A stretch of DNA of 63,682 nt, filler included, from Candidatus Zhuqueibacterota bacterium (GCA_016783505.1; 7 parts of 7 records of this genome joined end to end with filler, not necessarily neighbours in it); one strand, 5' to 3'. Positions 1-63,682 are shown, counted from the whole stretch's first letter. The notes: a model not told the origin generated them from the letters alone. Numbers and translations: made by a program.

Positions 1-1769
1 ATCAGTTGGTCTCCGAACTGGTGTCCGGGGATCGGCGAAAAGAAGTTGAGGAGTATGTGGAGAGGACCCGAAGGATCACCGAAATAGAACGGACCTCAAC
101 GGAAAAGGAAAAAACGGGCCTGTTCATCGGTCGTAATGTAATCAACCCGGTAAACAGCGAACGAGTTCCCATCTGGATCTCCGATTACGTTCTGGAAAGC
201 TACGGCACAGGAGCGGTGTTCGCCTGCCCGGCCCACGATCAACGGGATTTTGAATTTGCCAACAAATTTGGTCTGAAAATTCAGGAGGTCGTTCGTCCCC
301 CTCAGGGCCCCTCCCCGCTGGATGAGATGAAAGCCGCCTACCTCGATTCAGGGGTGATGGTCAATTCAGGCCCATACAACGGCCTGAGCAATCGAGAATG
401 TAGCCGGAAAATCGTAGACGACCTTTCCTGTCATGTGGGGGCGGAAAAGACAGTCCAGTATAAACTCCGGGACTGGCTCATCTCCCGACAGCGCTACTGG
501 GGGACTCCCATCCCCATTATTTACTGTCCTCGCTGCGGGGAGGTGCCTGTTCCCGAAGAAGAACTCCCCGTCTTTCTTCCTGAAAAAGTCGAATTCAAGG
601 TTGCTGGTGAATCCCCCTTAACCACCAATCCTGATTTCGTCAACACCCCTTGTCCCCGTTGCGGTGAGCCGGGGAGAAGAGAGGTGGACACCATGGATAC
701 CTTCGTCTGTTCCTCCTGGTATTTCCTCCGCTTCGTTGATCCGGACATTGATTCCTTCCCCTTCAATCGGGGACTGGCGAATAAATGGCTGCCGGTGGAC
801 CAATACGTGGGAGGGGCCGAACATGCTGTAATGCATCTGCTCTATGCCCGGTTTTTCACTATGGCCCTCCACGACATGGGGTTGATTGATTTTGAAGAAC
901 CCTTTCTGAAATTGAACCACCAGGGGATGATCCGCAATAACGCCTACTTCTGCCCCAGACACGGATACCTCCCCAAAGATAGAACCGAAAGGGATGGGAA
1001 AAACCTATGCTGCACAACTTGCGGTTACCCTTTAGAAATACGGGATGAGAAAATTTCCAAATCCAAATACAATTCTGTGGATCCAGAACAATATATCCAC
1101 CAATACGGCGCCGATACCTTTCGGATGTATCTTATGTTTATGGGATCCTACGAAGAGGGGGGAGTGTGGTCTGAAAAAGGGATCACCGGCATCCATCGGT
1201 TCGTAAACCGGGTCTGGAGGCTGGTGAACTTACTGCAGAAAACCCCGCCCGAGGGATGGGAAACGGGAAAAAGCCCCGAGCTGGAGCGCCTGCGCCATTA
1301 CACCATCAGGGAGGTAACCGGTGACCTGGAGGGATTTCATTTCAACACCGCCATCTCCAGGTTGATGGAATTAACTAACTCTCTTTATCTTTATATTCAG
1401 GATGTTCCCCCCGAGGAACAACACCGGGAAATATTAAAAACTACAGAAGAGGCGTTAATAACCCTTTTAGCCCCATTTGCTCCCCATCTGTCTGAAGAAC
1501 TATGGCACCGGATCGGCGGTGAGCACAGCATCTTCGATCAAACCTGGCCGGCTTATGATGAAGATAAGATACTTCTGGAGAAGGTTACCATCGCCATTCA
1601 GGTCAACGGAAAGCTGCGGGACCAGATGGAAGCCCCCCTTGATATAGAGGATGAACTCTTAAAAGAGATGGCCTTAAGTCAGCAAAAAATAAAGAAATAC
1701 GTTGAGGGCCACCGGATTCTGAAGACCATTGTGGTTAAAAATAAACTGTTGAATATAGTCGTCCAATAG
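1..1769 (+). CDS. leuS: Leucyl-tRNA synthetase (5'-truncated)
   Basis: GTGAVFACPAHDQRD editing domain, DWLISRQRYWGTPIP, DTMDTF, GGAEHAVMHLLY, KISKS (KMSKS variant), C-terminal QVNGKLR. Confidence 0.97.
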   Translation, partial: QLVSELVSGDRRKEVEEYVERTRRITEIERTSTEKEKTGLFIGRNVINPVNSERVPIWISDYVLESYGTGAVFACPAHDQRDFEFANKFGLKIQEVVRPPQGPSPLDEMKAAYLDSGVMVNSGPYNGLSNRECSRKIVDDLSCHVGAEKTVQYKLRDWLISRQRYWGTPIPIIYCPRCGEVPVPEEELPVFLPEKVEFKVAGESPLTTNPDFVNTPCPRCGEPGRREVDTMDTFVCSSWYFLRFVDPDIDSFPFNRGLANKWLPVDQYVGGAEHAVMHLLYARFFTMALHDMGLIDFEEPFLKLNHQGMIRNNAYFCPRHGYLPKDRTERDGKNLCCTTCGYPLEIRDEKISKSKYNSVDPEQYIHQYGADTFRMYLMFMGSYEEGGVWSEKGITGIHRFVNRVWRLVNLLQKTPPEGWETGKSPELERLRHYTIREVTGDLEGFHFNTAISRLMELTNSLYLYIQDVPPEEQHREILKTTEEALITLLAPFAPHLSEELWHRIGGEHSIFDQTWPAYDEDKILLEKVTIAIQVNGKLRDQMEAPLDIEDELLKEMALSQQKIKKYVEGHRILKTIVVKNKLLNIVVQ

Positions 1770-2162
1770 TCAATGAATCAGTTAGTCAATAAATCGTTAT
1801 AAATCTATGCTCAGGGTGAAATGAACAGGAAAGCATGGAATCTTCATCTTCATCTTTCTTTTTATGATAAAAGGAGCGGTTGTTATTACAACACAAAAAG
1901 CGTTCGATGAATGATTTTTTATTTTCATCTTGATTTTAAAACTTTTTTTTTGTAATTTGTTGAGGTAATTTGTATCAACCAGGTAGGTGTTCCTAATTTT
2001 GCATCCGAAAGCCTGAATAATTTGTTTGGACAAGCTATGGATTTCCAGAAGATAAGCCAGGGTTTCTAGCATTGTTTTACGTAGTATTGTAACTTACATT
2101 ATCGCTGATGAATTGATTTATTACAATTAGGAAAATTATTGCACTCATTTTAGGAGAAAATT

Positions 2163-2879
2163 ATGACAGACTTTTTTAAGAAGATCTTTAACAAGCAAAG
2201 AAGCAATACAGGAAGGGAATCAGAACCCATTTGTCCTTATTGTAAAAAGATTTTGGAGCAACGACCACAACGTAAGAAAAAATGCCCTTTCTGTAAAAAC
2301 TTTATTTATACTCGTAGATTGCCTCCGAATTACGAAATAGTATTAGTAACTGAGGATGAAGCAAAGAAGATAGACTTAGAAAAAGAAAAATTTTTTTTCA
2401 GGCAAAGATGGCTTGATACCTTAAAGCAATATGGAATTACAGAAAGAATTTTTAATATTCGTAAGGACGAACTTTCCCAAAGAAATCAAAAGGAAGCAAA
2501 TGACCGAGATGTATTCTGGTCATTATTTAATGAAATCAACCAAGAAGCAATGAAAACTGGAGATTTCCAGACATTAAAAACTATCTATTATTCTATGGCT
2601 ATGTTTCTTAATGAAGAGGGTAAGGAATGCTTCGATCTTCTTCAACAATCGGCAAAGATGGAACTGTTGGTAATTAAAAGACGGGGCGTTATCAAAAAAG
2701 TTCAAATTATAACTGCTGGTCATAATAGCTGCTCTAATTGTAGAAAATCAGAGAATAAGATTTTTAGTATAGACGAGGCTCTTGAAAAAATGCCCATTCC
2801 ATGTAAAGAATGCACTACTACATTATATGATGAAAATAAAGGATTTTGTAGATGTCGCTATATACCATCGATGATCTAA
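2163..2879 (+). CDS. Hypothetical Cys-rich protein (N-terminal double CxxC, C-terminal CxxC/CxxC/CxC)
   Basis: 238-aa ORF with AGGAG RBS; CPYC..CPFC, CSNC, CKEC, CRC; AT-rich. Confidence 0.75.
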   Translation: MTDFFKKIFNKQRSNTGRESEPICPYCKKILEQRPQRKKKCPFCKNFIYTRRLPPNYEIVLVTEDEAKKIDLEKEKFFFRQRWLDTLKQYGITERIFNIRKDELSQRNQKEANDRDVFWSLFNEINQEAMKTGDFQTLKTIYYSMAMFLNEEGKECFDLLQQSAKMELLVIKRRGVIKKVQIITAGHNSCSNCRKSENKIFSIDEALEKMPIPCKECTTTLYDENKGFCRCRYIPSMI

Positions 2880-2901
2880 TTAAGAATTGAAAGGAAATAA
2901 A

Positions 2902-3363
2902 ATGATGGATTTTAAAAAATCAGGTGTTGGGATTTTTATATTTCTGTTTGTTCTGATACCAATAGCTTATGGGGCATTTATAGCGTTTACACCAATATCT
3001 TTTGAAGATGATCCAGTCAAAATAAGGCGAGCAACGGCATTAATATTTGTGGAAGGTAAAGAAGCCCGGTATGAAATTTACATAAAAAATGATTCTGATC
3101 GGGACTTGCTTGGGATTAAGTTTACAGTGGTTTTTTACGATAAATATTGGGATTTTGTCACTGTCCGAGAGATTGAACATTCAAGTTTAGTTAGTATGGA
3201 AACTGATTCAACTAAAATTGAATTGAAAAAACCTGATTATGGATTAGAAAAAGCCTATAATGGTATTATAGCTGTGACTGCTATACTCTATCGTTACGAT
3301 AATATATGGAAACGATCACTGGATGAAGCTATCAAAAAATATACCGAAAAAATTAAAAAATAA
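2902..3363 (+). CDS. Hypothetical membrane-anchored/exported protein
   Basis: AAGGA RBS before ATG 2902; hydrophobic N-terminus, beta-rich body. Confidence 0.65.
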   Translation: MMDFKKSGVGIFIFLFVLIPIAYGAFIAFTPISFEDDPVKIRRATALIFVEGKEARYEIYIKNDSDRDLLGIKFTVVFYDKYWDFVTVREIEHSSLVSMETDSTKIELKKPDYGLEKAYNGIIAVTAILYRYDNIWKRSLDEAIKKYTEKIKK

Positions 3364-3403
3364 ATTTTATGAAAAGATTCAACCAATAACTTGAGATTCT
3401 ATC

Positions 3404-4063
3404 ATGTTTACAAGAAGTGTTCTTGAAACTCTTATTATTGATGATAGAGTTGACAAGGATTCCCTCGCCGAAAGACTGGATCGAATACAAAAACACCTAT
3501 GTAGCAATAACGTGCAACGTGCGGCTGACCTTGCAACCGAATTGAGGGTGGCAAGTATTTTCTTGAATTTGAATGAACTAAAATGCATAGTATTTTGTGA
3601 GAAACCAGATTTACGATGTACGATACATGGCTATGATGTAAGCATTGAAATTCGGAAGTTTCGTTTTAAGAGTGAGGATGTAGAAAACCAAAAACGACTA
3701 GAACAAGCATTGGAACAGGGAGAACTGGTAGATTATGGCAATCTAGCTTACTTTGTGGAATTTGTGGAAGATGCACTTAAGCAAAAAATCCTAAAAGCCT
3801 TAGACAAATCGGATTACTATCTCTACCTGCTCTCTGAAAGTACACACCAAATTGAGGATGTGGAAATAAAAATTGCCCTAAAGGACATAATAAAAAGAGA
3901 TACTGGTTTACGCCGAGTCGCCGGTTTGTTTTACCAAACTTTAAATCGTCCGGTAGACACTTCTCCAATTCGATTTGTTGTTTTGAATGCTGAAAAAGCT
4001 TCAAATGCAGTTTTAGACGCCTTTGAGAGTTCAAGATTTTTTAACATTGTTAAAATTGATTAG
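3404..4063 (+). CDS. Hypothetical protein, possible PD-(D/E)xK nuclease fold
   Basis: 219-aa ORF; E...KPDL...IEIRK spacing resembles a restriction-like catalytic motif. Confidence 0.5.
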   Translation: MFTRSVLETLIIDDRVDKDSLAERLDRIQKHLCSNNVQRAADLATELRVASIFLNLNELKCIVFCEKPDLRCTIHGYDVSIEIRKFRFKSEDVENQKRLEQALEQGELVDYGNLAYFVEFVEDALKQKILKALDKSDYYLYLLSESTHQIEDVEIKIALKDIIKRDTGLRRVAGLFYQTLNRPVDTSPIRFVVLNAEKASNAVLDAFESSRFFNIVKID

Positions 4064-4362
4064 AGTAACTGACTGAAAAGTGGAAGACAATATTCTTACC
4101 TATCATTGGGGACTAAGGATTGCGTAGGATTTTATTGAAGTTCGAAGTGAGGATAAAAGGAAATTAATCACAATAAAAAGAGGCTATGTCCGAAGCTATT
4201 CTTGTTCTAATTTCTAAAGCTACTGAAAACCAGTGGCTTTTTTGTTGATAGAGCAGGGGACCAGGAACAGAAGAATAACTTTTTTATTCAAAATTATCTT
4301 GATTTAATCCATAAAAATATTATATTATAACATAGTTTAAATTTATTAAATAGGAAGGATCA

Positions 4363-6738
4363 GTGGCCCTCTTCAGCGAAGCAAAAAAGATCAATGGGTT
4401 ATACCGGCAACGGGACTGGAACGGGATCGTTCGCATCGCCCGGGATCTGCCACTCAGAGAGATTGACGACATCAAGGTGCTGAACGACATTGCGGTGGCC
4501 TACCGCAGGCTGGACCGAATTGACGAGGCCTTTCAGGTGTGTCAACGTATCTATTCTTTGTATCCGGAACCCGACCTGATAAAGCAGAGCGTTGATCCCG
4601 GCATCCGCTACATGCGGCATCACCAAATCCTGGGCGAAATCTATTATTTAAAGGGAAATTACGATGAGGCTTTAAAGATCTTCGATAAGCTCAAGGTATT
4701 GGGGGATCGCTTTTCCGATAAATTCTTACTGACGGCCAAGATTTACCGGAAGCAGAAGCGATTTAACGAGGCGGCCCGGGAATATCGAAATATGATTACC
4801 CAGTGCCCTAAACGTATTGATTCTGTCATTAAGGGAACGCTGGAGCTAGCCACCGAGGACCCGACCAATGAGGAAACCTACCTGGCATTATATGAAGCTT
4901 ACTCCCATAAAGGATTGCTCAAACGGGTTGTTGCAGATTTAGAAACCCGACTGTCACGGGATGATGAAAACCTACCCGCCGCTTTTGTGGTGGGCTATTT
5001 CCTTTGCTTCAACGGCCAGCCCGAAAAGGGAATCCAAACCCTAATTCATTATCAGCAACAGCATCCCCAGAACCTGGACGCTGCCGTGAACCTGGCCCAG
5101 CTTTTCCTCCTTAACCGCCAGGGATCCCAGGCCTGGGAACTCTACATTGATACTATTAAGCCGGTGGGGGGAAAGGAAGAGACCGTTCTACGGTTGCTTG
5201 AGAAAATCACCGCTCAAAAGGTCGGTGGCGAGAGGGCAGAAGAAGATCTGGCCCATTTCTACATAGAATTGGGCCATTGGGATGGGGCCGAGGAAAAATA
5301 TTCAGCCCTGGCCCGGACTCGGCCGGACGATGAATCTATCAAATCCCAACTGGAGAAGATTTATCATTTCCAGATGGAACAAGCCATCGCCACTGATCGG
5401 TCTGAAGATGGCCTATCGGTCCTGCAAAAGCTTGTCAATCTGAGGCCTGAGAAGGAAGAATACCGCCAGAAGCTGCGTTCCTTGGAAACCCTTATTGTCC
5501 AATCCAAAATTGACGAGATTGAGCGGAAGTTAAAGATTTCCTCCCTGCCCGCCGATAAGGTCAATCGGCTTCAGTTCGAATTGGCCGAACTGTATGAGCA
5601 ACTAAAAGGGGGTGAAAAGCCAGCCCTGTCCTTTTTCCAGAAGGTGGCCCAATCAGATTCCGTCTATCGCCCCCAGGCCATATTGCGTGTAGGTCTTTCC
5701 TTTCTGAACCGGGGGATGGTGGATTTAGCCTTCAAGAACTTCAACGAGATCCTAACCCTCAATTTTGATGAGGAACAAAAAAAAGACTTTGTTTACCAGA
5801 TTGGCATCTTATGTGAGGAAAGGGGCCATCCCGAAAAGGCCAGAGAAATGTATTCATATATTATGGCCCTTGATGTCACCTTTCAGGATGTAGCCCAGCG
5901 GTTGGAGGGTTTGCCCCAAAAGGCCACCCCTTCCCTTGAAAAAGGAAAAGAAATAGATCTCAGTGACCGTTATGAGGAGATTGAAAAGATCGGGGAGGGG
6001 GGAATGGGCATTATCTATCGGGCCACCGATAAAATCTTAAAGCGTAAAGTGGCTATCAAGATGATTAAGGGGGACGTCCAGGCCCATCCCGAGGCGGTGG
6101 AACGGTTCATTCGGGAGGCGCAGTCAGCTAGCCAGCTTCGGCATCCGGGGATCGTTACCATCTACGACATCAACATAGGCCAGCCTATGTGGATTGTGAT
6201 GGAATTCGTGGAGGGCCAGGACTTAAGAAAATTAATGGAGATTCAAAAGTTTAACTGGACTACTTTAAAACCCCTGGCCGTCAAGACCTGTGAGGCCTTG
6301 GGACACGCTCATCAGCACGGGGTAGTACATCGTGATATTAAACCGGACAACATAATGGTTACCGCCGACGGTCAGGTCAAGATCACTGACTTCGGTCTGG
6401 CTCACATCGGAGCCGCTTCCGCCCTCACCCAGGCAGGTCAGGCCCTGGGTACCCCATGGTACATGGCCCCGGAGCAGATCCGGGGGCATGGGGTAGACCA
6501 CCGGGCCGACCTCTATGCCCTGGGGGCTACCTTCTATGAAATCCTGGTCGGCCGCCCTCCCTTTTATGAGGGGGACGTGGCTTACCAGCAGATCCATGAG
6601 CGGCCCCAACCCCCCAACCTCTTGAACCCCGAAATTCCCCAGACCGTCGAAGCCATAATCCTAAAGTGCCTGGAAAAATCCCCGGGAGACCGTTATCAGA
6701 CTTCCAATGATTTAATAGCAGATCTTATAAAGAGCTAA
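4363..6738 (+). CDS. TPR-repeat Hanks-type Ser/Thr protein kinase
   Basis: N-terminal TPR-like helices; GEGGMG, VAIK, HRDIKPDN, DFG, GTPWYMAPE motifs. Confidence 0.93.
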   Translation: MALFSEAKKINGLYRQRDWNGIVRIARDLPLREIDDIKVLNDIAVAYRRLDRIDEAFQVCQRIYSLYPEPDLIKQSVDPGIRYMRHHQILGEIYYLKGNYDEALKIFDKLKVLGDRFSDKFLLTAKIYRKQKRFNEAAREYRNMITQCPKRIDSVIKGTLELATEDPTNEETYLALYEAYSHKGLLKRVVADLETRLSRDDENLPAAFVVGYFLCFNGQPEKGIQTLIHYQQQHPQNLDAAVNLAQLFLLNRQGSQAWELYIDTIKPVGGKEETVLRLLEKITAQKVGGERAEEDLAHFYIELGHWDGAEEKYSALARTRPDDESIKSQLEKIYHFQMEQAIATDRSEDGLSVLQKLVNLRPEKEEYRQKLRSLETLIVQSKIDEIERKLKISSLPADKVNRLQFELAELYEQLKGGEKPALSFFQKVAQSDSVYRPQAILRVGLSFLNRGMVDLAFKNFNEILTLNFDEEQKKDFVYQIGILCEERGHPEKAREMYSYIMALDVTFQDVAQRLEGLPQKATPSLEKGKEIDLSDRYEEIEKIGEGGMGIIYRATDKILKRKVAIKMIKGDVQAHPEAVERFIREAQSASQLRHPGIVTIYDINIGQPMWIVMEFVEGQDLRKLMEIQKFNWTTLKPLAVKTCEALGHAHQHGVVHRDIKPDNIMVTADGQVKITDFGLAHIGAASALTQAGQALGTPWYMAPEQIRGHGVDHRADLYALGATFYEILVGRPPFYEGDVAYQQIHERPQPPNLLNPEIPQTVEAIILKCLEKSPGDRYQTSNDLIADLIKS

Positions 6739-6739
6739 A

Positions 6740-8440
6740 ATGGCCGATCCCAAAATCATTGAAGAGAAATTAGGCCGGTTTGAGAAGGAAATCCAGGCCT
6801 TTAGCCATGAAATCCAGGGTTTAATTCAGGAACATCCGGATCTGCCAACCCAAAAGGTGCGGGAGCGCCTGATCGGGCTTCTGGATTCATACCAACCGCT
6901 GCGCCGGGAAACCCTCGATTTCGAGCTCTATCGTCAGGAAATGGCCACCCTGATCGAGGTCTCCAACCTTATCAACTCGGTGTTGGAGATGGACAAGCTG
7001 TTAAATCTGATCATGGACATGGCCATCAGGGTGATGGTAGCTGAACGGGGATTTTTAATGCTCAAGGACAAGGACACCGGGGAGTTGGCCGTGCGGGTGG
7101 CCCGGAATATGGAGGAGGAGATGAAGGATCAAAGCCAGTTCACCATCAGTTCCTCCATCTCCAGCCGGGTGGCCCGGGAAGGGGAGCCTATCCTTACTAC
7201 CGACGCCCAGGAAGACGCCCGATTTCAGGGCCAGGCCTCCATTATGGACTATAGCCTAAGATCGCTGATCTGCGTGCCCCTGAAGATTAAGTCCGATGTC
7301 ACCGGGGTCATTTACTTAGACAACCGCACGGTGGGGGGGGCTTTTTCTGATCGAAGCATTAAATTTCTCACCTCCTTTGCCAATCAGGCTGCCATTGCCA
7401 TTGAGAACGCCCGATTGGTGGAGAAAATCCAGCAAGAGACCCGCATGAGATCCAACCTTCAGCGCTACCTTTCCCCCAACCTGGTAGATGACATCATGAA
7501 CAAAAAAAAGGATTTGGCCCTGGGTGGGGAGAGGGTGGAGTGTAGCATCCTGTTTGCAGACATCTGCGGATTCACAGCCCTTTCTGAAAAGATGAGCTCA
7601 GAGGAGGTTGTCAGGATGCTCAACGAATATTTTACACGCATGGCCGATATTATTTTTAAACATGGGGGAACCCTTGATAAATTCATGGGGGATGGTATCC
7701 TGGTATTATTCGGCACCCCTGTGTTTTCAGATCAGAGTGCATTAGAGGCGGTGGACTGCGCCTTCGGCATGCAGCAAGAATCGGAAAAACTGGCCCGGGA
7801 GTGGGCTCAGAAAGGCTGGCCCACCTTTAAAATGCGCATTGGCATCAACACCGGCGCGGTGGTGGCCGGTAACATCGGTTCCCCACAGCGGATGGACTAC
7901 ACTGTCATAGGCGACGGCGTCAATTTAGCCTCCCGGGTTGAGGCCAAAGCTCCACCCGGCGGGGTGCTCATCACCCGGCCAACCCTGGAAAGGGTAAAGA
8001 ATGCCATTCGCTATCAGACTCTGGATCCTGTCCGGCTGAAGGGCAAGACCGAACCGGTGGAAATTTTTCTGGTGACAGATCTCCTGGTGGAAACAGTAAA
8101 GGAATTTCGGGAGTTACGCCGGGAGAAGAGAAAAGAGGCCTCACTTTTCGCCACCTATCGCCACGAAAAGGAAACCAAGGTCAACCAAGGCATTATTCAG
8201 AATATAAGCCCCGGGGGAGTGTTCTTGAGCACCAAGGTGGGTCTTCCGGAGGGGTCCCGACTGGAGCTTAGTTTTAACCTCACCGATGAAATGAAATGCG
8301 ATGGCATCTGGGGAACCATCTGTCAAGCTCAACAATCTCAGGATGATCAAGGACGACCATTTTACAAATTGGGAATAAAATTTGAGCCCCTTTCCCCATC
8401 TGATAACGAAAAGGTCCTCAGCTTTGTATCCCAGACCTGA
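6740..8440 (+). CDS. GAF + class III adenylate cyclase + C-terminal PilZ domain protein
   Basis: GAF (SLICVPL..GVIYLDN..ANQAAIAIENA); FADICGFT, DKFMGDG, DYTVIGDGVNLASR; PilZ RREKR...NISPGG. Confidence 0.9.
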   Translation: MADPKIIEEKLGRFEKEIQAFSHEIQGLIQEHPDLPTQKVRERLIGLLDSYQPLRRETLDFELYRQEMATLIEVSNLINSVLEMDKLLNLIMDMAIRVMVAERGFLMLKDKDTGELAVRVARNMEEEMKDQSQFTISSSISSRVAREGEPILTTDAQEDARFQGQASIMDYSLRSLICVPLKIKSDVTGVIYLDNRTVGGAFSDRSIKFLTSFANQAAIAIENARLVEKIQQETRMRSNLQRYLSPNLVDDIMNKKKDLALGGERVECSILFADICGFTALSEKMSSEEVVRMLNEYFTRMADIIFKHGGTLDKFMGDGILVLFGTPVFSDQSALEAVDCAFGMQQESEKLAREWAQKGWPTFKMRIGINTGAVVAGNIGSPQRMDYTVIGDGVNLASRVEAKAPPGGVLITRPTLERVKNAIRYQTLDPVRLKGKTEPVEIFLVTDLLVETVKEFRELRREKRKEASLFATYRHEKETKVNQGIIQNISPGGVFLSTKVGLPEGSRLELSFNLTDEMKCDGIWGTICQAQQSQDDQGRPFYKLGIKFEPLSPSDNEKVLSFVSQT

Positions 8441-9233
8441 TTTCAATCGCCGATGTAAAAAAGCCGCCTTGTTGGTTTTAATATTGGCTACTCTTTCAGT
8501 GGGTCTCAAGGGGGTTAGAGCCGGATCCCCATTGAGCACCCCCCAGGACATCTGGCGGGTAGGGGAGGAGCTAATCTATTCGGTGCGGTGGCTTTTCATT
8601 CATCTGGGCACGATTAACGTAAAGGTTGCCCAAAAAATTGAGAATAACGGCCGTTCAGCATATTTGGTTAAGGTCAAGGCTTACTCCAACCCCCTCCTGT
8701 TTTTTTTAGATGTTGATTTAAATATGGAAACCCTGGTGGATGAGGATTTATATTCCCTCCATTATACGGTTAAGGACAAGGTTGACGAGCTATTCGATTC
8801 TACCGAATATGTATTTGATTACAAAAATGAGCAAATGATAATAAAACGGTTTAGCGGGGAAAACCTTGTCAAGACCAAGGATGATACGATACCTTTACTA
8901 CATCCCATGCAGGATTCGGGATCCCTCATCTTTTATGCACGGGGCCAATCCCTTTCACAAGGGATTATTGAAGTACCCACCATTGTCAGCGAGGAGGAGG
9001 TATCCTGCAAAATGGTTTTTACTGGAAAGAAAAGTAAGGTGAAGATAAAGGGCTTAAAACCAGAAATCCAGGAGGTTGTAGAAATTAAAGGATTTTTGCC
9101 AACTAAAGGGGTGGTGGGCTTGAGTGGTGATTATCGGGGGTGGTTCACTGCTGATGAACGGGCCATTCCCTTAAAGGCCCATCTCAACATCTTCCTTGGG
9201 AAGATCGTCATCAACCTGAAGAGTATAAAATAA
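8382..9233 (+). CDS. DUF3108-like exported protein (start uncertain)
   Basis: Signal peptide, GEELIYSVRW, WFTADERAIPLK..LGKI pattern. Confidence 0.7.
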   Translation: MSPFPHLITKRSSALYPRPDFNRRCKKAALLVLILATLSVGLKGVRAGSPLSTPQDIWRVGEELIYSVRWLFIHLGTINVKVAQKIENNGRSAYLVKVKAYSNPLLFFLDVDLNMETLVDEDLYSLHYTVKDKVDELFDSTEYVFDYKNEQMIIKRFSGENLVKTKDDTIPLLHPMQDSGSLIFYARGQSLSQGIIEVPTIVSEEEVSCKMVFTGKKSKVKIKGLKPEIQEVVEIKGFLPTKGVVGLSGDYRGWFTADERAIPLKAHLNIFLGKIVINLKSIK

Positions 9234-9345
9234 CTGTTAATATAATTATTGCGGTTCTTCCCTAAAAAAATTCGAAGCACGATCCCGATCCTTCGGGACG
9301 AAGCACGAAACAAATTCGAATGACACAGACGGGTAATCCGTATGG

Positions 9346-9525
9346 ATGATCAAAATTCAAAATTCGAAATAATTTGATTTAGGGTCTAAAGAAAGTCAAT
9401 ATTGGTTGAGGCTAATAGACACGCAAGATGACCTGGAACTGAAAAACAGACAAAAATATTTAGAATAAGAGTTGACCTAACTCACGGTTATCTTCGGCTC
9501 CTAATTGCGAAAGAGTCAGGAACGT
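9346..9525 (+). pseudogene. Four-helix-bundle (23S rRNA IVP-like) protein remnant
   Basis: MIKIQNSK*FDL followed by KESQYWLRLI...LTVIFGS*LRKS with several stops; preceded by AAATTCG/AAGCACG heptamer-like repeats. Confidence 0.6.
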
Positions 9526-9607
9526 TTTGAGCATTTGTCCCGAACTTTCGGGATCGAATTTACTAATGATTACCATAAAACCACGGGAAGAGAAAATTTT
9601 GTTAACG

Positions 9608-9817
9608 ATGCGTATAACCAGAACAGCCCTCGTTTACATACTGACCCTGTTAAGCCTCGGTTGCAGCCTCAACCGTATGGTGGTTCGTTCCACCCAGGGC
9701 ATTCTGGAGAACAGCCTTCGGGCCCTGTATGAGGAGGAAGACATTCCGCTTGCTGAGATAGCCGCCGCCTCAGACTTAAAACTATTGGAAGGGTTGATCA
9801 AGGCCGATCCGGAAAAC
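9608..9817 (+). CDS. TRAP (TPAT) transporter TatT-like lipoprotein, 3'-truncated
   Basis: Lipobox SLGC; EEEDIPLAEIA..SDLKLLEGLIKADPEN. Confidence 0.7.
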
Positions 9818-9917
9818 NNNNNNNNNNNNNNNNNNNNNNNNNNNNNNNNNNNNNNNNNNNNTTAATTAATTAANNNNNNNNNNNNNNNNNNNNNNNNNNN
9901 NNNNNNNNNNNNNNNNN
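9818..9917. other. Artificial contig spacer
   Basis: N-run with TTAATTAATTAA linker. Confidence 0.99.
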
Positions 9918-10542
9918 CTCCGGTGACCAAGTTGAAGACACCAGGGGAAAGGTTCAGTTCCTCAGACAGCTCGGCGATTTTGATCCCCACCAAGGTGCTG
10001 TATTCTGAGGGCTTGAAGATGACCGGGCATCCAGTCACCAGGGCCGGAAAGATGGATCCTATTGGGAGGCCGAAGGGATAGTTCCACGGGGAGATGACGG
10101 CAAAGGGCCCTAAAGGCTCCAGTTCAAGGATGCCCCTCTTGCCCCAGAACAGCGGCTGATAATACCTTACCCTTCTGGGGCGTAGCAAGGAAGGGGCTTT
10201 CTTGCAGTAATAGCGGATCAGGGCCACCACCCCGAAGATCTCGCTGGCGTAGGCCTCAACGAGGGGTTTCCCCATCTCCTGGGTTATCAGCCGGGCGATT
10301 TCATCGCTCCGATCAATGATAATCCGGGACAATCCCTTAAGCTTTTCAACCCTTCCCCTCACCCCCAGATCCCGCCACCCAGGAAAGGCCCCCCAGGCCG
10401 CCTCCACCGCTTGGTTGACCAACCCCTGATCGGCGCAGGGAAAGCTCCCGATATTTTCTAAACTCGCAGGATTCACCGATGCCAAAGTCCTGGCTTCCGG
10501 GGACATAGCCACCCACTGACCGTTGATGAACATTTTCTCCAT
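9918..10542 (-). CDS. Aldehyde dehydrogenase family protein, 3'-truncated
   Basis: EMGKP, ISPWNYP, FKPSE, PGVFNLVTG. Confidence 0.93.
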
Positions 10543-10731
10543 GGATCAAAAATAATAGACGCCTCTCAGTTGGCGGATTAATCTCCTATCTTTATTATCA
10601 TCCATACCTTATTAGCAGATAATGTAAATTGTTTATAATTTGTTATCACCAATTTAGCCTAGCGTCCTAAAACTAAAAGAAGTTGCCTAAGGTAATTTGG
10701 GCGAAGTAAAACAGAAGCAGTATAGCCCGGA

Positions 10732-11670
10732 TTAACCGCCGTTACCATTTGACCTATCTCCTTTTTGGGGAAAAGATTTTCTAATAGCTATATTGACAGT
10801 ACCTTCCGGAGATTGATAAAATTCAGATGATAGAGATCCACTTCTGTTCATAAAGCTAATACCTAAAGTTGCACCTACATATTTATTTGCTACAATGCTG
10901 GGTTTAGCATTAATGGAACATCCTAGCGGAGCTTGTTCTACGCCTTTGGGAACCACATAGGTCTCAACAAAATTATGAAGTTCCTCAAAAGCGCATTGAG
11001 CTAATTCTATTCCAAAAATCCTTTTGTCGAAGGAAAAATTTTTAGGAGACTTTGTCTCAGGATTGTCGGGCAATAAAACTTCTAATTCATTAGGAATATT
11101 AATCTGATAAGAGACAATACATTGTCGTGCCAACACATCATAATGTTGATCTATATCTCTATAATCAATTAATTTTTTCCCAAATTCATTCCAAAAATGC
11201 ATTAATGCTGTCTTAACATCAGATGGAATTTTTTTAACCCAAACCCTTTCGCGGTTACTTTGTAATGATTTCATAACATCGCGTATACTTTTAGGAGCAT
11301 TTGTTATTCCTTCTTTTAAAAACCAAAGTCGTAAAACGGCATTCATCATTAATCGTAAATTGACGAATGTTGAAGTCAATTCGAAAATAAGTTCGTTAAC
11401 TTGAGGTGCCCAAACCATAACTTGATGAGATTTAACATTAAGACCTTTAGAACAACGTGCTAAAATCTCTAAAATTTGGGCTTTGATCTCATAAATTCTT
11501 TCAAGACGATATAGCACAGCATCAGCACGATTAAGAACGATATTAGCTCCTTCTCGGAGAGGCAACAAATCTTTTAGTTCTAAATGTTTCAGTTTACCTG
11601 GTTCAATATTTATATAAAAACTAGTACGTTGAAATAAATTAAGTGAATTTAATCTTTTGGAGTCGTACAT
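10732..11670 (-). CDS. Hypothetical protein with HEPN-like Rx4H motif
   Basis: Helical 312-aa AT-rich ORF; YRDIDQH. Confidence 0.55.
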   Translation of the reverse strand: MYDSKRLNSLNLFQRTSFYINIEPGKLKHLELKDLLPLREGANIVLNRADAVLYRLERIYEIKAQILEILARCSKGLNVKSHQVMVWAPQVNELIFELTSTFVNLRLMMNAVLRLWFLKEGITNAPKSIRDVMKSLQSNRERVWVKKIPSDVKTALMHFWNEFGKKLIDYRDIDQHYDVLARQCIVSYQINIPNELEVLLPDNPETKSPKNFSFDKRIFGIELAQCAFEELHNFVETYVVPKGVEQAPLGCSINAKPSIVANKYVGATLGISFMNRSGSLSSEFYQSPEGTVNIAIRKSFPQKGDRSNGNGG

Positions 11671-11816
11671 TATATTTCCTCTTTTTATTTAGACAATAGC
11701 TGTAAGCGTTTCAAGCATAAAAGTGGTTTCTACGAAAAATAAATTTAAGTGATTGCCCAGAGTCACAAAATTCTTATTCATTGTTAGGTAGCGATAGTTG
11801 ATCATTTCCTTCTGCC

Positions 11817-13379
11817 TTATTTGTATATCTGATTAAACAACTCGTTAGCTAATTCTTTGTCCAGTTCTTTGAGAATTTTATACACATCTAAGGCAGAGCC
11901 CTTATTACCAATTATTATATAAAGTAAGCCAAGAACGAAATGTGCCTCGGCATAATCTGGTTTGATGCGTATCGCCTGTTTGTTAGCTTTAATCCCTTCA
12001 GTATAGCGTTCAAGACCAATATAAGCCTTACCCAGAACATAGTGTGCCTCAGCATAATCGGGATTGATACGGATTGCCTGCTTGCAGGCTTCAATCGCTT
12101 CTTGGTGACTCCCAATTTCGCCATAAGTCGCTCCCAAAAAGTAGTGGGCCTCACTAACATCGGGCTTTATGTGGATTGCCTGTTTATAGGCTTCTATCTC
12201 TTCCTGGTGGCGTTTGAGTCCGGCATAAGCTATGCCCAGAGACATGTAGGCTTCGAAATTTTCGGGATTAATGCGGACGGCCTGCTTGCAGGCTTCAAGC
12301 CCCTCTGTGTAACATTCAAGTAATAAATAAGCTAAACCCAGACAACTATACGCATAGTCATCGTCTGGTTTAATGCGGATGGCCTGCTTGCAGGCTTCAA
12401 TCGCTTCAGCGAAATATCTAAGTTTTAAATAAGCAAAACCCAGACTACTATACGCATAGGCATGGTCTGGTTTTATGCGGAGTGTCTGCTTGAAGGCTTC
12501 AATAGCTTCTGTATAATAACAAAGTTCGAGGTTGCAATCCCCTATTTTGGAATAGGCTTCAGCGTAGCGTGGGTTTTTCTTGACCGCCTTTTCAAAATAA
12601 GGAAGGGCTTTCTCATAATCTTCTATCCAGTAGAATTTTAATCCCGTTAAGTAAAGCCCTTCCGCCGAAGCAAGCCATTCATCTTTATTCCATGCTTCCC
12701 ATTCAGCTAGGGTTTTTCCTTTACTAGGTGTAAGTTTTGCTACCCTTTCACCTGGAATGGCGAAGTTCAGATTTTGCCCTTCAACTATTTGAAACGTTGC
12801 AACCCCAATGACTTCCCCTTGCATATTAACTACAGGGCTACCGCTTGAACCAGAAGATATAGATGCTGTAATCTGAATAATCTTTCCAAATGCGGGAATC
12901 TCACGAACAGCCGACACAATGCCATCGGATACCGTTCTCTCAAGCCCTAATGGGCTGCCAATAACAATGACTCGTTCTCCTACTTCAGGGATAGAAGTAC
13001 TTACTGTCAAAGGACGTACGATTTTCAGAGGAATATCTACCGAGACCCGCATAATATCGCCTTCCTTGTCCTCTGCTAAAATCTGCGTGATAGGGTAAAC
13101 TTTGCCCTGTGCCGTCTTTATCTCGGCACGGCTGGCACCTTGAAGCACATGCCAATTGGTGATAATATCTCCGTCCTTGCTGATAAAAAAACCGCTTCCC
13201 TGACCGAGAAATTCTCCTTCATCGTCGTATGTTATAATTACGACAGTGGATGGCTCAATCTTTTTGATAATCTCTGGCAAATATTCCTGTGCCAGCGTTG
13301 AGGAAACAACCACGATACAGAAAAGAAAGGTCATCCACAATACCAAGAACCGATGTTTAATCATAGTTTCAACTCCCAT
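11817..13379 (-). CDS. Trypsin-like serine protease with C-terminal TPR repeats
   Basis: Signal peptide; GSGFF, TNWHV, ISSGSSGSP; several TPR repeats. Confidence 0.92.
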   Translation of the reverse strand: MGVETMIKHRFLVLWMTFLFCIVVVSSTLAQEYLPEIIKKIEPSTVVIITYDDEGEFLGQGSGFFISKDGDIITNWHVLQGASRAEIKTAQGKVYPITQILAEDKEGDIMRVSVDIPLKIVRPLTVSTSIPEVGERVIVIGSPLGLERTVSDGIVSAVREIPAFGKIIQITASISSGSSGSPVVNMQGEVIGVATFQIVEGQNLNFAIPGERVAKLTPSKGKTLAEWEAWNKDEWLASAEGLYLTGLKFYWIEDYEKALPYFEKAVKKNPRYAEAYSKIGDCNLELCYYTEAIEAFKQTLRIKPDHAYAYSSLGFAYLKLRYFAEAIEACKQAIRIKPDDDYAYSCLGLAYLLLECYTEGLEACKQAVRINPENFEAYMSLGIAYAGLKRHQEEIEAYKQAIHIKPDVSEAHYFLGATYGEIGSHQEAIEACKQAIRINPDYAEAHYVLGKAYIGLERYTEGIKANKQAIRIKPDYAEAHFVLGLLYIIIGNKGSALDVYKILKELDKELANELFNQIYK

Positions 13380-13504
13380 AAGTATTTTCGTCTAACCGGA
13401 GACATTAGACGCAGCGCGGTTATTATCCCGGAATGAAATGATAGACTCAGTAATTTCGATGATCGTGTTCAGTTAAAGGTAATGTAGCCAAGCGCTTTGG
13501 CGGC

Positions 13505-13640
13505 CATTCTATTCCAACACCCGAACCATAATCTCCTTTTTACTTTAGCTATGCCTTTCGGGGCGATGAAACCATATCACCCCTTCACAAACTGATTCAC
13601 AAAATATTCCGGGTTCAGTGCCTCCCCGGTGGCGTGCTTG
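13505..13640 (-). repeat. Duplicate of the peptidase 3' end and downstream sequence (partner 15595-15736)
   Basis: TTCACAAACTGATTCACAAAATATTCCGGGTTCAG(T/G)GCCTCCCCGGTGGCGTGCT is shared; the flanking part is diverged but alignable. Confidence 0.9.
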
Positions 13641-13888
13641 CGCACCTACTACGACGCGCCCAACCACCGCTTCGCTCCTGCCAACAACACCACCGCCACC
13701 ACCGAAAGTAGCATCATTCTGACACAGTCAGATTGCACTTAGGACAAACTTGAGACAAATTCATGAACTGATTACTTTAATTCATGATAGTGAGTTCTAT
13801 CGAATAGGCAGTTTGTACTAAATTTTTCGGCCCCGTATTCATTGCGAATCATTGCTTTATTGTCTTATCGCTAAACGACTTAATTACG

Positions 13889-13960
13889 CACTTAGTTACT
13901 CACTTAGTTACTCACTTAGTTACTCACTTAGTTATTGACTTGGTTACTCACTTGGTTAAC
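13889..13960. repeat. 12-bp tandem repeat x6 (CACTTAGTTACT consensus)
   Basis: Directly visible; overlaps the stop codon of the AlbA gene. Confidence 0.9.
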
Positions 13961-15468
13961 TTTAAAAATTCGAGTCCTTTCGGTGTAGTTCGATATTTTT
14001 GGTTTTGACTCCTTGGCTTGTCGAGAATTGTTAATTCTAAATAACCTTCTTTTATCAGTGGTAGAATATTTACCTTAAAATTTTTTGTCTGATTTGTTAG
14101 CCCGAGCATATTCAATACTTCTGATCTCTTTTTGGGCTGGATACATGCATTTAAAATTGTCATTCTTTTATCTTCAACTTGGGCCTCAACTTGGGCCTCA
14201 ACTTGGGCTTTAGGATGAATTTTTAAAATGGTTATAAAAAAGGTACGGTCATCATCTGTTTGAAAAATGGGTTTCGGGGAAACATTTCTCTTCATTGCTT
14301 GCCTTATTTTCGGAAAACCTGTGCCTCTGCCTTCAGTAAGATGCAGTTCTTTGAGAAAATCTCCGATGCGCCGGTTGCGATATTTTCTGGCAGTAACATT
14401 CTCATCCATCAAATTATCTTTGTTAAGAGGAGGTAGGGGACCTGGGTAACTGATAATCTCAATCCGATTAGAAAATACCCGCACCTCAACTGGAGAATCA
14501 TCCTGATAACTGCGGTGGTAAACTGCGTTCACAAGAGACTCTTCAATGGCTTCGTAAGGAAAATTGAAGAAACGAATGGCTTCAGCCTGAGCGGGAACTT
14601 TACGAACCGATTCAGACATAATATTGTTCTTCAGATAGGTTAAAGCAGATCTAACTTGTTGTTGAATTGGTCCGGTAAATGTTTTCTCGATTAAACTGTC
14701 GCCAATCTCATCTTGAAATTCAACGATATCAATTTTTGCGCCCTGGAAAAAGCTTTCTGGATGTTCATTGAAAAAAAGTAATCCAACATTTTTAGGTTTT
14801 AAGTATTCATTTGATCCTTCAACTATATTCATTCGACGGCAAAGATCAGGGAAAGGTAACTTTGTGGATTCAGATAATAATTCACTCCCAATTTCTGCAA
14901 GATGGGATTGAATCAAGGTCAGGTTCAAATCTGTTATCTCAGCGTGATGATTTATTTGGTCATCAAAAGGAATTTGATTTGCCATCGACAGAAGTTCACG
15001 TTCTTCTTCGCTGCTAGCTTTTTTTGTAATAGAATAACGTCTGATATATGGAAAATAATTAGACCCTTTTGAAAGTCTTTCTGGTGCTTTGTAGGGTCGG
15101 TTGGCACCTCCGGGCACCCATATGATCATTACTGGTTTATCCTGAAAATCAATCGGTTCAATAATAGGAAAATATTTGGGTCTTAATTTATGACAATGTT
15201 GAACCAGTTCTTTTTGAATTACATCAATCTTTTTCAGGGGAATTCCCACTGGCGGTAAAACGGGACGCCCACTATCCTCTTCAATCCCAAGAACAACATA
15301 ACCGCCGCCCCAATTATTAAAATCATTAGCGAAGGCACATATACTGTGCAATACTTTAATGGGATTCCAATCCTTCTTGAACTCAATCCTCTCCCATTCA
15401 ACGGTTCTGCCGTTTATCAATTCATTAATATTCACAGGGAGGGCCATAAGCCGATAATCTCCTTCCAC
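13948..15468 (-). CDS. Schlafen/AlbA_2 + HATPase_c_4 (RecG-C-like) + C-terminal wHTH protein
   Basis: EWERIEFK, ICAFAN..GGGYVVLG, EESLVNAVYHRSY, RNRRIGDFL..EGRGTG, (AQVE)x3 linker, DKPRSQNQKY. Confidence 0.88.
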   Translation of the reverse strand: MEGDYRLMALPVNINELINGRTVEWERIEFKKDWNPIKVLHSICAFANDFNNWGGGYVVLGIEEDSGRPVLPPVGIPLKKIDVIQKELVQHCHKLRPKYFPIIEPIDFQDKPVMIIWVPGGANRPYKAPERLSKGSNYFPYIRRYSITKKASSEEERELLSMANQIPFDDQINHHAEITDLNLTLIQSHLAEIGSELLSESTKLPFPDLCRRMNIVEGSNEYLKPKNVGLLFFNEHPESFFQGAKIDIVEFQDEIGDSLIEKTFTGPIQQQVRSALTYLKNNIMSESVRKVPAQAEAIRFFNFPYEAIEESLVNAVYHRSYQDDSPVEVRVFSNRIEIISYPGPLPPLNKDNLMDENVTARKYRNRRIGDFLKELHLTEGRGTGFPKIRQAMKRNVSPKPIFQTDDDRTFFITILKIHPKAQVEAQVEAQVEDKRMTILNACIQPKKRSEVLNMLGLTNQTKNFKVNILPLIKEGYLELTILDKPRSQNQKYRTTPKGLEFLKLTK

Positions 15469-15672
15469 AATCCTTACGTAAGAGTCTTTCTTACTGTTTT
15501 TAATAAAAAGACTACATCACTTTATTGCTCGCAATGACATGTAAGCCTAATAAAGTTTTTATATAACAATCTACTATACAATAACTTTAACGAACATTCT
15601 ATTCCATTCGGAACACCTAAACCTTAACCGCACTTCTACCCTAGCCCCTTCTTTCGTGGAGATGAGATCCTA

Positions 15673-17361
15673 TCATCTTTTCACAAACTGATTCACAAAA
15701 TATTCCGGGTTCAGGGCCTCCCCGGTGGCGTGCTCGATCAGTTCATCCCAGCGATAGCGGGCTCCGGGTTTGAAGATATTTTTCTTCAGATAATCGCCCA
15801 CCTTCGGTCGGTTCACATAACCCACCCCGGCCCCCGGCTCAAGTTTTAACAGATTTTTGATTATATAGGAATGCACCTGGGAGGCCATCATCTCCCCCAG
15901 CATATAATTATGATAGTAAACCGGGTAGCACGCCAGGTGGATCTTGGCCGCCCAGTCAGGCTGGTTGCGGCCCTCGGGTCTTTTCACTAACTGGTATTTC
16001 TCCACCAAATCCCACCACAGGGAGTTCAAGTCCTGATCGGGATTGGTGTAGAGCTCCCGCTCGAACCGGACCATCACCTGACACCAGCGGGCGAACACCA
16101 ACTGCTGGAGCCGCTGACTTTTTTGAACAGTCTCTTGAATGCTTTTCGCCTCTTCTTCGGAAAGTCCCACCATCCCCTTTAGCCATTCGGCGTTGCAGGC
16201 CAGGCGGCCGAAGAACATGGCTATGGCCTCGGTGGTAAAGGAATGGGAGGGCATCCGCAGGATGAAGGGCAGATCAAAATTGAGGTATTTATCATATACC
16301 CCATGGCCTAACTCATGCAGGATGGTGTCCATCCAGTTTTGGTTGTTCTTCAGGTTGGTCAGGATCCTCACATCCCCCTTGCGGTCAATGTGGGTACAGT
16401 AGGCGTGGGGGTTCTTGCCCGGCTTTTCGTAAAGGTCGCTGCGGGCCAGAATGTCCCCCACACCCAGTCCGATACTGGTAAAAAAGGCACCGGCCAGCTT
16501 CGCCACATCCTCCTCTGCATAGTAGCCATCGAGTTCCACATCGTAGATGTGGGGGGCCTCCTGAAAGAAGGGATCCTGGTAGTGCCACGGTCTCATTCCC
16601 TCGGGACCGATGCCGTAACGACCGGCCAGAATTCCGTCCAGTTCGGTCTTCAGTTCCCGGAAGGGACCATCGGTGAGGTCGGCCAGCTCATCAAATATTT
16701 GAAACAGCTCCCCTTCGTCCAGTTCCCCCAAGGTGAGCCTTAGCCGGTAGTAATTATCAAACCCCAAGGAACGGGCGGCCTCATTGCGCAGTTTAACCAG
16801 CTCGATCACCTTGTCGGCCACTGCGACCCCCACCTGTTTGGAGGCCTTCCAGGCTTTCATCCGCGCCACCGAGTGGGTCTCGGTTTTTAAAACTTCAAGG
16901 ATCTGGTTGTTGGTCACTTCCCGACCGTCTATCTTCCCCCGGAAAGTGTTGAAGGTATTTTCCACCTCGGTCCCCTTTTTGACGATCTTCTCCAGGAGCT
17001 CCGGATCAACCTGATTTTCCAGGTAGCTGTTATACAGAATGGTCAGTTGCCGGGCCAGCAACGGGTCCTTCACCTCCCCCGATTCTTTCATCTCCTTCAA
17101 TTGGGCGAATTCATCACGGTTAGAATAGACCATCTTCAGCTCAAGCTCCAGTTGGGCGCAGCGATCGTAGTCCTCCTTCTGGCCCGAAATGGAGGCCTCC
17201 CAGTAGCTCAGGTTTAGGTCTTTTAACAAGGGTTCAACCAAAGCTACGTGGTCCTGAATGAAAGATTCGAGCTTCTTTTCGGTGGGATTCTTACCGCATC
17301 CTGCCACAAGGATAAGGAAAACCACCAACCCCCACCCCATCACGACAAAGCTCCGATTCAT
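15673..17361 (-). CDS. M2/M3-like zinc metallopeptidase lipoprotein
   Basis: Lipobox VAGC; HELGH plus downstream EAIA; YYHNY. Confidence 0.88.
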   Translation of the reverse strand: MNRSFVVMGWGLVVFLILVAGCGKNPTEKKLESFIQDHVALVEPLLKDLNLSYWEASISGQKEDYDRCAQLELELKMVYSNRDEFAQLKEMKESGEVKDPLLARQLTILYNSYLENQVDPELLEKIVKKGTEVENTFNTFRGKIDGREVTNNQILEVLKTETHSVARMKAWKASKQVGVAVADKVIELVKLRNEAARSLGFDNYYRLRLTLGELDEGELFQIFDELADLTDGPFRELKTELDGILAGRYGIGPEGMRPWHYQDPFFQEAPHIYDVELDGYYAEEDVAKLAGAFFTSIGLGVGDILARSDLYEKPGKNPHAYCTHIDRKGDVRILTNLKNNQNWMDTILHELGHGVYDKYLNFDLPFILRMPSHSFTTEAIAMFFGRLACNAEWLKGMVGLSEEEAKSIQETVQKSQRLQQLVFARWCQVMVRFERELYTNPDQDLNSLWWDLVEKYQLVKRPEGRNQPDWAAKIHLACYPVYYHNYMLGEMMASQVHSYIIKNLLKLEPGAGVGYVNRPKVGDYLKKNIFKPGARYRWDELIEHATGEALNPEYFVNQFVKR

Positions 17362-17413
17362 GATTCCTCCTCATTCAACTATTGTAAAAAGATTTCACAA
17401 AAAACAGCAAAGG

Positions 17414-17446
17414 TGGTGGGTTTCGCTAACACTACACCCACCCTAC
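17414..17446 (-). repeat. GTAG-type REP-like palindrome
   Basis: Minus strand GTAGGGTGGG...CCCACCA. Confidence 0.5.
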
Positions 17447-17644
17447 TAATTCTAAAAGTGAGGTCTTTCCGATACCAAAACTTCCTACAACGGCAATGTT
17501 AACCGGACTTGGTGGCTCGCTTTTTATAGCCAAGGCCCTCCTGAATGCCTCAATCTCATCATTCCTTCCTGCAAACTGTTCTGGATTTACATGATATTCG
17601 GTTGTGTAAGGATTTTCTATTCTCATATCATTCTCTCTTATCAA
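17432..17644 (-). pseudogene. Truncated P-loop ATPase (AAA_16/archaeal ATPase-like N-terminus)
   Basis: NPY...FAGRNDE...GSFGIGKTSLL, then ends immediately in the REP-like element. Confidence 0.75.
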
Positions 17645-17707
17645 ATATCAAAAATATCACAGATATGAAATTTTTGATATTTTCTATACCGCTTATTGAC
17701 TGGTCAC

Positions 17708-18316
17708 CTAAAGAAACCAGCTCAGGTCCCCTTTCCCCTCCCGGAGGACTACCGGCTCTTCCCCGGACAGGTCAATGACACTGGAGGGTTCGGGGAACAG
17801 GGACCCTCCGTCGAGGATTAAATCAATGGCCCCGCCGAACTTCTCCTCGATCTGTTGGGGATTGTTGAGGATTTCATCATCCCCGGAGGTGACACTGGTG
17901 GAGATAATGGGACGTCCCAATTCCCTCAGTAAGGCCAGGCATATCTCGTTATCCGGCACCCGGATGCCCACCGTCCTCCGTTTGGCCAACATTAGCCTGG
18001 GCACCTTTTTAGTGGCCGGCAGAACAAAGGTATAAGGACCGGGGAGCAGATGCCTCATGGCCTTGTAGGCAAAGTTGGAAACGTGAGCATATTCGCTCAG
18101 ATTGCTTAAATCGGCGCAGATGAAGCTTAAGGGCTTGTGCTTGTCCAATCCCTTCAGCCGGTAAATTCTCTGGATGGCCGATTTATCATAGATGTCGCAA
18201 CCGATACCGTAGATGGTATCGGTGGGGTAAACGATAATTCCCCCCTTTTCCATCACCATGACAGCCTGTCGGATCAGCCGCAATTTCGGGTGTTGTGGAT
18301 GAATTTTTAAGATCAT
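17708..18316 (-). CDS. Sua5/YciO/YrdC family protein
   Basis: YPTDTIYG, KPLS, PGPYTF, VGIRVP, STS. Confidence 0.92.
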   Translation of the reverse strand: MILKIHPQHPKLRLIRQAVMVMEKGGIIVYPTDTIYGIGCDIYDKSAIQRIYRLKGLDKHKPLSFICADLSNLSEYAHVSNFAYKAMRHLLPGPYTFVLPATKKVPRLMLAKRRTVGIRVPDNEICLALLRELGRPIISTSVTSGDDEILNNPQQIEEKFGGAIDLILDGGSLFPEPSSVIDLSGEEPVVLREGKGDLSWFL

Positions 18317-18484
18317 CTCTGGGCTATATTTTCAAAACTCGTCTGTAAATCTTGAACTTTTTTGGGGAAATCCAGTAGGTTTTTTAGTTTTTGGGATTGC
18401 ACAATAATTAACAAATATGTTAATCATGTTGCATTAATATAAGAAAAAAACCGAATATTATCAAGCATAAAAGAGGGATAATCC

Positions 18485-18720
18485 TTAATGGATCAGGAGC
18501 ATTTTTCTGGTTCGTACAAAATCCCCGGGCAGGCCTGATTGAATCCGGTAAAAGTAGACTCCGCTGGAAACTTCCTCCCCGGCATTTTCCTTTCCGTCCT
18601 ACATCACCCGATAAACCCCGGCCCCTTGGGGGATGTCCACCAATGTTTGGACCTCCTGACCCCGGATGTTATAGATCTTAAGGGTGGTGGGCTGGGAAGG
18701 TTCCCAGGGGTCAACCCCTA
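18485..18720 (-). pseudogene. Orphan T9SS CTD/FlgD-like remnant with internal stop
   Basis: TTLKIYNIRGQEVQTLVD..GVYRVM*DGKENAGEEVSSGVYFYRIQ...RKMLLIH*. Confidence 0.85.
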
Positions 18721-18767
18721 ACCGATTTTGGACATTCCCGTCCGTTATCAAACAAGTTTCTCCCAAA

Positions 18768-18805
18768 CAAAAAAGGGAGGAAGATAAAATCTCCCTCCCT
18801 TTTGT
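18768..18805 (-). terminator. Rho-independent terminator after the T9SS gene
   Basis: AAAAGGGAGG...CCTCCCTTTT hairpin with T-tract on the minus strand. Confidence 0.7.
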
Positions 18806-18828
18806 CTATCCCCTACCCTCACGCAGGC

Positions 18829-19664
18829 TTACTTCAGCAATACCATCTTCCGAATCTTGACGAAGTCGTTCACCTCAATCCTGTAGAAGTAGACCCCGGT
18901 GGCCACCCCGGTGGCGTTCCATCTGATTGAATGGAAGCCGGGCTCCATCTGCTGATCTACCAGGGTAGTGACCTCTTGACCAAGGATGTTGTAGACCTTA
19001 AGGCTCAGGTGACCCGGATCCACCACGTCGAACTTGATGGTGGTGTTGGGGTTGAAGGGGTTGGGGTAGTTCTGATGCAGGTCATAGACCGTGGGCAGCA
19101 GGTCTGCCAACTCGTCAATACCCACAATTTCAGTAAAGTCAGCCTGGAAACGCGGCATAATCTCATACCCGTCGTCCGGTGGGGTACTATAGGTATACTG
19201 AGTTCCAATACCAACGAGGGCAAAATTATATGTCGGCGCATCCATCTCATCCACATCGGTATCACTGTCAATATACAGGATCAGGGTATCGGTGCCGTCG
19301 GTGATGTCCACATTCGCCCAGCTCCCGGGGGAGGGCCATTGGGCAGGATCCACCAGCCAGACCTCTTCTAACTCCACCAGCAATCCCTCGATGAACTCCC
19401 CGAAATCGGGAATGGTCACCCCGGTAGTGTCGAAATCATTACCCGTGGACAGCACCACGATGTCATCCAGGCTGAGGGGTATAATCTCGGTCTTCCCCCG
19501 GTATTGATCAATCTCCCCCATGACCTGAACCTCATCCCCAATGTCAAGCTCGGTATAATCATAGTACTTGAAGAGATTGATACCGGCGGTGGCGTCCTGG
19601 ATGTAGTAATCGGTATGGTCGGTAGCGCCGAAGCAGGGGGAGGTCACCACACCCGTCACCGTGA
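18829..19664 (-). CDS. T9SS type A sorting domain protein with OB-fold-like region, 5'-truncated
   Basis: LHQNYPNPFNPNTTIKF...VYNILGQEV...GVYFYRI...KMVLLK. Confidence 0.92.
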
Positions 19665-19764
19665 NNNNNNNNNNNNNNNNNNNNNNNNNNNNNNNNNNNN
19701 NNNNNNNNTTAATTAATTAANNNNNNNNNNNNNNNNNNNNNNNNNNNNNNNNNNNNNNNNNNNN
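19665..19764. other. Artificial contig spacer
   Basis: N-run with linker. Confidence 0.99.
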
Positions 19765-19875
19765 ATAAGCCTAGAGAACCTCATTGCTTTAATTGTATGT
19801 TTTACAATTAGATGATTACCTATTTCGGTTAGTTTCTGTTTGGGTTTATACGGCCAGATTTGCCGTGTTTGGGAT
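19765..19875 (+). repeat. 111-bp terminal direct repeat, copy 1 (identical to 28995-29105)
   Basis: ATAAGCCTAGAGAACC...GTGTTTGGGAT at both contig ends. Confidence 0.97.
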
Positions 19876-19906
19876 TTGCTTTCGGCCGTATAAACCTATG
19901 TTATAC
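19843..19906 (+). mobile_element. Putative integron attI site
   Basis: Inverted repeat GGTTTATACGGCC/GGCCGTATAAACC, then core GTTATAC (19900-19906), the exact reverse complement of the next attC R'' GTATAAC. Confidence 0.65.
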
Positions 19907-19953
19907 AGAAAGACAAAATTCACTACATTAATTTTAATAAAGGAGGAGGAAAG

Positions 19954-20385
19954 ATGGACACAAAGCGATTTGTAATTGGAACGCTCGCGGGCGGTATCGT
20001 AATGTCCTTGGTCGGCTACCTCATCTGGGATTTGCTCTTGGCAGACTTCTTCGCCGCGAACGCGGGGTCGGCGACGGGCGTGGCCCGTGAAACCATGCTG
20101 ATCTGGGCTGTTGTGTTGGGACATTTCTCGCTGGCCGCGCTCGTCACCCTTGCGGTCGGGAGACAGGCTGGCTCCTCGACGATTGTAGATGGCTTAAAGA
20201 TTGGCGCAATCGTGGGTTTTTTGGTTTGGTTCGGTGTGGACTTCATCCACTACGGAGTCACGAACATCTCGAATCTCACGGCGACCATCGTCGACCCACT
20301 GCTCGAGATCGTGCGCACTGGAATCGGCGGCGCCGTCATCGCCGCGGTGCTTGGTCGATCACCTAAACGGCAGGAGGGGACGTGA
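19954..20385 (+). CDS. Four-TM membrane protein (DUF1761-like), in integron cassette 1
   Basis: AGGAGG RBS; four hydrophobic segments; GC-richer than flanks. Confidence 0.75.
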   Translation: MDTKRFVIGTLAGGIVMSLVGYLIWDLLLADFFAANAGSATGVARETMLIWAVVLGHFSLAALVTLAVGRQAGSSTIVDGLKIGAIVGFLVWFGVDFIHYGVTNISNLTATIVDPLLEIVRTGIGGAVIAAVLGRSPKRQEGT

Positions 20386-20529
20386 GGATGCTCCTCTGGC
20401 CCGGCCTGAAATCCCTTGTAGCTGATGAGCAGGGAATGAAAGAGCTCTAGTTTTTGGGTTGGCTCAATGCTTTACCAAGCTTTGGAGGGTATCGAAGGTC
20501 AAGCGCAGATTCCTCCCGCTGCGTGAAGC

Positions 20530-20712
20530 GCAATTTTACAATGTAGGTACACAGTTCTACTTTGATGGAATAAGTAGTAATGGTTGGCCGAAGAGTGCCC
20601 ACATTTACTACATTTACATTTTGAAGGAAGTGATTTGCCTAACGGCGTTTATTTCTACAGATTCGAGGCAGATCATTTTTCGCAAACGAGAAAGCTAACA
20701 TTGCTAAAATGA
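20530..20712 (+). pseudogene. Orphan T9SS CTD remnant inside cassette 1
   Basis: FEGSDLPNGVYFYRFEADHFSQTRKLTLLK* (20620-20712); frameshifted QFYNVG upstream. Confidence 0.8.
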
Positions 20713-20731
20713 GCGTAGACTCGGCGATCGT

Positions 20732-20864
20732 GTATAACAAGCGGCTTAACTCCGACCAAAGGGCGCCGGTTTTCTGAGCTGGTATGGTGCTATCTCAAAG
20801 CTTTTGGGGAGGTTGTAAGTAAGGTACGGTCTATCCCTTTGGCAGGTTAGCCGCAGCGTTAGGC
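20732..20864 (+). mobile_element. Integron attC site
   Basis: R'' GTATAAC, arm GCGGCTTAAC..CCAAAGGG pairs with CCCTTTGG..GTTAGCCGC, R' GTTAGGC; 133 bp. Confidence 0.88.
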
Positions 20865-20915
20865 GAGCGATAATACGGAAAGGCGGCCAAATTTGCTAGA
20901 GAAACCGAAATTCAT

Positions 20916-22274
20916 TTGAAGAGAAGGGAGCATGAAATGGCATATTACAATCAATTACCTTTCACGTACATGCAAGTTGGTATTAATAAGCATGAGTTCT
21001 CCGTCACCGCCAACTCACGAGCGGATAGTATCCGCAAGAGATTTCCCATCCCCATTTTTGTTTTCATGCTCAGCGTACTTGCTGTACTAAGCTGTACTAA
21101 ACAACCACCCCGTGAACTTAATGAAGGTCTTGCTTTTTATCGTCAGAATCAACTCGAGGAAGCGCTTCCACTCCTTGAACGTGCCGTTGAGCAGGACAAA
21201 GAGAACCCGGAGGCTTATGCCTGGCTTGCCGAGACCTACCGTCGCCTCCTGCAGATTGACAAGGCGATCAGCGCAGCGAGAAAAGCCATTGAGATAAATC
21301 CCTGTTATAGTTTCGCCCATACGGTTATGGCCGATGCATACAATCCCATGTACGGTTCCTGGGAAGGAGCAAACTTTGATACGACCTGGAAGCATCTACT
21401 CAGAGCAGTAGCATGCGATTCTGGCGATGGAAATGCCTGGCTGAGCATCTGGAGTGAGGCCATACGTCGTGGTGAGCACAACCAGATAAGAAAGGCACTT
21501 CGCTCTATGGTCGAGACCGGATTCCTGACACCAGCCGTTTTATCCTACAACCGCTGGATGTTACGCTATCTTCCAGAAAATGCGCTTCTCCTGACCAATG
21601 GAGATATGGACACCTATCCCGCTGTGGCCCTGCAGGAGGTCGAACATTTTCGTACAGACGTTGCGGTTGTGAATCAATCACTCCTCAACACAAGCTGGTA
21701 TGCACGATTCATCCGAGATCAATATGGAATACCACTTCCGTTTCGGGACACCGAACTGGATTCTCTCAGACCCTATCGGGATGAGAATGAAAACCTGATA
21801 TGGGTATCCAAACAGATTCTCAGAGGATGGCTGAATCAGCAGAAAAGGGGTGCTTTCCTGCGCCCAATTGCCATATCGGTCACTGTAAACCAGAGCTTTA
21901 TATCAGAGATCGAAGATCATCTTAAACCGATGGGAGCATTCTGGTTGTGGTTTCCAGAGCCCGTGGATAGCCCTCCGGATACCACCATGATGCGAGTCAG
22001 CCTCGCTAGTATAAACCCCGACGATTTTGCGGGTTCATTTGTGAGTCCCCAAGATCGCAGTCCCGTGCGGAGAACATACAGTAACGGCATGGTTAGAAAT
22101 GTGACTTCAACGGCTCTTCATTATAGCAACATCCTTATAAAGTCGGAACGTTTCTCGGAAGCAAACAAGATATTGACGTGGGCTGAAGAGTTCGAGAAAA
22201 AGACCGAGTTGGGGCCTGTTTTCACTGACCAAATTGCAAAACTCAAAGAAGCTGCACTACGGGAGATGAAATAG
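20916..22274 (+). CDS. TPR lipoprotein with DUF2723-like LTNGDMDTYP domain (cassette 2; start uncertain)
   Basis: VLSC lipobox, TPR repeats, directly after attC. Confidence 0.75.
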   Translation: MKRREHEMAYYNQLPFTYMQVGINKHEFSVTANSRADSIRKRFPIPIFVFMLSVLAVLSCTKQPPRELNEGLAFYRQNQLEEALPLLERAVEQDKENPEAYAWLAETYRRLLQIDKAISAARKAIEINPCYSFAHTVMADAYNPMYGSWEGANFDTTWKHLLRAVACDSGDGNAWLSIWSEAIRRGEHNQIRKALRSMVETGFLTPAVLSYNRWMLRYLPENALLLTNGDMDTYPAVALQEVEHFRTDVAVVNQSLLNTSWYARFIRDQYGIPLPFRDTELDSLRPYRDENENLIWVSKQILRGWLNQQKRGAFLRPIAISVTVNQSFISEIEDHLKPMGAFWLWFPEPVDSPPDTTMMRVSLASINPDDFAGSFVSPQDRSPVRRTYSNGMVRNVTSTALHYSNILIKSERFSEANKILTWAEEFEKKTELGPVFTDQIAKLKEAALREMK

Positions 22275-22384
22275 ACGCTCGGAAGAAGCCACTATTCAGG
22301 TCGAACAGGGTTGATAGACAGCAATGTTTGAAGTTTATGAACAGGAAAAAAGGATAATCGCAATCCTGAAGACAAAATAACTAG

Positions 22385-22726
22385 ATGAAACCAAAAAATT
22401 CAATGAATACAACTAAAACCCGGGAAGGAAGATATCTTTTAAAATTTTCCTTCCTGATCGTTGCGATTTTCTACCTATCCATATCTTTATTTCTGCCCTT
22501 TCTTCACAACCATCCTCATGATAATGGAGAATTTCATGACAATTGTCCCGCCTGCCACTTGGAGCGTCCATCCCAGTTCTGCAATGATGATCCGGATCAG
22601 ACTCAAGATTTTATCATTTTGACCAACAAATCATTTATCCGCTTTTCCCTAATCAATACTTACCTATTTACCCCCCAATTTTACCACCAAAGCCTTTCCA
22701 CTCGTGCCCCGCCCTTAGCCGCCTGA
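22385..22726 (+). CDS. DUF2946/CruR-like small protein (TM, His-rich, CxxC, C-terminal RAPP)
   Basis: Hydrophobic N-terminus; HNHPH..HDNCPACH; ends STRAPPLAA*. Confidence 0.8.
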   Translation: MKPKNSMNTTKTREGRYLLKFSFLIVAIFYLSISLFLPFLHNHPHDNGEFHDNCPACHLERPSQFCNDDPDQTQDFIILTNKSFIRFSLINTYLFTPQFYHQSLSTRAPPLAA

Positions 22727-22911
22727 TCCCCATTTTGTAAACAAGATTTCTACCTGATGTCCTTATTGTGAGATCGTCAAACAAGTCTCGGCTGGATTGG
22801 CATACTACCAGAACGACTTTTTCAGTAATCAGATTTACCGATTGATTCCTACAACCATTTTTTATTGTAAAATTAATATTATGAAATCATACTTTGAAAA
22901 AGAGATGAAAA

Positions 22912-24198
22912 GTGAATATCAATAATAAAAAGTCAATATTCATAATTATTAGTTTTGTTTTATTTTCAATGAATTTAAGTATTGCATTTTCATGTAATTT
23001 AGCAGATTTCTTATTTAACAGAAGTTATTTAACTAGACAGTGGAAAGGTTATCGCCCGAAATTGGAAGATATGGGTATTATTTTTAATTTGGATTATACA
23101 AGCGATCTATTTTCTAATGTATCTGGTGGTCTTAATTCAAAATCGGTATATCTTGATAATATAGATATTACGCTTTCTCTCGAAATGGAAAAGTTAACAG
23201 GCTGGAAAGGAACTGACCTCTATTTTTACATTCTGGGAAACCATGGAAAAAGCCCAAGCGAACTGACAGGTGATATTCAGGCTTTAAGTAATATTGATGC
23301 TTATAATACCTGGAAATTATATGAAGCCTGGATTCAAAATAAATTTTTAAATGATAGGACATCTATTTTAACAGGTCTCTATGACTTAAATTCTGAATTC
23401 GATGTTATCGAGACCGCAGGATTATTTATTAATAGCTCCCATGGTATAGGACCTGATTTTTCGCAAAGTGGAAAGAATGGCCCGTCAATCTTTCCAACCA
23501 CGTCTGTTGGTTTACGTATTAAATTTGTACTCAATGAAAAATACTATTTTCAATTTGCTGTTTTAGATGGTGTACCGGGTGACCCTGAAAATCCCAACGG
23601 TACTCACATTATTTTCAGGAAAGGAGATGGCCTTCTTCTCGCCAGTGAATGGAAGTATTGTCTACAAAGTAGTGAATCTTCTGAAGTCAATTCTACAAAA
23701 ATTGCAATTGGAGGATGGTACTATACCGGAATGTTTAATCATATTTTTAGGGAAAATATACAGGGAAAACCTGTTAACCAGACAGGCAATTATGGTATGT
23801 ATATATTAGGCGAAACCAAAATATTTTCGGAAACGAGTTCTTTAAACCAGGGAGTTTCAATATTTTCCCGGTTTGGTTTCGCTGATCCGAAAGTGAATCA
23901 GTTTCATTACTATTTTGGAGGAGGTTTTGTATATAACGGGTTAATACCTGGACGAAACGAAGATAAATTAGGTCTGGCTATAGCGACTGTGATAAACGGG
24001 GAAAACTTTAAGAAGATGAATTATCAATCCGGTAATACCGTGGATGATTTTGAAACTGCTGTGGAATTTACTTATCTGTTCTTACTTTCTCCTTGTCTTT
24101 CACTGCAGCCTGACATTCAATATATTATCAATCCTTCAATGGACAAAAAAATAAATAACGCTTTAGCAATCGGATGCCGGTTTATACTTTTGTTTTGA
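22912..24198 (+). CDS. OprB-family porin
   Basis: LEDMGI, SNIDA..KLYEAW, GLYDLNSEF, GPSIFP, QPDIQYIINP, terminal F. Confidence 0.88.
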   Translation: MNINNKKSIFIIISFVLFSMNLSIAFSCNLADFLFNRSYLTRQWKGYRPKLEDMGIIFNLDYTSDLFSNVSGGLNSKSVYLDNIDITLSLEMEKLTGWKGTDLYFYILGNHGKSPSELTGDIQALSNIDAYNTWKLYEAWIQNKFLNDRTSILTGLYDLNSEFDVIETAGLFINSSHGIGPDFSQSGKNGPSIFPTTSVGLRIKFVLNEKYYFQFAVLDGVPGDPENPNGTHIIFRKGDGLLLASEWKYCLQSSESSEVNSTKIAIGGWYYTGMFNHIFRENIQGKPVNQTGNYGMYILGETKIFSETSSLNQGVSIFSRFGFADPKVNQFHYYFGGGFVYNGLIPGRNEDKLGLAIATVINGENFKKMNYQSGNTVDDFETAVEFTYLFLLSPCLSLQPDIQYIINPSMDKKINNALAIGCRFILLF

Positions 24199-24244
24199 GA
24201 TTTAAAAAGATATTCATAATTATTTTATTCTAAAGGAGACAACC

Positions 24245-25591
24245 ATGAAAGCCTTTGGACCAAAACTATCCCTACTGTTCTTCCTGAGCCTTGCTACCTT
24301 AACCACTGCCCAGGAATCGAGCAACCCCAAAAGCATCAAGGAAGTTAATAGGGATCTGACAAAGCTCAAAGAAGAACTAAATGGACTGAAAAACGACTAC
24401 CAGGCAAAGATTGAAGAGCTTAGTGAGAAAATCAGTCAACTGGAAAAAACCAAAGCCGCAGAAGAGGAGAAAACCGAATTGGAAAAGCTGCTCAATTCGG
24501 CTCGAGATTTTGCTAAAAGAGAAAAAGAGGAAGAGGTCACTATCGCAAGAGTTTTCCGAGGAGGTCAGAGGCAGCTTCAAGCTCTTAATCCCAACATCAG
24601 CATGACCGGGGATTTTTATGGAAGCATAAGCAATGTTAGTTCTATACACCATGAACACGAAGATGAAAATAATCATGTTCATGCTCATGGGATCGTGGAG
24701 CGAAACCGATTCGCCCTCAGGGAAGCGGAATTTCACATCATAGCGCCGCTTGACCCCTTTACCCGGGGTAAATTCTTTCTCGGGGTCCCCGGGGACGGTA
24801 ATCTTCATGTGTGCGAGGCCTACATGGAGTGGTTAAACCTACCAGCAAGGATGAATCTCAAGATAGGCAAGTTCAACACTCAATTCGGCATTCTCAATCG
24901 CTGGCACGATCATGGTCTGCCGCAGATTGATAGGCCACGGGCCCTTATCAATTTGTTTGCCGGCAGTCTTAACGGCGTTGGAGTTTCAGCGAACTTCTTA
25001 TTGCCCAAGCTCTGGGCCCATGTCAACGAGCTGGATCTGGAGGTCGTGACCGGTGGAGACGGCGTGAGCTTTGATACCGCCTATGACAATGTTATAATCG
25101 TCTCTCATTTAAAAAATTATTATGACCTGACCCGGAATACCTATCTGGAAATCGGTCTCTCTGGCGCTCACGGCTGCAACGATAAGGAAAATGACTACAG
25201 AACATTTTTAGCCGCCCTGGATATGACTTACAAGTGGGTTCCGGCCGGACGGTCTCACTATCGAACCGTAGAATTCCGCAACGAGTTTTTTTATAGCCAC
25301 AGGGAGGCTCCCACGGAAAACATCAATCGAATCGGTTTCTATTCCTACATCTCAAACAGGATGGGAGCAAGTTTCTGGACGGGTGTCCGTTACGGCTATT
25401 CGGAATTGCCAAGAGAGATTGAGAAAGATTATGAATGGGACATATCTCCTTACATTGACTTCTGGCAGAGCGAGTTTGTGATGATGCGGCTACAATATAG
25501 TTACACCTATCGGAACTATGCGGAAAACGATCATTCCGTTTTTCTTCAGTCGGTCTGGTCTATGGGACCACACAAACATGAGGCTTATTAA
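24245..25591 (+). CDS. His-rich outer-membrane beta-barrel associated with Zn/Mn ABC systems
   Basis: Signal peptide, coiled coil, LNPNIS, HHEHEDENNHVHAH, FGILNRWHDH, C-terminal GPHKHEAY. Confidence 0.75.
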   Translation: MKAFGPKLSLLFFLSLATLTTAQESSNPKSIKEVNRDLTKLKEELNGLKNDYQAKIEELSEKISQLEKTKAAEEEKTELEKLLNSARDFAKREKEEEVTIARVFRGGQRQLQALNPNISMTGDFYGSISNVSSIHHEHEDENNHVHAHGIVERNRFALREAEFHIIAPLDPFTRGKFFLGVPGDGNLHVCEAYMEWLNLPARMNLKIGKFNTQFGILNRWHDHGLPQIDRPRALINLFAGSLNGVGVSANFLLPKLWAHVNELDLEVVTGGDGVSFDTAYDNVIIVSHLKNYYDLTRNTYLEIGLSGAHGCNDKENDYRTFLAALDMTYKWVPAGRSHYRTVEFRNEFFYSHREAPTENINRIGFYSYISNRMGASFWTGVRYGYSELPREIEKDYEWDISPYIDFWQSEFVMMRLQYSYTYRNYAENDHSVFLQSVWSMGPHKHEAY

Positions 25592-25727
25592 CAGAACACG
25601 GTTGCGCAATAATACCAATTTTTAAAAAAGAAGTAATCGAATGGAGTGTTGGTGTAAAATGATACCTTATACCAGATGGTTGTTCGATTTGTAGAAATTC
25701 CATGACATAAAAGAAAGGAGCATTGAA

Positions 25728-26798
25728 ATGAAGAATATCAAATTACTAGCTTTGATAGGTTGTTCGCTTCTGTTGGTGTTATCGAGTATCTTCGCCGGGT
25801 CTAACGATCCTAAAACTAAGCCCGCGCTGAGGGTGGTCACCTCTTTTTCCGATTATGCCTCCATTGCTCATGAAATAGGCAGGGAGAAGGTGATGGTGGA
25901 GTATCTCTCTTATGGGGATCAGGATCCTCACTTTGTTCCTCCGAAGCCCAGCTTGGCTCTGAAGCTGAAAGACGCGGATTTATTTGTCACCACCGGACTG
26001 GATTTGGAAATGTGGGCGACTACTCTTTTGGATAAGGCCCGCAATAAAAAGATTATGGACGGCGCCTTCGGCTATGTGACGGCCTATCCTGGCATCAAGC
26101 TTTTGCAAAAATCAACCACCGCGCTGAGTCGAACCGAGGGGGATATTCACATCTACGGGAATCCCCACATTCACACCAGCCCCATGAATTGGAAGCCCAT
26201 TTCCGAAAACATCCTCATCGGGCTGAAGAAAGTGGATCCTGATAATTCAGAATACTATGAGCTAAGACAAAGGGCTTTCGTTGACAGAGTCGATCGCGCC
26301 ATGTTTGGGGACGAATTGGATGATTTGATCGGTGGAGAAAGGTTAACTGATTTAGTCCTGGCAGGGACTCTTTTTGATTTCCTGGAGAAAGAATACAGGG
26401 GCAAAAAATTGCTGAACAAATTGGGTGGGTGGCTAAAGAAGGCTCTCCCCTTTCGGGGCAAAAAGGTCATGGCCTACCATAAGAATTGGGCCTATTTTGC
26501 TCGGGATTTCGGACTAACCGTAATCGGCTATATTGAACCAAAACCGGGAATTCCCCCCACACCGAAGCATGTACAGCGAACCATTAGTCTGATTAAAGAA
26601 CACGGCGTCGATGTCATGCTGGTAGCGAGCTATTTTGAAAGAAGGAAGCCCAACACGATAGCCCGAAAAACGGGTGTGAAAGCCCTCTTCTTGCCCCTTT
26701 CGGTGGGTGGGATTCCAGAAGTTTCGGATAATTTCAAGCTTATTGATTACTGGATTGATAGCATCAATGATGCCATGGAAAGACCATTCAGCGAATAA
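25728..26798 (+). CDS. ZnuA/TroA-family metal-binding protein
   Basis: QDPHF, GNPHIH, YHKNW, EPKPGIPP. Confidence 0.9.
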   Translation: MKNIKLLALIGCSLLLVLSSIFAGSNDPKTKPALRVVTSFSDYASIAHEIGREKVMVEYLSYGDQDPHFVPPKPSLALKLKDADLFVTTGLDLEMWATTLLDKARNKKIMDGAFGYVTAYPGIKLLQKSTTALSRTEGDIHIYGNPHIHTSPMNWKPISENILIGLKKVDPDNSEYYELRQRAFVDRVDRAMFGDELDDLIGGERLTDLVLAGTLFDFLEKEYRGKKLLNKLGGWLKKALPFRGKKVMAYHKNWAYFARDFGLTVIGYIEPKPGIPPTPKHVQRTISLIKEHGVDVMLVASYFERRKPNTIARKTGVKALFLPLSVGGIPEVSDNFKLIDYWIDSINDAMERPFSE

Positions 26799-26822
26799 CT
26801 ATCCTAAGATCAGGAGCAATCA

Positions 26823-27635
26823 ATGCTGGAAACTCTTAAATTTTTATCCATTCAGATTATACTGTTGACAGTCGTAACCTCTGTGCATACCTATCTGGGG
26901 CTTCACGTCATCCGGCGGGGGATCGTATTCTCCGACCTGTCCCTAGATCAGTTGGCGGCATTCGGCGTGATAGTAGGAATCAGCCTGGGTATAGAGGGCG
27001 GTACCACCGGATCCTATATTGTCTCTTTTGTTGCCGTACTGATGGGTTCCGTGCTGCTTGCTTATGTGAAACCCAAGAACAAAATGATCCCCCAGGAGGC
27101 GGTCATCGGTATTATTTATGGCCTGGCCTTGGTTGCCTCTATCATGGTAGCCGACAAGTTCTCCGGCGGTTCGGCCTATGTCACCCAGATCTTGTCAGGC
27201 TGTATGCTCTGGGTGAGTTGGCCCCTGGTCCTGGTGACCGTTTTGGTCTATATCGTGTTATCCCTTTTTCTATATAAATATCGGAAAATATTCATCGCCA
27301 TCACCGAAAAGACGGAAGAGGTGGATAACGAGAATTTTTGGGATCTATTATTTTTCATCTCCCTGGGCATCATTACGGTACTCATCGTTCCCATCGCCGG
27401 CGTTCTTTTGGCGTACGGCTTCTTAATGATCCCGGCGGCCATTGCCGCCCTTTTCACCAAAGGCTGGGCACAAGGGCTGAGAATCGGCTGGATCATTGGG
27501 TTTATTGCCTCCATGGTTGGCCTTTTCTCTTCTTATTTCTTTAAGCTACCTTATGGCCCCAGTCTGGTACTGGCTCTCGGAGCATTTTTTATTGGCGCGC
27601 TGATTCTACGCTATATGTTACCCGAACGGAAATAG
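26823..27635 (+). CDS. Metal ABC transporter permease (ZnuB/ABC-3)
   Basis: YLGLHVIRRGIVFSDL, QEAVIG, multiple TM segments. Confidence 0.9.
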   Translation: MLETLKFLSIQIILLTVVTSVHTYLGLHVIRRGIVFSDLSLDQLAAFGVIVGISLGIEGGTTGSYIVSFVAVLMGSVLLAYVKPKNKMIPQEAVIGIIYGLALVASIMVADKFSGGSAYVTQILSGCMLWVSWPLVLVTVLVYIVLSLFLYKYRKIFIAITEKTEEVDNENFWDLLFFISLGIITVLIVPIAGVLLAYGFLMIPAAIAALFTKGWAQGLRIGWIIGFIASMVGLFSSYFFKLPYGPSLVLALGAFFIGALILRYMLPERK

Positions 27636-27660
27636 TTTGCTCACCGAAAGGACTTAAAAT

Positions 27661-28479
27661 ATGTGGGAAATAATTCAGTTCTTATTTCCGCCTTTTGTCG
27701 CCTGTCTAACTATGATAGTGATCTTTGGGTACCTAGGCATTCATGTTCTGGAAAGGGAAATCATATTCATAGATATCGCCCTGGCCCAGATTGCGGCGGT
27801 AGGTTCTACTTCGGCTTTTATTCTTTTTAGAACGGAAGAGCACAGCCTCATAGCCTATATCTGTGCCCTTGGCTTTTCTTTACTGGCAGCCGTTTTCTTC
27901 TCTCAAGTTGGAAAGAGGGTAACCCAAATTCCCCAGGAGGCGATAATAGGTGTTTCCTATGCAATTGCTGCTGCCGCCGCTCTATTTCTCCTCGCTATGG
28001 CTGCTGGTGGGGATGTTCACCTTGAGCATATGCTCACCGGAAGTATACTCTGGGCCAAATGGTCTGATATTCTTCCATGTGCCGGAGTGTATGCTGCAGT
28101 TGGATTATTTCATTACATTTTTCGGGATAAATTCAGAAAAATATCCCGGGATTATCAGGGCGCCATCAAAGAGGGAATCAAAGTTGGGCGGTGGGATTTT
28201 CTGTTCTATGCCTCTTTGGGAATTGTGGTCACATTTTCGATCCGGATTGCCGGAGTGCTGGTGGTATTTTCATTCCTGATTATCCCGGCGACTTTTGCGG
28301 CTATGTTTGCCCAAAGCTGGGGAAAAAGACTGACCATCGCCTGGGGTATCGGGTTAGCGGCCTCGATAGCAGGTCTGGCCTTCTCTTACCTCTTCGATTT
28401 CTCCAGCGGGCCCTCGGTGATTACATTCCTGGGATTGGCTCTGATCGTGACAGCTCTGGTGAAACAGTCAAAGCCGTAA
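27661..28479 (+). CDS. Second metal ABC transporter permease (ZnuB/ABC-3)
   Basis: YLGIHVLEREIIFIDIALAQ, QEAIIG, GVLVVFSFLIIPA. Confidence 0.9.
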   Translation: MWEIIQFLFPPFVACLTMIVIFGYLGIHVLEREIIFIDIALAQIAAVGSTSAFILFRTEEHSLIAYICALGFSLLAAVFFSQVGKRVTQIPQEAIIGVSYAIAAAAALFLLAMAAGGDVHLEHMLTGSILWAKWSDILPCAGVYAAVGLFHYIFRDKFRKISRDYQGAIKEGIKVGRWDFLFYASLGIVVTFSIRIAGVLVVFSFLIIPATFAAMFAQSWGKRLTIAWGIGLAASIAGLAFSYLFDFSSGPSVITFLGLALIVTALVKQSKP

Positions 28480-28540
28480 TGAGCATAAAATTATAGGGAA
28501 ATAAAAGATTTCCTCGTCAGCGACACCTTTCAAAAACAAC

Positions 28541-28573
28541 AAAGCCGGGTCTCAAGCCCGGCTTTTTCCTTTT
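28541..28573 (+). terminator. Rho-independent terminator of the metal operon
   Basis: AAAGCCGGG-tctcaag-CCCGGCTTTTT. Confidence 0.8.
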
Positions 28574-28647
28574 TCAAATGTCCATTACAAAAATCCTCTG
28601 GTTACACCATTTAAAGACCCCAAGGTAAAAAATTATCAATTTTTTAC

Positions 28648-28676
28648 TTGCAATTTTTTGAATAATTATTTAAATT
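28648..28676 (+). promoter_or_regulatory. Sigma70-like promoter upstream of the intI remnant
   Basis: TTGCAA-17-TAAATT. Confidence 0.45.
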
Positions 28677-28745
28677 AAAAAATACGCTATACCTTGGTTT
28701 AAAATCAAGGGGGCTTTTAACGCCTATGCCGCCGTGATTGAGAAT

Positions 28746-28895
28746 ATGGATGAGCTTTTTAGTCAAAATTCCACTGCTGAAAAGAAACAGTAACTCCTCA
28801 ATCAGGTTCGTTTTGCCATTCAAACCAAACATTACAGCATCAGAACTGAAGAATCATATATCCATGAATTACATCATCCCAAACATTTCTCTTAG
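28746..28895 (+). pseudogene. intI: Integron integrase N-terminal remnant
   Basis: MDELFSQNSTAEKKQ*LLNQVRFAIQTKHYSIRTEESYIH..HHPK..*, matching the IntI LLDQVR..IR..HYS.RTE..Y start; catalytic domain absent. Confidence 0.85.
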
Positions 28896-28994
28896 GTTTA
28901 TATGCCTTCATTTGGCGTATAAGAAACTCAACTTGTTGAATAAATGGATTTTGAAAGGAGATATTGGGGGGGGTTATACGGCATTTTTAGACGT

Positions 28995-29105
28995 ATAAGC
29001 CTAGAGAACCTCATTGCTTTAATTGTATGTTTTACAATTAGATGATTACCTATTTCGGTTAGTTTCTGTTTGGGTTTATACGGCCAGATTTGCCGTGTTT
29101 GGGAT
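28995..29105 (+). repeat. 111-bp terminal direct repeat, copy 2
   Basis: Identical to 19765-19875. Confidence 0.97.
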
Positions 29106-29205
29106 NNNNNNNNNNNNNNNNNNNNNNNNNNNNNNNNNNNNNNNNNNNNTTAATTAATTAANNNNNNNNNNNNNNNNNNNNNNNNNNNNNNNNNNNNNNN
29201 NNNNN
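29106..29205. other. Artificial contig spacer
   Basis: N-run with linker. Confidence 0.99.
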
Positions 29206-30246
29206 CTCTTTCAAACGGTAGAAACGCCGATGGTCCTTCCCTGAAAGCTCGTCCCACTCCAGCTCATACTCCTCCAATCGTTTTTGTGACACATTCTCTT
29301 CCCTGATCGCCCGAGCGGCCACCTGACCGGCCAGCCTTCCCGCCTCCATGGCGTTAATAATTCCACCTCCGCTCATAGGGTTAGACTGATGAGCTGCATC
29401 CCCGGCTAACATAAACCCGTTGGTCACCATTCTTTTCACGGGTTTATCAATGGGTACCCCACCGGCCACCATGGTAAGGATGGCCGCCCCCGGAAACCGT
29501 TTTTCAACAAACTCATTTAAATAAGAAAGGGGGGAACGATTCTTCACATAATCCCCGCGGATTCCGATACCGACGTTGGCCAACCTCTCCCCTTTAGGGA
29601 AGATCCAGACGTAGCCGCCCGGGGCCACTTTTTTGCCGAAGAAGAAGTCGCAAAATCGTTGGTCAATGGCGGAATGGGCTAGGGTCATCTGAGCACAGAT
29701 CTCCATGTTACGAGGAGTGGTCATGGTACGCAGACCGGCCCAGCGGCCGGCACGGGACTCTACCCCATCAGCACCGATTACCACCTGAGCCCCGATCATC
29801 TGTTCCCGGCCATCGTAAAGGACAGTCACCCCCTTCACCCATCCGTTTTCCCGGATTAGACCGTTCACAAAGGCCTTAGTCAATATTCGGACACCCCTGG
29901 CCGCCGCTTGCCTGGCCAGCTCATAATCAAACACCTTGCGATTTAGGATATAACCCAATTCTTGGCTGTATACGGGAACCACCGTCCCATCAGGGGCGAT
30001 GAACCGAACCCCATCAATGCGGTTAGCAATCCAGCGGTCATCCGGTTCCATAAACTCTTTTAGCCCCTTCACCCCCACCCCCTCGGCGCACCTCACCGGA
30101 ACGCCTATCTCCCGGTCCTTCTCCAGAAGAAGAACGCTAACTCCCCCCTCAGCCGCTGTCCGGGCCGCCAGCAACCCCGCCGGCCCCCCGCCGACCACGA
30201 TGACATCATAAGATTCTTTGAAAACCAAGGCTCTCTCCCATCCCAC
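29206..30246 (-). CDS. Geranylgeranyl reductase family flavoprotein (archaeal DGGGPL-reductase-like), 3'-truncated
   Basis: GGGPAG, PVRCAEG, LNRKVFD, ADGVES, PGGYVWIFPKG, GDAAH..PMSGGGI. Confidence 0.9.
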
Positions 30247-30253
30247 TCAAACT

Positions 30254-30451
30254 TTAAACCATATCTTCTTGAAAGGTCAGCGCTTCAAATGGACAGACAT
30301 GAACACAGTTCAGACAATCCGTGCAGGCTTCCTTGTCTATAACTATTTTGGCCTCATATAGTTCGATGCAATCAGCTGGACAGACGGCCACACACACCCC
30401 GCAAAAGTCACATCTTCCTTCCCTAATTTCGATCATTTCCTCACCTGCCAA
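30254..30451 (-). CDS. 2x[4Fe-4S] ferredoxin
   Basis: CDFCGVCVAVCP and CTDCLNCVHVCP. Confidence 0.93.
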   Translation of the reverse strand: MAGEEMIEIREGRCDFCGVCVAVCPADCIELYEAKIVIDKEACTDCLNCVHVCPFEALTFQEDMV

Positions 30452-31406
30452 TGACTGGATAGATCACATCAAACCGGGCCCGATAATACCATCGGGTGGC
30501 TAAAAAGACGACTCCCAGAAAAATTAAATAAATGGGAAACAATAATGAAACTAAAAAGACAAACACACGTCCGCTGGCCTGAGAAGAAATGAGAAAGGTC
30601 CTCTTGTCCTTTTTGATCAACGCCCGGACAAAAAAGGGTAAAGAAATAACGGCGGCCACAAGACAGATAGGATTGTTTTGAATCACGCTGAAAATTATTG
30701 CCAACCCCAGCAGGCCCGTGCTTAACAGAGCGGCATTTCTCATCCCCAAAAAAAGACCAGTTGTAACGTCCCCGTTGTTTTGGTCCCCACAATTATCTGG
30801 AATGGTGGTATTCACAAAGGTCGCTCCAACCGCCAACACATAAGGTAGAGAAAACCAGAAGACCTTATGGGAATAGGGGGCTACCGTCAGCCAACCGACC
30901 AAGAAGGCTACGAAACCGTATCCCAAGGCATTAAACAATAAGTCCCAAAAGGGTCTTCCTTTGAACTTAAAAGGAGGAACACTGTATAAAACCCCCATGA
31001 AAAAGGAAACAACAAACAATAGAACCAATGGAAATGAAGAAGAGAGCATCAAAACAGTACAGATCAGCACAAGCAAAACGGTTTCTAACCTTGCTTGTTT
31101 AAGGGAAATTAAGCCTTTGGGAATAAAAAACAATTTGTCATTAATCAAGTCCGATTCCCGATCATAGATTTGATTAATTATATATATAGCTCCCATTAGC
31201 AGGGTGTAAGCCAGCCAGACGTACCACACCCTCTCCGAAAAGAAAAACCTGGTCAACTCGGGAAGGTATTCTTGGTACCATTGTAGAAATCCTGTAAAGG
31301 GAACGACCTTCCCCTGGGTTTTCAGCCAGCCGTGATAAAATCCCAATAAAAAAAATGTCCACACCGGTATCAGGATAATCGGCCGCAGGAAGAAGAGGTA
31401 ATCCAA
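30441..31406 (-). CDS. UbiA-family prenyltransferase
   Basis: RP near the N-terminus, NQIYDRESD..N, YSVPP..K, PDNCGD..G..T, many TM segments. Confidence 0.88.
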   Translation of the reverse strand: MDYLFFLRPIILIPVWTFFLLGFYHGWLKTQGKVVPFTGFLQWYQEYLPELTRFFFSERVWYVWLAYTLLMGAIYIINQIYDRESDLINDKLFFIPKGLISLKQARLETVLLVLICTVLMLSSSFPLVLLFVVSFFMGVLYSVPPFKFKGRPFWDLLFNALGYGFVAFLVGWLTVAPYSHKVFWFSLPYVLAVGATFVNTTIPDNCGDQNNGDVTTGLFLGMRNAALLSTGLLGLAIIFSVIQNNPICLVAAVISLPFFVRALIKKDKRTFLISSQASGRVFVFLVSLLFPIYLIFLGVVFLATRWYYRARFDVIYPVIGR

Positions 31407-31468
31407 ACACGCCAGAAATTTCTTTTTGATAGGAATTCTACCTCCTTAAACAGAATTACTGTACAATC

Positions 31469-31933
31469 TCAATCTAAGGCGAAAACCAAACCAATTCCTA
31501 AACCCATACCAACGACATCGGTCACCAGATCTTTCCAACTGGCATTATGTCTGTTGGGATGTTTAGCGTCATAGCACTCTTTGGCCACCCCTAAGGTGAG
31601 GGTAAAACCGGCACTAAAATAAAGGGTCCCCTCCGGGGTATTATGGAATTGATAGCGGTAGACGTAATAACTGGTGGAGGACAGAAGTGCACTGACCCCC
31701 AAGTGCAGGGCCTTATCCCAGGCCAGCCATTTATCCTCCGGTGGGGTCTTGGGTTTTAAAAATGATTTTATCCAAACGCAAATGGTACTAGCAACAGGGT
31801 AGTCAATCCCTTTACCCGTAGTTGCTGCTCCTACCGACTCGCCTGAGGAAACAGGCAGAGCGAACCCCTCAGAAGCGAAAAAAAGAGCAACTGATAATAA
31901 TAATAAAAGATAAAAGAATCTCGATAAAAACAT
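31469..31933 (-). CDS. YfiM/DUF2279-like protein
   Basis: DKW..DKALH, GVAKECYD, SWKDLVTD. Confidence 0.7.
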   Translation of the reverse strand: MFLSRFFYLLLLLSVALFFASEGFALPVSSGESVGAATTGKGIDYPVASTICVWIKSFLKPKTPPEDKWLAWDKALHLGVSALLSSTSYYVYRYQFHNTPEGTLYFSAGFTLTLGVAKECYDAKHPNRHNASWKDLVTDVVGMGLGIGLVFALD

Positions 31934-31937
31934 ATAT

Positions 31938-32486
31938 TTATAACCCTAACTCTTTATCAATGGATTGCATGGCCTTCAGGGATAGGTTCAAAAACGCATC
32001 TAAGTCGAGCCCCAACTTCTGACAATCGGACATCTGTTCCCGGCTGGCCCCGGCGGCAAATCTTTTTTCTTTAAATCGTCTTTTCAGAAAACTGATGTCG
32101 AGGTTCTTCAGCTTTTTCGAAGGGTGCATCAGGGCGCAGGCCACGATGAACCCCGTTAGGGGATCCACGGCCCACAGCGCCCAGTCCATGCGACTTCGGG
32201 GCTCGGCCTTTTGGTTATGGCATTTTATCGCATGAATAATATCCCCACTTATTCCCTTCTCTGAAAGAATATCGGCGGTAATCAGGGTGTGGTGGTCGGG
32301 GTCGTCTACGGTCTGATCATAGTCTAAATCATGAAGGAGACCGGTTAACTCCCACGTAGAGACGTCTTCATCGAAATGCCCAGCCAGGGCACCCATCACC
32401 GTTTCGACAGCCAACATATGTTTGATCAGGTTTTTGTTGGAAACCTTCTCTTTTACTAAAATCAGCGCCTCCGCTCTCGATAACAT
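31938..32486 (-). CDS. HD-domain (HDIG-like) phosphohydrolase
   Basis: KHML, GLLHDLDY, AIKCH, KEKRFAAGASRE. Confidence 0.88.
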   Translation of the reverse strand: MLSRAEALILVKEKVSNKNLIKHMLAVETVMGALAGHFDEDVSTWELTGLLHDLDYDQTVDDPDHHTLITADILSEKGISGDIIHAIKCHNQKAEPRSRMDWALWAVDPLTGFIVACALMHPSKKLKNLDISFLKRRFKEKRFAAGASREQMSDCQKLGLDLDAFLNLSLKAMQSIDKELGL

Positions 32487-32571
32487 AGATCCTCCTAAAA
32501 ACCTAGGGCTTAAAATAACCTTTATTTTCGGATCAGACTATCTGATTTTTGTCGTAGTCCTGTGTACCCGC

Positions 32572-33927
32572 TCAGATTTTACCGGCAATTCCCGCCATTA
32601 AGGTGATGAGGATAAACACCGAGGAGATAATCAGGATGATCCTCACTGCTGGGGGCTTCAGTGGGAAATGAGAATAGCCGGACCGGATTTCCTCCACCAA
32701 TCCTTCCGGCCCCCAGACCCAGGCGATGAACAGGGCCACCAATAACCCCCCGATGGGCAACATATATTTGAAGGACAAATAGTCCATAAAGTCAAAAAAG
32801 GTTTTCCCCAGAAATACAGTTACCCCTTCCATCACTCCATAGGAGAGGGACGCCGGCACCCCCAATAGGAAAATAGCCCCTCCAAAAACCAGGGTCGCCC
32901 GCTTCCGCGACCATCCCTTTTCATCCACAAAGTAGGCGGTGACTACCTCCATTAAGGAGACAGCCGAGGTTAAGGCGGCGATAGCGAGGAGCACAAAAAA
33001 GAGAACACCGAAGAGGAATCCACCGGGCATGCGGGTAAAGACAGCCGGTAGTACGTGAAATACCAGTCCTGGCCCTGCTGCCGGGTTGAGTCCCATGGCA
33101 AAAACAGCGGAGAAAATAGCCACCCCTGCCACCAGGGCGATAAGGGTGTCCAAAATCACGATAGCAAAGGCTGCTGAGATAAGGTTAGCACCCTTGGACA
33201 AATAACTCCCATAGGTGATCATTGCCCCCATGCCCAAGCTCAAGGTGAAGAAGGCATGTCCAAGGGCAACTAAAATGGCGTCACCGGTCAATTTACTAAA
33301 ATCGGGCTTCATCAAAAAAATCAGTCCTGCCTTTGACCCGGGCAAACTAATCCCCCGGATAACCAAAGCCAACAGGATGATCACCAGGGTGGGCATCAGG
33401 ATTTTACACCACTTTTCGATCCCCTCCTTTACCCCTTTGATTACGATTAACACCGTCAGACCCATAAACAGGGCATGATACCCCAGCGGGATCCATGTGC
33501 CCCCGGAAAATTCTTCAAAATGGCGACCAGCCTCGGCGGGATCGTGAAATTGGGAAAAGGTCCCGGTAACGGCTTTTACGATGTAACCAATCGTCCAACC
33601 CGCCACCACACTGTAGTAAGAGAGAATCACAAAACCGCTGGCCACTCCCAGGGTGCCGGCTAAAAACCAGTAGCCGGTGGGACGAAGGGTAAGGTAGGCC
33701 CCGACAGGGTTTTTCTGGGTACGGCGACCGAGGACAAACTCAGCCACCATGATGGGCATCCCTACCAGAATGATTGACAACAGGTAGACGAGGATAAAGG
33801 CCGCCCCCCCGTACATTCCGGTAACAAAGGGAAACTTCCAGACATTACCCAATCCCACCGCTGACCCAGCCGCCGCCAGCACAAAACCAAATTTTGATCC
33901 CCAATGCTCCCGGACCGCCATAGACAC
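32572..33927 (-). CDS. Sodium-dependent NSS/SNF family transporter
   Basis: REHWGSK.GF..AAAGSAVGLGNVWKFP, FFTLSLG. Confidence 0.95.
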   Translation of the reverse strand: MSMAVREHWGSKFGFVLAAAGSAVGLGNVWKFPFVTGMYGGAAFILVYLLSIILVGMPIMVAEFVLGRRTQKNPVGAYLTLRPTGYWFLAGTLGVASGFVILSYYSVVAGWTIGYIVKAVTGTFSQFHDPAEAGRHFEEFSGGTWIPLGYHALFMGLTVLIVIKGVKEGIEKWCKILMPTLVIILLALVIRGISLPGSKAGLIFLMKPDFSKLTGDAILVALGHAFFTLSLGMGAMITYGSYLSKGANLISAAFAIVILDTLIALVAGVAIFSAVFAMGLNPAAGPGLVFHVLPAVFTRMPGGFLFGVLFFVLLAIAALTSAVSLMEVVTAYFVDEKGWSRKRATLVFGGAIFLLGVPASLSYGVMEGVTVFLGKTFFDFMDYLSFKYMLPIGGLLVALFIAWVWGPEGLVEEIRSGYSHFPLKPPAVRIILIISSVFILITLMAGIAGKI

Positions 33928-33969
33928 CCCTTAAAATCACCCATACCGTTTCCCGATTGTTCTTATTGA

Positions 33970-34833
33970 TTACCAACGAAGGCTTACCGAAATTACCGGA
34001 CAATCGGTTAATTTTAAGTTAAAACTTAAATTTCCACTGGTATCAAAGTCTAAAAGATGGGCGTCCACATAAGCATCCCCCATAGAAACCAATATCGTAC
34101 CCACCAACCACCATGAGGATTTCTTTAACAACTCCTCATACTCTATCTTCCTGGCCCCATAGTAGGCAGACACAATTGGAACACTGTCCATAAAATCCAT
34201 CTCTTTTTGATGGTACTCATCGTATCTTACCTTTGAAAGGATAATTCGGTAAATCAAATAGCCCTCGAAGGTGAAGAACAATGATCCTTTCGCCAGCTTT
34301 TTGTTATACCATTGACCCCAGCCGGGAAAAACCATGGATCGAATTAAGGCTCCCCTGGGGGATCCCATCCCTGCGGGTGCGGCTGGTGACCCGCTCTCCG
34401 CCCCTATCTTCTGCCTGCCCCCCTCGTAGGCATCCAAAAAGTTCGCCACATGCAGGCCCCCTGTCCACCAGATGAATTTGTTGCGGTCATCGTAATAATA
34501 ATTTTTCTCATAAATCAGATAGGGATCTGAATTCGTATTGATCTTCCTGACGACATCCAGATAGCGTTGATTTTGCAGATAAAATCCGGAAAACAACATG
34601 ATTTCGGACCCCAGGATGATAAGACCCTTAAGCTTTTGTCCATTGGCCCATTGTCCCCAGCCTGGTATAAAAAGGGAGCGCCACAGAGCGCTTTTGGGTG
34701 GGGTTGGGTAATCCTTCTGATGGGAATCATTCCTAACCTTTCCCGGACAGGGGAGAGTAAAGAAAACAGTTATAAGAAGTACCACCCACCATTTCGCCGC
34801 TATATTAATGGGTCTTTTCAAATTCTGATTCAA
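33970..34833 (-). CDS. Tandem DUF5683-like protein
   Basis: Two RS.(F/I)PGWGQW.N repeats; DAYVDAHL. Confidence 0.75.
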   Translation of the reverse strand: MNQNLKRPINIAAKWWVVLLITVFFTLPCPGKVRNDSHQKDYPTPPKSALWRSLFIPGWGQWANGQKLKGLIILGSEIMLFSGFYLQNQRYLDVVRKINTNSDPYLIYEKNYYYDDRNKFIWWTGGLHVANFLDAYEGGRQKIGAESGSPAAPAGMGSPRGALIRSMVFPGWGQWYNKKLAKGSLFFTFEGYLIYRIILSKVRYDEYHQKEMDFMDSVPIVSAYYGARKIEYEELLKKSSWWLVGTILVSMGDAYVDAHLLDFDTSGNLSFNLKLTDCPVISVSLRW

Positions 34834-34859
34834 TAACAGTGAAATTTGAAAATTTATGA

Positions 34860-34935
34860 TGCTATTTTTACAACCGCTCTAAAGAACGGTTCTGGTTAGG
34901 TAATGGTTAAAGAAAGCTCGAACCAGAACCTATCT
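34860..34935. repeat. Nested-palindrome intergenic repeat (inverted copy at ~55190-55280)
   Basis: AACCGCTCTAAAGAACGGTTCTGGTT...AACCAGAACCTATCTTCAGATAG. Confidence 0.75.
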
Positions 34936-35170
34936 TCAGATAGTTTAAGCCCCCAAACTCTAAACCTATTCGCCTTACTATTTTTTACGTATGTTTTTCA
35001 ATCCGTTTTAACTTCGGAATCATCCAAAATAAAACACATTCCTCAAGCTGCTTGTGATGAACCACTATATTCGGAAAATTTATTGAGGCTTACAAATAAA
35101 TCGGTCAGGCGCCCGACTGAGGGGTGAAATTCCGAAACCTGATTAAACTGCCCCAGGGATCCCCCAGCTT

Positions 35171-35560
35171 TCACCGGAGGGCTATGCATTCGATTTCCAC
35201 CAGCACATCCTTGGGCAACCTGGATACTTCCACCGCCGAACGAGCCGGGGGATTGGTGGGAAAATATTCCCCGTAAACCCGGTTCATCTCGGGGAAATCA
35301 TCCATGTTTTTCAAAAAAACCGTGGTCTTCACTACTCGGTCGAGGTCAGAACCCCCGGCGATCAGTACCGCCTTGAGGTTCTCCAGCACCCGCTTTGTCT
35401 GTTCTACGATGCCCCCACCCACCAACTGGCCCTTGGGGTCAATGGGGATCTGACCGGCGGTAAAAATGAAATTGCCGGTTACTGTCCCCTGGCTATAAGG
35501 CCCGATCACCTCTGGGGCATTGGGAGTAGAAATAACTGATTTTTCTATCGAATGCTTCAT
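35171..35560 (-). CDS. ridA: RidA/YjgF family enamine deaminase
   Basis: [34 protein letters not shown]. Confidence 0.93.
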
Positions 35561-35655
35561 AAGAGCCCCAACTAACGATTACTTCGCTGTTTAATGAACA
35601 CATTGACCGGATGGTTGTCCGAAAAACCAAGAATAAGCCCCATATAAGTCTAGAG

Positions 35656-35841
35656 CTATTCAATATCTTCATAGTCAGCATCTTCTACATCTTCATCTTT
35701 TAAATCCAAAGATTCTTTTCCCTTCGGCTTTCCCCGGACAGGGAATTCCCCCTTTAGGTGTCGCCAAAAGTTCTTCAAAAATCGGTAAAGCAGATAAAAC
35801 AAAAGAAACAGTACGATCAGCCTAATGAGTCTGGCAAGCAT
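35656..35841 (-). CDS. Small membrane-anchored protein
   Basis: N-terminal TM, acidic tail EDADYEDIE. Confidence 0.65.
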   Translation of the reverse strand: MLARLIRLIVLFLLFYLLYRFLKNFWRHLKGEFPVRGKPKGKESLDLKDEDVEDADYEDIE

Positions 35842-36015
35842 CTCTTTATTAACCTAATCATCAGTAAATCACAATGATGCTAAGAAGCTTGTAAATTGCC
35901 AAAATTGCCATAAGTTCAAAAATTGCCAAAATTATTGAAGTTTAGGCATTTTTTGAAATTTTTAAAATTTAGGCAATCTTTGAACTCTTTAAAATTCAGG
36001 CAATTCTGTATAGTT

Positions 36016-36651
36016 TCACATAGGATTATAAAAATTAATACCCTGGCGGGCCTTCTTAATCCCCTCGATAAGCTTCTCCAGATCATTCGGATTGTGGACA
36101 AAATCAATGGTAGTGGCATTGACGATCAGGAGAGGAGTCTCATAATAATGATGAAAAAAGTGATTATACGACTCACACAGAGCGCGAATATAGTCGGGGG
36201 AAATCTCCCTTTCATATTCTCGGTCCCTCTGCCTGATATTCTCGAGCAATCGCTGGGGGGTGGACTGCAAATAGATGACTAGATCGGGCTTGGGGATGTC
36301 CTTCTCCATAAAAGACCAAATTTTTTCGTAGAGCAAAAGTTCTCGGTCTTCCAGGTTAAGATAGGCAAATATCTTATCCTTGGCGAAAATATAATCGGAA
36401 ATGATTAGCCGATGAAAAAGGTCAATCTGGGGAAATTCCATCTGCTGCCGGTAGCGGGAGAGCAGAAAGAATAGCTGGGTCTGAAAGGCAAACCGTTTCG
36501 GGTCCTGATAAAAATCCTCCAGGAAGGGGTTCTCTTCGGGTTTTTCCAGCACCAGCCGGGCGTTCACCCGACGCCCTAAGATCTGGGCCAGACTGGTCTT
36601 GCCCACCCCGATGACCCCCTCAATCGCAATGTAGTGAAGATCCTTTAACAT
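36016..36651 (-). CDS. Deoxynucleoside kinase
   Basis: IAIEGVIGVGKTS, NPFL..FY, PDLVIYL, R.R.YE. Confidence 0.93.
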   Translation of the reverse strand: MLKDLHYIAIEGVIGVGKTSLAQILGRRVNARLVLEKPEENPFLEDFYQDPKRFAFQTQLFFLLSRYRQQMEFPQIDLFHRLIISDYIFAKDKIFAYLNLEDRELLLYEKIWSFMEKDIPKPDLVIYLQSTPQRLLENIRQRDREYEREISPDYIRALCESYNHFFHHYYETPLLIVNATTIDFVHNPNDLEKLIEGIKKARQGINFYNPM

Positions 36652-37151
36652 AATAGGGCCTTTGGATAAGGTACAACCCTGGACTTATCACCGCATTTAT
36701 CTTTCAACTGAGCGATCGTATTACCCGTTAGCGGGTCAACAAAATCCGGGGCTATCTCGGCTAAGGGGACCAACACAAAATTCCGATCCCGAAACCGGGG
36801 ATGGGGCACCTCAATATTTTCATCCTTATAGTTAATGTTCCCTAAGAGGACTATATCAAGGTCAATAATTCTGGGGCCCCACCTAAGGGAGGGCTCTCTA
36901 CCCATTTCCCCTTCGATTCCTTTTAATTCCTTTACCAATTGGTTTGGACCCAACGTGGTAGAAACCTGAACCACCATGTTTAAGAACGGATTCTGATCGG
37001 GTAGACCCCAGGGTTGGGTTTCATAAACCGAAGACCTTTTTACCAGCGTCAACCGTGGTAATCCCTTAATCCGACCAACCGCCCAGGACAGGTGATCAAG
37101 TCGCTTCCCGAGGTTAGTTCCCAGGCAAATAAAGGCCATCTCCCCCATCAA
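36645..37151 (-). CDS. folK: 6-hydroxymethyl-7,8-dihydropterin pyrophosphokinase
   Basis: LGTNLG, YETQPWG, FLN, GPRIIDLDI, PHP. Confidence 0.95.
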   Translation of the reverse strand: MMGEMAFICLGTNLGKRLDHLSWAVGRIKGLPRLTLVKRSSVYETQPWGLPDQNPFLNMVVQVSTTLGPNQLVKELKGIEGEMGREPSLRWGPRIIDLDIVLLGNINYKDENIEVPHPRFRDRNFVLVPLAEIAPDFVDPLTGNTIAQLKDKCGDKSRVVPYPKALLC

Positions 37152-37537
37152 TCCGCCCCTGAACTTTCAGAAACTGAGTAGCGTTCAATCTCACACTCTA
37201 CCCCATCAAGCAATCCGGGCAGGGGGGGATGGGGCTTCTTGACCCGCACGACCACTTTTTCCACCCTAAAATTTGAGAGGATCCGACCAGCGATCTTCTC
37301 CGCCAGGGTTTCCAAAAGGTTTAATGGGTCACCATTCATCACGGCCTTAATCTCCCCATAAACCCGGGAGTAGTCAACCGTCTGATTTAAATCATCCGCC
37401 CTGATCGCCCCCTGACAGCGGTAGAACAGCTCCACATCCACTGCTAATTTCTGATCCCTCCTCCGCTCATCCTGGTAGCATCCATGATGAGCGAAGAAAA
37501 CCATATCCTTCAGTCTCAATATATTAATTTTATTCAT
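37148..37537 (-). CDS. folB: Dihydroneopterin aldolase
   Basis: FAHHGC..ER..Q, DDL..TVDY, LLETLAE, KPHPP. Confidence 0.95.
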   Translation of the reverse strand: MNKINILRLKDMVFFAHHGCYQDERRRDQKLAVDVELFYRCQGAIRADDLNQTVDYSRVYGEIKAVMNGDPLNLLETLAEKIAGRILSNFRVEKVVVRVKKPHPPLPGLLDGVECEIERYSVSESSGAD

Positions 37538-37589
37538 TTGAATCTTCAATATATCAAAAAAAAAGATAAGTGTCAAGTAAAAATATCTA

Positions 37590-37616
37590 TAAAAAAGCCC
37601 ATCGTAAGGATGGGCC
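37590..37616 (-). terminator. Terminator downstream of the TPR gene
   Basis: GCCCATC-gtaag-GATGGGC hairpin, T-tract on the minus strand. Confidence 0.6.
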
Positions 37617-37708
37617 CGGGGTCACCCGTTGCTTTTTATCGGTTTAATTAAAGGAGAAACTATCATTAACTTTAGGTAGCTAAGCAATTTCATTTTTTAA
37701 CATTCATT

Positions 37709-38515
37709 TTAATGGGTATACCTATCGCTCTCTTTAATCATTTTTATCCTGTATTCGGCGGTTGCCCTCCAGGTGCGGTCGGTAAGTGCCTTCTGGTAAA
37801 CTTCTAGGGCTTTATCTTTCTGACCCAGGCTTTCGTAGGCGGTGCCCATTTCGATGTAAGCCTCAGCATAGTTCTTTTTGTATCTCAAGCAGTTCTCAGC
37901 TTCCTTAATGGCCTCCTCACTTCTCCCTAATTCGTTATATACCCTCGCCAACTGACAATAAGCAGGCCAATAATTCTTTTTATGTTTGGTAGTTATTAAA
38001 AAGGCGGAAACAGCCTCCTCATAGTTGCCCTGATCACGCATAATAAGACCTTTAAGATAAAGGGCTTTTGCGTATTTTGGATTTATCTGAATAGCCATCT
38101 CAATGTTCTTAAGGGCATCGGAATATTTTTTCTGTTTGTTGAAAATTTTACCAAGCAAATAATAGGCCTTATAAAGGGTCGTATCATACTTGGTCGCCTG
38201 GGATAGGAATTTTACCGCATTTTCATAACCATCCATTTTTTCGTAGAGCTGCCCTAAGTCGAAGTAAGATTTGGCATAAGTAGAGTCCTTTTCAATAGCC
38301 TTTAAATAAACCGTAATTGCTTCCTCATATTTTTTGGCCTTCTGGTAAGCAACCCCCAAACTATTGTATGCTTTTGTATTGTTTTCTTCCAGGGTCAACG
38401 ATTTTTTAAAGGACTCAATGGCATCCTCGTATTTGCCCATCTTAAGAAAGTTATTTCCCTCATTATAGGCCTTATCGGCGTCCGCTTTTCTCTTTATTTC
38501 TCTATTGATAATATC
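37709..38515 (-). CDS. TPR repeat protein, 5'-truncated
   Basis: Consecutive 34-aa TPR repeats. Confidence 0.9.
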   Translation of the reverse strand, partial: DIINREIKRKADADKAYNEGNNFLKMGKYEDAIESFKKSLTLEENNTKAYNSLGVAYQKAKKYEEAITVYLKAIEKDSTYAKSYFDLGQLYEKMDGYENAVKFLSQATKYDTTLYKAYYLLGKIFNKQKKYSDALKNIEMAIQINPKYAKALYLKGLIMRDQGNYEEAVSAFLITTKHKKNYWPAYCQLARVYNELGRSEEAIKEAENCLRYKKNYAEAYIEMGTAYESLGQKDKALEVYQKALTDRTWRATAEYRIKMIKESDRYTH

Positions 38516-38615
38516 NNNNNNNNNNNNNNNNNNNNNNNNNNNNNNNNNNNNNNNNNNNNTTAATTAATTAANNNNNNNNNNNNNNNNNNNNNNNNNNNNN
38601 NNNNNNNNNNNNNNN
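38516..38615. other. Artificial contig spacer
   Basis: N-run with linker. Confidence 0.99.
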
Positions 38616-38705
38616 GATGCCTCGGGTTTTCCATCGGGAATTTATTTCTACTGGATGCAGGCGGCTAACTTTAGTCAGGTGAGGAAAATGTTACTGATAA
38701 AATAG
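38616..38705 (+). CDS. 3' end of a T9SS CTD-bearing gene (5'-truncated)
   Basis: DASGFPSGIYFYWMQAANFSQVRKMLLIK*. Confidence 0.85.
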   Translation, partial: DASGFPSGIYFYWMQAANFSQVRKMLLIK

Positions 38706-38740
38706 CGACTCCCAGAAATTGAAAAGCTAACCCTTTAGGG

Positions 38741-38923
38741 GTTTACAATTTGTTGGGTCAGCCAATAAGAACGTTAGTGGATAAAGAACAGCAGGCCGGG
38801 GATTATCAGGTGGAATGGGATGGAAAAAATACAAAAGGTTCAAGGGTGGTGTCCGGGATATATTTTTATCGGCTAAAGACAGGTGACTTTGTTCAGGTGA
38901 AGAAGATGGTGGTTTTGAGGTAA
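38741..38923 (+). pseudogene. Orphan T9SS CTD/FlgD-like remnant lacking the PNPFN start, cargo and signal peptide
   Basis: VYNLLGQPIRTLVDKEQQAGDYQVEWDGKNTKGSRVVSGIYFYRLKTGDFVQVKKMVVLR*. Confidence 0.85.
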
Positions 38924-39076
38924 AGATTAAAATCAAAATTAGTAATGCAAAATTAGTCCCGAATATTCGGGACAAAATGAACAAATCAAAATGGAGAATA
39001 AAGTAAAGATGGTTCTGAAATTGTTAATTGCTAATTGCTAATTTTATATTTTAAATTGAACTTTCTCCGTTGACAG

Positions 39077-39112
39077 AAAAAGGTCGGTTCCTTATTCACC
39101 GGCCTTTTTTAT
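39077..39112 (+). terminator. Rho-independent terminator
   Basis: AAAAAGGTCGG...CCGGCCTTTTTT. Confidence 0.65.
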
Positions 39113-39119
39113 TTTTGTG

Positions 39120-39148
39120 TTGACTTTTATTAAATGATACTATATATT
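39120..39148 (+). promoter_or_regulatory. Sigma70-like promoter
   Basis: TTGACT-17-TATATT. Confidence 0.6.
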
Positions 39149-39255
39149 TCAATAAACCGAGAAAATAATCAGTCCCTTAGATGGGAAGGCTTGGCGAAAG
39201 TTATTTCGCAGATCCAGTAGTTAGCCGAAATTTTAAAATCTAAGTAAGGATTCCA

Positions 39256-40536
39256 ATGAGGTTGTCATTCTACATTCTGCTGTTGACTGTATTAACCAGT
39301 TGTTCTGTAACAGAAAAAACTGATACCAGTTTTTATAAAATTGATCTCAAACTCGATGTAAAAAAACAACTGCTCGATGCCAATGTAGATTTAACCTACT
39401 ATGCGGAAGAAAATCAAGCCTACAGTTTAACATTTTTACTTCATAGAAATTTTTCCATTGAAACCCTGACATGTAATAATCTTGTTAAATATACATTTAA
39501 TATAGAAGATACTTCTCGTTTCCCTTTTACACCAGAAGCAGGGATGCTTACGATTTATTTGAGCAAACCCCTACAAAAGGGCGAAGCACTAAAAATCAAT
39601 TTGCAATATGCCGGGAAAATAGGAATTGTAAGCCAATGGGGGGTAAATCGAATCACGGAAGAATGGATAGAGCTGGGTATGTATACCCCATGGTTTCCAT
39701 ATCAGCCTGAAATTGAAAATCTCACATATCAAGTGGATGTAGCAATCAACCCGGAATATCAAGTTATTGGTATGGGTAAGACAAAAAAAATGGATGACCA
39801 TTGGCAGATTTCACAGGAAAGTCCCAAGAGGGATATTATAATAATGGCAGGCAAAGAAATTCATACAAAAGACATCCAGAAAAATGGTTTAAGTGTGGAT
39901 ATAAATTTTATTGCTCTGAGTGATTCTACCGCAGTTGATATTATGGAACAAGGTCTATGGATATTAGAAAACTATCGCCAATGGTTTGGTGATATTAAAG
40001 CACATCGGGCTTCAATTGTTATCGCTCCCAGAAGTATGGGAGGAGGTTATGCCAGAAGAGGTTTTGTTGTTCTTACAACATTTGAAGATGTAGATTATTA
40101 TCAAAACAGAATTGGTTATTTCAAGTATATTGCCCATGAGTTTTCTCACCTTTGGTGGTCAAAAGCTCCTCCTGATTCATGGGAAGATTGGCTTAATGAA
40201 TCCTTTGCTGAATATTCGGCACTAATAGCTGTCAGAGAGAAATTTGGAAATGAACCATTTGTAAATTGGATAGGGGAGAAACGGAAAAAATCGAAGGACC
40301 TGCCTGCAATTAAGGGAATAAATAGAATGGACAAAAATGCCAATTCTGTTTTATATGACAAGGGTTGTATTTTACTTCACGAGTTAGAATTAGAAATTGG
40401 TAATGATAAATTTCTACAGTTATTAAAACAACTAACAATAAAAAAAGTGAATTCAACAGAGCAGTTTTTAAAAGTGCTTACGGACTTGTCAGGTGCTGAG
40501 GTTTCCAAGAAATTTGAAGAGAAATTAAACATGTAA
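39256..40536 (+). CDS. M1-like (gluzincin) aminopeptidase lipoprotein
   Basis: LTSC lipobox, HEFSH, WLNESFAEY, YDKG. Confidence 0.88.
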   Translation: MRLSFYILLLTVLTSCSVTEKTDTSFYKIDLKLDVKKQLLDANVDLTYYAEENQAYSLTFLLHRNFSIETLTCNNLVKYTFNIEDTSRFPFTPEAGMLTIYLSKPLQKGEALKINLQYAGKIGIVSQWGVNRITEEWIELGMYTPWFPYQPEIENLTYQVDVAINPEYQVIGMGKTKKMDDHWQISQESPKRDIIIMAGKEIHTKDIQKNGLSVDINFIALSDSTAVDIMEQGLWILENYRQWFGDIKAHRASIVIAPRSMGGGYARRGFVVLTTFEDVDYYQNRIGYFKYIAHEFSHLWWSKAPPDSWEDWLNESFAEYSALIAVREKFGNEPFVNWIGEKRKKSKDLPAIKGINRMDKNANSVLYDKGCILLHELELEIGNDKFLQLLKQLTIKKVNSTEQFLKVLTDLSGAEVSKKFEEKLNM

Positions 40537-40560
40537 ATATTTTAAAACTAAGGAGGAATT

Positions 40561-41121
40561 ATGAAGACGCTTCGACTGATCGGCTCGCTGGCCTTCGTAC
40601 TCGGGCTTTTCACCGCGATCTTTGTCGGGATACCTTGGTACGTCTATCACGATCCCACTTTGTCCTGGTGGTTGAAGACTGCGATCTACTGCCTTATGGG
40701 TGGTATCCTGCTGGTCCTGCTGATGGTGGCCATCGAACAGCGGAAAGGCAAGGTCCCAAGAGAGGAACTTCTCCCCGATGAGTCCCGGCCTCGGATGTTG
40801 CTCCAGAACTCTACAGAAGTCCCTGGCCGTGAGATCACCGAGATGCTGGGTTTGGTCAAAGGACACACCATTTTTGCCATCTGGCTTGGAAAGGACCTCT
40901 CTGCCCTGGTAAGACTGGTTCTTGGCGGTGAGCTGACTGAGTACACGGAGATGATGGGACGTGCTCGCAAGGTAGCTACTGATCGGATGATGGCCCAGGC
41001 TGAGGAGCTGGGGGCTGACGCGATCATAAACGTCCGCTATATGACCACTAGCGTCATCGGCAGTGCCGCTGAACTTTTGGCTTATGGCACAGGCGTCAAA
41101 CTTAGCAGCACGGTCTCCTGA
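40561..41121 (+). CDS. YbjQ/UPF0145 family protein with N-terminal TM segments
   Basis: GGELTEYTEMM, LGADAIINVRY, ELLAYGTGV. Confidence 0.9.
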   Translation: MKTLRLIGSLAFVLGLFTAIFVGIPWYVYHDPTLSWWLKTAIYCLMGGILLVLLMVAIEQRKGKVPREELLPDESRPRMLLQNSTEVPGREITEMLGLVKGHTIFAIWLGKDLSALVRLVLGGELTEYTEMMGRARKVATDRMMAQAEELGADAIINVRYMTTSVIGSAAELLAYGTGVKLSSTVS

Positions 41122-41593
41122 ATGATGGTTGTGTTTTTCACAGTTTTTTTAGCGGCCTATTCCATTCGCCCAATTCCCGTCCCGGAACTTCGGGATCGGG
41201 ACTTTGCAAAAACCAGGAACGTTATGGGTCAGATGGTGTGTGACATTTGTGGCAAGGGCAAAAATTTGCTGGTAATTGAGGGCATTCTCATCAAAGGGAA
41301 TATAAAATGAAACCCTCATCCCGAATGTTCGGGACAAATGGGGATGAAAATACCCTTCTTTGTGTTCTCGGCGATCTTCGGGGTGATAGTATTTTCAGGA
41401 ACAATATAAAATCCCGAAATATTGGGATTAACTCCATAACTATCAAATTAATAGGAGGTTAAGGTCCGATAACTCCGAATGAGTCCGCAGTATCAGACTC
41501 CATCGGAGCGTAAGCCTTTTATAAAAAATCTGTGTAAATCGGTGTCATCCCTGCCTGCGGCAGGCAGGCGTTTTATCCGTGGTCTATTTTCAG

Positions 41594-42625
41594 ATGAAAA
41601 AACAAATCCCAGAACCTATCTCCGGGGGATTAATCCTTTCTTATAAATGTAATGCTGAGTGCCTGCATTGTATGTACGCATGTTCTCCAAAATGGGGAGG
41701 GGATTGGATTTCAGAAGAAGATTTGCGGAAGATTTTGATGCAGTTAGCCGGTAAAATAAAACCCAGTCCATATGGCCCTGAAACAATCAGTTTAAACCAT
41801 GGTCTCCATTTTACCGGCGGGGAACCCTTTTTAAATTATGAATTATTGTGTAAAGCGGTGGGGATTGCTCACGAATTAAAGATTCCCTCAACTTTTGTAG
41901 AAACAAACTGCTACTGGTGCGTTAATGACGAATTAACCAGGGATAAACTGCAGCTTCTAAAAGAAAGGGGATTGAATGGTATTTTGATTTCTGTCAACCC
42001 ATTTTTTCTAGAATACGTGCCTTTTGAAAGAACTGAAAGATGTATTAGAATCAGCCAGGGAGTATTCGGTGAAAATCTGATGGTTTATCAATTAGAATAT
42101 TATAGACGATTTAAAGAGTTGGGAATCAAAGATAGGGTTTCAATTAAAGATTATCTTAATCTCGAGAAGAGAGGGGATTTTATAAAGAATGTGGAATTTT
42201 TTTGGATGGGAAGAGCCGCCTATAAATTAGGACGGAAGCTGGGAAAGAATTTCCACCAATATCCTGCTGACTACTTTTTTAACAAGCCGTGCATGCCATC
42301 ATTTCTAAGAAACTGGCATAACCACTTTGATAATTATGGGAATTATATACCAGGATATTGTGGGGGGATCTCCCTGGGGGATTGCCGGAATTTGGACAGA
42401 TTATTAATAGAAGGAATAAGATCAGAAGAATATCCCGTATTGAATTTTTTAATGGACGAGGATTTGGGAGGACTTTTCCAATTTGCCAAAGACCTTGGTT
42501 ACCGGGAATCTCAAGAGGGCTATTTCTCAAAATGCCATCTTTGCACGGATATTCGAAAACATCTTGTTGTTAAGAAGGATTTTGAAGAACTAAACCCGAA
42601 GGAATTTTATTTGCATTTAGAGTAG
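41594..42625 (+). CDS. Radical SAM protein
   Basis: CNAECLHC, FTGGEP, ETNCYW, C-terminal CHLC. Confidence 0.9.
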   Translation: MKKQIPEPISGGLILSYKCNAECLHCMYACSPKWGGDWISEEDLRKILMQLAGKIKPSPYGPETISLNHGLHFTGGEPFLNYELLCKAVGIAHELKIPSTFVETNCYWCVNDELTRDKLQLLKERGLNGILISVNPFFLEYVPFERTERCIRISQGVFGENLMVYQLEYYRRFKELGIKDRVSIKDYLNLEKRGDFIKNVEFFWMGRAAYKLGRKLGKNFHQYPADYFFNKPCMPSFLRNWHNHFDNYGNYIPGYCGGISLGDCRNLDRLLIEGIRSEEYPVLNFLMDEDLGGLFQFAKDLGYRESQEGYFSKCHLCTDIRKHLVVKKDFEELNPKEFYLHLE

Positions 42626-42655
42626 GAAAAAAATCAAGACAAGGCCCCGAAGTTT

Positions 42656-42700
42656 TTGCCTTTTTTATTGTTGCTTTTCTGGAAAAAATTAATTATTTTA
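42656..42700 (+). promoter_or_regulatory. 45-bp duplicated promoter (identical copy at 45271-45315 before priA)
   Basis: TTGCCTTTTTTATTGTTGCTTTTCTGGAAAAAATTAATTATTTTA; contains TTGCTT-17-TATTTT. Confidence 0.8.
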
Positions 42701-42729
42701 GGGCAAAAAGGTTTAAAGGAGGATGAACA

Positions 42730-44925
42730 ATGGAAAGCAGAATTAACAAATCGCTCCGGGTTAAAAAGGCTCATTTACTCTTGACTTCGCTCAAGAGGGG
42801 ATTTTTCACACCGTTCCTGCTCAGCATAATCTTGGCCGGATGTTTCAGGCTGGCCCAGGTGCAGAAATTCACCTATCCGGTCGCCCGAACGGATGATGTG
42901 ATTGAGGATTATCACGGCACCAGAGTAGCCGATCCCTACCGCTGGCTGGAAGACCCGGATGCACCAGAGATGCAGGCCTGGGTGGAGGCGCAGAATAGGC
43001 TTACGTTTGCCTATCTTGAAGCGATCCCTGCCCGTGAGAAAATAAAAGGACGGCTAACCGAGTTATGGAATTATCCCAAATATTCCGTGCCGAGAAAAGA
43101 AGGGAATCGCTACTTTTTTTCCAAGAACGATGGTCTCCAGAATCAATCCGTGCTCTACATGCAGAAAAGTTTAGATGCCAAACCGGTAATGGTCATTGAT
43201 CCCAACAAATTCAGCGAAGATGGCACGGTGGCGCTGACCAATAAGGCTTTCAGCAGAGATGGGACACTGCTGGCTTACGGCCTCTCGTCCTCCGGCAGTG
43301 ATTGGCAGGAGATCAAAATTCGTGACGTTTATTCGGTCGAAGATTATGAAGAGGTGATCAAGTGGTGCAAGTTTACCGAAATCGCCTGGAAGCATGATAA
43401 TTCGGGCTTCTATTATAACCGCTTCCCAGAGCCGGGCACAGTTCCTGAGGAGGATCGTAACAATTATAATAGGGTCTACTGGCATCAACTGGGCACGCCG
43501 CAGTCAGAGGACCCGCTCGTCTACGAGCGGCCGGACGCCAAAGAATTGGGATTTGATCCCATTATTACCGAGGACGGGAAACATCTTTTGCTGTATGTTT
43601 ATCACGGCACCGATCCCAAAAATCGTATCTATTATCGCAAAGTTGAAAGCGAGGGGCCTTTCGTTCGACTGCTGGATGAGGCCGACGCCCGCTACGATCC
43701 CATAGATAACATCGGTTCCGTCTTCTATTTCCATACGGATCTGTATGCCCCCCGGGGTCGCGTGATTGCCATTGACATAAAAAATCCGGCCATGGAGGAT
43801 TGGCGAGAAATTATCCCCCAGCAGGATGATGTGATCTCGTCTGTCACCATGGTTAACAACCAGTTTGTGGTGGCTTACATGCACGATGCACACCATCAAC
43901 TGAAATTATACGACCTTGACGGCACCTTTGTGCACCGGATAGAACTGCCAACCCTTGGTTCCATCGCCGACCTTTCCGGCAGGAGGGAGGATACCGAGAT
44001 GTTTTTCGCCTTTGCCTCCTTTCTTTATCCCACCAGCATTTTCCGATACGATTTTATAGCCGGTCAGCTTACCCAGCTTTATGGTTCGGAAATTAATTTT
44101 GATCCCTCTGGTTATGAGACCAAACAGGTGTTCTACAGCTCCAAAGATGGCACGCGGGTGCCCATGTTCATCACCCACAGGAAAGGGCTTACTCTTGATG
44201 GAAACAACCCCACACTACTCTATGGGTACGGTGGGTTTAACATCAGCATTACCCCGCGCTTTTCGACCCCATGTCTGATCTGGTTAGAGAATGGGGGTGT
44301 ATATGCCGTTGCCAATCTGCGGGGCGGTGATGAATACGGCGAAGCCTGGCATCAGTCCGGGATGCTGGACAAAAAACAAAATGTCTTCGATGACTTTATT
44401 GCCGCCGCCGAATGGCTTATCGAAAACGAATATACCAACCCCTCTAAACTGGCTATAAATGGTGGGAGCAATGGCGGCCTGCTGGTGGCTGCGTGTATGC
44501 TGCAGCGCCCGGAATTATTCGGTGCCGTTATATGCCGAGTGCCGGTTACCGATATGCTGCGGTATCACAAATTTACCGTCGGACGTTATTGGGTTCCGGA
44601 ATATGGCAATGCAGAGACAAATCCAGATCACTTCAAATTTCTCTATGCCTACTCGCCGTTGCACAATGTCAAGAAAGGGGTGGTATATCCCCCGATACTG
44701 GTGACCACAGCGGATACCGATGATCGGGTTGCACCCTTACATGCAAAAAAATTTACCGCAACCTTGCAAGCAGCGGCTACTGGGGAAAATCCTATTTTGC
44801 TGCGGGTGGAGACGAAAGCCGGACACGGCCGCGGTAAACCGACCTCAAAGGTTATTGATGAACAGAGTGATATTTATGCCTTTCTGTTCAAAATATTTGG
44901 CATGGGGAGTATTGATACGGAATGA
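42730..44925 (+). CDS. Prolyl oligopeptidase (S9A)
   Basis: DPYRWLE, GYGGF, GGSNGG, DDRV, AGHG. Confidence 0.96.
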   Translation: MESRINKSLRVKKAHLLLTSLKRGFFTPFLLSIILAGCFRLAQVQKFTYPVARTDDVIEDYHGTRVADPYRWLEDPDAPEMQAWVEAQNRLTFAYLEAIPAREKIKGRLTELWNYPKYSVPRKEGNRYFFSKNDGLQNQSVLYMQKSLDAKPVMVIDPNKFSEDGTVALTNKAFSRDGTLLAYGLSSSGSDWQEIKIRDVYSVEDYEEVIKWCKFTEIAWKHDNSGFYYNRFPEPGTVPEEDRNNYNRVYWHQLGTPQSEDPLVYERPDAKELGFDPIITEDGKHLLLYVYHGTDPKNRIYYRKVESEGPFVRLLDEADARYDPIDNIGSVFYFHTDLYAPRGRVIAIDIKNPAMEDWREIIPQQDDVISSVTMVNNQFVVAYMHDAHHQLKLYDLDGTFVHRIELPTLGSIADLSGRREDTEMFFAFASFLYPTSIFRYDFIAGQLTQLYGSEINFDPSGYETKQVFYSSKDGTRVPMFITHRKGLTLDGNNPTLLYGYGGFNISITPRFSTPCLIWLENGGVYAVANLRGGDEYGEAWHQSGMLDKKQNVFDDFIAAAEWLIENEYTNPSKLAINGGSNGGLLVAACMLQRPELFGAVICRVPVTDMLRYHKFTVGRYWVPEYGNAETNPDHFKFLYAYSPLHNVKKGVVYPPILVTTADTDDRVAPLHAKKFTATLQAAATGENPILLRVETKAGHGRGKPTSKVIDEQSDIYAFLFKIFGMGSIDTE

Positions 44926-45060
44926 CATGTACTCAGAGCATTGGTCTAAGATTAACAAATATGGAGTGCGTCCCGAGCCTTCGGGACGCTTAAAGTGACA
45001 TCCCGATTGATCGGGACAGGCTGGTCACTTTACTCCAAAAAAACAACATGTTTGGAAGAC

Positions 45061-45200
45061 AAGAAGATAGTGGTTTTGAGGTAAGATCAAAGTTAAAATT
45101 AACAATGCAAAATTAGCAAGACAAAGTGGACAACAAAGTAAAAATGATTTTGAAATTGCTAGTTGCTAATTGCTGATTTTACATTTTACATTAAATCTTT
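45061..45200 (+). repeat. Diverged copy of the CTD tail and downstream intergenic sequence at 38900-39065
   Basis: AAGAAGAT(A/G)GTGGTTTTGAGGTAA...ATGCAAAATTAG...TTGCTAATTGCT is shared. Confidence 0.8.
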
Positions 45201-45216
45201 TCATATCAATCGGCCT

Positions 45217-45252
45217 AAAAAGCCCCAGTAGTTAAGAGTCGGGGCTTTTTTA
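45217..45252 (+). terminator. Rho-independent terminator
   Basis: AAAAAGCCCC...GGGGCTTTTTT. Confidence 0.65.
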
Positions 45253-45337
45253 TAGGCAAGGCTTCTGTCCTTGCCTTTTTTATTGTTGCTTTTCTGGAAA
45301 AAATTAATTATTTTAAGGTGAATGGTCTGGGGTAAAG

Positions 45338-47691
45338 GTGGTCCGTAGGACTAAAAATTTTGCCGAGGTGGTTTTTCCCATCGCCAAGGATCAATCCTTC
45401 ACCTACCGGGTGCCGGATGAGCTCCGGGACAGGATTGCTGAGGGATTTCGGGTGCTGGTGCCCTTCGGACGAAAGAAGACAACGGGGTTTGTAGTGGGGT
45501 TCTGTAGTCAGTGTCGGCTGAAGACCGTCAAACCCGTCGAAGACCTCCTGGATGATACCCCCGCCTTTTCACCGGAGATCCTGCAACTGACCCGCTGGAT
45601 TTCCGAATATTATCTATGCTCCTGGGGTGAGGTGCTGAAGGCGGCCCTGCCGGTGGGGATTAACCTGGAAAGCCAATTCCTGATCCGATCCCGGGAACCA
45701 TATTCTTCGGCGGTGGTGGAAAAGCTTCGAAAACAAAACCCCAAAAAGTCTCGCATATTTGAGGAGATCTCCCTTCGGGGCCCGGCCACCATGGCGGGGT
45801 TGAGAAGGAGGTTAAGAATAAGCAATGTGTCCTATTATGTCAACTGGTTGGTCGAAGAGGGATACTTAGTGGTCTTCAGCCGGATGTCCAAGCCCCGGGT
45901 CAGGGTCAAATATGAGACGGTGATAACCCTCGAAGCCGGTTATGATCGCTGGCTGCTGGAAAAGAAGGCCGAGGAACTGGAAGAGCGGGCGCCGAAGCAG
46001 GCTGAGGTCCTCCGAATAATCCTACAGGAAGGTGAAATCAGCCGGGCCGACCTTTCGAGATTGGTGCCCAACGCCGGGGGAGCCTTAAAATCGCTGGTGG
46101 ATAAAAAGGTTCTTTCCCTGGGAAAAAGGGAGGTCATGAGGCTACCCCCCGAGGATGAGCCCGAGGGGGGAGTAAAGACTATTATCCTCAACGAAGAACA
46201 AAAGGACAGTCTGCTGAAGATCGCCCGGGAGATCGAGGCGGAACACCCCGGGGTCTTTTTGCTCCATGGGGTTACCGGCAGCGGGAAGACCCAGGTCTAT
46301 ATCGAGGCCTGTGCCGAGGTTTTAAGAAGGGGCCGCACTGCTATCGTTTTGGTGCCCGAGATCTCGCTTACCCCCCAGATCGTCCGCCGGTTCCGGGGCT
46401 ATTTCGGGGACTTGGTGGGAGTGCAGCACTCCCGGCTATCGGTGGGCGAGCGCTATGACGCCTGGAGGAAGATCAAGGAAGGGAACTATCGGGTGGTGGT
46501 CGGGGCCCGGTCAGCGGTCTTCGCCCCGCTTAAAAATCTGGGCTTGATCGCCTTGGACGAGGAGCAGGACGGCAATTTTAAGCAGGAGGAGCCCAACCCC
46601 CGCTACAATGCCCGGGAGGTGGCCTTAAAAAGGGCGGAGCTGAATGGAGCTGTCTGTATCCTGGGGTCGGCTACCCCCAGTATCGAATCTAACTACCACG
46701 CCTCCCGGGGGCATTACCAGCTCCTGACCCTCACCGAGCGGATAGATCAGGTTCCCCTACCGATGGTGACCCTGGTGGACATGATCCAGGAGAGGAAAAA
46801 AGGTCGCCTGAAGCCGGACTCGGTCTTCTCACAAACCTTAGTAGATAAGATGGCGGCGAAGCTGAAGCAGGGGGAACAGATCATACTCCTCCAGAACCGG
46901 CGGGGCTTCTCGACGTTCATCAAATGTCGGGAATGCGGGCATGTGGAAACTTGCGTTAACTGCGACATCAGCCTCACCTATCACCGCAGGGACCGCAAGC
47001 TCCGCTGCCATTACTGCGGTTACGAAAGGCCGGCCCCAACGGCCTGCCCGATCTGCGGGGGGGGGGATATCCGCTTCCGGGGCACGGGCACCCAGCGGGT
47101 AGAAGCGGAACTGGCCTCCCTTTTCCCTAGGGCCAGGGTGGTGCGTATGGACCTGGATACCACCCTGGGAAAGGGCGCTCATCTACGGATATTGAGGGAT
47201 TTTTCCCATCGGAAATTTGACATCCTGCTGGGCACTCAGATGGTGGCCAAGGGACACGACTTCCCCCGGGTGACCTTAGTGGGGGTAATCTCCGCCGACA
47301 CCGAACTGATGTTTCCCGACTTCCGTGCCGGGGAGCGCACCTTTCAACTGCTTATTCAGGCCGCCGGGCGCTCGGGACGGAGCCCCCTGGGGGGGGAGGT
47401 GGTGGTGCAGACCTATTCCCCCCAGAATGAGATTCTGGAAAAGGCCGAACTCCACTACTATGAGGGATTTTACCGGGATGAGATCGAAGACCGCAGGGGG
47501 TTGGGTTACCCCCCCCTCGGCCGGCTGATCCGGATCGGCTTTCACGGAAGAAAGGAAAAAACGGTCCGGGAGCGGGCCGGGGCCTTTGCTGATTTATTAA
47601 GGGAACAAGGGGGTCCCTTTGAGGTCCTGGGTCCGGCTCCCTCCCCCCTGCTGAGGATTAAAAACATGTATCGCTATCAGATCATCTTGAA
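45338..47691 (+). CDS. priA: Primosomal protein N' (3'-truncated)
   Basis: GVTGSGKT, LVPEISLT, DEEQD, four CxxC, GTQMVAKG.DFP. Confidence 0.97.
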
Positions 47692-47791
47692 NNNNNNNNN
47701 NNNNNNNNNNNNNNNNNNNNNNNNNNNNNNNNNNNTTAATTAATTAANNNNNNNNNNNNNNNNNNNNNNNNNNNNNNNNNNNNNNNNNNNN
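47692..47791. other. Artificial contig spacer
   Basis: N-run with linker. Confidence 0.99.
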
Positions 47792-48227
47792 GTTCGCCCC
47801 ACAGGACTTCACCCAGAAACTGTTTCAGGGCTGCCATTTTCAGGGGACCCCGCCAGATGACCGGCATATCGGGGTGGCCTATCAAGGAGGCCATGGAGAT
47901 CGCCCACAGGTTGGGACCCGCCAGTATCGGCGCCATTCCCTGGGGAGTTACCGGCAGTCTTTTCCCCTCAAATCCCAACATCTTGGCCACCGAGGGACCG
48001 TGAATATCCGCATCCATTATTCCCACCTTCGTCCCGTTTCTACTCAGGACAGCAGCCAAATTTACTGCTACCAATGACTTGCCCACCCCGCCTTTGTTAG
48101 AGAGCACCAGTATCTTATGCTTGATCTTGGCCATATTCTCTTTAAGCTTTCGGTCTAATTCTAAACGTGCCCTCTGGCGGTTAGCCAGGGTTTCTTTCTG
48201 GTTGCCGCTCCTATCGTATCCCGACAT
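47792..48227 (-). CDS. Mrp/NBP35 (ApbC) ATPase, 3'-truncated
   Basis: [23 protein letters not shown]. Confidence 0.92.
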
Positions 48228-48449
48228 TTGTTACTTCCTCCCTAATTTGCCTGGTATCCTGCAATAACTTGAAGACTCCCTTCTGCTCTTATTCGATAAA
48301 AATAAACCCGTCCATACGGATCCGTCTGGATAAACGGGTAACTCTTGGAGAATGACGGAGTTACCCCGAAACTTCGGGGTTTATAATTTTTTATATAACC
48401 GTATATTTACCAAAATGTCAATATTATCAAGCCAATTTTTTGCACCAAT

Positions 48450-49403
48450 TTAATTTGAGGTTTGGTCCGTATGTTTTTTTATCGAAAAATATATGCGCCG
48501 ATTATGCCTTTGGAAATGGACAACTTTGTCCTTCTGCAATAGATTCAGTTGTTTTAGCAATTCGTTTGGGTTGGCGTCAAGAGCCGCTGCGAGGTCATCT
48601 ACCGTGCAGGGCCTTCTCTTTAAAAGTCCCATGATCTCGGTACGCAGGGGAGAACGGTACACCCCGGCAGTGCTTTTATCATAATCGGCAATGATTTCTA
48701 CCGGCCCATTAAATAATCTTTTAACCTTTTCCATACGTTCTTTTTTTAACTGCCCAACAAAATCCTCCGCCGGCGGCCGCACTGCGGTGTTAAGTTGAAC
48801 CCTATCGGGATTGATTGGAGTAATCAAGGATTGAATGCTTTCGATCTCCTTTGTCTGAATGTTGACCCCGTCTAGGAGGAAAACCTCAAGCCACACCTCC
48901 CCCGAATATTTCGACCGGAAGTCGGCCAGTCCATCAGTCACGGTTTTCAGATTTAAATCGGGATGGGGTCTGTTGATGTATCGAAATAGGGATTCCGTGC
49001 CGGCATCAAGGGAAGGAATAATCAGGTCGGCGGGAAGAAGATCCTCCTGCACTCCCTTCTGGGAGAGAAGGGAGCCGTTGGTAAGGACCGCCACCGGAAT
49101 GTTCGTTATCGCCTTTACCGCCGGTATCAATTTGCCCAGATTTTTATTTAACGTGGGTTCGCCGGAACCTGCAAAGGTGATATAATCTACGGAAACGTTC
49201 GAATCTAATACCCGTTTAATTTCCCCTAAAATCTCAGGGACGGAAAACCAGGATTTTCTGTGGATGGTTTTTTGGGTGGTACGCCCGAGCTGACAGTAGA
49301 CGCAGTCGTAGCTACACCATTTGAAAGGTACGATGTCTATCCCCAGGGAATTTCCCAGTCTCCGGGAGGGGACGGGACCGTAGACATATTTAAAATTTTT
49401 CAT
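48450..49403 (-). CDS. Radical SAM protein with C-terminal HTH-like tail
   Basis: YGPVPSRRLG.SLG, CSYDCVYC, GSGEPT. Confidence 0.92.
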   Translation of the reverse strand: MKNFKYVYGPVPSRRLGNSLGIDIVPFKWCSYDCVYCQLGRTTQKTIHRKSWFSVPEILGEIKRVLDSNVSVDYITFAGSGEPTLNKNLGKLIPAVKAITNIPVAVLTNGSLLSQKGVQEDLLPADLIIPSLDAGTESLFRYINRPHPDLNLKTVTDGLADFRSKYSGEVWLEVFLLDGVNIQTKEIESIQSLITPINPDRVQLNTAVRPPAEDFVGQLKKERMEKVKRLFNGPVEIIADYDKSTAGVYRSPLRTEIMGLLKRRPCTVDDLAAALDANPNELLKQLNLLQKDKVVHFQRHNRRIYFSIKKHTDQTSN

Positions 49404-49434
49404 ATCGTTAGACCTTTTTGATGAAACATTAGAA

Positions 49435-49515
49435 AAATGGAATTATGGAATAGTGGAATATTGGCGTGTAAAAAGGTTTTCTATTCTCCATTACTCCAAT
49501 ATTCCATTATTCCAA
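49435..49515. repeat. Inverted array of 8-bp units (TGGAATAN / NTATTCCA)
   Basis: TGGAATTA TGGAATAG TGGAATAT ... CCATTACT CCAATATT CCATTATT CCA. Confidence 0.7.
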
Positions 49516-49649
49516 CGCTCGACTAATTTAAATTCTATTTTTTGCTTCAAGGTTGTACCTTGAAGCATTAAAGAACACCTTCAGGTTATACCGCAGCAGT
49601 AATAAATAATTTTTTCAAGGTTCAACCTTGAAAGAACAGAAATATCGGA

Positions 49650-50111
49650 CTATATATTTCTATATGCTCGTTTCCAGGGCTCCCTTTTGGACGCCAAATA
49701 ATCCAAAATGGCCTTGAGCAGGGTGCCCGCCGCCAGCTCGGCACAATGGCGATCTGATTCGGGAAGACCACCAAGGTGATCTAAAACATATTTGGTATTT
49801 ATCTTTAGTGCTTCATGGACGTCCTTTCCCTTAGCCAGTTCCGTGGCCATACTCCCGGAGGCAATGGTGGTGCCGCAGCCATCGGTCATGAACTTAGCAT
49901 CCGCAATTCTATCATCACTTATTCTGAGATATATCTCAATTGTATCCTCGCAGCTTCCGGTTAACTTTCCGTGTCCTTCGGCCCCCTCAATTTTACCCAC
50001 ATTTCTGGGATGTAAGAAATGATCTATTACTACCTCAGAGTATACCTTCCGCATCTCTTTCATAATGGATCGGTCCAACTCATTAACCATCTGATCAAAA
50101 TCCGATGACAT
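49650..50111 (-). CDS. NifU/IscU-type Fe-S scaffold
   Basis: DHFLHPRN.G, GSCED, DGCG, HCA; AAGGAG RBS before ATG 50111. Confidence 0.92.
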   Translation of the reverse strand: MSSDFDQMVNELDRSIMKEMRKVYSEVVIDHFLHPRNVGKIEGAEGHGKLTGSCEDTIEIYLRISDDRIADAKFMTDGCGTTIASGSMATELAKGKDVHEALKINTKYVLDHLGGLPESDRHCAELAAGTLLKAILDYLASKREPWKRAYRNI

Positions 50112-50242
50112 CTCTGCTATGCTCCTTATTCGATTCTCCCCGAATTCCAGTAAAATGGATTGCAATCCCGAAGTTTCGGGATTGCAAATGCAAAAGCAGG
50201 GCTTTTGCACTCCAACTTTATGAAGTTTGGTAAAGTTTAGTT

Positions 50243-50875
50243 TTAAGTTGTCTCCTCTTTAGTGATAAGAATGGGGAAGATAATATCAGATGTGCAGCAG
50301 GGGATTATTACTGCCAGGGTCATATAGATAAAAACGGCGCCGATCTGGTGGATCCACTCCACCATTCCAAAAGAGACCAGATAGAGAATAGAAGCCATAG
50401 AACTCACCAGAACATGGGCCGAATGGGAGAAGATGGTGGTCTGAATACTGGTAGGCATGGTGAGACCGATCAAGACCCCAGCGGCCACGAAGGGCAAGAT
50501 GATCTGCGGATGTTCGATGATACAGATATGCAAGTGCATCTTGACCCCGAGAAGGAATCCGGAAATATAAGGTATTATAATGTCACTGAGTCCGCATATT
50601 AGTACTGCCCCAACAATACCAACGATCACTGATTTTATTAATTTTCTCTCATGTCGCCAGAACATGGCGGTGGTAGCAATGGAAGAGAAGAGTATATGAA
50701 TAGGATGGAAGACATGGAATAGTCCCTGCGAGGGGATGGAAAAATCCTTCGTGGTTACTAAATTGGCGATGAACGTAAGTATCCCCAGCATTATAAGCCC
50801 GGAAGTGACACTGAAACCGGTGTAAGGGAGATGGGCCTTTAACTCTGTCGCTAAGTGATGAATTTTACCCTTCAT
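50243..50875 (-). CDS. His/Cys-rich multi-pass membrane protein of unknown function
   Basis: FHVFHPIH, CGLSD, HLHICIIEHP, SHSAH, PCCTSD within about six TM segments. Confidence 0.75.
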   Translation of the reverse strand: MKGKIHHLATELKAHLPYTGFSVTSGLIMLGILTFIANLVTTKDFSIPSQGLFHVFHPIHILFSSIATTAMFWRHERKLIKSVIVGIVGAVLICGLSDIIIPYISGFLLGVKMHLHICIIEHPQIILPFVAAGVLIGLTMPTSIQTTIFSHSAHVLVSSMASILYLVSFGMVEWIHQIGAVFIYMTLAVIIPCCTSDIIFPILITKEETT

Positions 50876-51516
50876 TTTATCCTCACCAGAATTCCTAGAA
50901 AAGCCCCAAAGGGGTTTTTAGTCATAATAGGGGGTAGGGTGCCCTGCCAGTTCACCTTTAAGCTACGATCAATCTTTTTGATCATTCTTTTTAGTTCAAA
51001 TATACTGTAAAACCTTGCCTGGTTATAGATCGAATCTGTGAATTTCCCTTTAAGCCTTCGCTTCAGGGCGAGTAGTGAATAGCGATTTAAAACACCCAAT
51101 AGGACCTGCTCCCGGGCGACCCGGATCATCTCTGATAGGGCCTTCATGGGTTTAGCCACAAATTCCAGGGTGGTAATCATGGCTGCCATCTGGAAAGTTT
51201 TATCATTAAAGGGAAGGTTCTCGGCAAAACCCTGACAGAGCCTGGTTTCTGATTTAAGCTTTTCCCGGGCGATTTTGAGCATGTGGGGAGAATTGTCTAT
51301 GCCGTAGACGGCTAAATCTAGTTCCTTAAACCAGACCAGATGGTGTCCTGTGCCACAGCCGATGTCCAGTAAAGATTGACCGGGACTTATCGTCATTAAT
51401 CTTAGCATTAGCTCCTTTTCCTGTTTGTCGGCATACCGACCCGCCGGGGTCTTAAACCACCGATCATAATTTTCTGCTACCTTTTGATTGAACACTCTCA
51501 TCTGCTTGGTGCTCAC
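50872..51516 (-). CDS. Class I SAM-dependent methyltransferase
   Basis: LLDIGCGTG, AENLPF. Confidence 0.9.
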   Translation of the reverse strand: MSTKQMRVFNQKVAENYDRWFKTPAGRYADKQEKELMLRLMTISPGQSLLDIGCGTGHHLVWFKELDLAVYGIDNSPHMLKIAREKLKSETRLCQGFAENLPFNDKTFQMAAMITTLEFVAKPMKALSEMIRVAREQVLLGVLNRYSLLALKRRLKGKFTDSIYNQARFYSIFELKRMIKKIDRSLKVNWQGTLPPIMTKNPFGAFLGILVRIK

Positions 51517-51598
51517 TGTAGAATTTCTTGACTAGCGCCTTATTTTCTATATACAATTCAACTGCCTTTTAATTTAAAAATTTATATTTTTCCATATT

Positions 51599-52528
51599 TC
51601 ATATCAGTTCTTTTATGTAATCTCTAGCCGATATGGCGGCGATTGTGCCTTCTCCACAGGCAACATCTATCTGACGCACGCGCTTGGAGCGTACATCACC
51701 TACTGCATATATGCCGGGTACGGATGTTTCCATTTTTTCATTAGTAACGATGTATCCTGAGTCATCTAATTCGACAATATTTTCTAAAAATTTAGAGTTA
51801 GGTAAAAATCCCGCATATATGAAGACACCTGAAACCCGAAGTTTTTTTCCCTCACTGGTTTGACGGTTCTTTACTATAATAGAATTGACCCCAATATCAC
51901 CATTTATAGAAGTGAGCATATGGTTTAACAGAAACCTTGTTTTCTCACTTTTTTGCAATCTTTCTTGCAATATTTTTTCAGCTGTCATATAAGGTAAAAA
52001 CTCTATAAATGTTATACTTTTTACATGTTTGAGAAGAGATTCTCCTTCTTGCAACCCAGAATTCCCGCAGCCTATAACGGCGACATCCTTATCCCTATAT
52101 AGTGGCCCGTCACATGTGGCACAGTAGGAAACACCTTTGCCCATGTATTCTTCCTCGCCAGGAATATTTAACTTTTTTGGGATACTACCCGAGGCTACTA
52201 TCACCGCATAAGCATTATACTCTTCTTCAGCTGTTTGTACTTTTATCCTTTTCCCGGCTGGTTCGATTCTTTCTACTTCCTTAAATTCGATAATGTTTGT
52301 GCCAAATCTTTGCGCCTGTTCCTTAAACTTATTTATCAAGTCCATTCCGTTTATGCCATCTGGAAAACCAGGATAATTTTCTACCAAATCAGTAACCGCG
52401 GGTAATCCTCCGCATAGACCTTTTTCTAATAAAATGGTTTCAAGCCTATCTCTTGAGGTATAAATTGCGGCAGTTAAACCTCCAGGACCACCTCCTACAA
52501 TAATGACATCATTCGTAATATCATTCAT
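51599..52528 (-). CDS. trxB: Thioredoxin reductase
   Basis: GGGPGG, ENYPG, CATCDG, GIYAVGD. Confidence 0.95.
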   Translation of the reverse strand: MNDITNDVIIVGGGPGGLTAAIYTSRDRLETILLEKGLCGGLPAVTDLVENYPGFPDGINGMDLINKFKEQAQRFGTNIIEFKEVERIEPAGKRIKVQTAEEEYNAYAVIVASGSIPKKLNIPGEEEYMGKGVSYCATCDGPLYRDKDVAVIGCGNSGLQEGESLLKHVKSITFIEFLPYMTAEKILQERLQKSEKTRFLLNHMLTSINGDIGVNSIIVKNRQTSEGKKLRVSGVFIYAGFLPNSKFLENIVELDDSGYIVTNEKMETSVPGIYAVGDVRSKRVRQIDVACGEGTIAAISARDYIKELI

Positions 52529-52887
52529 TTTGAACCCCCTCCTTTGTTTTTTTCTAAATGCGGTTCTATTTTTTTCTTAAGATCAGATTCATAACTTGGT
52601 GTAACTCCAATAATTTGGTCCACTACCTCACCATCTTTATAAATATTTAATGTGGGTATGCTCATGATGACATATTTCATAGCTGTTTGGCGTCCCTCAT
52701 CAACGTTCAACTTGCATACCTTTAATCTCCCCTTATATATTTGAGCTATTTTCTCAAGCACTGGACCAGCCATACGGCAAGGTCCACACCAAGGAGCCCA
52801 GAAATCTACTACCACGGGAACGTCTGATTTCAATACTTCTTGTTCAAAATCCTCATCCCCCACATTAATTGGTCTTCCTTCTTCCAT
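52525..52887 (-). CDS. trxA: Thioredoxin
   Basis: WAPWCGPC, SIPT. Confidence 0.96.
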   Translation of the reverse strand: MEEGRPINVGDEDFEQEVLKSDVPVVVDFWAPWCGPCRMAGPVLEKIAQIYKGRLKVCKLNVDEGRQTAMKYVIMSIPTLNIYKDGEVVDQIIGVTPSYESDLKKKIEPHLEKNKGGGSK

Positions 52888-52932
52888 TTTTATCCTCCTT
52901 TGTGTTTAATTTATAAAGTTTTATAAATGTTT

Positions 52933-53580
52933 CTATTTTTTAAATGGCTCATCTAATACCTTTAAAAAGATTTCAACAGCTGGATGATTACTATATAGTT
53001 TAACCCGAAATGGTATATCTTTGTCTATTTTGGAATTTTTAACTAACACAAGGGACTTCCATAAGTAAGTCAAAATGAGTGGCTTTTCTTCTGTTAATAC
53101 TCTTGAAGTTTCTCTAAGATAATCTCTATGTGCTTGACTATCTTTTTCTACACAATAATAAGCATGTAAAAAAGGTACCATAGTATTGAGTGAAAAAATT
53201 CCATCTACTGATTCATCAGGAATATCTGAGTAATCAGAACCACTTCTTAATTCCAACCCCACATTATCATTATCAGAAAATCTGCTACGTGCAAGTTCTA
53301 CTAAACTTTTTCGAACATCATGCGCAACTAACCTGTACTTGTTAATCCCCCTTTCCGATAAATCACTGCATATTTGAGCAGTTGTAACTCCACTACCACA
53401 ACCACTCTCGTATATCAATGGTGCACTACTATCTTTAGTTATTAGCCCAAATATATCATCAATACTTTGAGAAGTTAAAGCCACCTCTAAAGCATTACTA
53501 TGCTCATATACACTATCCCAGTTGCCATTTTCTTTTAGAAACCTAAGTAGATCTTCTATTTTTTTAAAATTCATTGCCAT
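52933..53580 (-). CDS. Divergent SAM-dependent methyltransferase
   Basis: ESGCGSG motif I; AT-rich. Confidence 0.7.
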   Translation of the reverse strand: MAMNFKKIEDLLRFLKENGNWDSVYEHSNALEVALTSQSIDDIFGLITKDSSAPLIYESGCGSGVTTAQICSDLSERGINKYRLVAHDVRKSLVELARSRFSDNDNVGLELRSGSDYSDIPDESVDGIFSLNTMVPFLHAYYCVEKDSQAHRDYLRETSRVLTEEKPLILTYLWKSLVLVKNSKIDKDIPFRVKLYSNHPAVEIFLKVLDEPFKK

Positions 53581-53742
53581 ATTATTGACAATATTTCATC
53601 TAACCTTCCCAGCATAAAAGAGGTCCCGCAAAGCGGGATTTGGGTGATCCCAATTTATTGGGAGAACTGCAAACCCCCTGACTTTGGCCTAATAAAAAGT
53701 ATCAGACGAAGGAATAGATTTACCAACACACAAAATGTAATC

Positions 53743-53931
53743 TTATTTCTTGGGCCGATCAGCTATCAATTGTCCGTTGACTCCGACATTCTCGGGAGCG
53801 TTTTCTCGTATGAGTACGACAATGTGCTCGATTCTATATACTTCAACTGCAACCTCTGTGAGCTTTTTCACCAGTTGTCTTTTCAGTTCAATGTCCTGAA
53901 TCTTCGGTCCGTCTACAGTAATCGTCGGCAT
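53743..53931 (-). CDS. 4-oxalocrotonate tautomerase (DmpI-like)
   Basis: N-terminal Pro (MPTITV), ENVGVNG; 62 aa. Confidence 0.88.
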   Translation of the reverse strand: MPTITVDGPKIQDIELKRQLVKKLTEVAVEVYRIEHIVVLIRENAPENVGVNGQLIADRPKK

Positions 53932-54092
53932 CGCAATTCATCTCCTTTCTTCATACTCTTTCGCCTAACTACAGATCTGCGACATAAACTATTGCCAATC
54001 CCCCTTTTGCTGAGGAACTACTTTTCAGACTCTACGGTTTCCTTCTCTACCCATGCTCGTCGAGGATATTATCATCCTCGACCATAATATTG

Positions 54093-55016
54093 TCACCCCA
54101 GGAATTCCGGCGGATGACAACATCCACCGGGAGCGCGGGGATCTATATGTGGTATTATTGCTGTGCTCCGGTGAATTACCGAATCCCCGACCTGGCACCC
54201 CAGGTCTCTGGCTACAACGGGGCATTTTACTTTCAGTAAGAAATAGACGGGGCGCCCCGTTTCGCTTAAGGTTTCATAATTTCCCTGCCCTTTGGCGATA
54301 ACCACATCGGCAGCATCAAAGGCCCGCCGGACCTCGGGTGAACTCTCGGTCAATATGGTAGCCGGGGCTCCGTGACCGTCAGGGATTACCTCACAGATCC
54401 TGTCCATGCCCACAAATTTAGCATCCTCTAGTGTGGCATCGTTCAAAATGGGTTCACCCTTGACTACAAATTTGATCGTTAAGCTCCTGCAGTTCAGAAT
54501 TTCTTCAACCAGTATCCTATCGAACACTATCTCTCCGGCGTTGTCCCCCAGATAAAGTATCCCTGATGCTCCAAGGATGTCCCGCCGCAGCTCGTCAAAA
54601 CGATTGATGGCAGGGGCCGAGTTCAATACCCCTTTGATCGTCTGCTCCAGATCAAAGCTTTCACCCAGGGCGCCAAAGTCAATGATGTTCCCGGCTATGG
54701 CCAGTTTACAGGCTGTAAACAGGGAATCATCTGCCCCGGAAACCAGGCGCTTCAGGTCAGGATACATCCGTAGGGCAATTTCATTATATTTTCTTTTCAC
54801 CCCTACGTAGGGATCTTTGTTCCCGGTTTTTTCTTTAATGATGCGATGAATCGTTTGGGTAATCTCCGGTGGCGTTGCACTCAGGGGAAATCTGGTCAGT
54901 TCTCGTAAGACCCTGACCAAAACTTCATGTTGCACCCTCTCATCGGGCGTTGTCATTCGGGCGGACTGTAAGGCATGCCTGAGCACGCAGGGGAAACAAT
55001 CAAGGTAGGTTTTCAT
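54093..55016 (-). CDS. DUF89/ARMT1-like phosphatase
   Basis: CFPC, DPY, GNIID, DNAGE, ND, KGQGNYE, KC. Confidence 0.92.
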   Translation of the reverse strand: MKTYLDCFPCVLRHALQSARMTTPDERVQHEVLVRVLRELTRFPLSATPPEITQTIHRIIKEKTGNKDPYVGVKRKYNEIALRMYPDLKRLVSGADDSLFTACKLAIAGNIIDFGALGESFDLEQTIKGVLNSAPAINRFDELRRDILGASGILYLGDNAGEIVFDRILVEEILNCRSLTIKFVVKGEPILNDATLEDAKFVGMDRICEVIPDGHGAPATILTESSPEVRRAFDAADVVIAKGQGNYETLSETGRPVYFLLKVKCPVVARDLGCQVGDSVIHRSTAIIPHIDPRAPGGCCHPPEFLG

Positions 55017-55120
55017 CTAAAAATAGACCACGGATTATCCCGACAGGGATCCCTTACGGGACACGGATTTTCACAGATTTTCTTATAAAAAGCTGACGCC
55101 TTAATTCTAATCAGTCGGGC

Positions 55121-55314
55121 GGGCCTGTGGCACAACTTAGAGATCCTTGATTTTCCGTCTGAAGATCTTGTCTGCTCAGCAAGGGCCAAAACCTATCTAA
55201 AGATAAGGTTCTGGTTAAGGCTTTCTTTAACAACTATTTAACCAGAACCGCTCTTTAGAGCGGTTCTAAACATAACCCCTAAATTATCAATCGCGATAGT
55301 TCTGCAACAGGCCC
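55121..55314. mobile_element. MITE with 17-bp terminal inverted repeats inserted in a short palindrome
   Basis: GGGCCTGTGGCACAACT / AGTTCTGCAACAGGCCC (15/17 match); flanks GGGC/GAGC; an uninterrupted copy of the target is at 35101-35120. Confidence 0.7.
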
Positions 55315-55473
55315 GAGCGCCTGACCGATAATTTCAAACCACGGTGTTAATCCCGATGCTTCGGGATTTTATTTTCTTTCAGTAGATTCTAAAAATTGGC
55401 TACGGGGGTGTAGTTAAACTCAGATCCAAAAAATTTGTTTATGATGTTGGTACAAGTGTTGAAATCCTTAAGA

Positions 55474-55643
55474 AACCCACGATTTTAATCGTGGGGTATC
55501 AAATATAAAAGAATATACACAACCGATTCATCGGTTTTCCGAAAATTCATATCTTTGAAGAAAACGATTATTCTTCTTGAAAAAAACCCTACGGGTTAAA
55601 CATCTTAACGGGCTTTAAGGGCCCACGAATGAATTCGTGGGCT
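55474..55643. repeat. Pair of CCCACGA..TCGTGGG REP-like hairpins
   Basis: CCCACGATTTTAATCGTGGG and CCCACGAATGAATTCGTGGG. Confidence 0.6.
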
Positions 55644-56379
55644 AAGGGGTGAGATTCCCAATCTTGGTTGAAACAATTTCCCTTATATTTTGAGCGAAGT
55701 TAGTTTCTAAAAGTCGGTTTACATCCCCTATCGAATCCTCAAGATTTTCATCGAAATCTATGGTACCCAAATAAGACACATTGAACGTTTTTATCTGCTC
55801 CATAACAAATGAAGATTCCCTGACCTTCATATTTTCGATAACGCCTACAATTGGAACTCCCAGCTCCTTTAACATCTTTAATACTTTTTTAACGGTTTCC
55901 AGTGCCATTTTTGATTGAGTAGTTATTATGAGAAATTCAGTTTTTTTTATTAATCGAATTGTATCCAAGGTTGTATCACCAATGCCGGGAGGCATATCAA
56001 TAATTAGAAAATCTAATGAGCCCCAGCGAGTAATGGCGAGTAATTCTATTATGGCATTGGAAATATCAATACCCCTCAGGGGTGAAGGGTTATCACCAGC
56101 ATAATAAATAATTGACATAAACTTGATGCCATAAATTTCAGGGGGGATAATTCCTTTCTCTTCTTTAGGGTAAATCCCCCTTATTCCTAATATTATGTGG
56201 GTGGAGGGACCGCAAAAATCCAGATCCAATAGACCAACCTTAAAGCCAGACTTTGATAGGGTCAATGCCAAGGTAGCTGCAACTGAACTTTTGCCAATCC
56301 CACCTTTTCCACCGGAAATGGCGATCAGTCTTTTAATACCTATTAGTCTTTTATCAATGATGCTCAGTCTCGGATCCAT
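55642..56379 (-). CDS. Mrp/MinD-family ATPase, likely ATPase-type HypB
   Basis: MDPR start, GGKGGIGKS, DLDFCGPS, IDMPPG, ENM; no C-terminal CxxC; directly after hypA. Confidence 0.8.
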   Translation of the reverse strand: MDPRLSIIDKRLIGIKRLIAISGGKGGIGKSSVAATLALTLSKSGFKVGLLDLDFCGPSTHIILGIRGIYPKEEKGIIPPEIYGIKFMSIIYYAGDNPSPLRGIDISNAIIELLAITRWGSLDFLIIDMPPGIGDTTLDTIRLIKKTEFLIITTQSKMALETVKKVLKMLKELGVPIVGVIENMKVRESSFVMEQIKTFNVSYLGTIDFDENLEDSIGDVNRLLETNFAQNIREIVSTKIGNLTP

Positions 56380-56385
56380 CTTAAA

Positions 56386-56799
56386 TTACCTCTCTCCGCT
56401 AATAGAATCTATCCAAACCCCGCGTCCTTTTACGACTTCAAAATCGGAACTCTTACACTCAGGACATCTGACATAAACATGGGCAATCTCGGGGATGAAA
56501 TGTATAAATTCGGACTCTTCCTCACTTAATCTTTTGATCGTATCGTCAAAGGCCCATTGATTTCCGCAGATCCTACATTTTAACACAGCTTTTTCTGTTT
56601 CGAACTCTATTTCTGTTCCTCTCAGTTTTGGGCTTTGGGGTTGGATAATTTCTTTCAAGGCAAATTCAAATATCTCCCTGTCTATTTGCTGCAGTTCGCC
56701 CATCATAAGTTTGATTTTAGTGATTTTTTTTAATTTTTCTTTTTTTGATACCTCAAGTGCAGTAGAAATTACTGCTTCTGCTAACGCCCATTCATGCAT
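56386..56799 (-). CDS. hypA: Hydrogenase nickel metallochaperone HypA (Thermococcales-like long form)
   Basis: MHEWALA, CRIC...CPEC separated by an EFIHFIPE insertion, GRG. Confidence 0.93.
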   Translation of the reverse strand: MHEWALAEAVISTALEVSKKEKLKKITKIKLMMGELQQIDREIFEFALKEIIQPQSPKLRGTEIEFETEKAVLKCRICGNQWAFDDTIKRLSEEESEFIHFIPEIAHVYVRCPECKSSDFEVVKGRGVWIDSISGER

Positions 56800-56800
56800 G

Positions 56801-56900
56801 NNNNNNNNNNNNNNNNNNNNNNNNNNNNNNNNNNNNNNNNNNNNTTAATTAATTAANNNNNNNNNNNNNNNNNNNNNNNNNNNNNNNNNNNNNNNNNNNN
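56801..56900. other. Artificial contig spacer
   Basis: N-run with linker. Confidence 0.99.
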
Positions 56901-57361
56901 ACTGGTTCCAGGGCCTGGGCCACTTCGCCAGCGGCGGCCCCGACCAGCTCCTCCGCATAGCCCTCCCTTTTTTTCCCGGACCGTCCCAGCAACTGCCAGG
57001 TATTGAGAAAACGATCTTTAATCTGGGGATAGGCATTCCCCACCTGCCGGGCCAGGTAGCCCGGGCCAGGGTGGTGTTTAATCAGGACCGGAATTAATAG
57101 GGGAATGACGAAATGGTAGACCAGCAGAAAAAGCCCCAAGACCAGCAGGGCCGAGACCAGCCCCGTACGTACCGGGCTGGAAAACCCGAATAGTCCCTCT
57201 AAAACCACCGCCGCCAGCAGGGCCAGGCCGTAAGCCAGCCAGAATCCCACCAAGTTTTCGGCTATCTTGACCCGAAGCCAGCGCCGACGGAGGGCCTTCA
57301 GCTTTTCTCTCATTACCACCAAACTTTTAGGAACAGGGTTCATTTTAAACCTATAATTCAT
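56901..57361 (-). CDS. N-terminus of a large membrane protein (DUF4175-like), 3'-truncated
   Basis: Two TM segments then A..V...YP.IKDRFLNTWQL; downstream of DUF4159. Confidence 0.6.
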
Positions 57362-57423
57362 TGAAGTGGGGAAATATAATCGTCAATTTCTATTTCTAAT
57401 CACACCGCTTCCTTCATTATTCC

Positions 57424-57522
57424 AGTCATTCTGACCCCGAAGCTTCGGGGGAAGAATCTCATCGTTTACTCGAGACCACTCAGGACGAGATTCTTCATCC
57501 CGATAAATCGGGATTCAGAACA
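57424..57522. repeat. GTCATTCTGA..GAAGAATCT / AGATTCTTC..TCAGAA palindromic element
   Basis: Long inverted repeat with a CCCGA-N4-TCGGG hairpin in each arm. Confidence 0.7.
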
Positions 57523-57560
57523 GCAATGTTTAGTTATAACGTTCTGAACCGAATTTGGTT

Positions 57561-58271
57561 TCAATGGGTTAACGCCCAGACGATAACGTTCGTTCCCATT
57601 TTCAGGGCTGCCAGCCTTTTTTCTTCGGGATCCCCGTGCACCTCCGGGTCTTCCCAACCATCGCCTAAATCCGTTTCGTAGGTATAAAATACCACCAGCC
57701 TCCCTTCGTAGAAGATGCCGAACCCCTGGGGGGGCTTGCCGTCATGTTCGTGAATCTTGGGCAAGCCGTTGGGAAAATCGAACCGGCAATGATAGATACC
57801 GTGGGAAAAGGGGATTTCCACCAGCTCTCGGTCGGGGAAGACCCGCTTGATCTCCCGACGAAAATATTTGTCCATGCCGTAATTGTCGTCGGCGTGGAGA
57901 AACCCCCCGTGGGTCAGATGGCTTCTCAGCCTGCGGATCTCTTCGTCGGTCAGCTTGATTGCCCCGTGACCGGTCATGTAAAGGTAGGGATAGGCAAAGA
58001 AATCTTCATCCATAATCCCCACGTTCACTTCACGCTCGGCGGTTTCAATGTTTGTGTTTTCACGGACAAATCTCAGCAAATTAGGCAGGGAAGAAGGATC
58101 ACTGTACCAATCCCCACCGCCCCCGTATTTCACCCGTCCGATGGTGAATCGGCTCCCCGCATCCCTGGCGAAGGACACTAAGGCCAAAAGTGTCACAAAA
58201 AACACAAGAAACATAAAAGCAATTTGTCGTCGAATGACCGGATGCTTTAAATTCAATCTTATAGGCATCAT
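57561..58271 (-). CDS. DUF4159 domain protein
   Basis: YGGGGDWY, YMTGHG, GGFLHADDNYG, GLPKIHEHDG, DLGDGWE. Confidence 0.92.
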   Translation of the reverse strand: MMPIRLNLKHPVIRRQIAFMFLVFFVTLLALVSFARDAGSRFTIGRVKYGGGGDWYSDPSSLPNLLRFVRENTNIETAEREVNVGIMDEDFFAYPYLYMTGHGAIKLTDEEIRRLRSHLTHGGFLHADDNYGMDKYFRREIKRVFPDRELVEIPFSHGIYHCRFDFPNGLPKIHEHDGKPPQGFGIFYEGRLVVFYTYETDLGDGWEDPEVHGDPEEKRLAALKMGTNVIVWALTH

Positions 58272-58281
58272 CCTGCTATCT

Positions 58282-58504
58282 TTACTTCAACACCACCAAT
58301 TTCTTCGTTTCTACAAATCCATTCACTTTAAGCCGACAAAAGTAAATCCCCCTCTCCCAGCCCGGAAGCATCAAAGTTCACCCGGTGATTTCCCCCTTCC
58401 TGAAATTCGTTAACCACTGTAATTACCTCCTGACCGGATAAGTTGTAAACCTTCATCACTACCTTACACGTTTCTTTAATGTCGTATCTTATCACAATTT
58501 TCAA
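58282..58504 (-). pseudogene. Orphan T9SS CTD remnant with +1 frameshift
   Basis: IRYDIKETCKVVMKVYNLSGQEVITVVNEFQEGGNHRVNFDASGLGEG, an extra G, then IYFCRLKVNGFVETKKLVVLK*. Confidence 0.85.
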
Positions 58505-58523
58505 CTCGCCCTATTTATTCCTT

Positions 58524-59345
58524 TCACGCCAAAGCTTCCGCGGCCCCTGTAAAAAATTCCACCAGCGTCTTTATGGTAATTTCTTTGATCATCCTCGGTA
58601 AAGTTTTAATCTCATTAACCTTCAAAAATGCCGCCCCAATGTCCGCCCTCCGGTATCCCACCCCGAACTTGGGTCCCACCAGTTTTACCAAGTCTAATAT
58701 AGACTTATGATACCCGGCGATAAAATAAAGGTCCACAAAGTCCTTGGGCTCGGCCCGTTCCAAGATGGCATGTATCTTGTTCACCCCGATGTCCACCAGG
58801 CTATCCACCATCAGGTTTCCCACCTTTTTGGGAGTCTCAATAAAATCGTAGGGCATATAATCAAATTGGACAGTCAACAGGTTCTCAAAGGTAACGATCG
58901 TCCGGTTGCAAATCCTCCGAACCCTCGCTTCGGGAAACGAAAGCTCTGTTCTTAATCTTCCCACCAACATCTCTATGAGATTAATGGGAAATTCTTCCCG
59001 CGAAAAAAAATCCATGTCTTCAGAATGGCGGTGCTTTAGATAATACTCGGAGAGGGCGGTACCCCCGGTAAAGATAAATTGTTCACGGAGACTACTGTTC
59101 GAAAAGAGACGGAGAAACTCCCCTTGTGGTTGAGATAATACTGATTTTTCTGTTTTCATCTGGATAATCCTCATATACTTTTTATAAGGGACCGGAATGT
59201 CGGCCTTTTCAACCAGATTGAATTCCACCGTCCGAAGATCCCTGTCAGACCCGTATAGGACCTTTCTCTCCAATTCAAACAGGCGATTCTTCTGATCATC
59301 CTTGTATATCTTTTTGGTTGAGTAGTCCCAGAGCCAGTTCTTCAT
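58524..59345 (-). CDS. AbiEii-type nucleotidyltransferase with an in-frame N-terminal antitoxin-like domain
   Basis: GGTAL..YYL.HR.SEDMDFF, K..A...R.EPKDFVDLY; N-terminal WLWDY..LERKVLYG; ATG 59345 overlaps the upstream stop. Confidence 0.85.
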   Translation of the reverse strand: MKNWLWDYSTKKIYKDDQKNRLFELERKVLYGSDRDLRTVEFNLVEKADIPVPYKKYMRIIQMKTEKSVLSQPQGEFLRLFSNSSLREQFIFTGGTALSEYYLKHRHSEDMDFFSREEFPINLIEMLVGRLRTELSFPEARVRRICNRTIVTFENLLTVQFDYMPYDFIETPKKVGNLMVDSLVDIGVNKIHAILERAEPKDFVDLYFIAGYHKSILDLVKLVGPKFGVGYRRADIGAAFLKVNEIKTLPRMIKEITIKTLVEFFTGAAEALA

Positions 59346-59836
59346 AATCTGAACCCAATCATAACCACCATGATTATGGCAGCCACCGTCTTCACCAGCA
59401 CCGCCCCGGCCCGGCCCAGGAAGGCCCCCCACCCGGCCCGGAAGCTGGTCGCCGAATCCCTCGCCTTGACATACTCCGCCAAAAACGCCCCCAAGAAGGC
59501 CCCCAGGATGGCGCCGATTACCGACCCTACCACGGGAAAGGTAACGGTCCCGATGATGGCCCCTAAGATGGACCCCAGGATAGCCAGCCACTGCCCCCCC
59601 CTGGAGGCCCCATACCGGGAGGCCATCCGTGCTAAAATTACGTAATCCAACCCCTCCATCAAAAGGGCGATCCAAAACAGGATTAAGACGAAGGGCAGGG
59701 TAATCCCATCAAATCCCGTTAACAGCCCGTAGACTAAGGCCGCACCGGAGATGATAAACGTCCCCGGCAGGCCAAAGGGGATCATCAGCACCCCCGCAAA
59801 CATGATGATCCAGATAATAATAAGCAGAAACCACAT
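59342..59836 (-). CDS. DUF456 (YqgC-like) membrane protein
   Basis: PFGLPG, YGASR.G, GAILGAFLGAFLAE. Confidence 0.88.
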   Translation of the reverse strand: MWFLLIIIWIIMFAGVLMIPFGLPGTFIISGAALVYGLLTGFDGITLPFVLILFWIALLMEGLDYVILARMASRYGASRGGQWLAILGSILGAIIGTVTFPVVGSVIGAILGAFLGAFLAEYVKARDSATSFRAGWGAFLGRAGAVLVKTVAAIIMVVMIGFRL

Positions 59837-59901
59837 AAGTAAGACGAATAATGCTGCGGACTTAATTTAATACTTTCGTCTTCGGGATAACAAAAAATTT
59901 G

Positions 59902-59930
59902 TTGACATTCTAAATTAAATTTTGTATATT
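59902..59930 (+). promoter_or_regulatory. Sigma70-like promoter
   Basis: TTGACA-17-TATATT. Confidence 0.65.
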
Positions 59931-60072
59931 GAATATTATCAGTTGCATAAACAATAATTTTTACTAGAAGAATATTACAACTGTCGGTAAAACGATATAA
60001 TTATCTTTGAAATAATTATTATTAATATAATAAATCAAATTAAAATAAGCAAGAGTATCATAAGAAGGTTCT

Positions 60073-61401
60073 ATGGAAACAACCAATACTGCACCAAATA
60101 TTCGATTTCTTACTATCTCAAGACCCAAGTACAAAGCTTACACCCTTCAAAACTTCCGGCTGCTTCCTCAAATCCAGAAACTATCAGAGGAGCAAAAATT
60201 TGCAATGGAAGTGGTTGGTCATGTTTTTCCGTTTAAAACAAACAATTATGTGGTGGAAGAGCTGATAAACTGGGACAGCGTTCCCAACGATCCTGTTTTT
60301 ACACTTACTTTTCCCCAAAGGGAGATGCTCACTCCCCCTCACTTTGAAAAAATGGCGGCCGTTCTCAGAAACAGCTCCAGCAAACATAAGATTAAAGAGA
60401 TGGCTAACAAAATTCGTTGGGAACTAAATCCCCATCCTGCGGGACAGATGGAACATAACATACCTACCTTAAAAGGTGAAACGCTGGAAGGGGTGCAGCA
60501 TAAGTACAAAGAGACCGTCCTTTTTTTCCCCAGTCAGGGACAAACCTGTCATGCGTACTGTACGTTTTGCTTTCGTTGGCCCCAGTTCGTGGGCATAAGC
60601 GAGCTGAAATTTGCTATGCGGGAGACAGAGTGTCTCATCCAATATATCCGTAAGCATCCCGAAATTTCAGATATTCTTTTCACTGGCGGTGACCCCCTGA
60701 TCATGAAGACCAAGACCCTGGCTACCTACATCAAGGCTCTTCTTGAAGCAGACCTCCCCTGTCTTCAAACAATCAGGATAGGCACGAAGGCATTGGCGTT
60801 TTGGCCTTACAAATTTTCAACCGATCCTGATGCGGATGAATTGCTGGCCCTGTTTACAAGGGTGACTCAGGCCGGCAAGCACCTCGCTATTATGTCCCAC
60901 TTTACCCATCCACGTGAGCTGGGAACTGAGGCAGTACAAGAGGCTATCTTCCGAATTCAAGAAACCGGTGCCCAGATAAGAACCCAATCCCCGGTAATAG
61001 CTCATATTAATGATCAGCCGGAGGTTTGGACAGAGATGTGGAAGGAGCAAGTGAAGCTGGGTTGTGTCCCATACTATATGTTTGTGATGCGAAATACCGG
61101 GGCCCAACATTACTTCGGCGTTCCTTTAGTGCGAGCGTGGAAAATCTTTCGGGAGGCATACCGGAAGGTGAGTGGCCTTTCACGGACGGTTCGGGGGCCA
61201 AGTATGTCCACAATTCCTGGGAAGGTGCAGGTTCTGGGCGTGAAGGAGGTTAAGGGAGAGAGGGTTTTCGTATTAAGATTCTTACAGGGGAGGAACCCTG
61301 ATTGGGTCATGCGCCCGTTTTTTGCTAAATATGATAAGAAAGCTTTATGGCTCGATGAACTGAAGCCGGCATTTGGGGAGAAAAAGTTTTTCTTCGAGTA
61401 A
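60073..61401 (+). CDS. KamA-family (lysine 2,3-aminomutase-like) radical SAM protein
   Basis: HKY.ETVL, CHAYCTFCFR, TGGDP, RIGTK, HFTHP.E, PYYMF. Confidence 0.9.
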   Translation: METTNTAPNIRFLTISRPKYKAYTLQNFRLLPQIQKLSEEQKFAMEVVGHVFPFKTNNYVVEELINWDSVPNDPVFTLTFPQREMLTPPHFEKMAAVLRNSSSKHKIKEMANKIRWELNPHPAGQMEHNIPTLKGETLEGVQHKYKETVLFFPSQGQTCHAYCTFCFRWPQFVGISELKFAMRETECLIQYIRKHPEISDILFTGGDPLIMKTKTLATYIKALLEADLPCLQTIRIGTKALAFWPYKFSTDPDADELLALFTRVTQAGKHLAIMSHFTHPRELGTEAVQEAIFRIQETGAQIRTQSPVIAHINDQPEVWTEMWKEQVKLGCVPYYMFVMRNTGAQHYFGVPLVRAWKIFREAYRKVSGLSRTVRGPSMSTIPGKVQVLGVKEVKGERVFVLRFLQGRNPDWVMRPFFAKYDKKALWLDELKPAFGEKKFFFE

Positions 61402-61465
61402 AGCGCTGTTCATGAAATACATTAGTTATGATCTAAACTATTGTAAAAATCAATTAGACGATAAT

Positions 61466-61542
61466 CGTAGCCGGTTTATCGGTGAGGATACCCGTATCGG
61501 CTTTCGGTAACGGCGTTCGGTATTCGGCAAACCGGGCTACGA
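61466..61542. repeat. GTAG-capped inverted repeat (REPIN-like)
   Basis: TCGTAGCCGGTTT...AAACCGGGCTACGA. Confidence 0.55.
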
Positions 61543-61688
61543 AAAACCAATGCCGGGCTTCGATACGGGCTTCCCGAAGCTTCGGGATAAACGATATACG
61601 GTCATAAGACGAACGATACATTCAAAAACACCCCCTTATTGAAAAATACAATAGTTTAGTTATGATATCAAACCGAGGAAATCGGAGA

Positions 61689-62990
61689 TTAGCCTTTTAT
61701 ATCCACATAGATTTCCTGGCGGAGGCGGTCCAACCATTTGCGCAATTCCTGATCCCGCTTGTAATTCAGGGCCATATCCTCGATGGTCCCCCAGTCATTT
61801 TTTAATCCCAGTTTGCGGCCCAAAACGTGCTCTTCCAGTTTGACCAAATGATAGCCCTCCGGCCCCTTGACGGGCTGACTGATCTCGCCGGGGCTTAACC
61901 CCTGGCTAGCCTGACGCAGGTGGGGGGGCATGGTCTCCACCTCAAACCAGCCCAGCTCTCCCCCGCTTTCCGCCGTAGCCTCATCCTGGGAAAAACGCCG
62001 GGCTAATTCGGAAAACCCCTCTGGTTCAAAAATTTCATCCCGCAGAAGCTGGATTTCCTCCCTAACCCGGTTTTCATCCCCTTCGGTTACTTTTATCATT
62101 ACCAGAACATGACTTGTATTGATCTTCTCCCCCTTACGCTCATTCAGCTTGATGATATGATAACCGAAGCGGGTCTTTACCGGAGCGGAGATTTCCCCTT
62201 CCTTCAAGGAATAGGCCACCTCCTCGTATTCCTTTAGCAGATCCCCCCGGTTAGTCCACCCCAAACGACCACCTTTTTTGCCTGAAGGTCCATCGGAAAA
62301 ATTACGGGCTAATTCGGCAAAATCCTCACCGGCTAGGGCCCGGAGATAGAGGGATTTGATCCTCTCTGAGGCCTGCTGTTGGGCTTCTTCACCGGGGGTC
62401 ACCTTGAGCAGAATATGGCTCAGCCTGATGGATTCTTTAATGTCGGGAAGGCTGTCGGCGTAGGCCTGGTAGAACCGTTCTACTTCCTGCCTGGAGACCT
62501 TAATGCCGGCTAGCTTTTTGTTCTTCTCCTTCTCCACCAACATACCATCGGCGATGTTTTTGCGCAGGTCCCTCTTGATCTTGGCCATCGAATAGCCGTA
62601 ATACTCCTCCAGCTTTGTTTCAGATCCCACCTGTTTCAGCACCTGCTTGAGCCACTCCTCCAGCCTTATCTCCATGTCTTGGGGGGAAACCTCGAGGCTG
62701 TCCTCCCTGGCCCTGGCCAGTAAAATTTTTTGGTCAATCAGGTCGGCAAGGACCCTCTGTTTAAGCTTTAGAAATTCTTCTTCATGACGAGTAGGGTCCA
62801 ATCCCCCCTGGAAGGCGACGCTCTGGGCGTACTGCAGCACATCGGATTCCAGTATGATCTCTTCGTTTACCACCGCAATGATGCGATCCACCACCTGCTG
62901 TGCTGAAACCACCGACACCAGCACAAACAGTAACGGGGGTACCAGCCAGAGTAATTCTTTAGTCTTCTGTTTTTCCTTTGGTCTCTTCAT
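61689..62990 (-). CDS. surA: SurA-like chaperone with two parvulin PPIase domains
   Basis: VDRIIAVVNEEIIL.SD; HILL, SD/QD..GG.LGW, GYH twice. Confidence 0.9.
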   Translation of the reverse strand: MKRPKEKQKTKELLWLVPPLLFVLVSVVSAQQVVDRIIAVVNEEIILESDVLQYAQSVAFQGGLDPTRHEEEFLKLKQRVLADLIDQKILLARAREDSLEVSPQDMEIRLEEWLKQVLKQVGSETKLEEYYGYSMAKIKRDLRKNIADGMLVEKEKNKKLAGIKVSRQEVERFYQAYADSLPDIKESIRLSHILLKVTPGEEAQQQASERIKSLYLRALAGEDFAELARNFSDGPSGKKGGRLGWTNRGDLLKEYEEVAYSLKEGEISAPVKTRFGYHIIKLNERKGEKINTSHVLVMIKVTEGDENRVREEIQLLRDEIFEPEGFSELARRFSQDEATAESGGELGWFEVETMPPHLRQASQGLSPGEISQPVKGPEGYHLVKLEEHVLGRKLGLKNDWGTIEDMALNYKRDQELRKWLDRLRQEIYVDIKG

Positions 62991-63682
62991 CCTGTTCCTC
63001 CAGAACCCCAGGAAAGACCTCCACGTCTGCCTCCGACCGAAACCTCTCCACTAAGGCCTTATAGCTTAACCGTTGCTTTTCTGCTTTGAGGATCTCATAG
63101 ATGTCATCCCGCACAATGGATATATCCTTAACTGACCCCTTCTCTTTTCGGTCAACGACCTGCAAGAGGGCGGCATCCGAGCCCTTCCCAATTATCGTGG
63201 ATATCCCCCCGATGCTCAACGACCCCAGGCTAATCCACAACGACTCCCCCAGTTGATCTCTCCCCTGATAACCCGTTTCCATAACATCAAAAAACCCCAG
63301 GACCCGGGCCTGGTCGGCCAGGCTCTGACCCATTTTCACCCGGGATCTGACTGAGCGGGCTTCGGAACGGTTTTGAAAGGAAACCTTAACGAGTTTCAAT
63401 ACGGTATCGTTCCAGACAAATTCCCCCTGATGGGCAGCGTAATAGGCCCGCACTTCCTCCTCGCCGACACTGGGGGGTTCCCCCAGTTCTTCCTCCAACA
63501 GGCGGTTCGTCATAAGCCTTCGTCTAAAGGCTTTGATAGCTGACTTCACTTCGGTGTGATGATTCAGCCTCCGCCGCTTGGCCTCTTGATACAGAACCTC
63601 ATTATCAACCCAGCGGGATACGAAATCCATTTTGTCTGTCGGGGTTACTTCTCCCTTCCAGGAGGGGGGAATCTGCTCCTCA
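62959..63682 (-). CDS. PrsA/SurA-like peptidylprolyl isomerase-related protein, 5'-truncated
   Basis: WVDNEVLYQEA, EVRAYY..H..EF; adjacent to surA. Confidence 0.7.
   Translation of the reverse strand, partial: EEQIPPSWKGEVTPTDKMDFVSRWVDNEVLYQEAKRRRLNHHTEVKSAIKAFRRRLMTNRLLEEELGEPPSVGEEEVRAYYAAHQGEFVWNDTVLKLVKVSFQNRSEARSVRSRVKMGQSLADQARVLGFFDVMETGYQGRDQLGESLWISLGSLSIGGISTIIGKGSDAALLQVVDRKEKGSVKDISIVRDDIYEILKAEKQRLSYKALVERFRSEADVEVFPGVLEEQDEETKGKTED

Follow-up and report, generated by a model that had tools for sequence, protein, structure and literature searches.

The window analyzed here, a 63,682-nucleotide stretch of DNA from Candidatus Zhuqueibacterota, harbors a five-gene operon for porins and a metal importer that is headed by a short open reading frame (ORF), raising the question of whether this ORF encodes a working protein, controls the genes behind it or is an accident of sequence. 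The earlier note had described it as a 113-aa ORF with a transmembrane segment, an HNHPH..H..CPAC cluster and RAPP near its end, lying 185 nt before the operon, and our analysis confirms that description (Table 1). From its anatomy and by comparison with known systems, we infer that the ORF adds a new branch to a known class of regulators: it is fairly probable that it acts in cis as a metal-sensing arrest leader akin to CruR and CutF, on a branch of its own that is associated with zinc-type importers.

Table 1. Features of the leader ORF and the operon behind it, in window coordinates.
Feature	Position	Strand	Basis
Leader ORF, 113 aa	22385-22726	+	ORF call on window
Predicted N-in transmembrane or signal-anchor helix, residues 12-40	22418-22504	+	AlphaFold2, Kyte-Doolittle, charges
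Candidate metal site HNHPHDNGEFHDNCPAC, residues 41-57	22505-22555	+	Invariant His/Cys in 43/43 leaders
Spacer, 49 residues (58-106), fixed length, free sequence, C-rich/G-poor DNA	22556-22702	+	Gap counts, C-G skew
RAPP, residues 107-110, codons CGT GCC CCG CCC	22703-22714	+	R107, P109, P110 invariant
Tail LAA (3 residues) and TGA stop	22715-22726	+	Tail lengths across family
Intergenic region, 185 nt, leader stop to next gene (GTG at 22912)	22727-22911	+	ORF calls
OprB-family porin	22912-24198	+	Pfam PF04966, E 1.9e-56
448-aa porin, N-terminal coiled coil and 16-strand barrel, no Pfam family	24245-25591	+	AlphaFold2, Foldseek
ZnuA-type substrate-binding protein	25728-26798	+	Pfam PF01297, E 3.8e-44
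ABC-3 permease 1	26823-27635	+	Pfam, E 2.7e-23
ABC-3 permease 2	27661-28479	+	Pfam, E 1.7e-30
Terminator-like hairpin at operon end, 10 pairs then T-run	28541-28565	+	Terminator scan

The leader probably starts at an internal ATG at 22403 (M7), which would give a protein of 107 aa, because the gene call of the collection and the alignment of relatives both begin at this residue; residue numbers here follow the 113-aa ORF. AlphaFold2, run on the family alignment, predicts a confident helix over residues 12-40 (pLDDT 84-97), the Kyte-Doolittle maximum of 2.34 lies at residues 22-40, and the flanking charges comprise six Lys/Arg in residues 1-20 and eight Asp/Glu in residues 41-75, a distribution that together with the predicted helix fits an N-in signal anchor. 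Directly behind the helix lies the candidate metal site with CPAC at residues 54-57, and near the C-terminus lies the putative stall motif. An R[AGS]PP motif within the last 12 residues occurs in the leader alone among the 127 six-frame ATG ORFs of at least 60 aa in the window.

No Shine-Dalgarno sequence is visible before either candidate start (22385 or 22403), and a search for sigma-70-type promoters on the plus strand found none in the intergenic region or just 5' of the leader. The missing Shine-Dalgarno, together with the assembly of the window from contigs of a metagenome-assembled genome (MAG), might suggest a chance ORF or a mis-assembly devoid of function, an idea that is refuted by conservation and to which we give practically no credence. 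Invariant motifs recur in 42 unique relatives, and the region is carried without differences by contigs from other studies: contig X5 (third study) crosses 22735-23178, and contigs X1 and X3 (two studies), which are possibly the source of this DNA, span 22250-25600. Because these contigs carry it, the junction between leader and OprB gene is not an assembly artefact. Judged by its conservation, the leader is a real gene and not a chance ORF.

The relatives were collected by pattern scans, which yielded 22 loci in genomes and 35 in metagenomes; removal of 13 duplicates from these 57 left 44 unique loci, in two of which (L013 and L041) the leader runs off the contig, and the remaining 42 complete relatives together with the window leader make up the 43 leaders used for all conservation counts. 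A phmmer search of 1.84 billion representatives returned 27 proteins at E<=1e-3, nearly all of about 100 aa, and a word-index homolog search with the single leader ORF recovered only itself. In the genome collection surveyed, the phylum is represented by the source genome only.

Nine residues are invariant in all 43 leaders: H41, H43, H51, C54, A56 and C57 of the candidate metal site, and R107, P109 and P110 of the stall motif, so that the RAPP element on which the earlier note had built its proposal is conserved, in the form of RAPP in 36 leaders, RGPP in four and RSPP in three. The distance from the second cysteine to the arginine of RxPP is similarly constrained, with 49 residues in 34 leaders, 44 in four, 46 in three and 50 in two. 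RxPP is followed by a tail of 1-5 residues in 42 of the 43 leaders and of nine in the other, with exactly three residues in 20. The mean frequency of the commonest residue is just 0.26 in the spacer, whereas the metal site reaches 0.67 and the stall motif 0.80. With its length kept and its sequence free, the 49-residue spacer appears to be a ruler rather than a fold.

This property of the spacer bears on whether the ORF could instead encode a working small membrane protein, that is, a ZrgD-like periplasmic metal-binding accessory of the importer in which RAPP would be structural or would slow translation. Conservation of the metal site and the membrane anchor is compatible with such a protein, and ZrgD is co-transcribed with zrgA-C and listed as of unknown function (PMC9817125). 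We nonetheless regard an accessory protein as quite unlikely, for a ruler-like spacer is not what a folded protein calls for, AlphaFold2 confidence is low (about 51-56) at residues 71-100, RxPP always stands 1-9 residues from the stop, and its codons covary with the Shine-Dalgarno of the next gene (see below). Furthermore, RAPP-like motifs are counter-selected in ordinary proteins: RAPP is reported to stall ribosomes (PMC10951233), and RAPP/RGPP motifs are depleted from proteomes, while small secreted proteins encoded upstream of metal genes are enriched for them near the C-terminus (PMC12992588).

The genes downstream of the relatives were surveyed with the window proteins as tblastn queries, and they form metal-uptake operons. 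The first gene after the leader is a homolog of the 448-aa porin, whose model matches OmpT, OprP and DcaP in Foldseek, in 32 of the 42 unique relatives; ZnuA comes next in 28 of those 32, the other four running out of DNA, and two ABC-3 permeases usually follow ZnuA. Of the 21 genome loci with downstream DNA, 16 have ZnuA and/or ABC-3 confirmed by Pfam. The exceptions include TonB-dependent receptors (L008, L012 and L022), long ORFs (L028 and L050), Band_7 genes with a P-type ATPase (L019) and other ABC parts (L020), and three loci (L031, L034 and L042) hold too little downstream DNA to give a context. As far as these loci indicate, the conserved cargo of the family is the coiled-coil porin, ZnuA and the two permeases. 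The cargo proposed in the earlier note thus stands for porin, ZnuA and permeases and falls for OprB, a homolog of which tblastn found in none of the 57 related loci and in the window only. Given this absence and the low G+C of the OprB gene (26-38%, against 45-52% around it), OprB looks like a lineage-specific addition.

The importer also bears on the identity of the metal. The substrate-binding protein of the window is closest to Synechocystis ZnuA (E 5.6e-18), and all 15 aligned family proteins keep its H68, H147 and H251, three positions that we take for ligands of the zinc type and not of the manganese/iron type. The metal sensed is therefore probably zinc, to which the link with DUF2607/ZrgD described below also points, while copper, nickel or cobalt may be considered as alternatives.

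Placement of the leader among named families proved less direct. Contrary to what the kinship with DUF2946 (PF11162) invoked in the earlier note would lead one to expect, the window ORF has no Pfam match to that model at E<=1 (cut-off 23.7 bits), nor to DUF2607 (PF10795) at E<=1 (cut-off 24 bits), and gap-49 members match neither model at E<=0.05. Matches to DUF2946 at E<=1 occur in six of the 43 family members, the best reaching 19.6 bits and so staying below the cut-off; the five at E<=0.05 are all gap-44 or gap-46 members, and those of L019, L020 and L049 (gap 44) and L012 (gap 46) run from CxxC to the end of the model at 16.3-19.6 bits. Six-frame DUF2946 matches on three outlying leaders score 15.1-17.7 bits. 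L022 (gap 46) passes the DUF2607 threshold, scoring 28.1 bits in a match that covers positions 12-99 of the 100-position model, and L012 scores 17.6 bits, below the threshold of 24. In a protein atlas the nearest clusters are unnamed, and three of 30 matches carry DUF2946, for one of them on 13% of its members, which serves as a lead only. The pattern looks like that of a third, unmodelled branch of a DUF2946/DUF2607 superfamily. Separately, a six-frame DUF2946 match of 25.4 bits in the source genome itself (G000:C1) is spurious, as it contains three stops and overlaps minus-strand genes.

The closest functional parallel is CruR (Bp2923 of Bordetella pertussis), the prototype of DUF2946, which has a CXXC motif and RAPP three residues from its end and acts in a Rho-dependent manner: stalling keeps the operon on, and copper acting through CXXC relieves the stall, whereupon Rho terminates (PMC9426467). 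The account of CruR given in the earlier note, in which CxxC and RAPP control the genes downstream, agrees with this published work. Both CruR and the window leader are the small first gene of a metal-uptake operon and bear an N-terminal export signal, an invariant CxxC (C54 and C57 in the window family), RAPP exactly three residues before the stop, an unconserved linker of fixed length with a C>G bubble, and a long intergenic region ahead of uptake genes that the metal should shut off; in cruR the bubble, located in the unstructured 3' part, is the mapped rut region (PMC9426467). The two differ in the fixed value of the spacer, which is 45 residues in CruR and 49 in the window leader, in the added invariant H-x-H...H cluster of the window family, in cargo, which is a copper TonB-dependent receptor for CruR and a porin with a ZnuA/ABC-3 importer here, and in lineage, the window lying outside the Proteobacteria. 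The CruR authors favor sensing in the cytoplasm and assign the signal peptide no role (PMC9426467), which counts against the periplasmic model proposed below.

A second parallel is DUF2607, which corresponds to ZrgD, encoded by the gene that opens the zrg zinc-uptake operon of Vibrio, itself under Zur control (PMC9817125). Like ZrgD, a His-rich, membrane-anchored protein of about 100 aa encoded by the first gene of a zinc importer operon, the window leader heads an operon that includes ZnuA and ABC-3, with zinc as the probable substrate. The name DUF2607 appears at least 40 times in the source data of PMC12992588, and the 30 rows listed all end in RAPP, followed by 3-5 residues, and mostly precede DUF2796 (ZrgA). 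ZrgA is also where the systems part, since the binding protein in the window is of the ZnuA type.

Two further groups of arrest peptides are relevant. CutF of Rhodobacter capsulatus shares with our proposal the idea of a nascent exported chain as periplasmic metal sensor (PMC9973294; bioRxiv 10.1101/2025.02.05.636593), and the window ORF falls within the filter for CutF-like proteins, which asks for a length below 150 aa, a PP among the last 15 residues, a signal at the N-terminus and a neighbor on the same strand at most 1000 nt away (PMC9973294), with 113 aa, PP at 109-110, the predicted helix at 12-40 and a gap of 185 nt. ApdA, ApdP and SecM likewise carry a C-terminal RAPP-type stall on a small exported or membrane protein 5' of a regulated gene (PMC10951233; PMC12992588); in contrast, they monitor Sec/YidC activity and have no metal site, and downstream of the window leader there are no sec or yidC genes, the place being taken by porins and a metal importer.

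How a stall might be turned into an output was assessed at the RNA level. The C-G skew of the window spacer is +0.46, in the top 0.4% of windows of the same length, with a maximum C-G excess of 28 in 80 nt at 22635-22714; across the family, 42 of the 43 leaders have a positive spacer skew (mean +0.22), and in 31 it ranks in the top 5% of the leader's own locus. A skew of this kind could alternatively be a mere outcome of the amino-acid make-up of the spacer. The source genome possesses a Rho gene. A look-up of RNA runs for ones carrying this locus returned none.

In 38 relatives with a spacer of at least 30 nt (L005, L006 and L028, with shorter spacers, were dropped), the RxPP codons were paired in silico with the window around the Shine-Dalgarno of the next gene, giving a mean of -8.91 kcal/mol for own pairs and -7.80 kcal/mol for cross pairs; the own-pair mean was reached by 17 of 20,000 permutations, a figure that overstates independence because the loci are mutually related and the start codons automatically called. 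The two elements covary, with CCCCC accompanied by GGGG(G) and CCUCC by GGAGG. Such figures are suggestive of pairing between the RxPP codons and the Shine-Dalgarno of the following gene in the relatives, a masked ribosome-binding site that recalls CutF. The window behaves differently: its RAPP codons show no pairing with the region upstream of OprB (-0.5 kcal/mol) and weak pairing with that upstream of the 448-aa porin (-3.6 kcal/mol), and the segment 22703-22722 is complementary to 22788-22804 (-16.5 kcal/mol, reached by two of 500 dinucleotide shuffles). The RBS-masking or terminator structures that the earlier note proposed to look for did not emerge, as the leader 3' end and the following spacer fold no better than shuffled sequence (z -0.81 for 22690-22935 and +0.72 for a second fold) and a terminator scan found nothing between leader and OprB. 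By pairing and folding alike, the window has no CutF-type stem-loop over the downstream ribosome-binding site.

The complementarities could nevertheless be taken for an arrest leader of the opposite sign, in which metal would make the stall firmer and the effect would be on translation alone, through opening of an RBS-masking helix without Rho. CutF works in this manner, copper switching on a detoxifying oxidase (PMC9973294), and both the covariation in the relatives and the strong helix in the window would be at home in such a scheme. We judge it rather unlikely for this leader: induction by metal suits detoxification genes and not a ZnuA-type importer, the helix partner in the window sits 108 nt 5' of the OprB start without providing OprB a Shine-Dalgarno, direct pairing with the upstream region of either porin is weak, and the overall fold is not significant. 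The C>G spacer and the Shine-Dalgarno pairing indicate that the stalled ribosome would be the ON state, which is suited to an importer shut off by its metal, and for the window we favor, with moderate confidence, CruR-type Rho-dependent attenuation as the output step. A crude count of sequences 5' of 41 leaders revealed only AT-rich 8-mers as shared elements, in at most nine of the 41, and no Zur-box-like motif.

Taken as a metal-sensing arrest leader, the ORF may work as follows. The N-terminal helix would insert N-in, and the ribosome would stall at RAPP with its P site on 22709-22711 and its A site on 22712-22714, if the geometry described in PMC10951233 applies. At the stall the His3Cys2 site would be 49-53 residues from the peptidyl-transferase centre, which would put it on the periplasmic face, just past tunnel and translocon. 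While metal is scarce the stall would persist and keep the operon on; binding of metal, probably zinc, would fold the site and pull on the chain, releasing the stall, after which the ribosome would terminate and operon expression would cease. An engineered zinc-finger/SecM construct is said to provide a precedent for release of a stall by folding force. In most relatives the RAPP codons themselves would sequester or release the Shine-Dalgarno of the next gene, and in the window Rho would load onto the 3' half of the ORF, rich in C and poor in G, and terminate transcription within the 185-nt intergenic spacer.

A more far-reaching version, which we put forward tentatively, is that the family consists of zinc-sensing transmembrane arrest peptides with a 49-residue ruler and stall release by folding force, that it belongs to one superfamily with ZrgD/DUF2607 and DUF2946, and that arrest generally acts beside Zur as a second level of control over zinc uptake. 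The ruler would then time the exit of the site from the translocon, on which it would bind periplasmic zinc, to the moment when the ribosome sits on RAPP, and the released stall would turn off synthesis of porin and importer.

The published record overlaps with this proposal at one point. In the source data of PMC12992588, 'Carbohydrate porin' follows RAPP upstream ORFs in 54 cases and AAPP upstream ORFs in five (fold 42, adjusted p 2.4e-29), and these data contain the pairing: CxxC/RAPP leaders that precede an OprB-type porin are listed there as a class which, as far as the main text goes, is undiscussed. Zinc, ZnuA and porins have no mention in the main texts of PMC12992588 and of the CutF paper (PMC9973294), the latter also lacking ABC, and ZnuA, OprB, ABC-3 and the family motif were not found in three supplementary files of PMC9426467. 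The family motif HDNCPAC was likewise not found in the searched part of the PMC12992588 source data, an absence to which no weight is attached. Neither a zinc-linked arrest peptide nor a description of ZrgD/DUF2607 as an arrest peptide was found in the literature searched.

To our knowledge, the known metal-sensing arrest leaders, CruR and CutF, are copper systems. If our reading is true, the family would extend metal sensing by nascent chains to zinc, with another ligand set, another ruler length and another cargo, and it would provide a testable function for ZrgD/DUF2607, whose role is given as unknown in the zinc literature. The 49-residue spacing offers a handle on how binding outside the ribosome would be signaled to the peptidyl-transferase centre. 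Zinc import is under the control of Zur, and control by arrest would, if the reading holds, operate alongside Zur in lineages ranging from Vibrio to uncultured candidate phyla.

The window consists of separate contigs of a single MAG, chained, and carries paired runs of 44 Ns at a spacing of ~9.4 kb. This source MAG comprises 2.5 Mb in 89 contigs at ~60% completeness, and the species-genome collection searched contained no second genome of its phylum. The putative metal-sensing leader and the operon that follows it lie together on one piece, which corresponds to a single contig of the MAG (G000:C11). Beyond it, three minus-strand ORFs were read by eye only: one as an FAD-type reductase with a GGGPAG motif, one, of small size, as 4Fe-4S ferredoxin-like, and one as a polytopic membrane protein. 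Judged by eye from their translations, the three jointly resemble a geranylgeranyl reductase with a UbiA-type prenyltransferase.

Features of the window and of one related locus
Feature	Coordinates	Basis or content
Filler stretches	9818-9917, 19665-19764, 29106-29205, 38516-38615, 47692-47791, 56801-56900	N runs
Piece with leader and operon	19765-29105	
OprB gene and AT-rich spacer end	22830-24244	G+C 26-38%
448-aa porin gene	24245-25591	
Sigma-70-like match	25071-25098	TTGATA, 16 nt, TG-TATAAT; 11/12
ZnuA-type and ABC-3 permease genes	25728-28479	Pfam
Three ORFs (- strand)	29158-31406	By eye
DtxR-type regulator gene	12468-12974 of L016	Fe_dep_repress

By Pfam, the importer part of the operon encodes a binding protein of ZnuA type followed by a tandem pair of ABC-3 permeases; the operon has no ABC ATPase gene ahead of its terminator. 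Among the Pfam-scanned genome loci (L002-L023), an ABC_tran gene immediately 3' of ZnuA occurs only in the divergent L017 type. In one relative (L016 / L048), the leader-porin-ZnuA operon is followed on its 3' side by a DtxR-type regulator gene identified by Pfam.

The family of the 448-aa porin, which is without a Pfam model, is marked by an N-terminal coiled coil of ~75 residues, the invariant pair H221/H223 and a C-terminal MGPHKHEAY, while the His-rich loop HHEHEDENNHVHAH is confined to the window copy and has no counterpart in the family consensus. The top sigma-70-like match of the region falls within this porin gene, from where it could drive transcription of ZnuA and the two permease genes as an internal promoter.

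The OprB gene, with the AT-rich end of the spacer before it, has a G+C content far below that of its flanks and is present in none of the 57 related loci. Together, the low G+C and this absence suggest that the segment was inserted recently, separating the leader from its customary porin.
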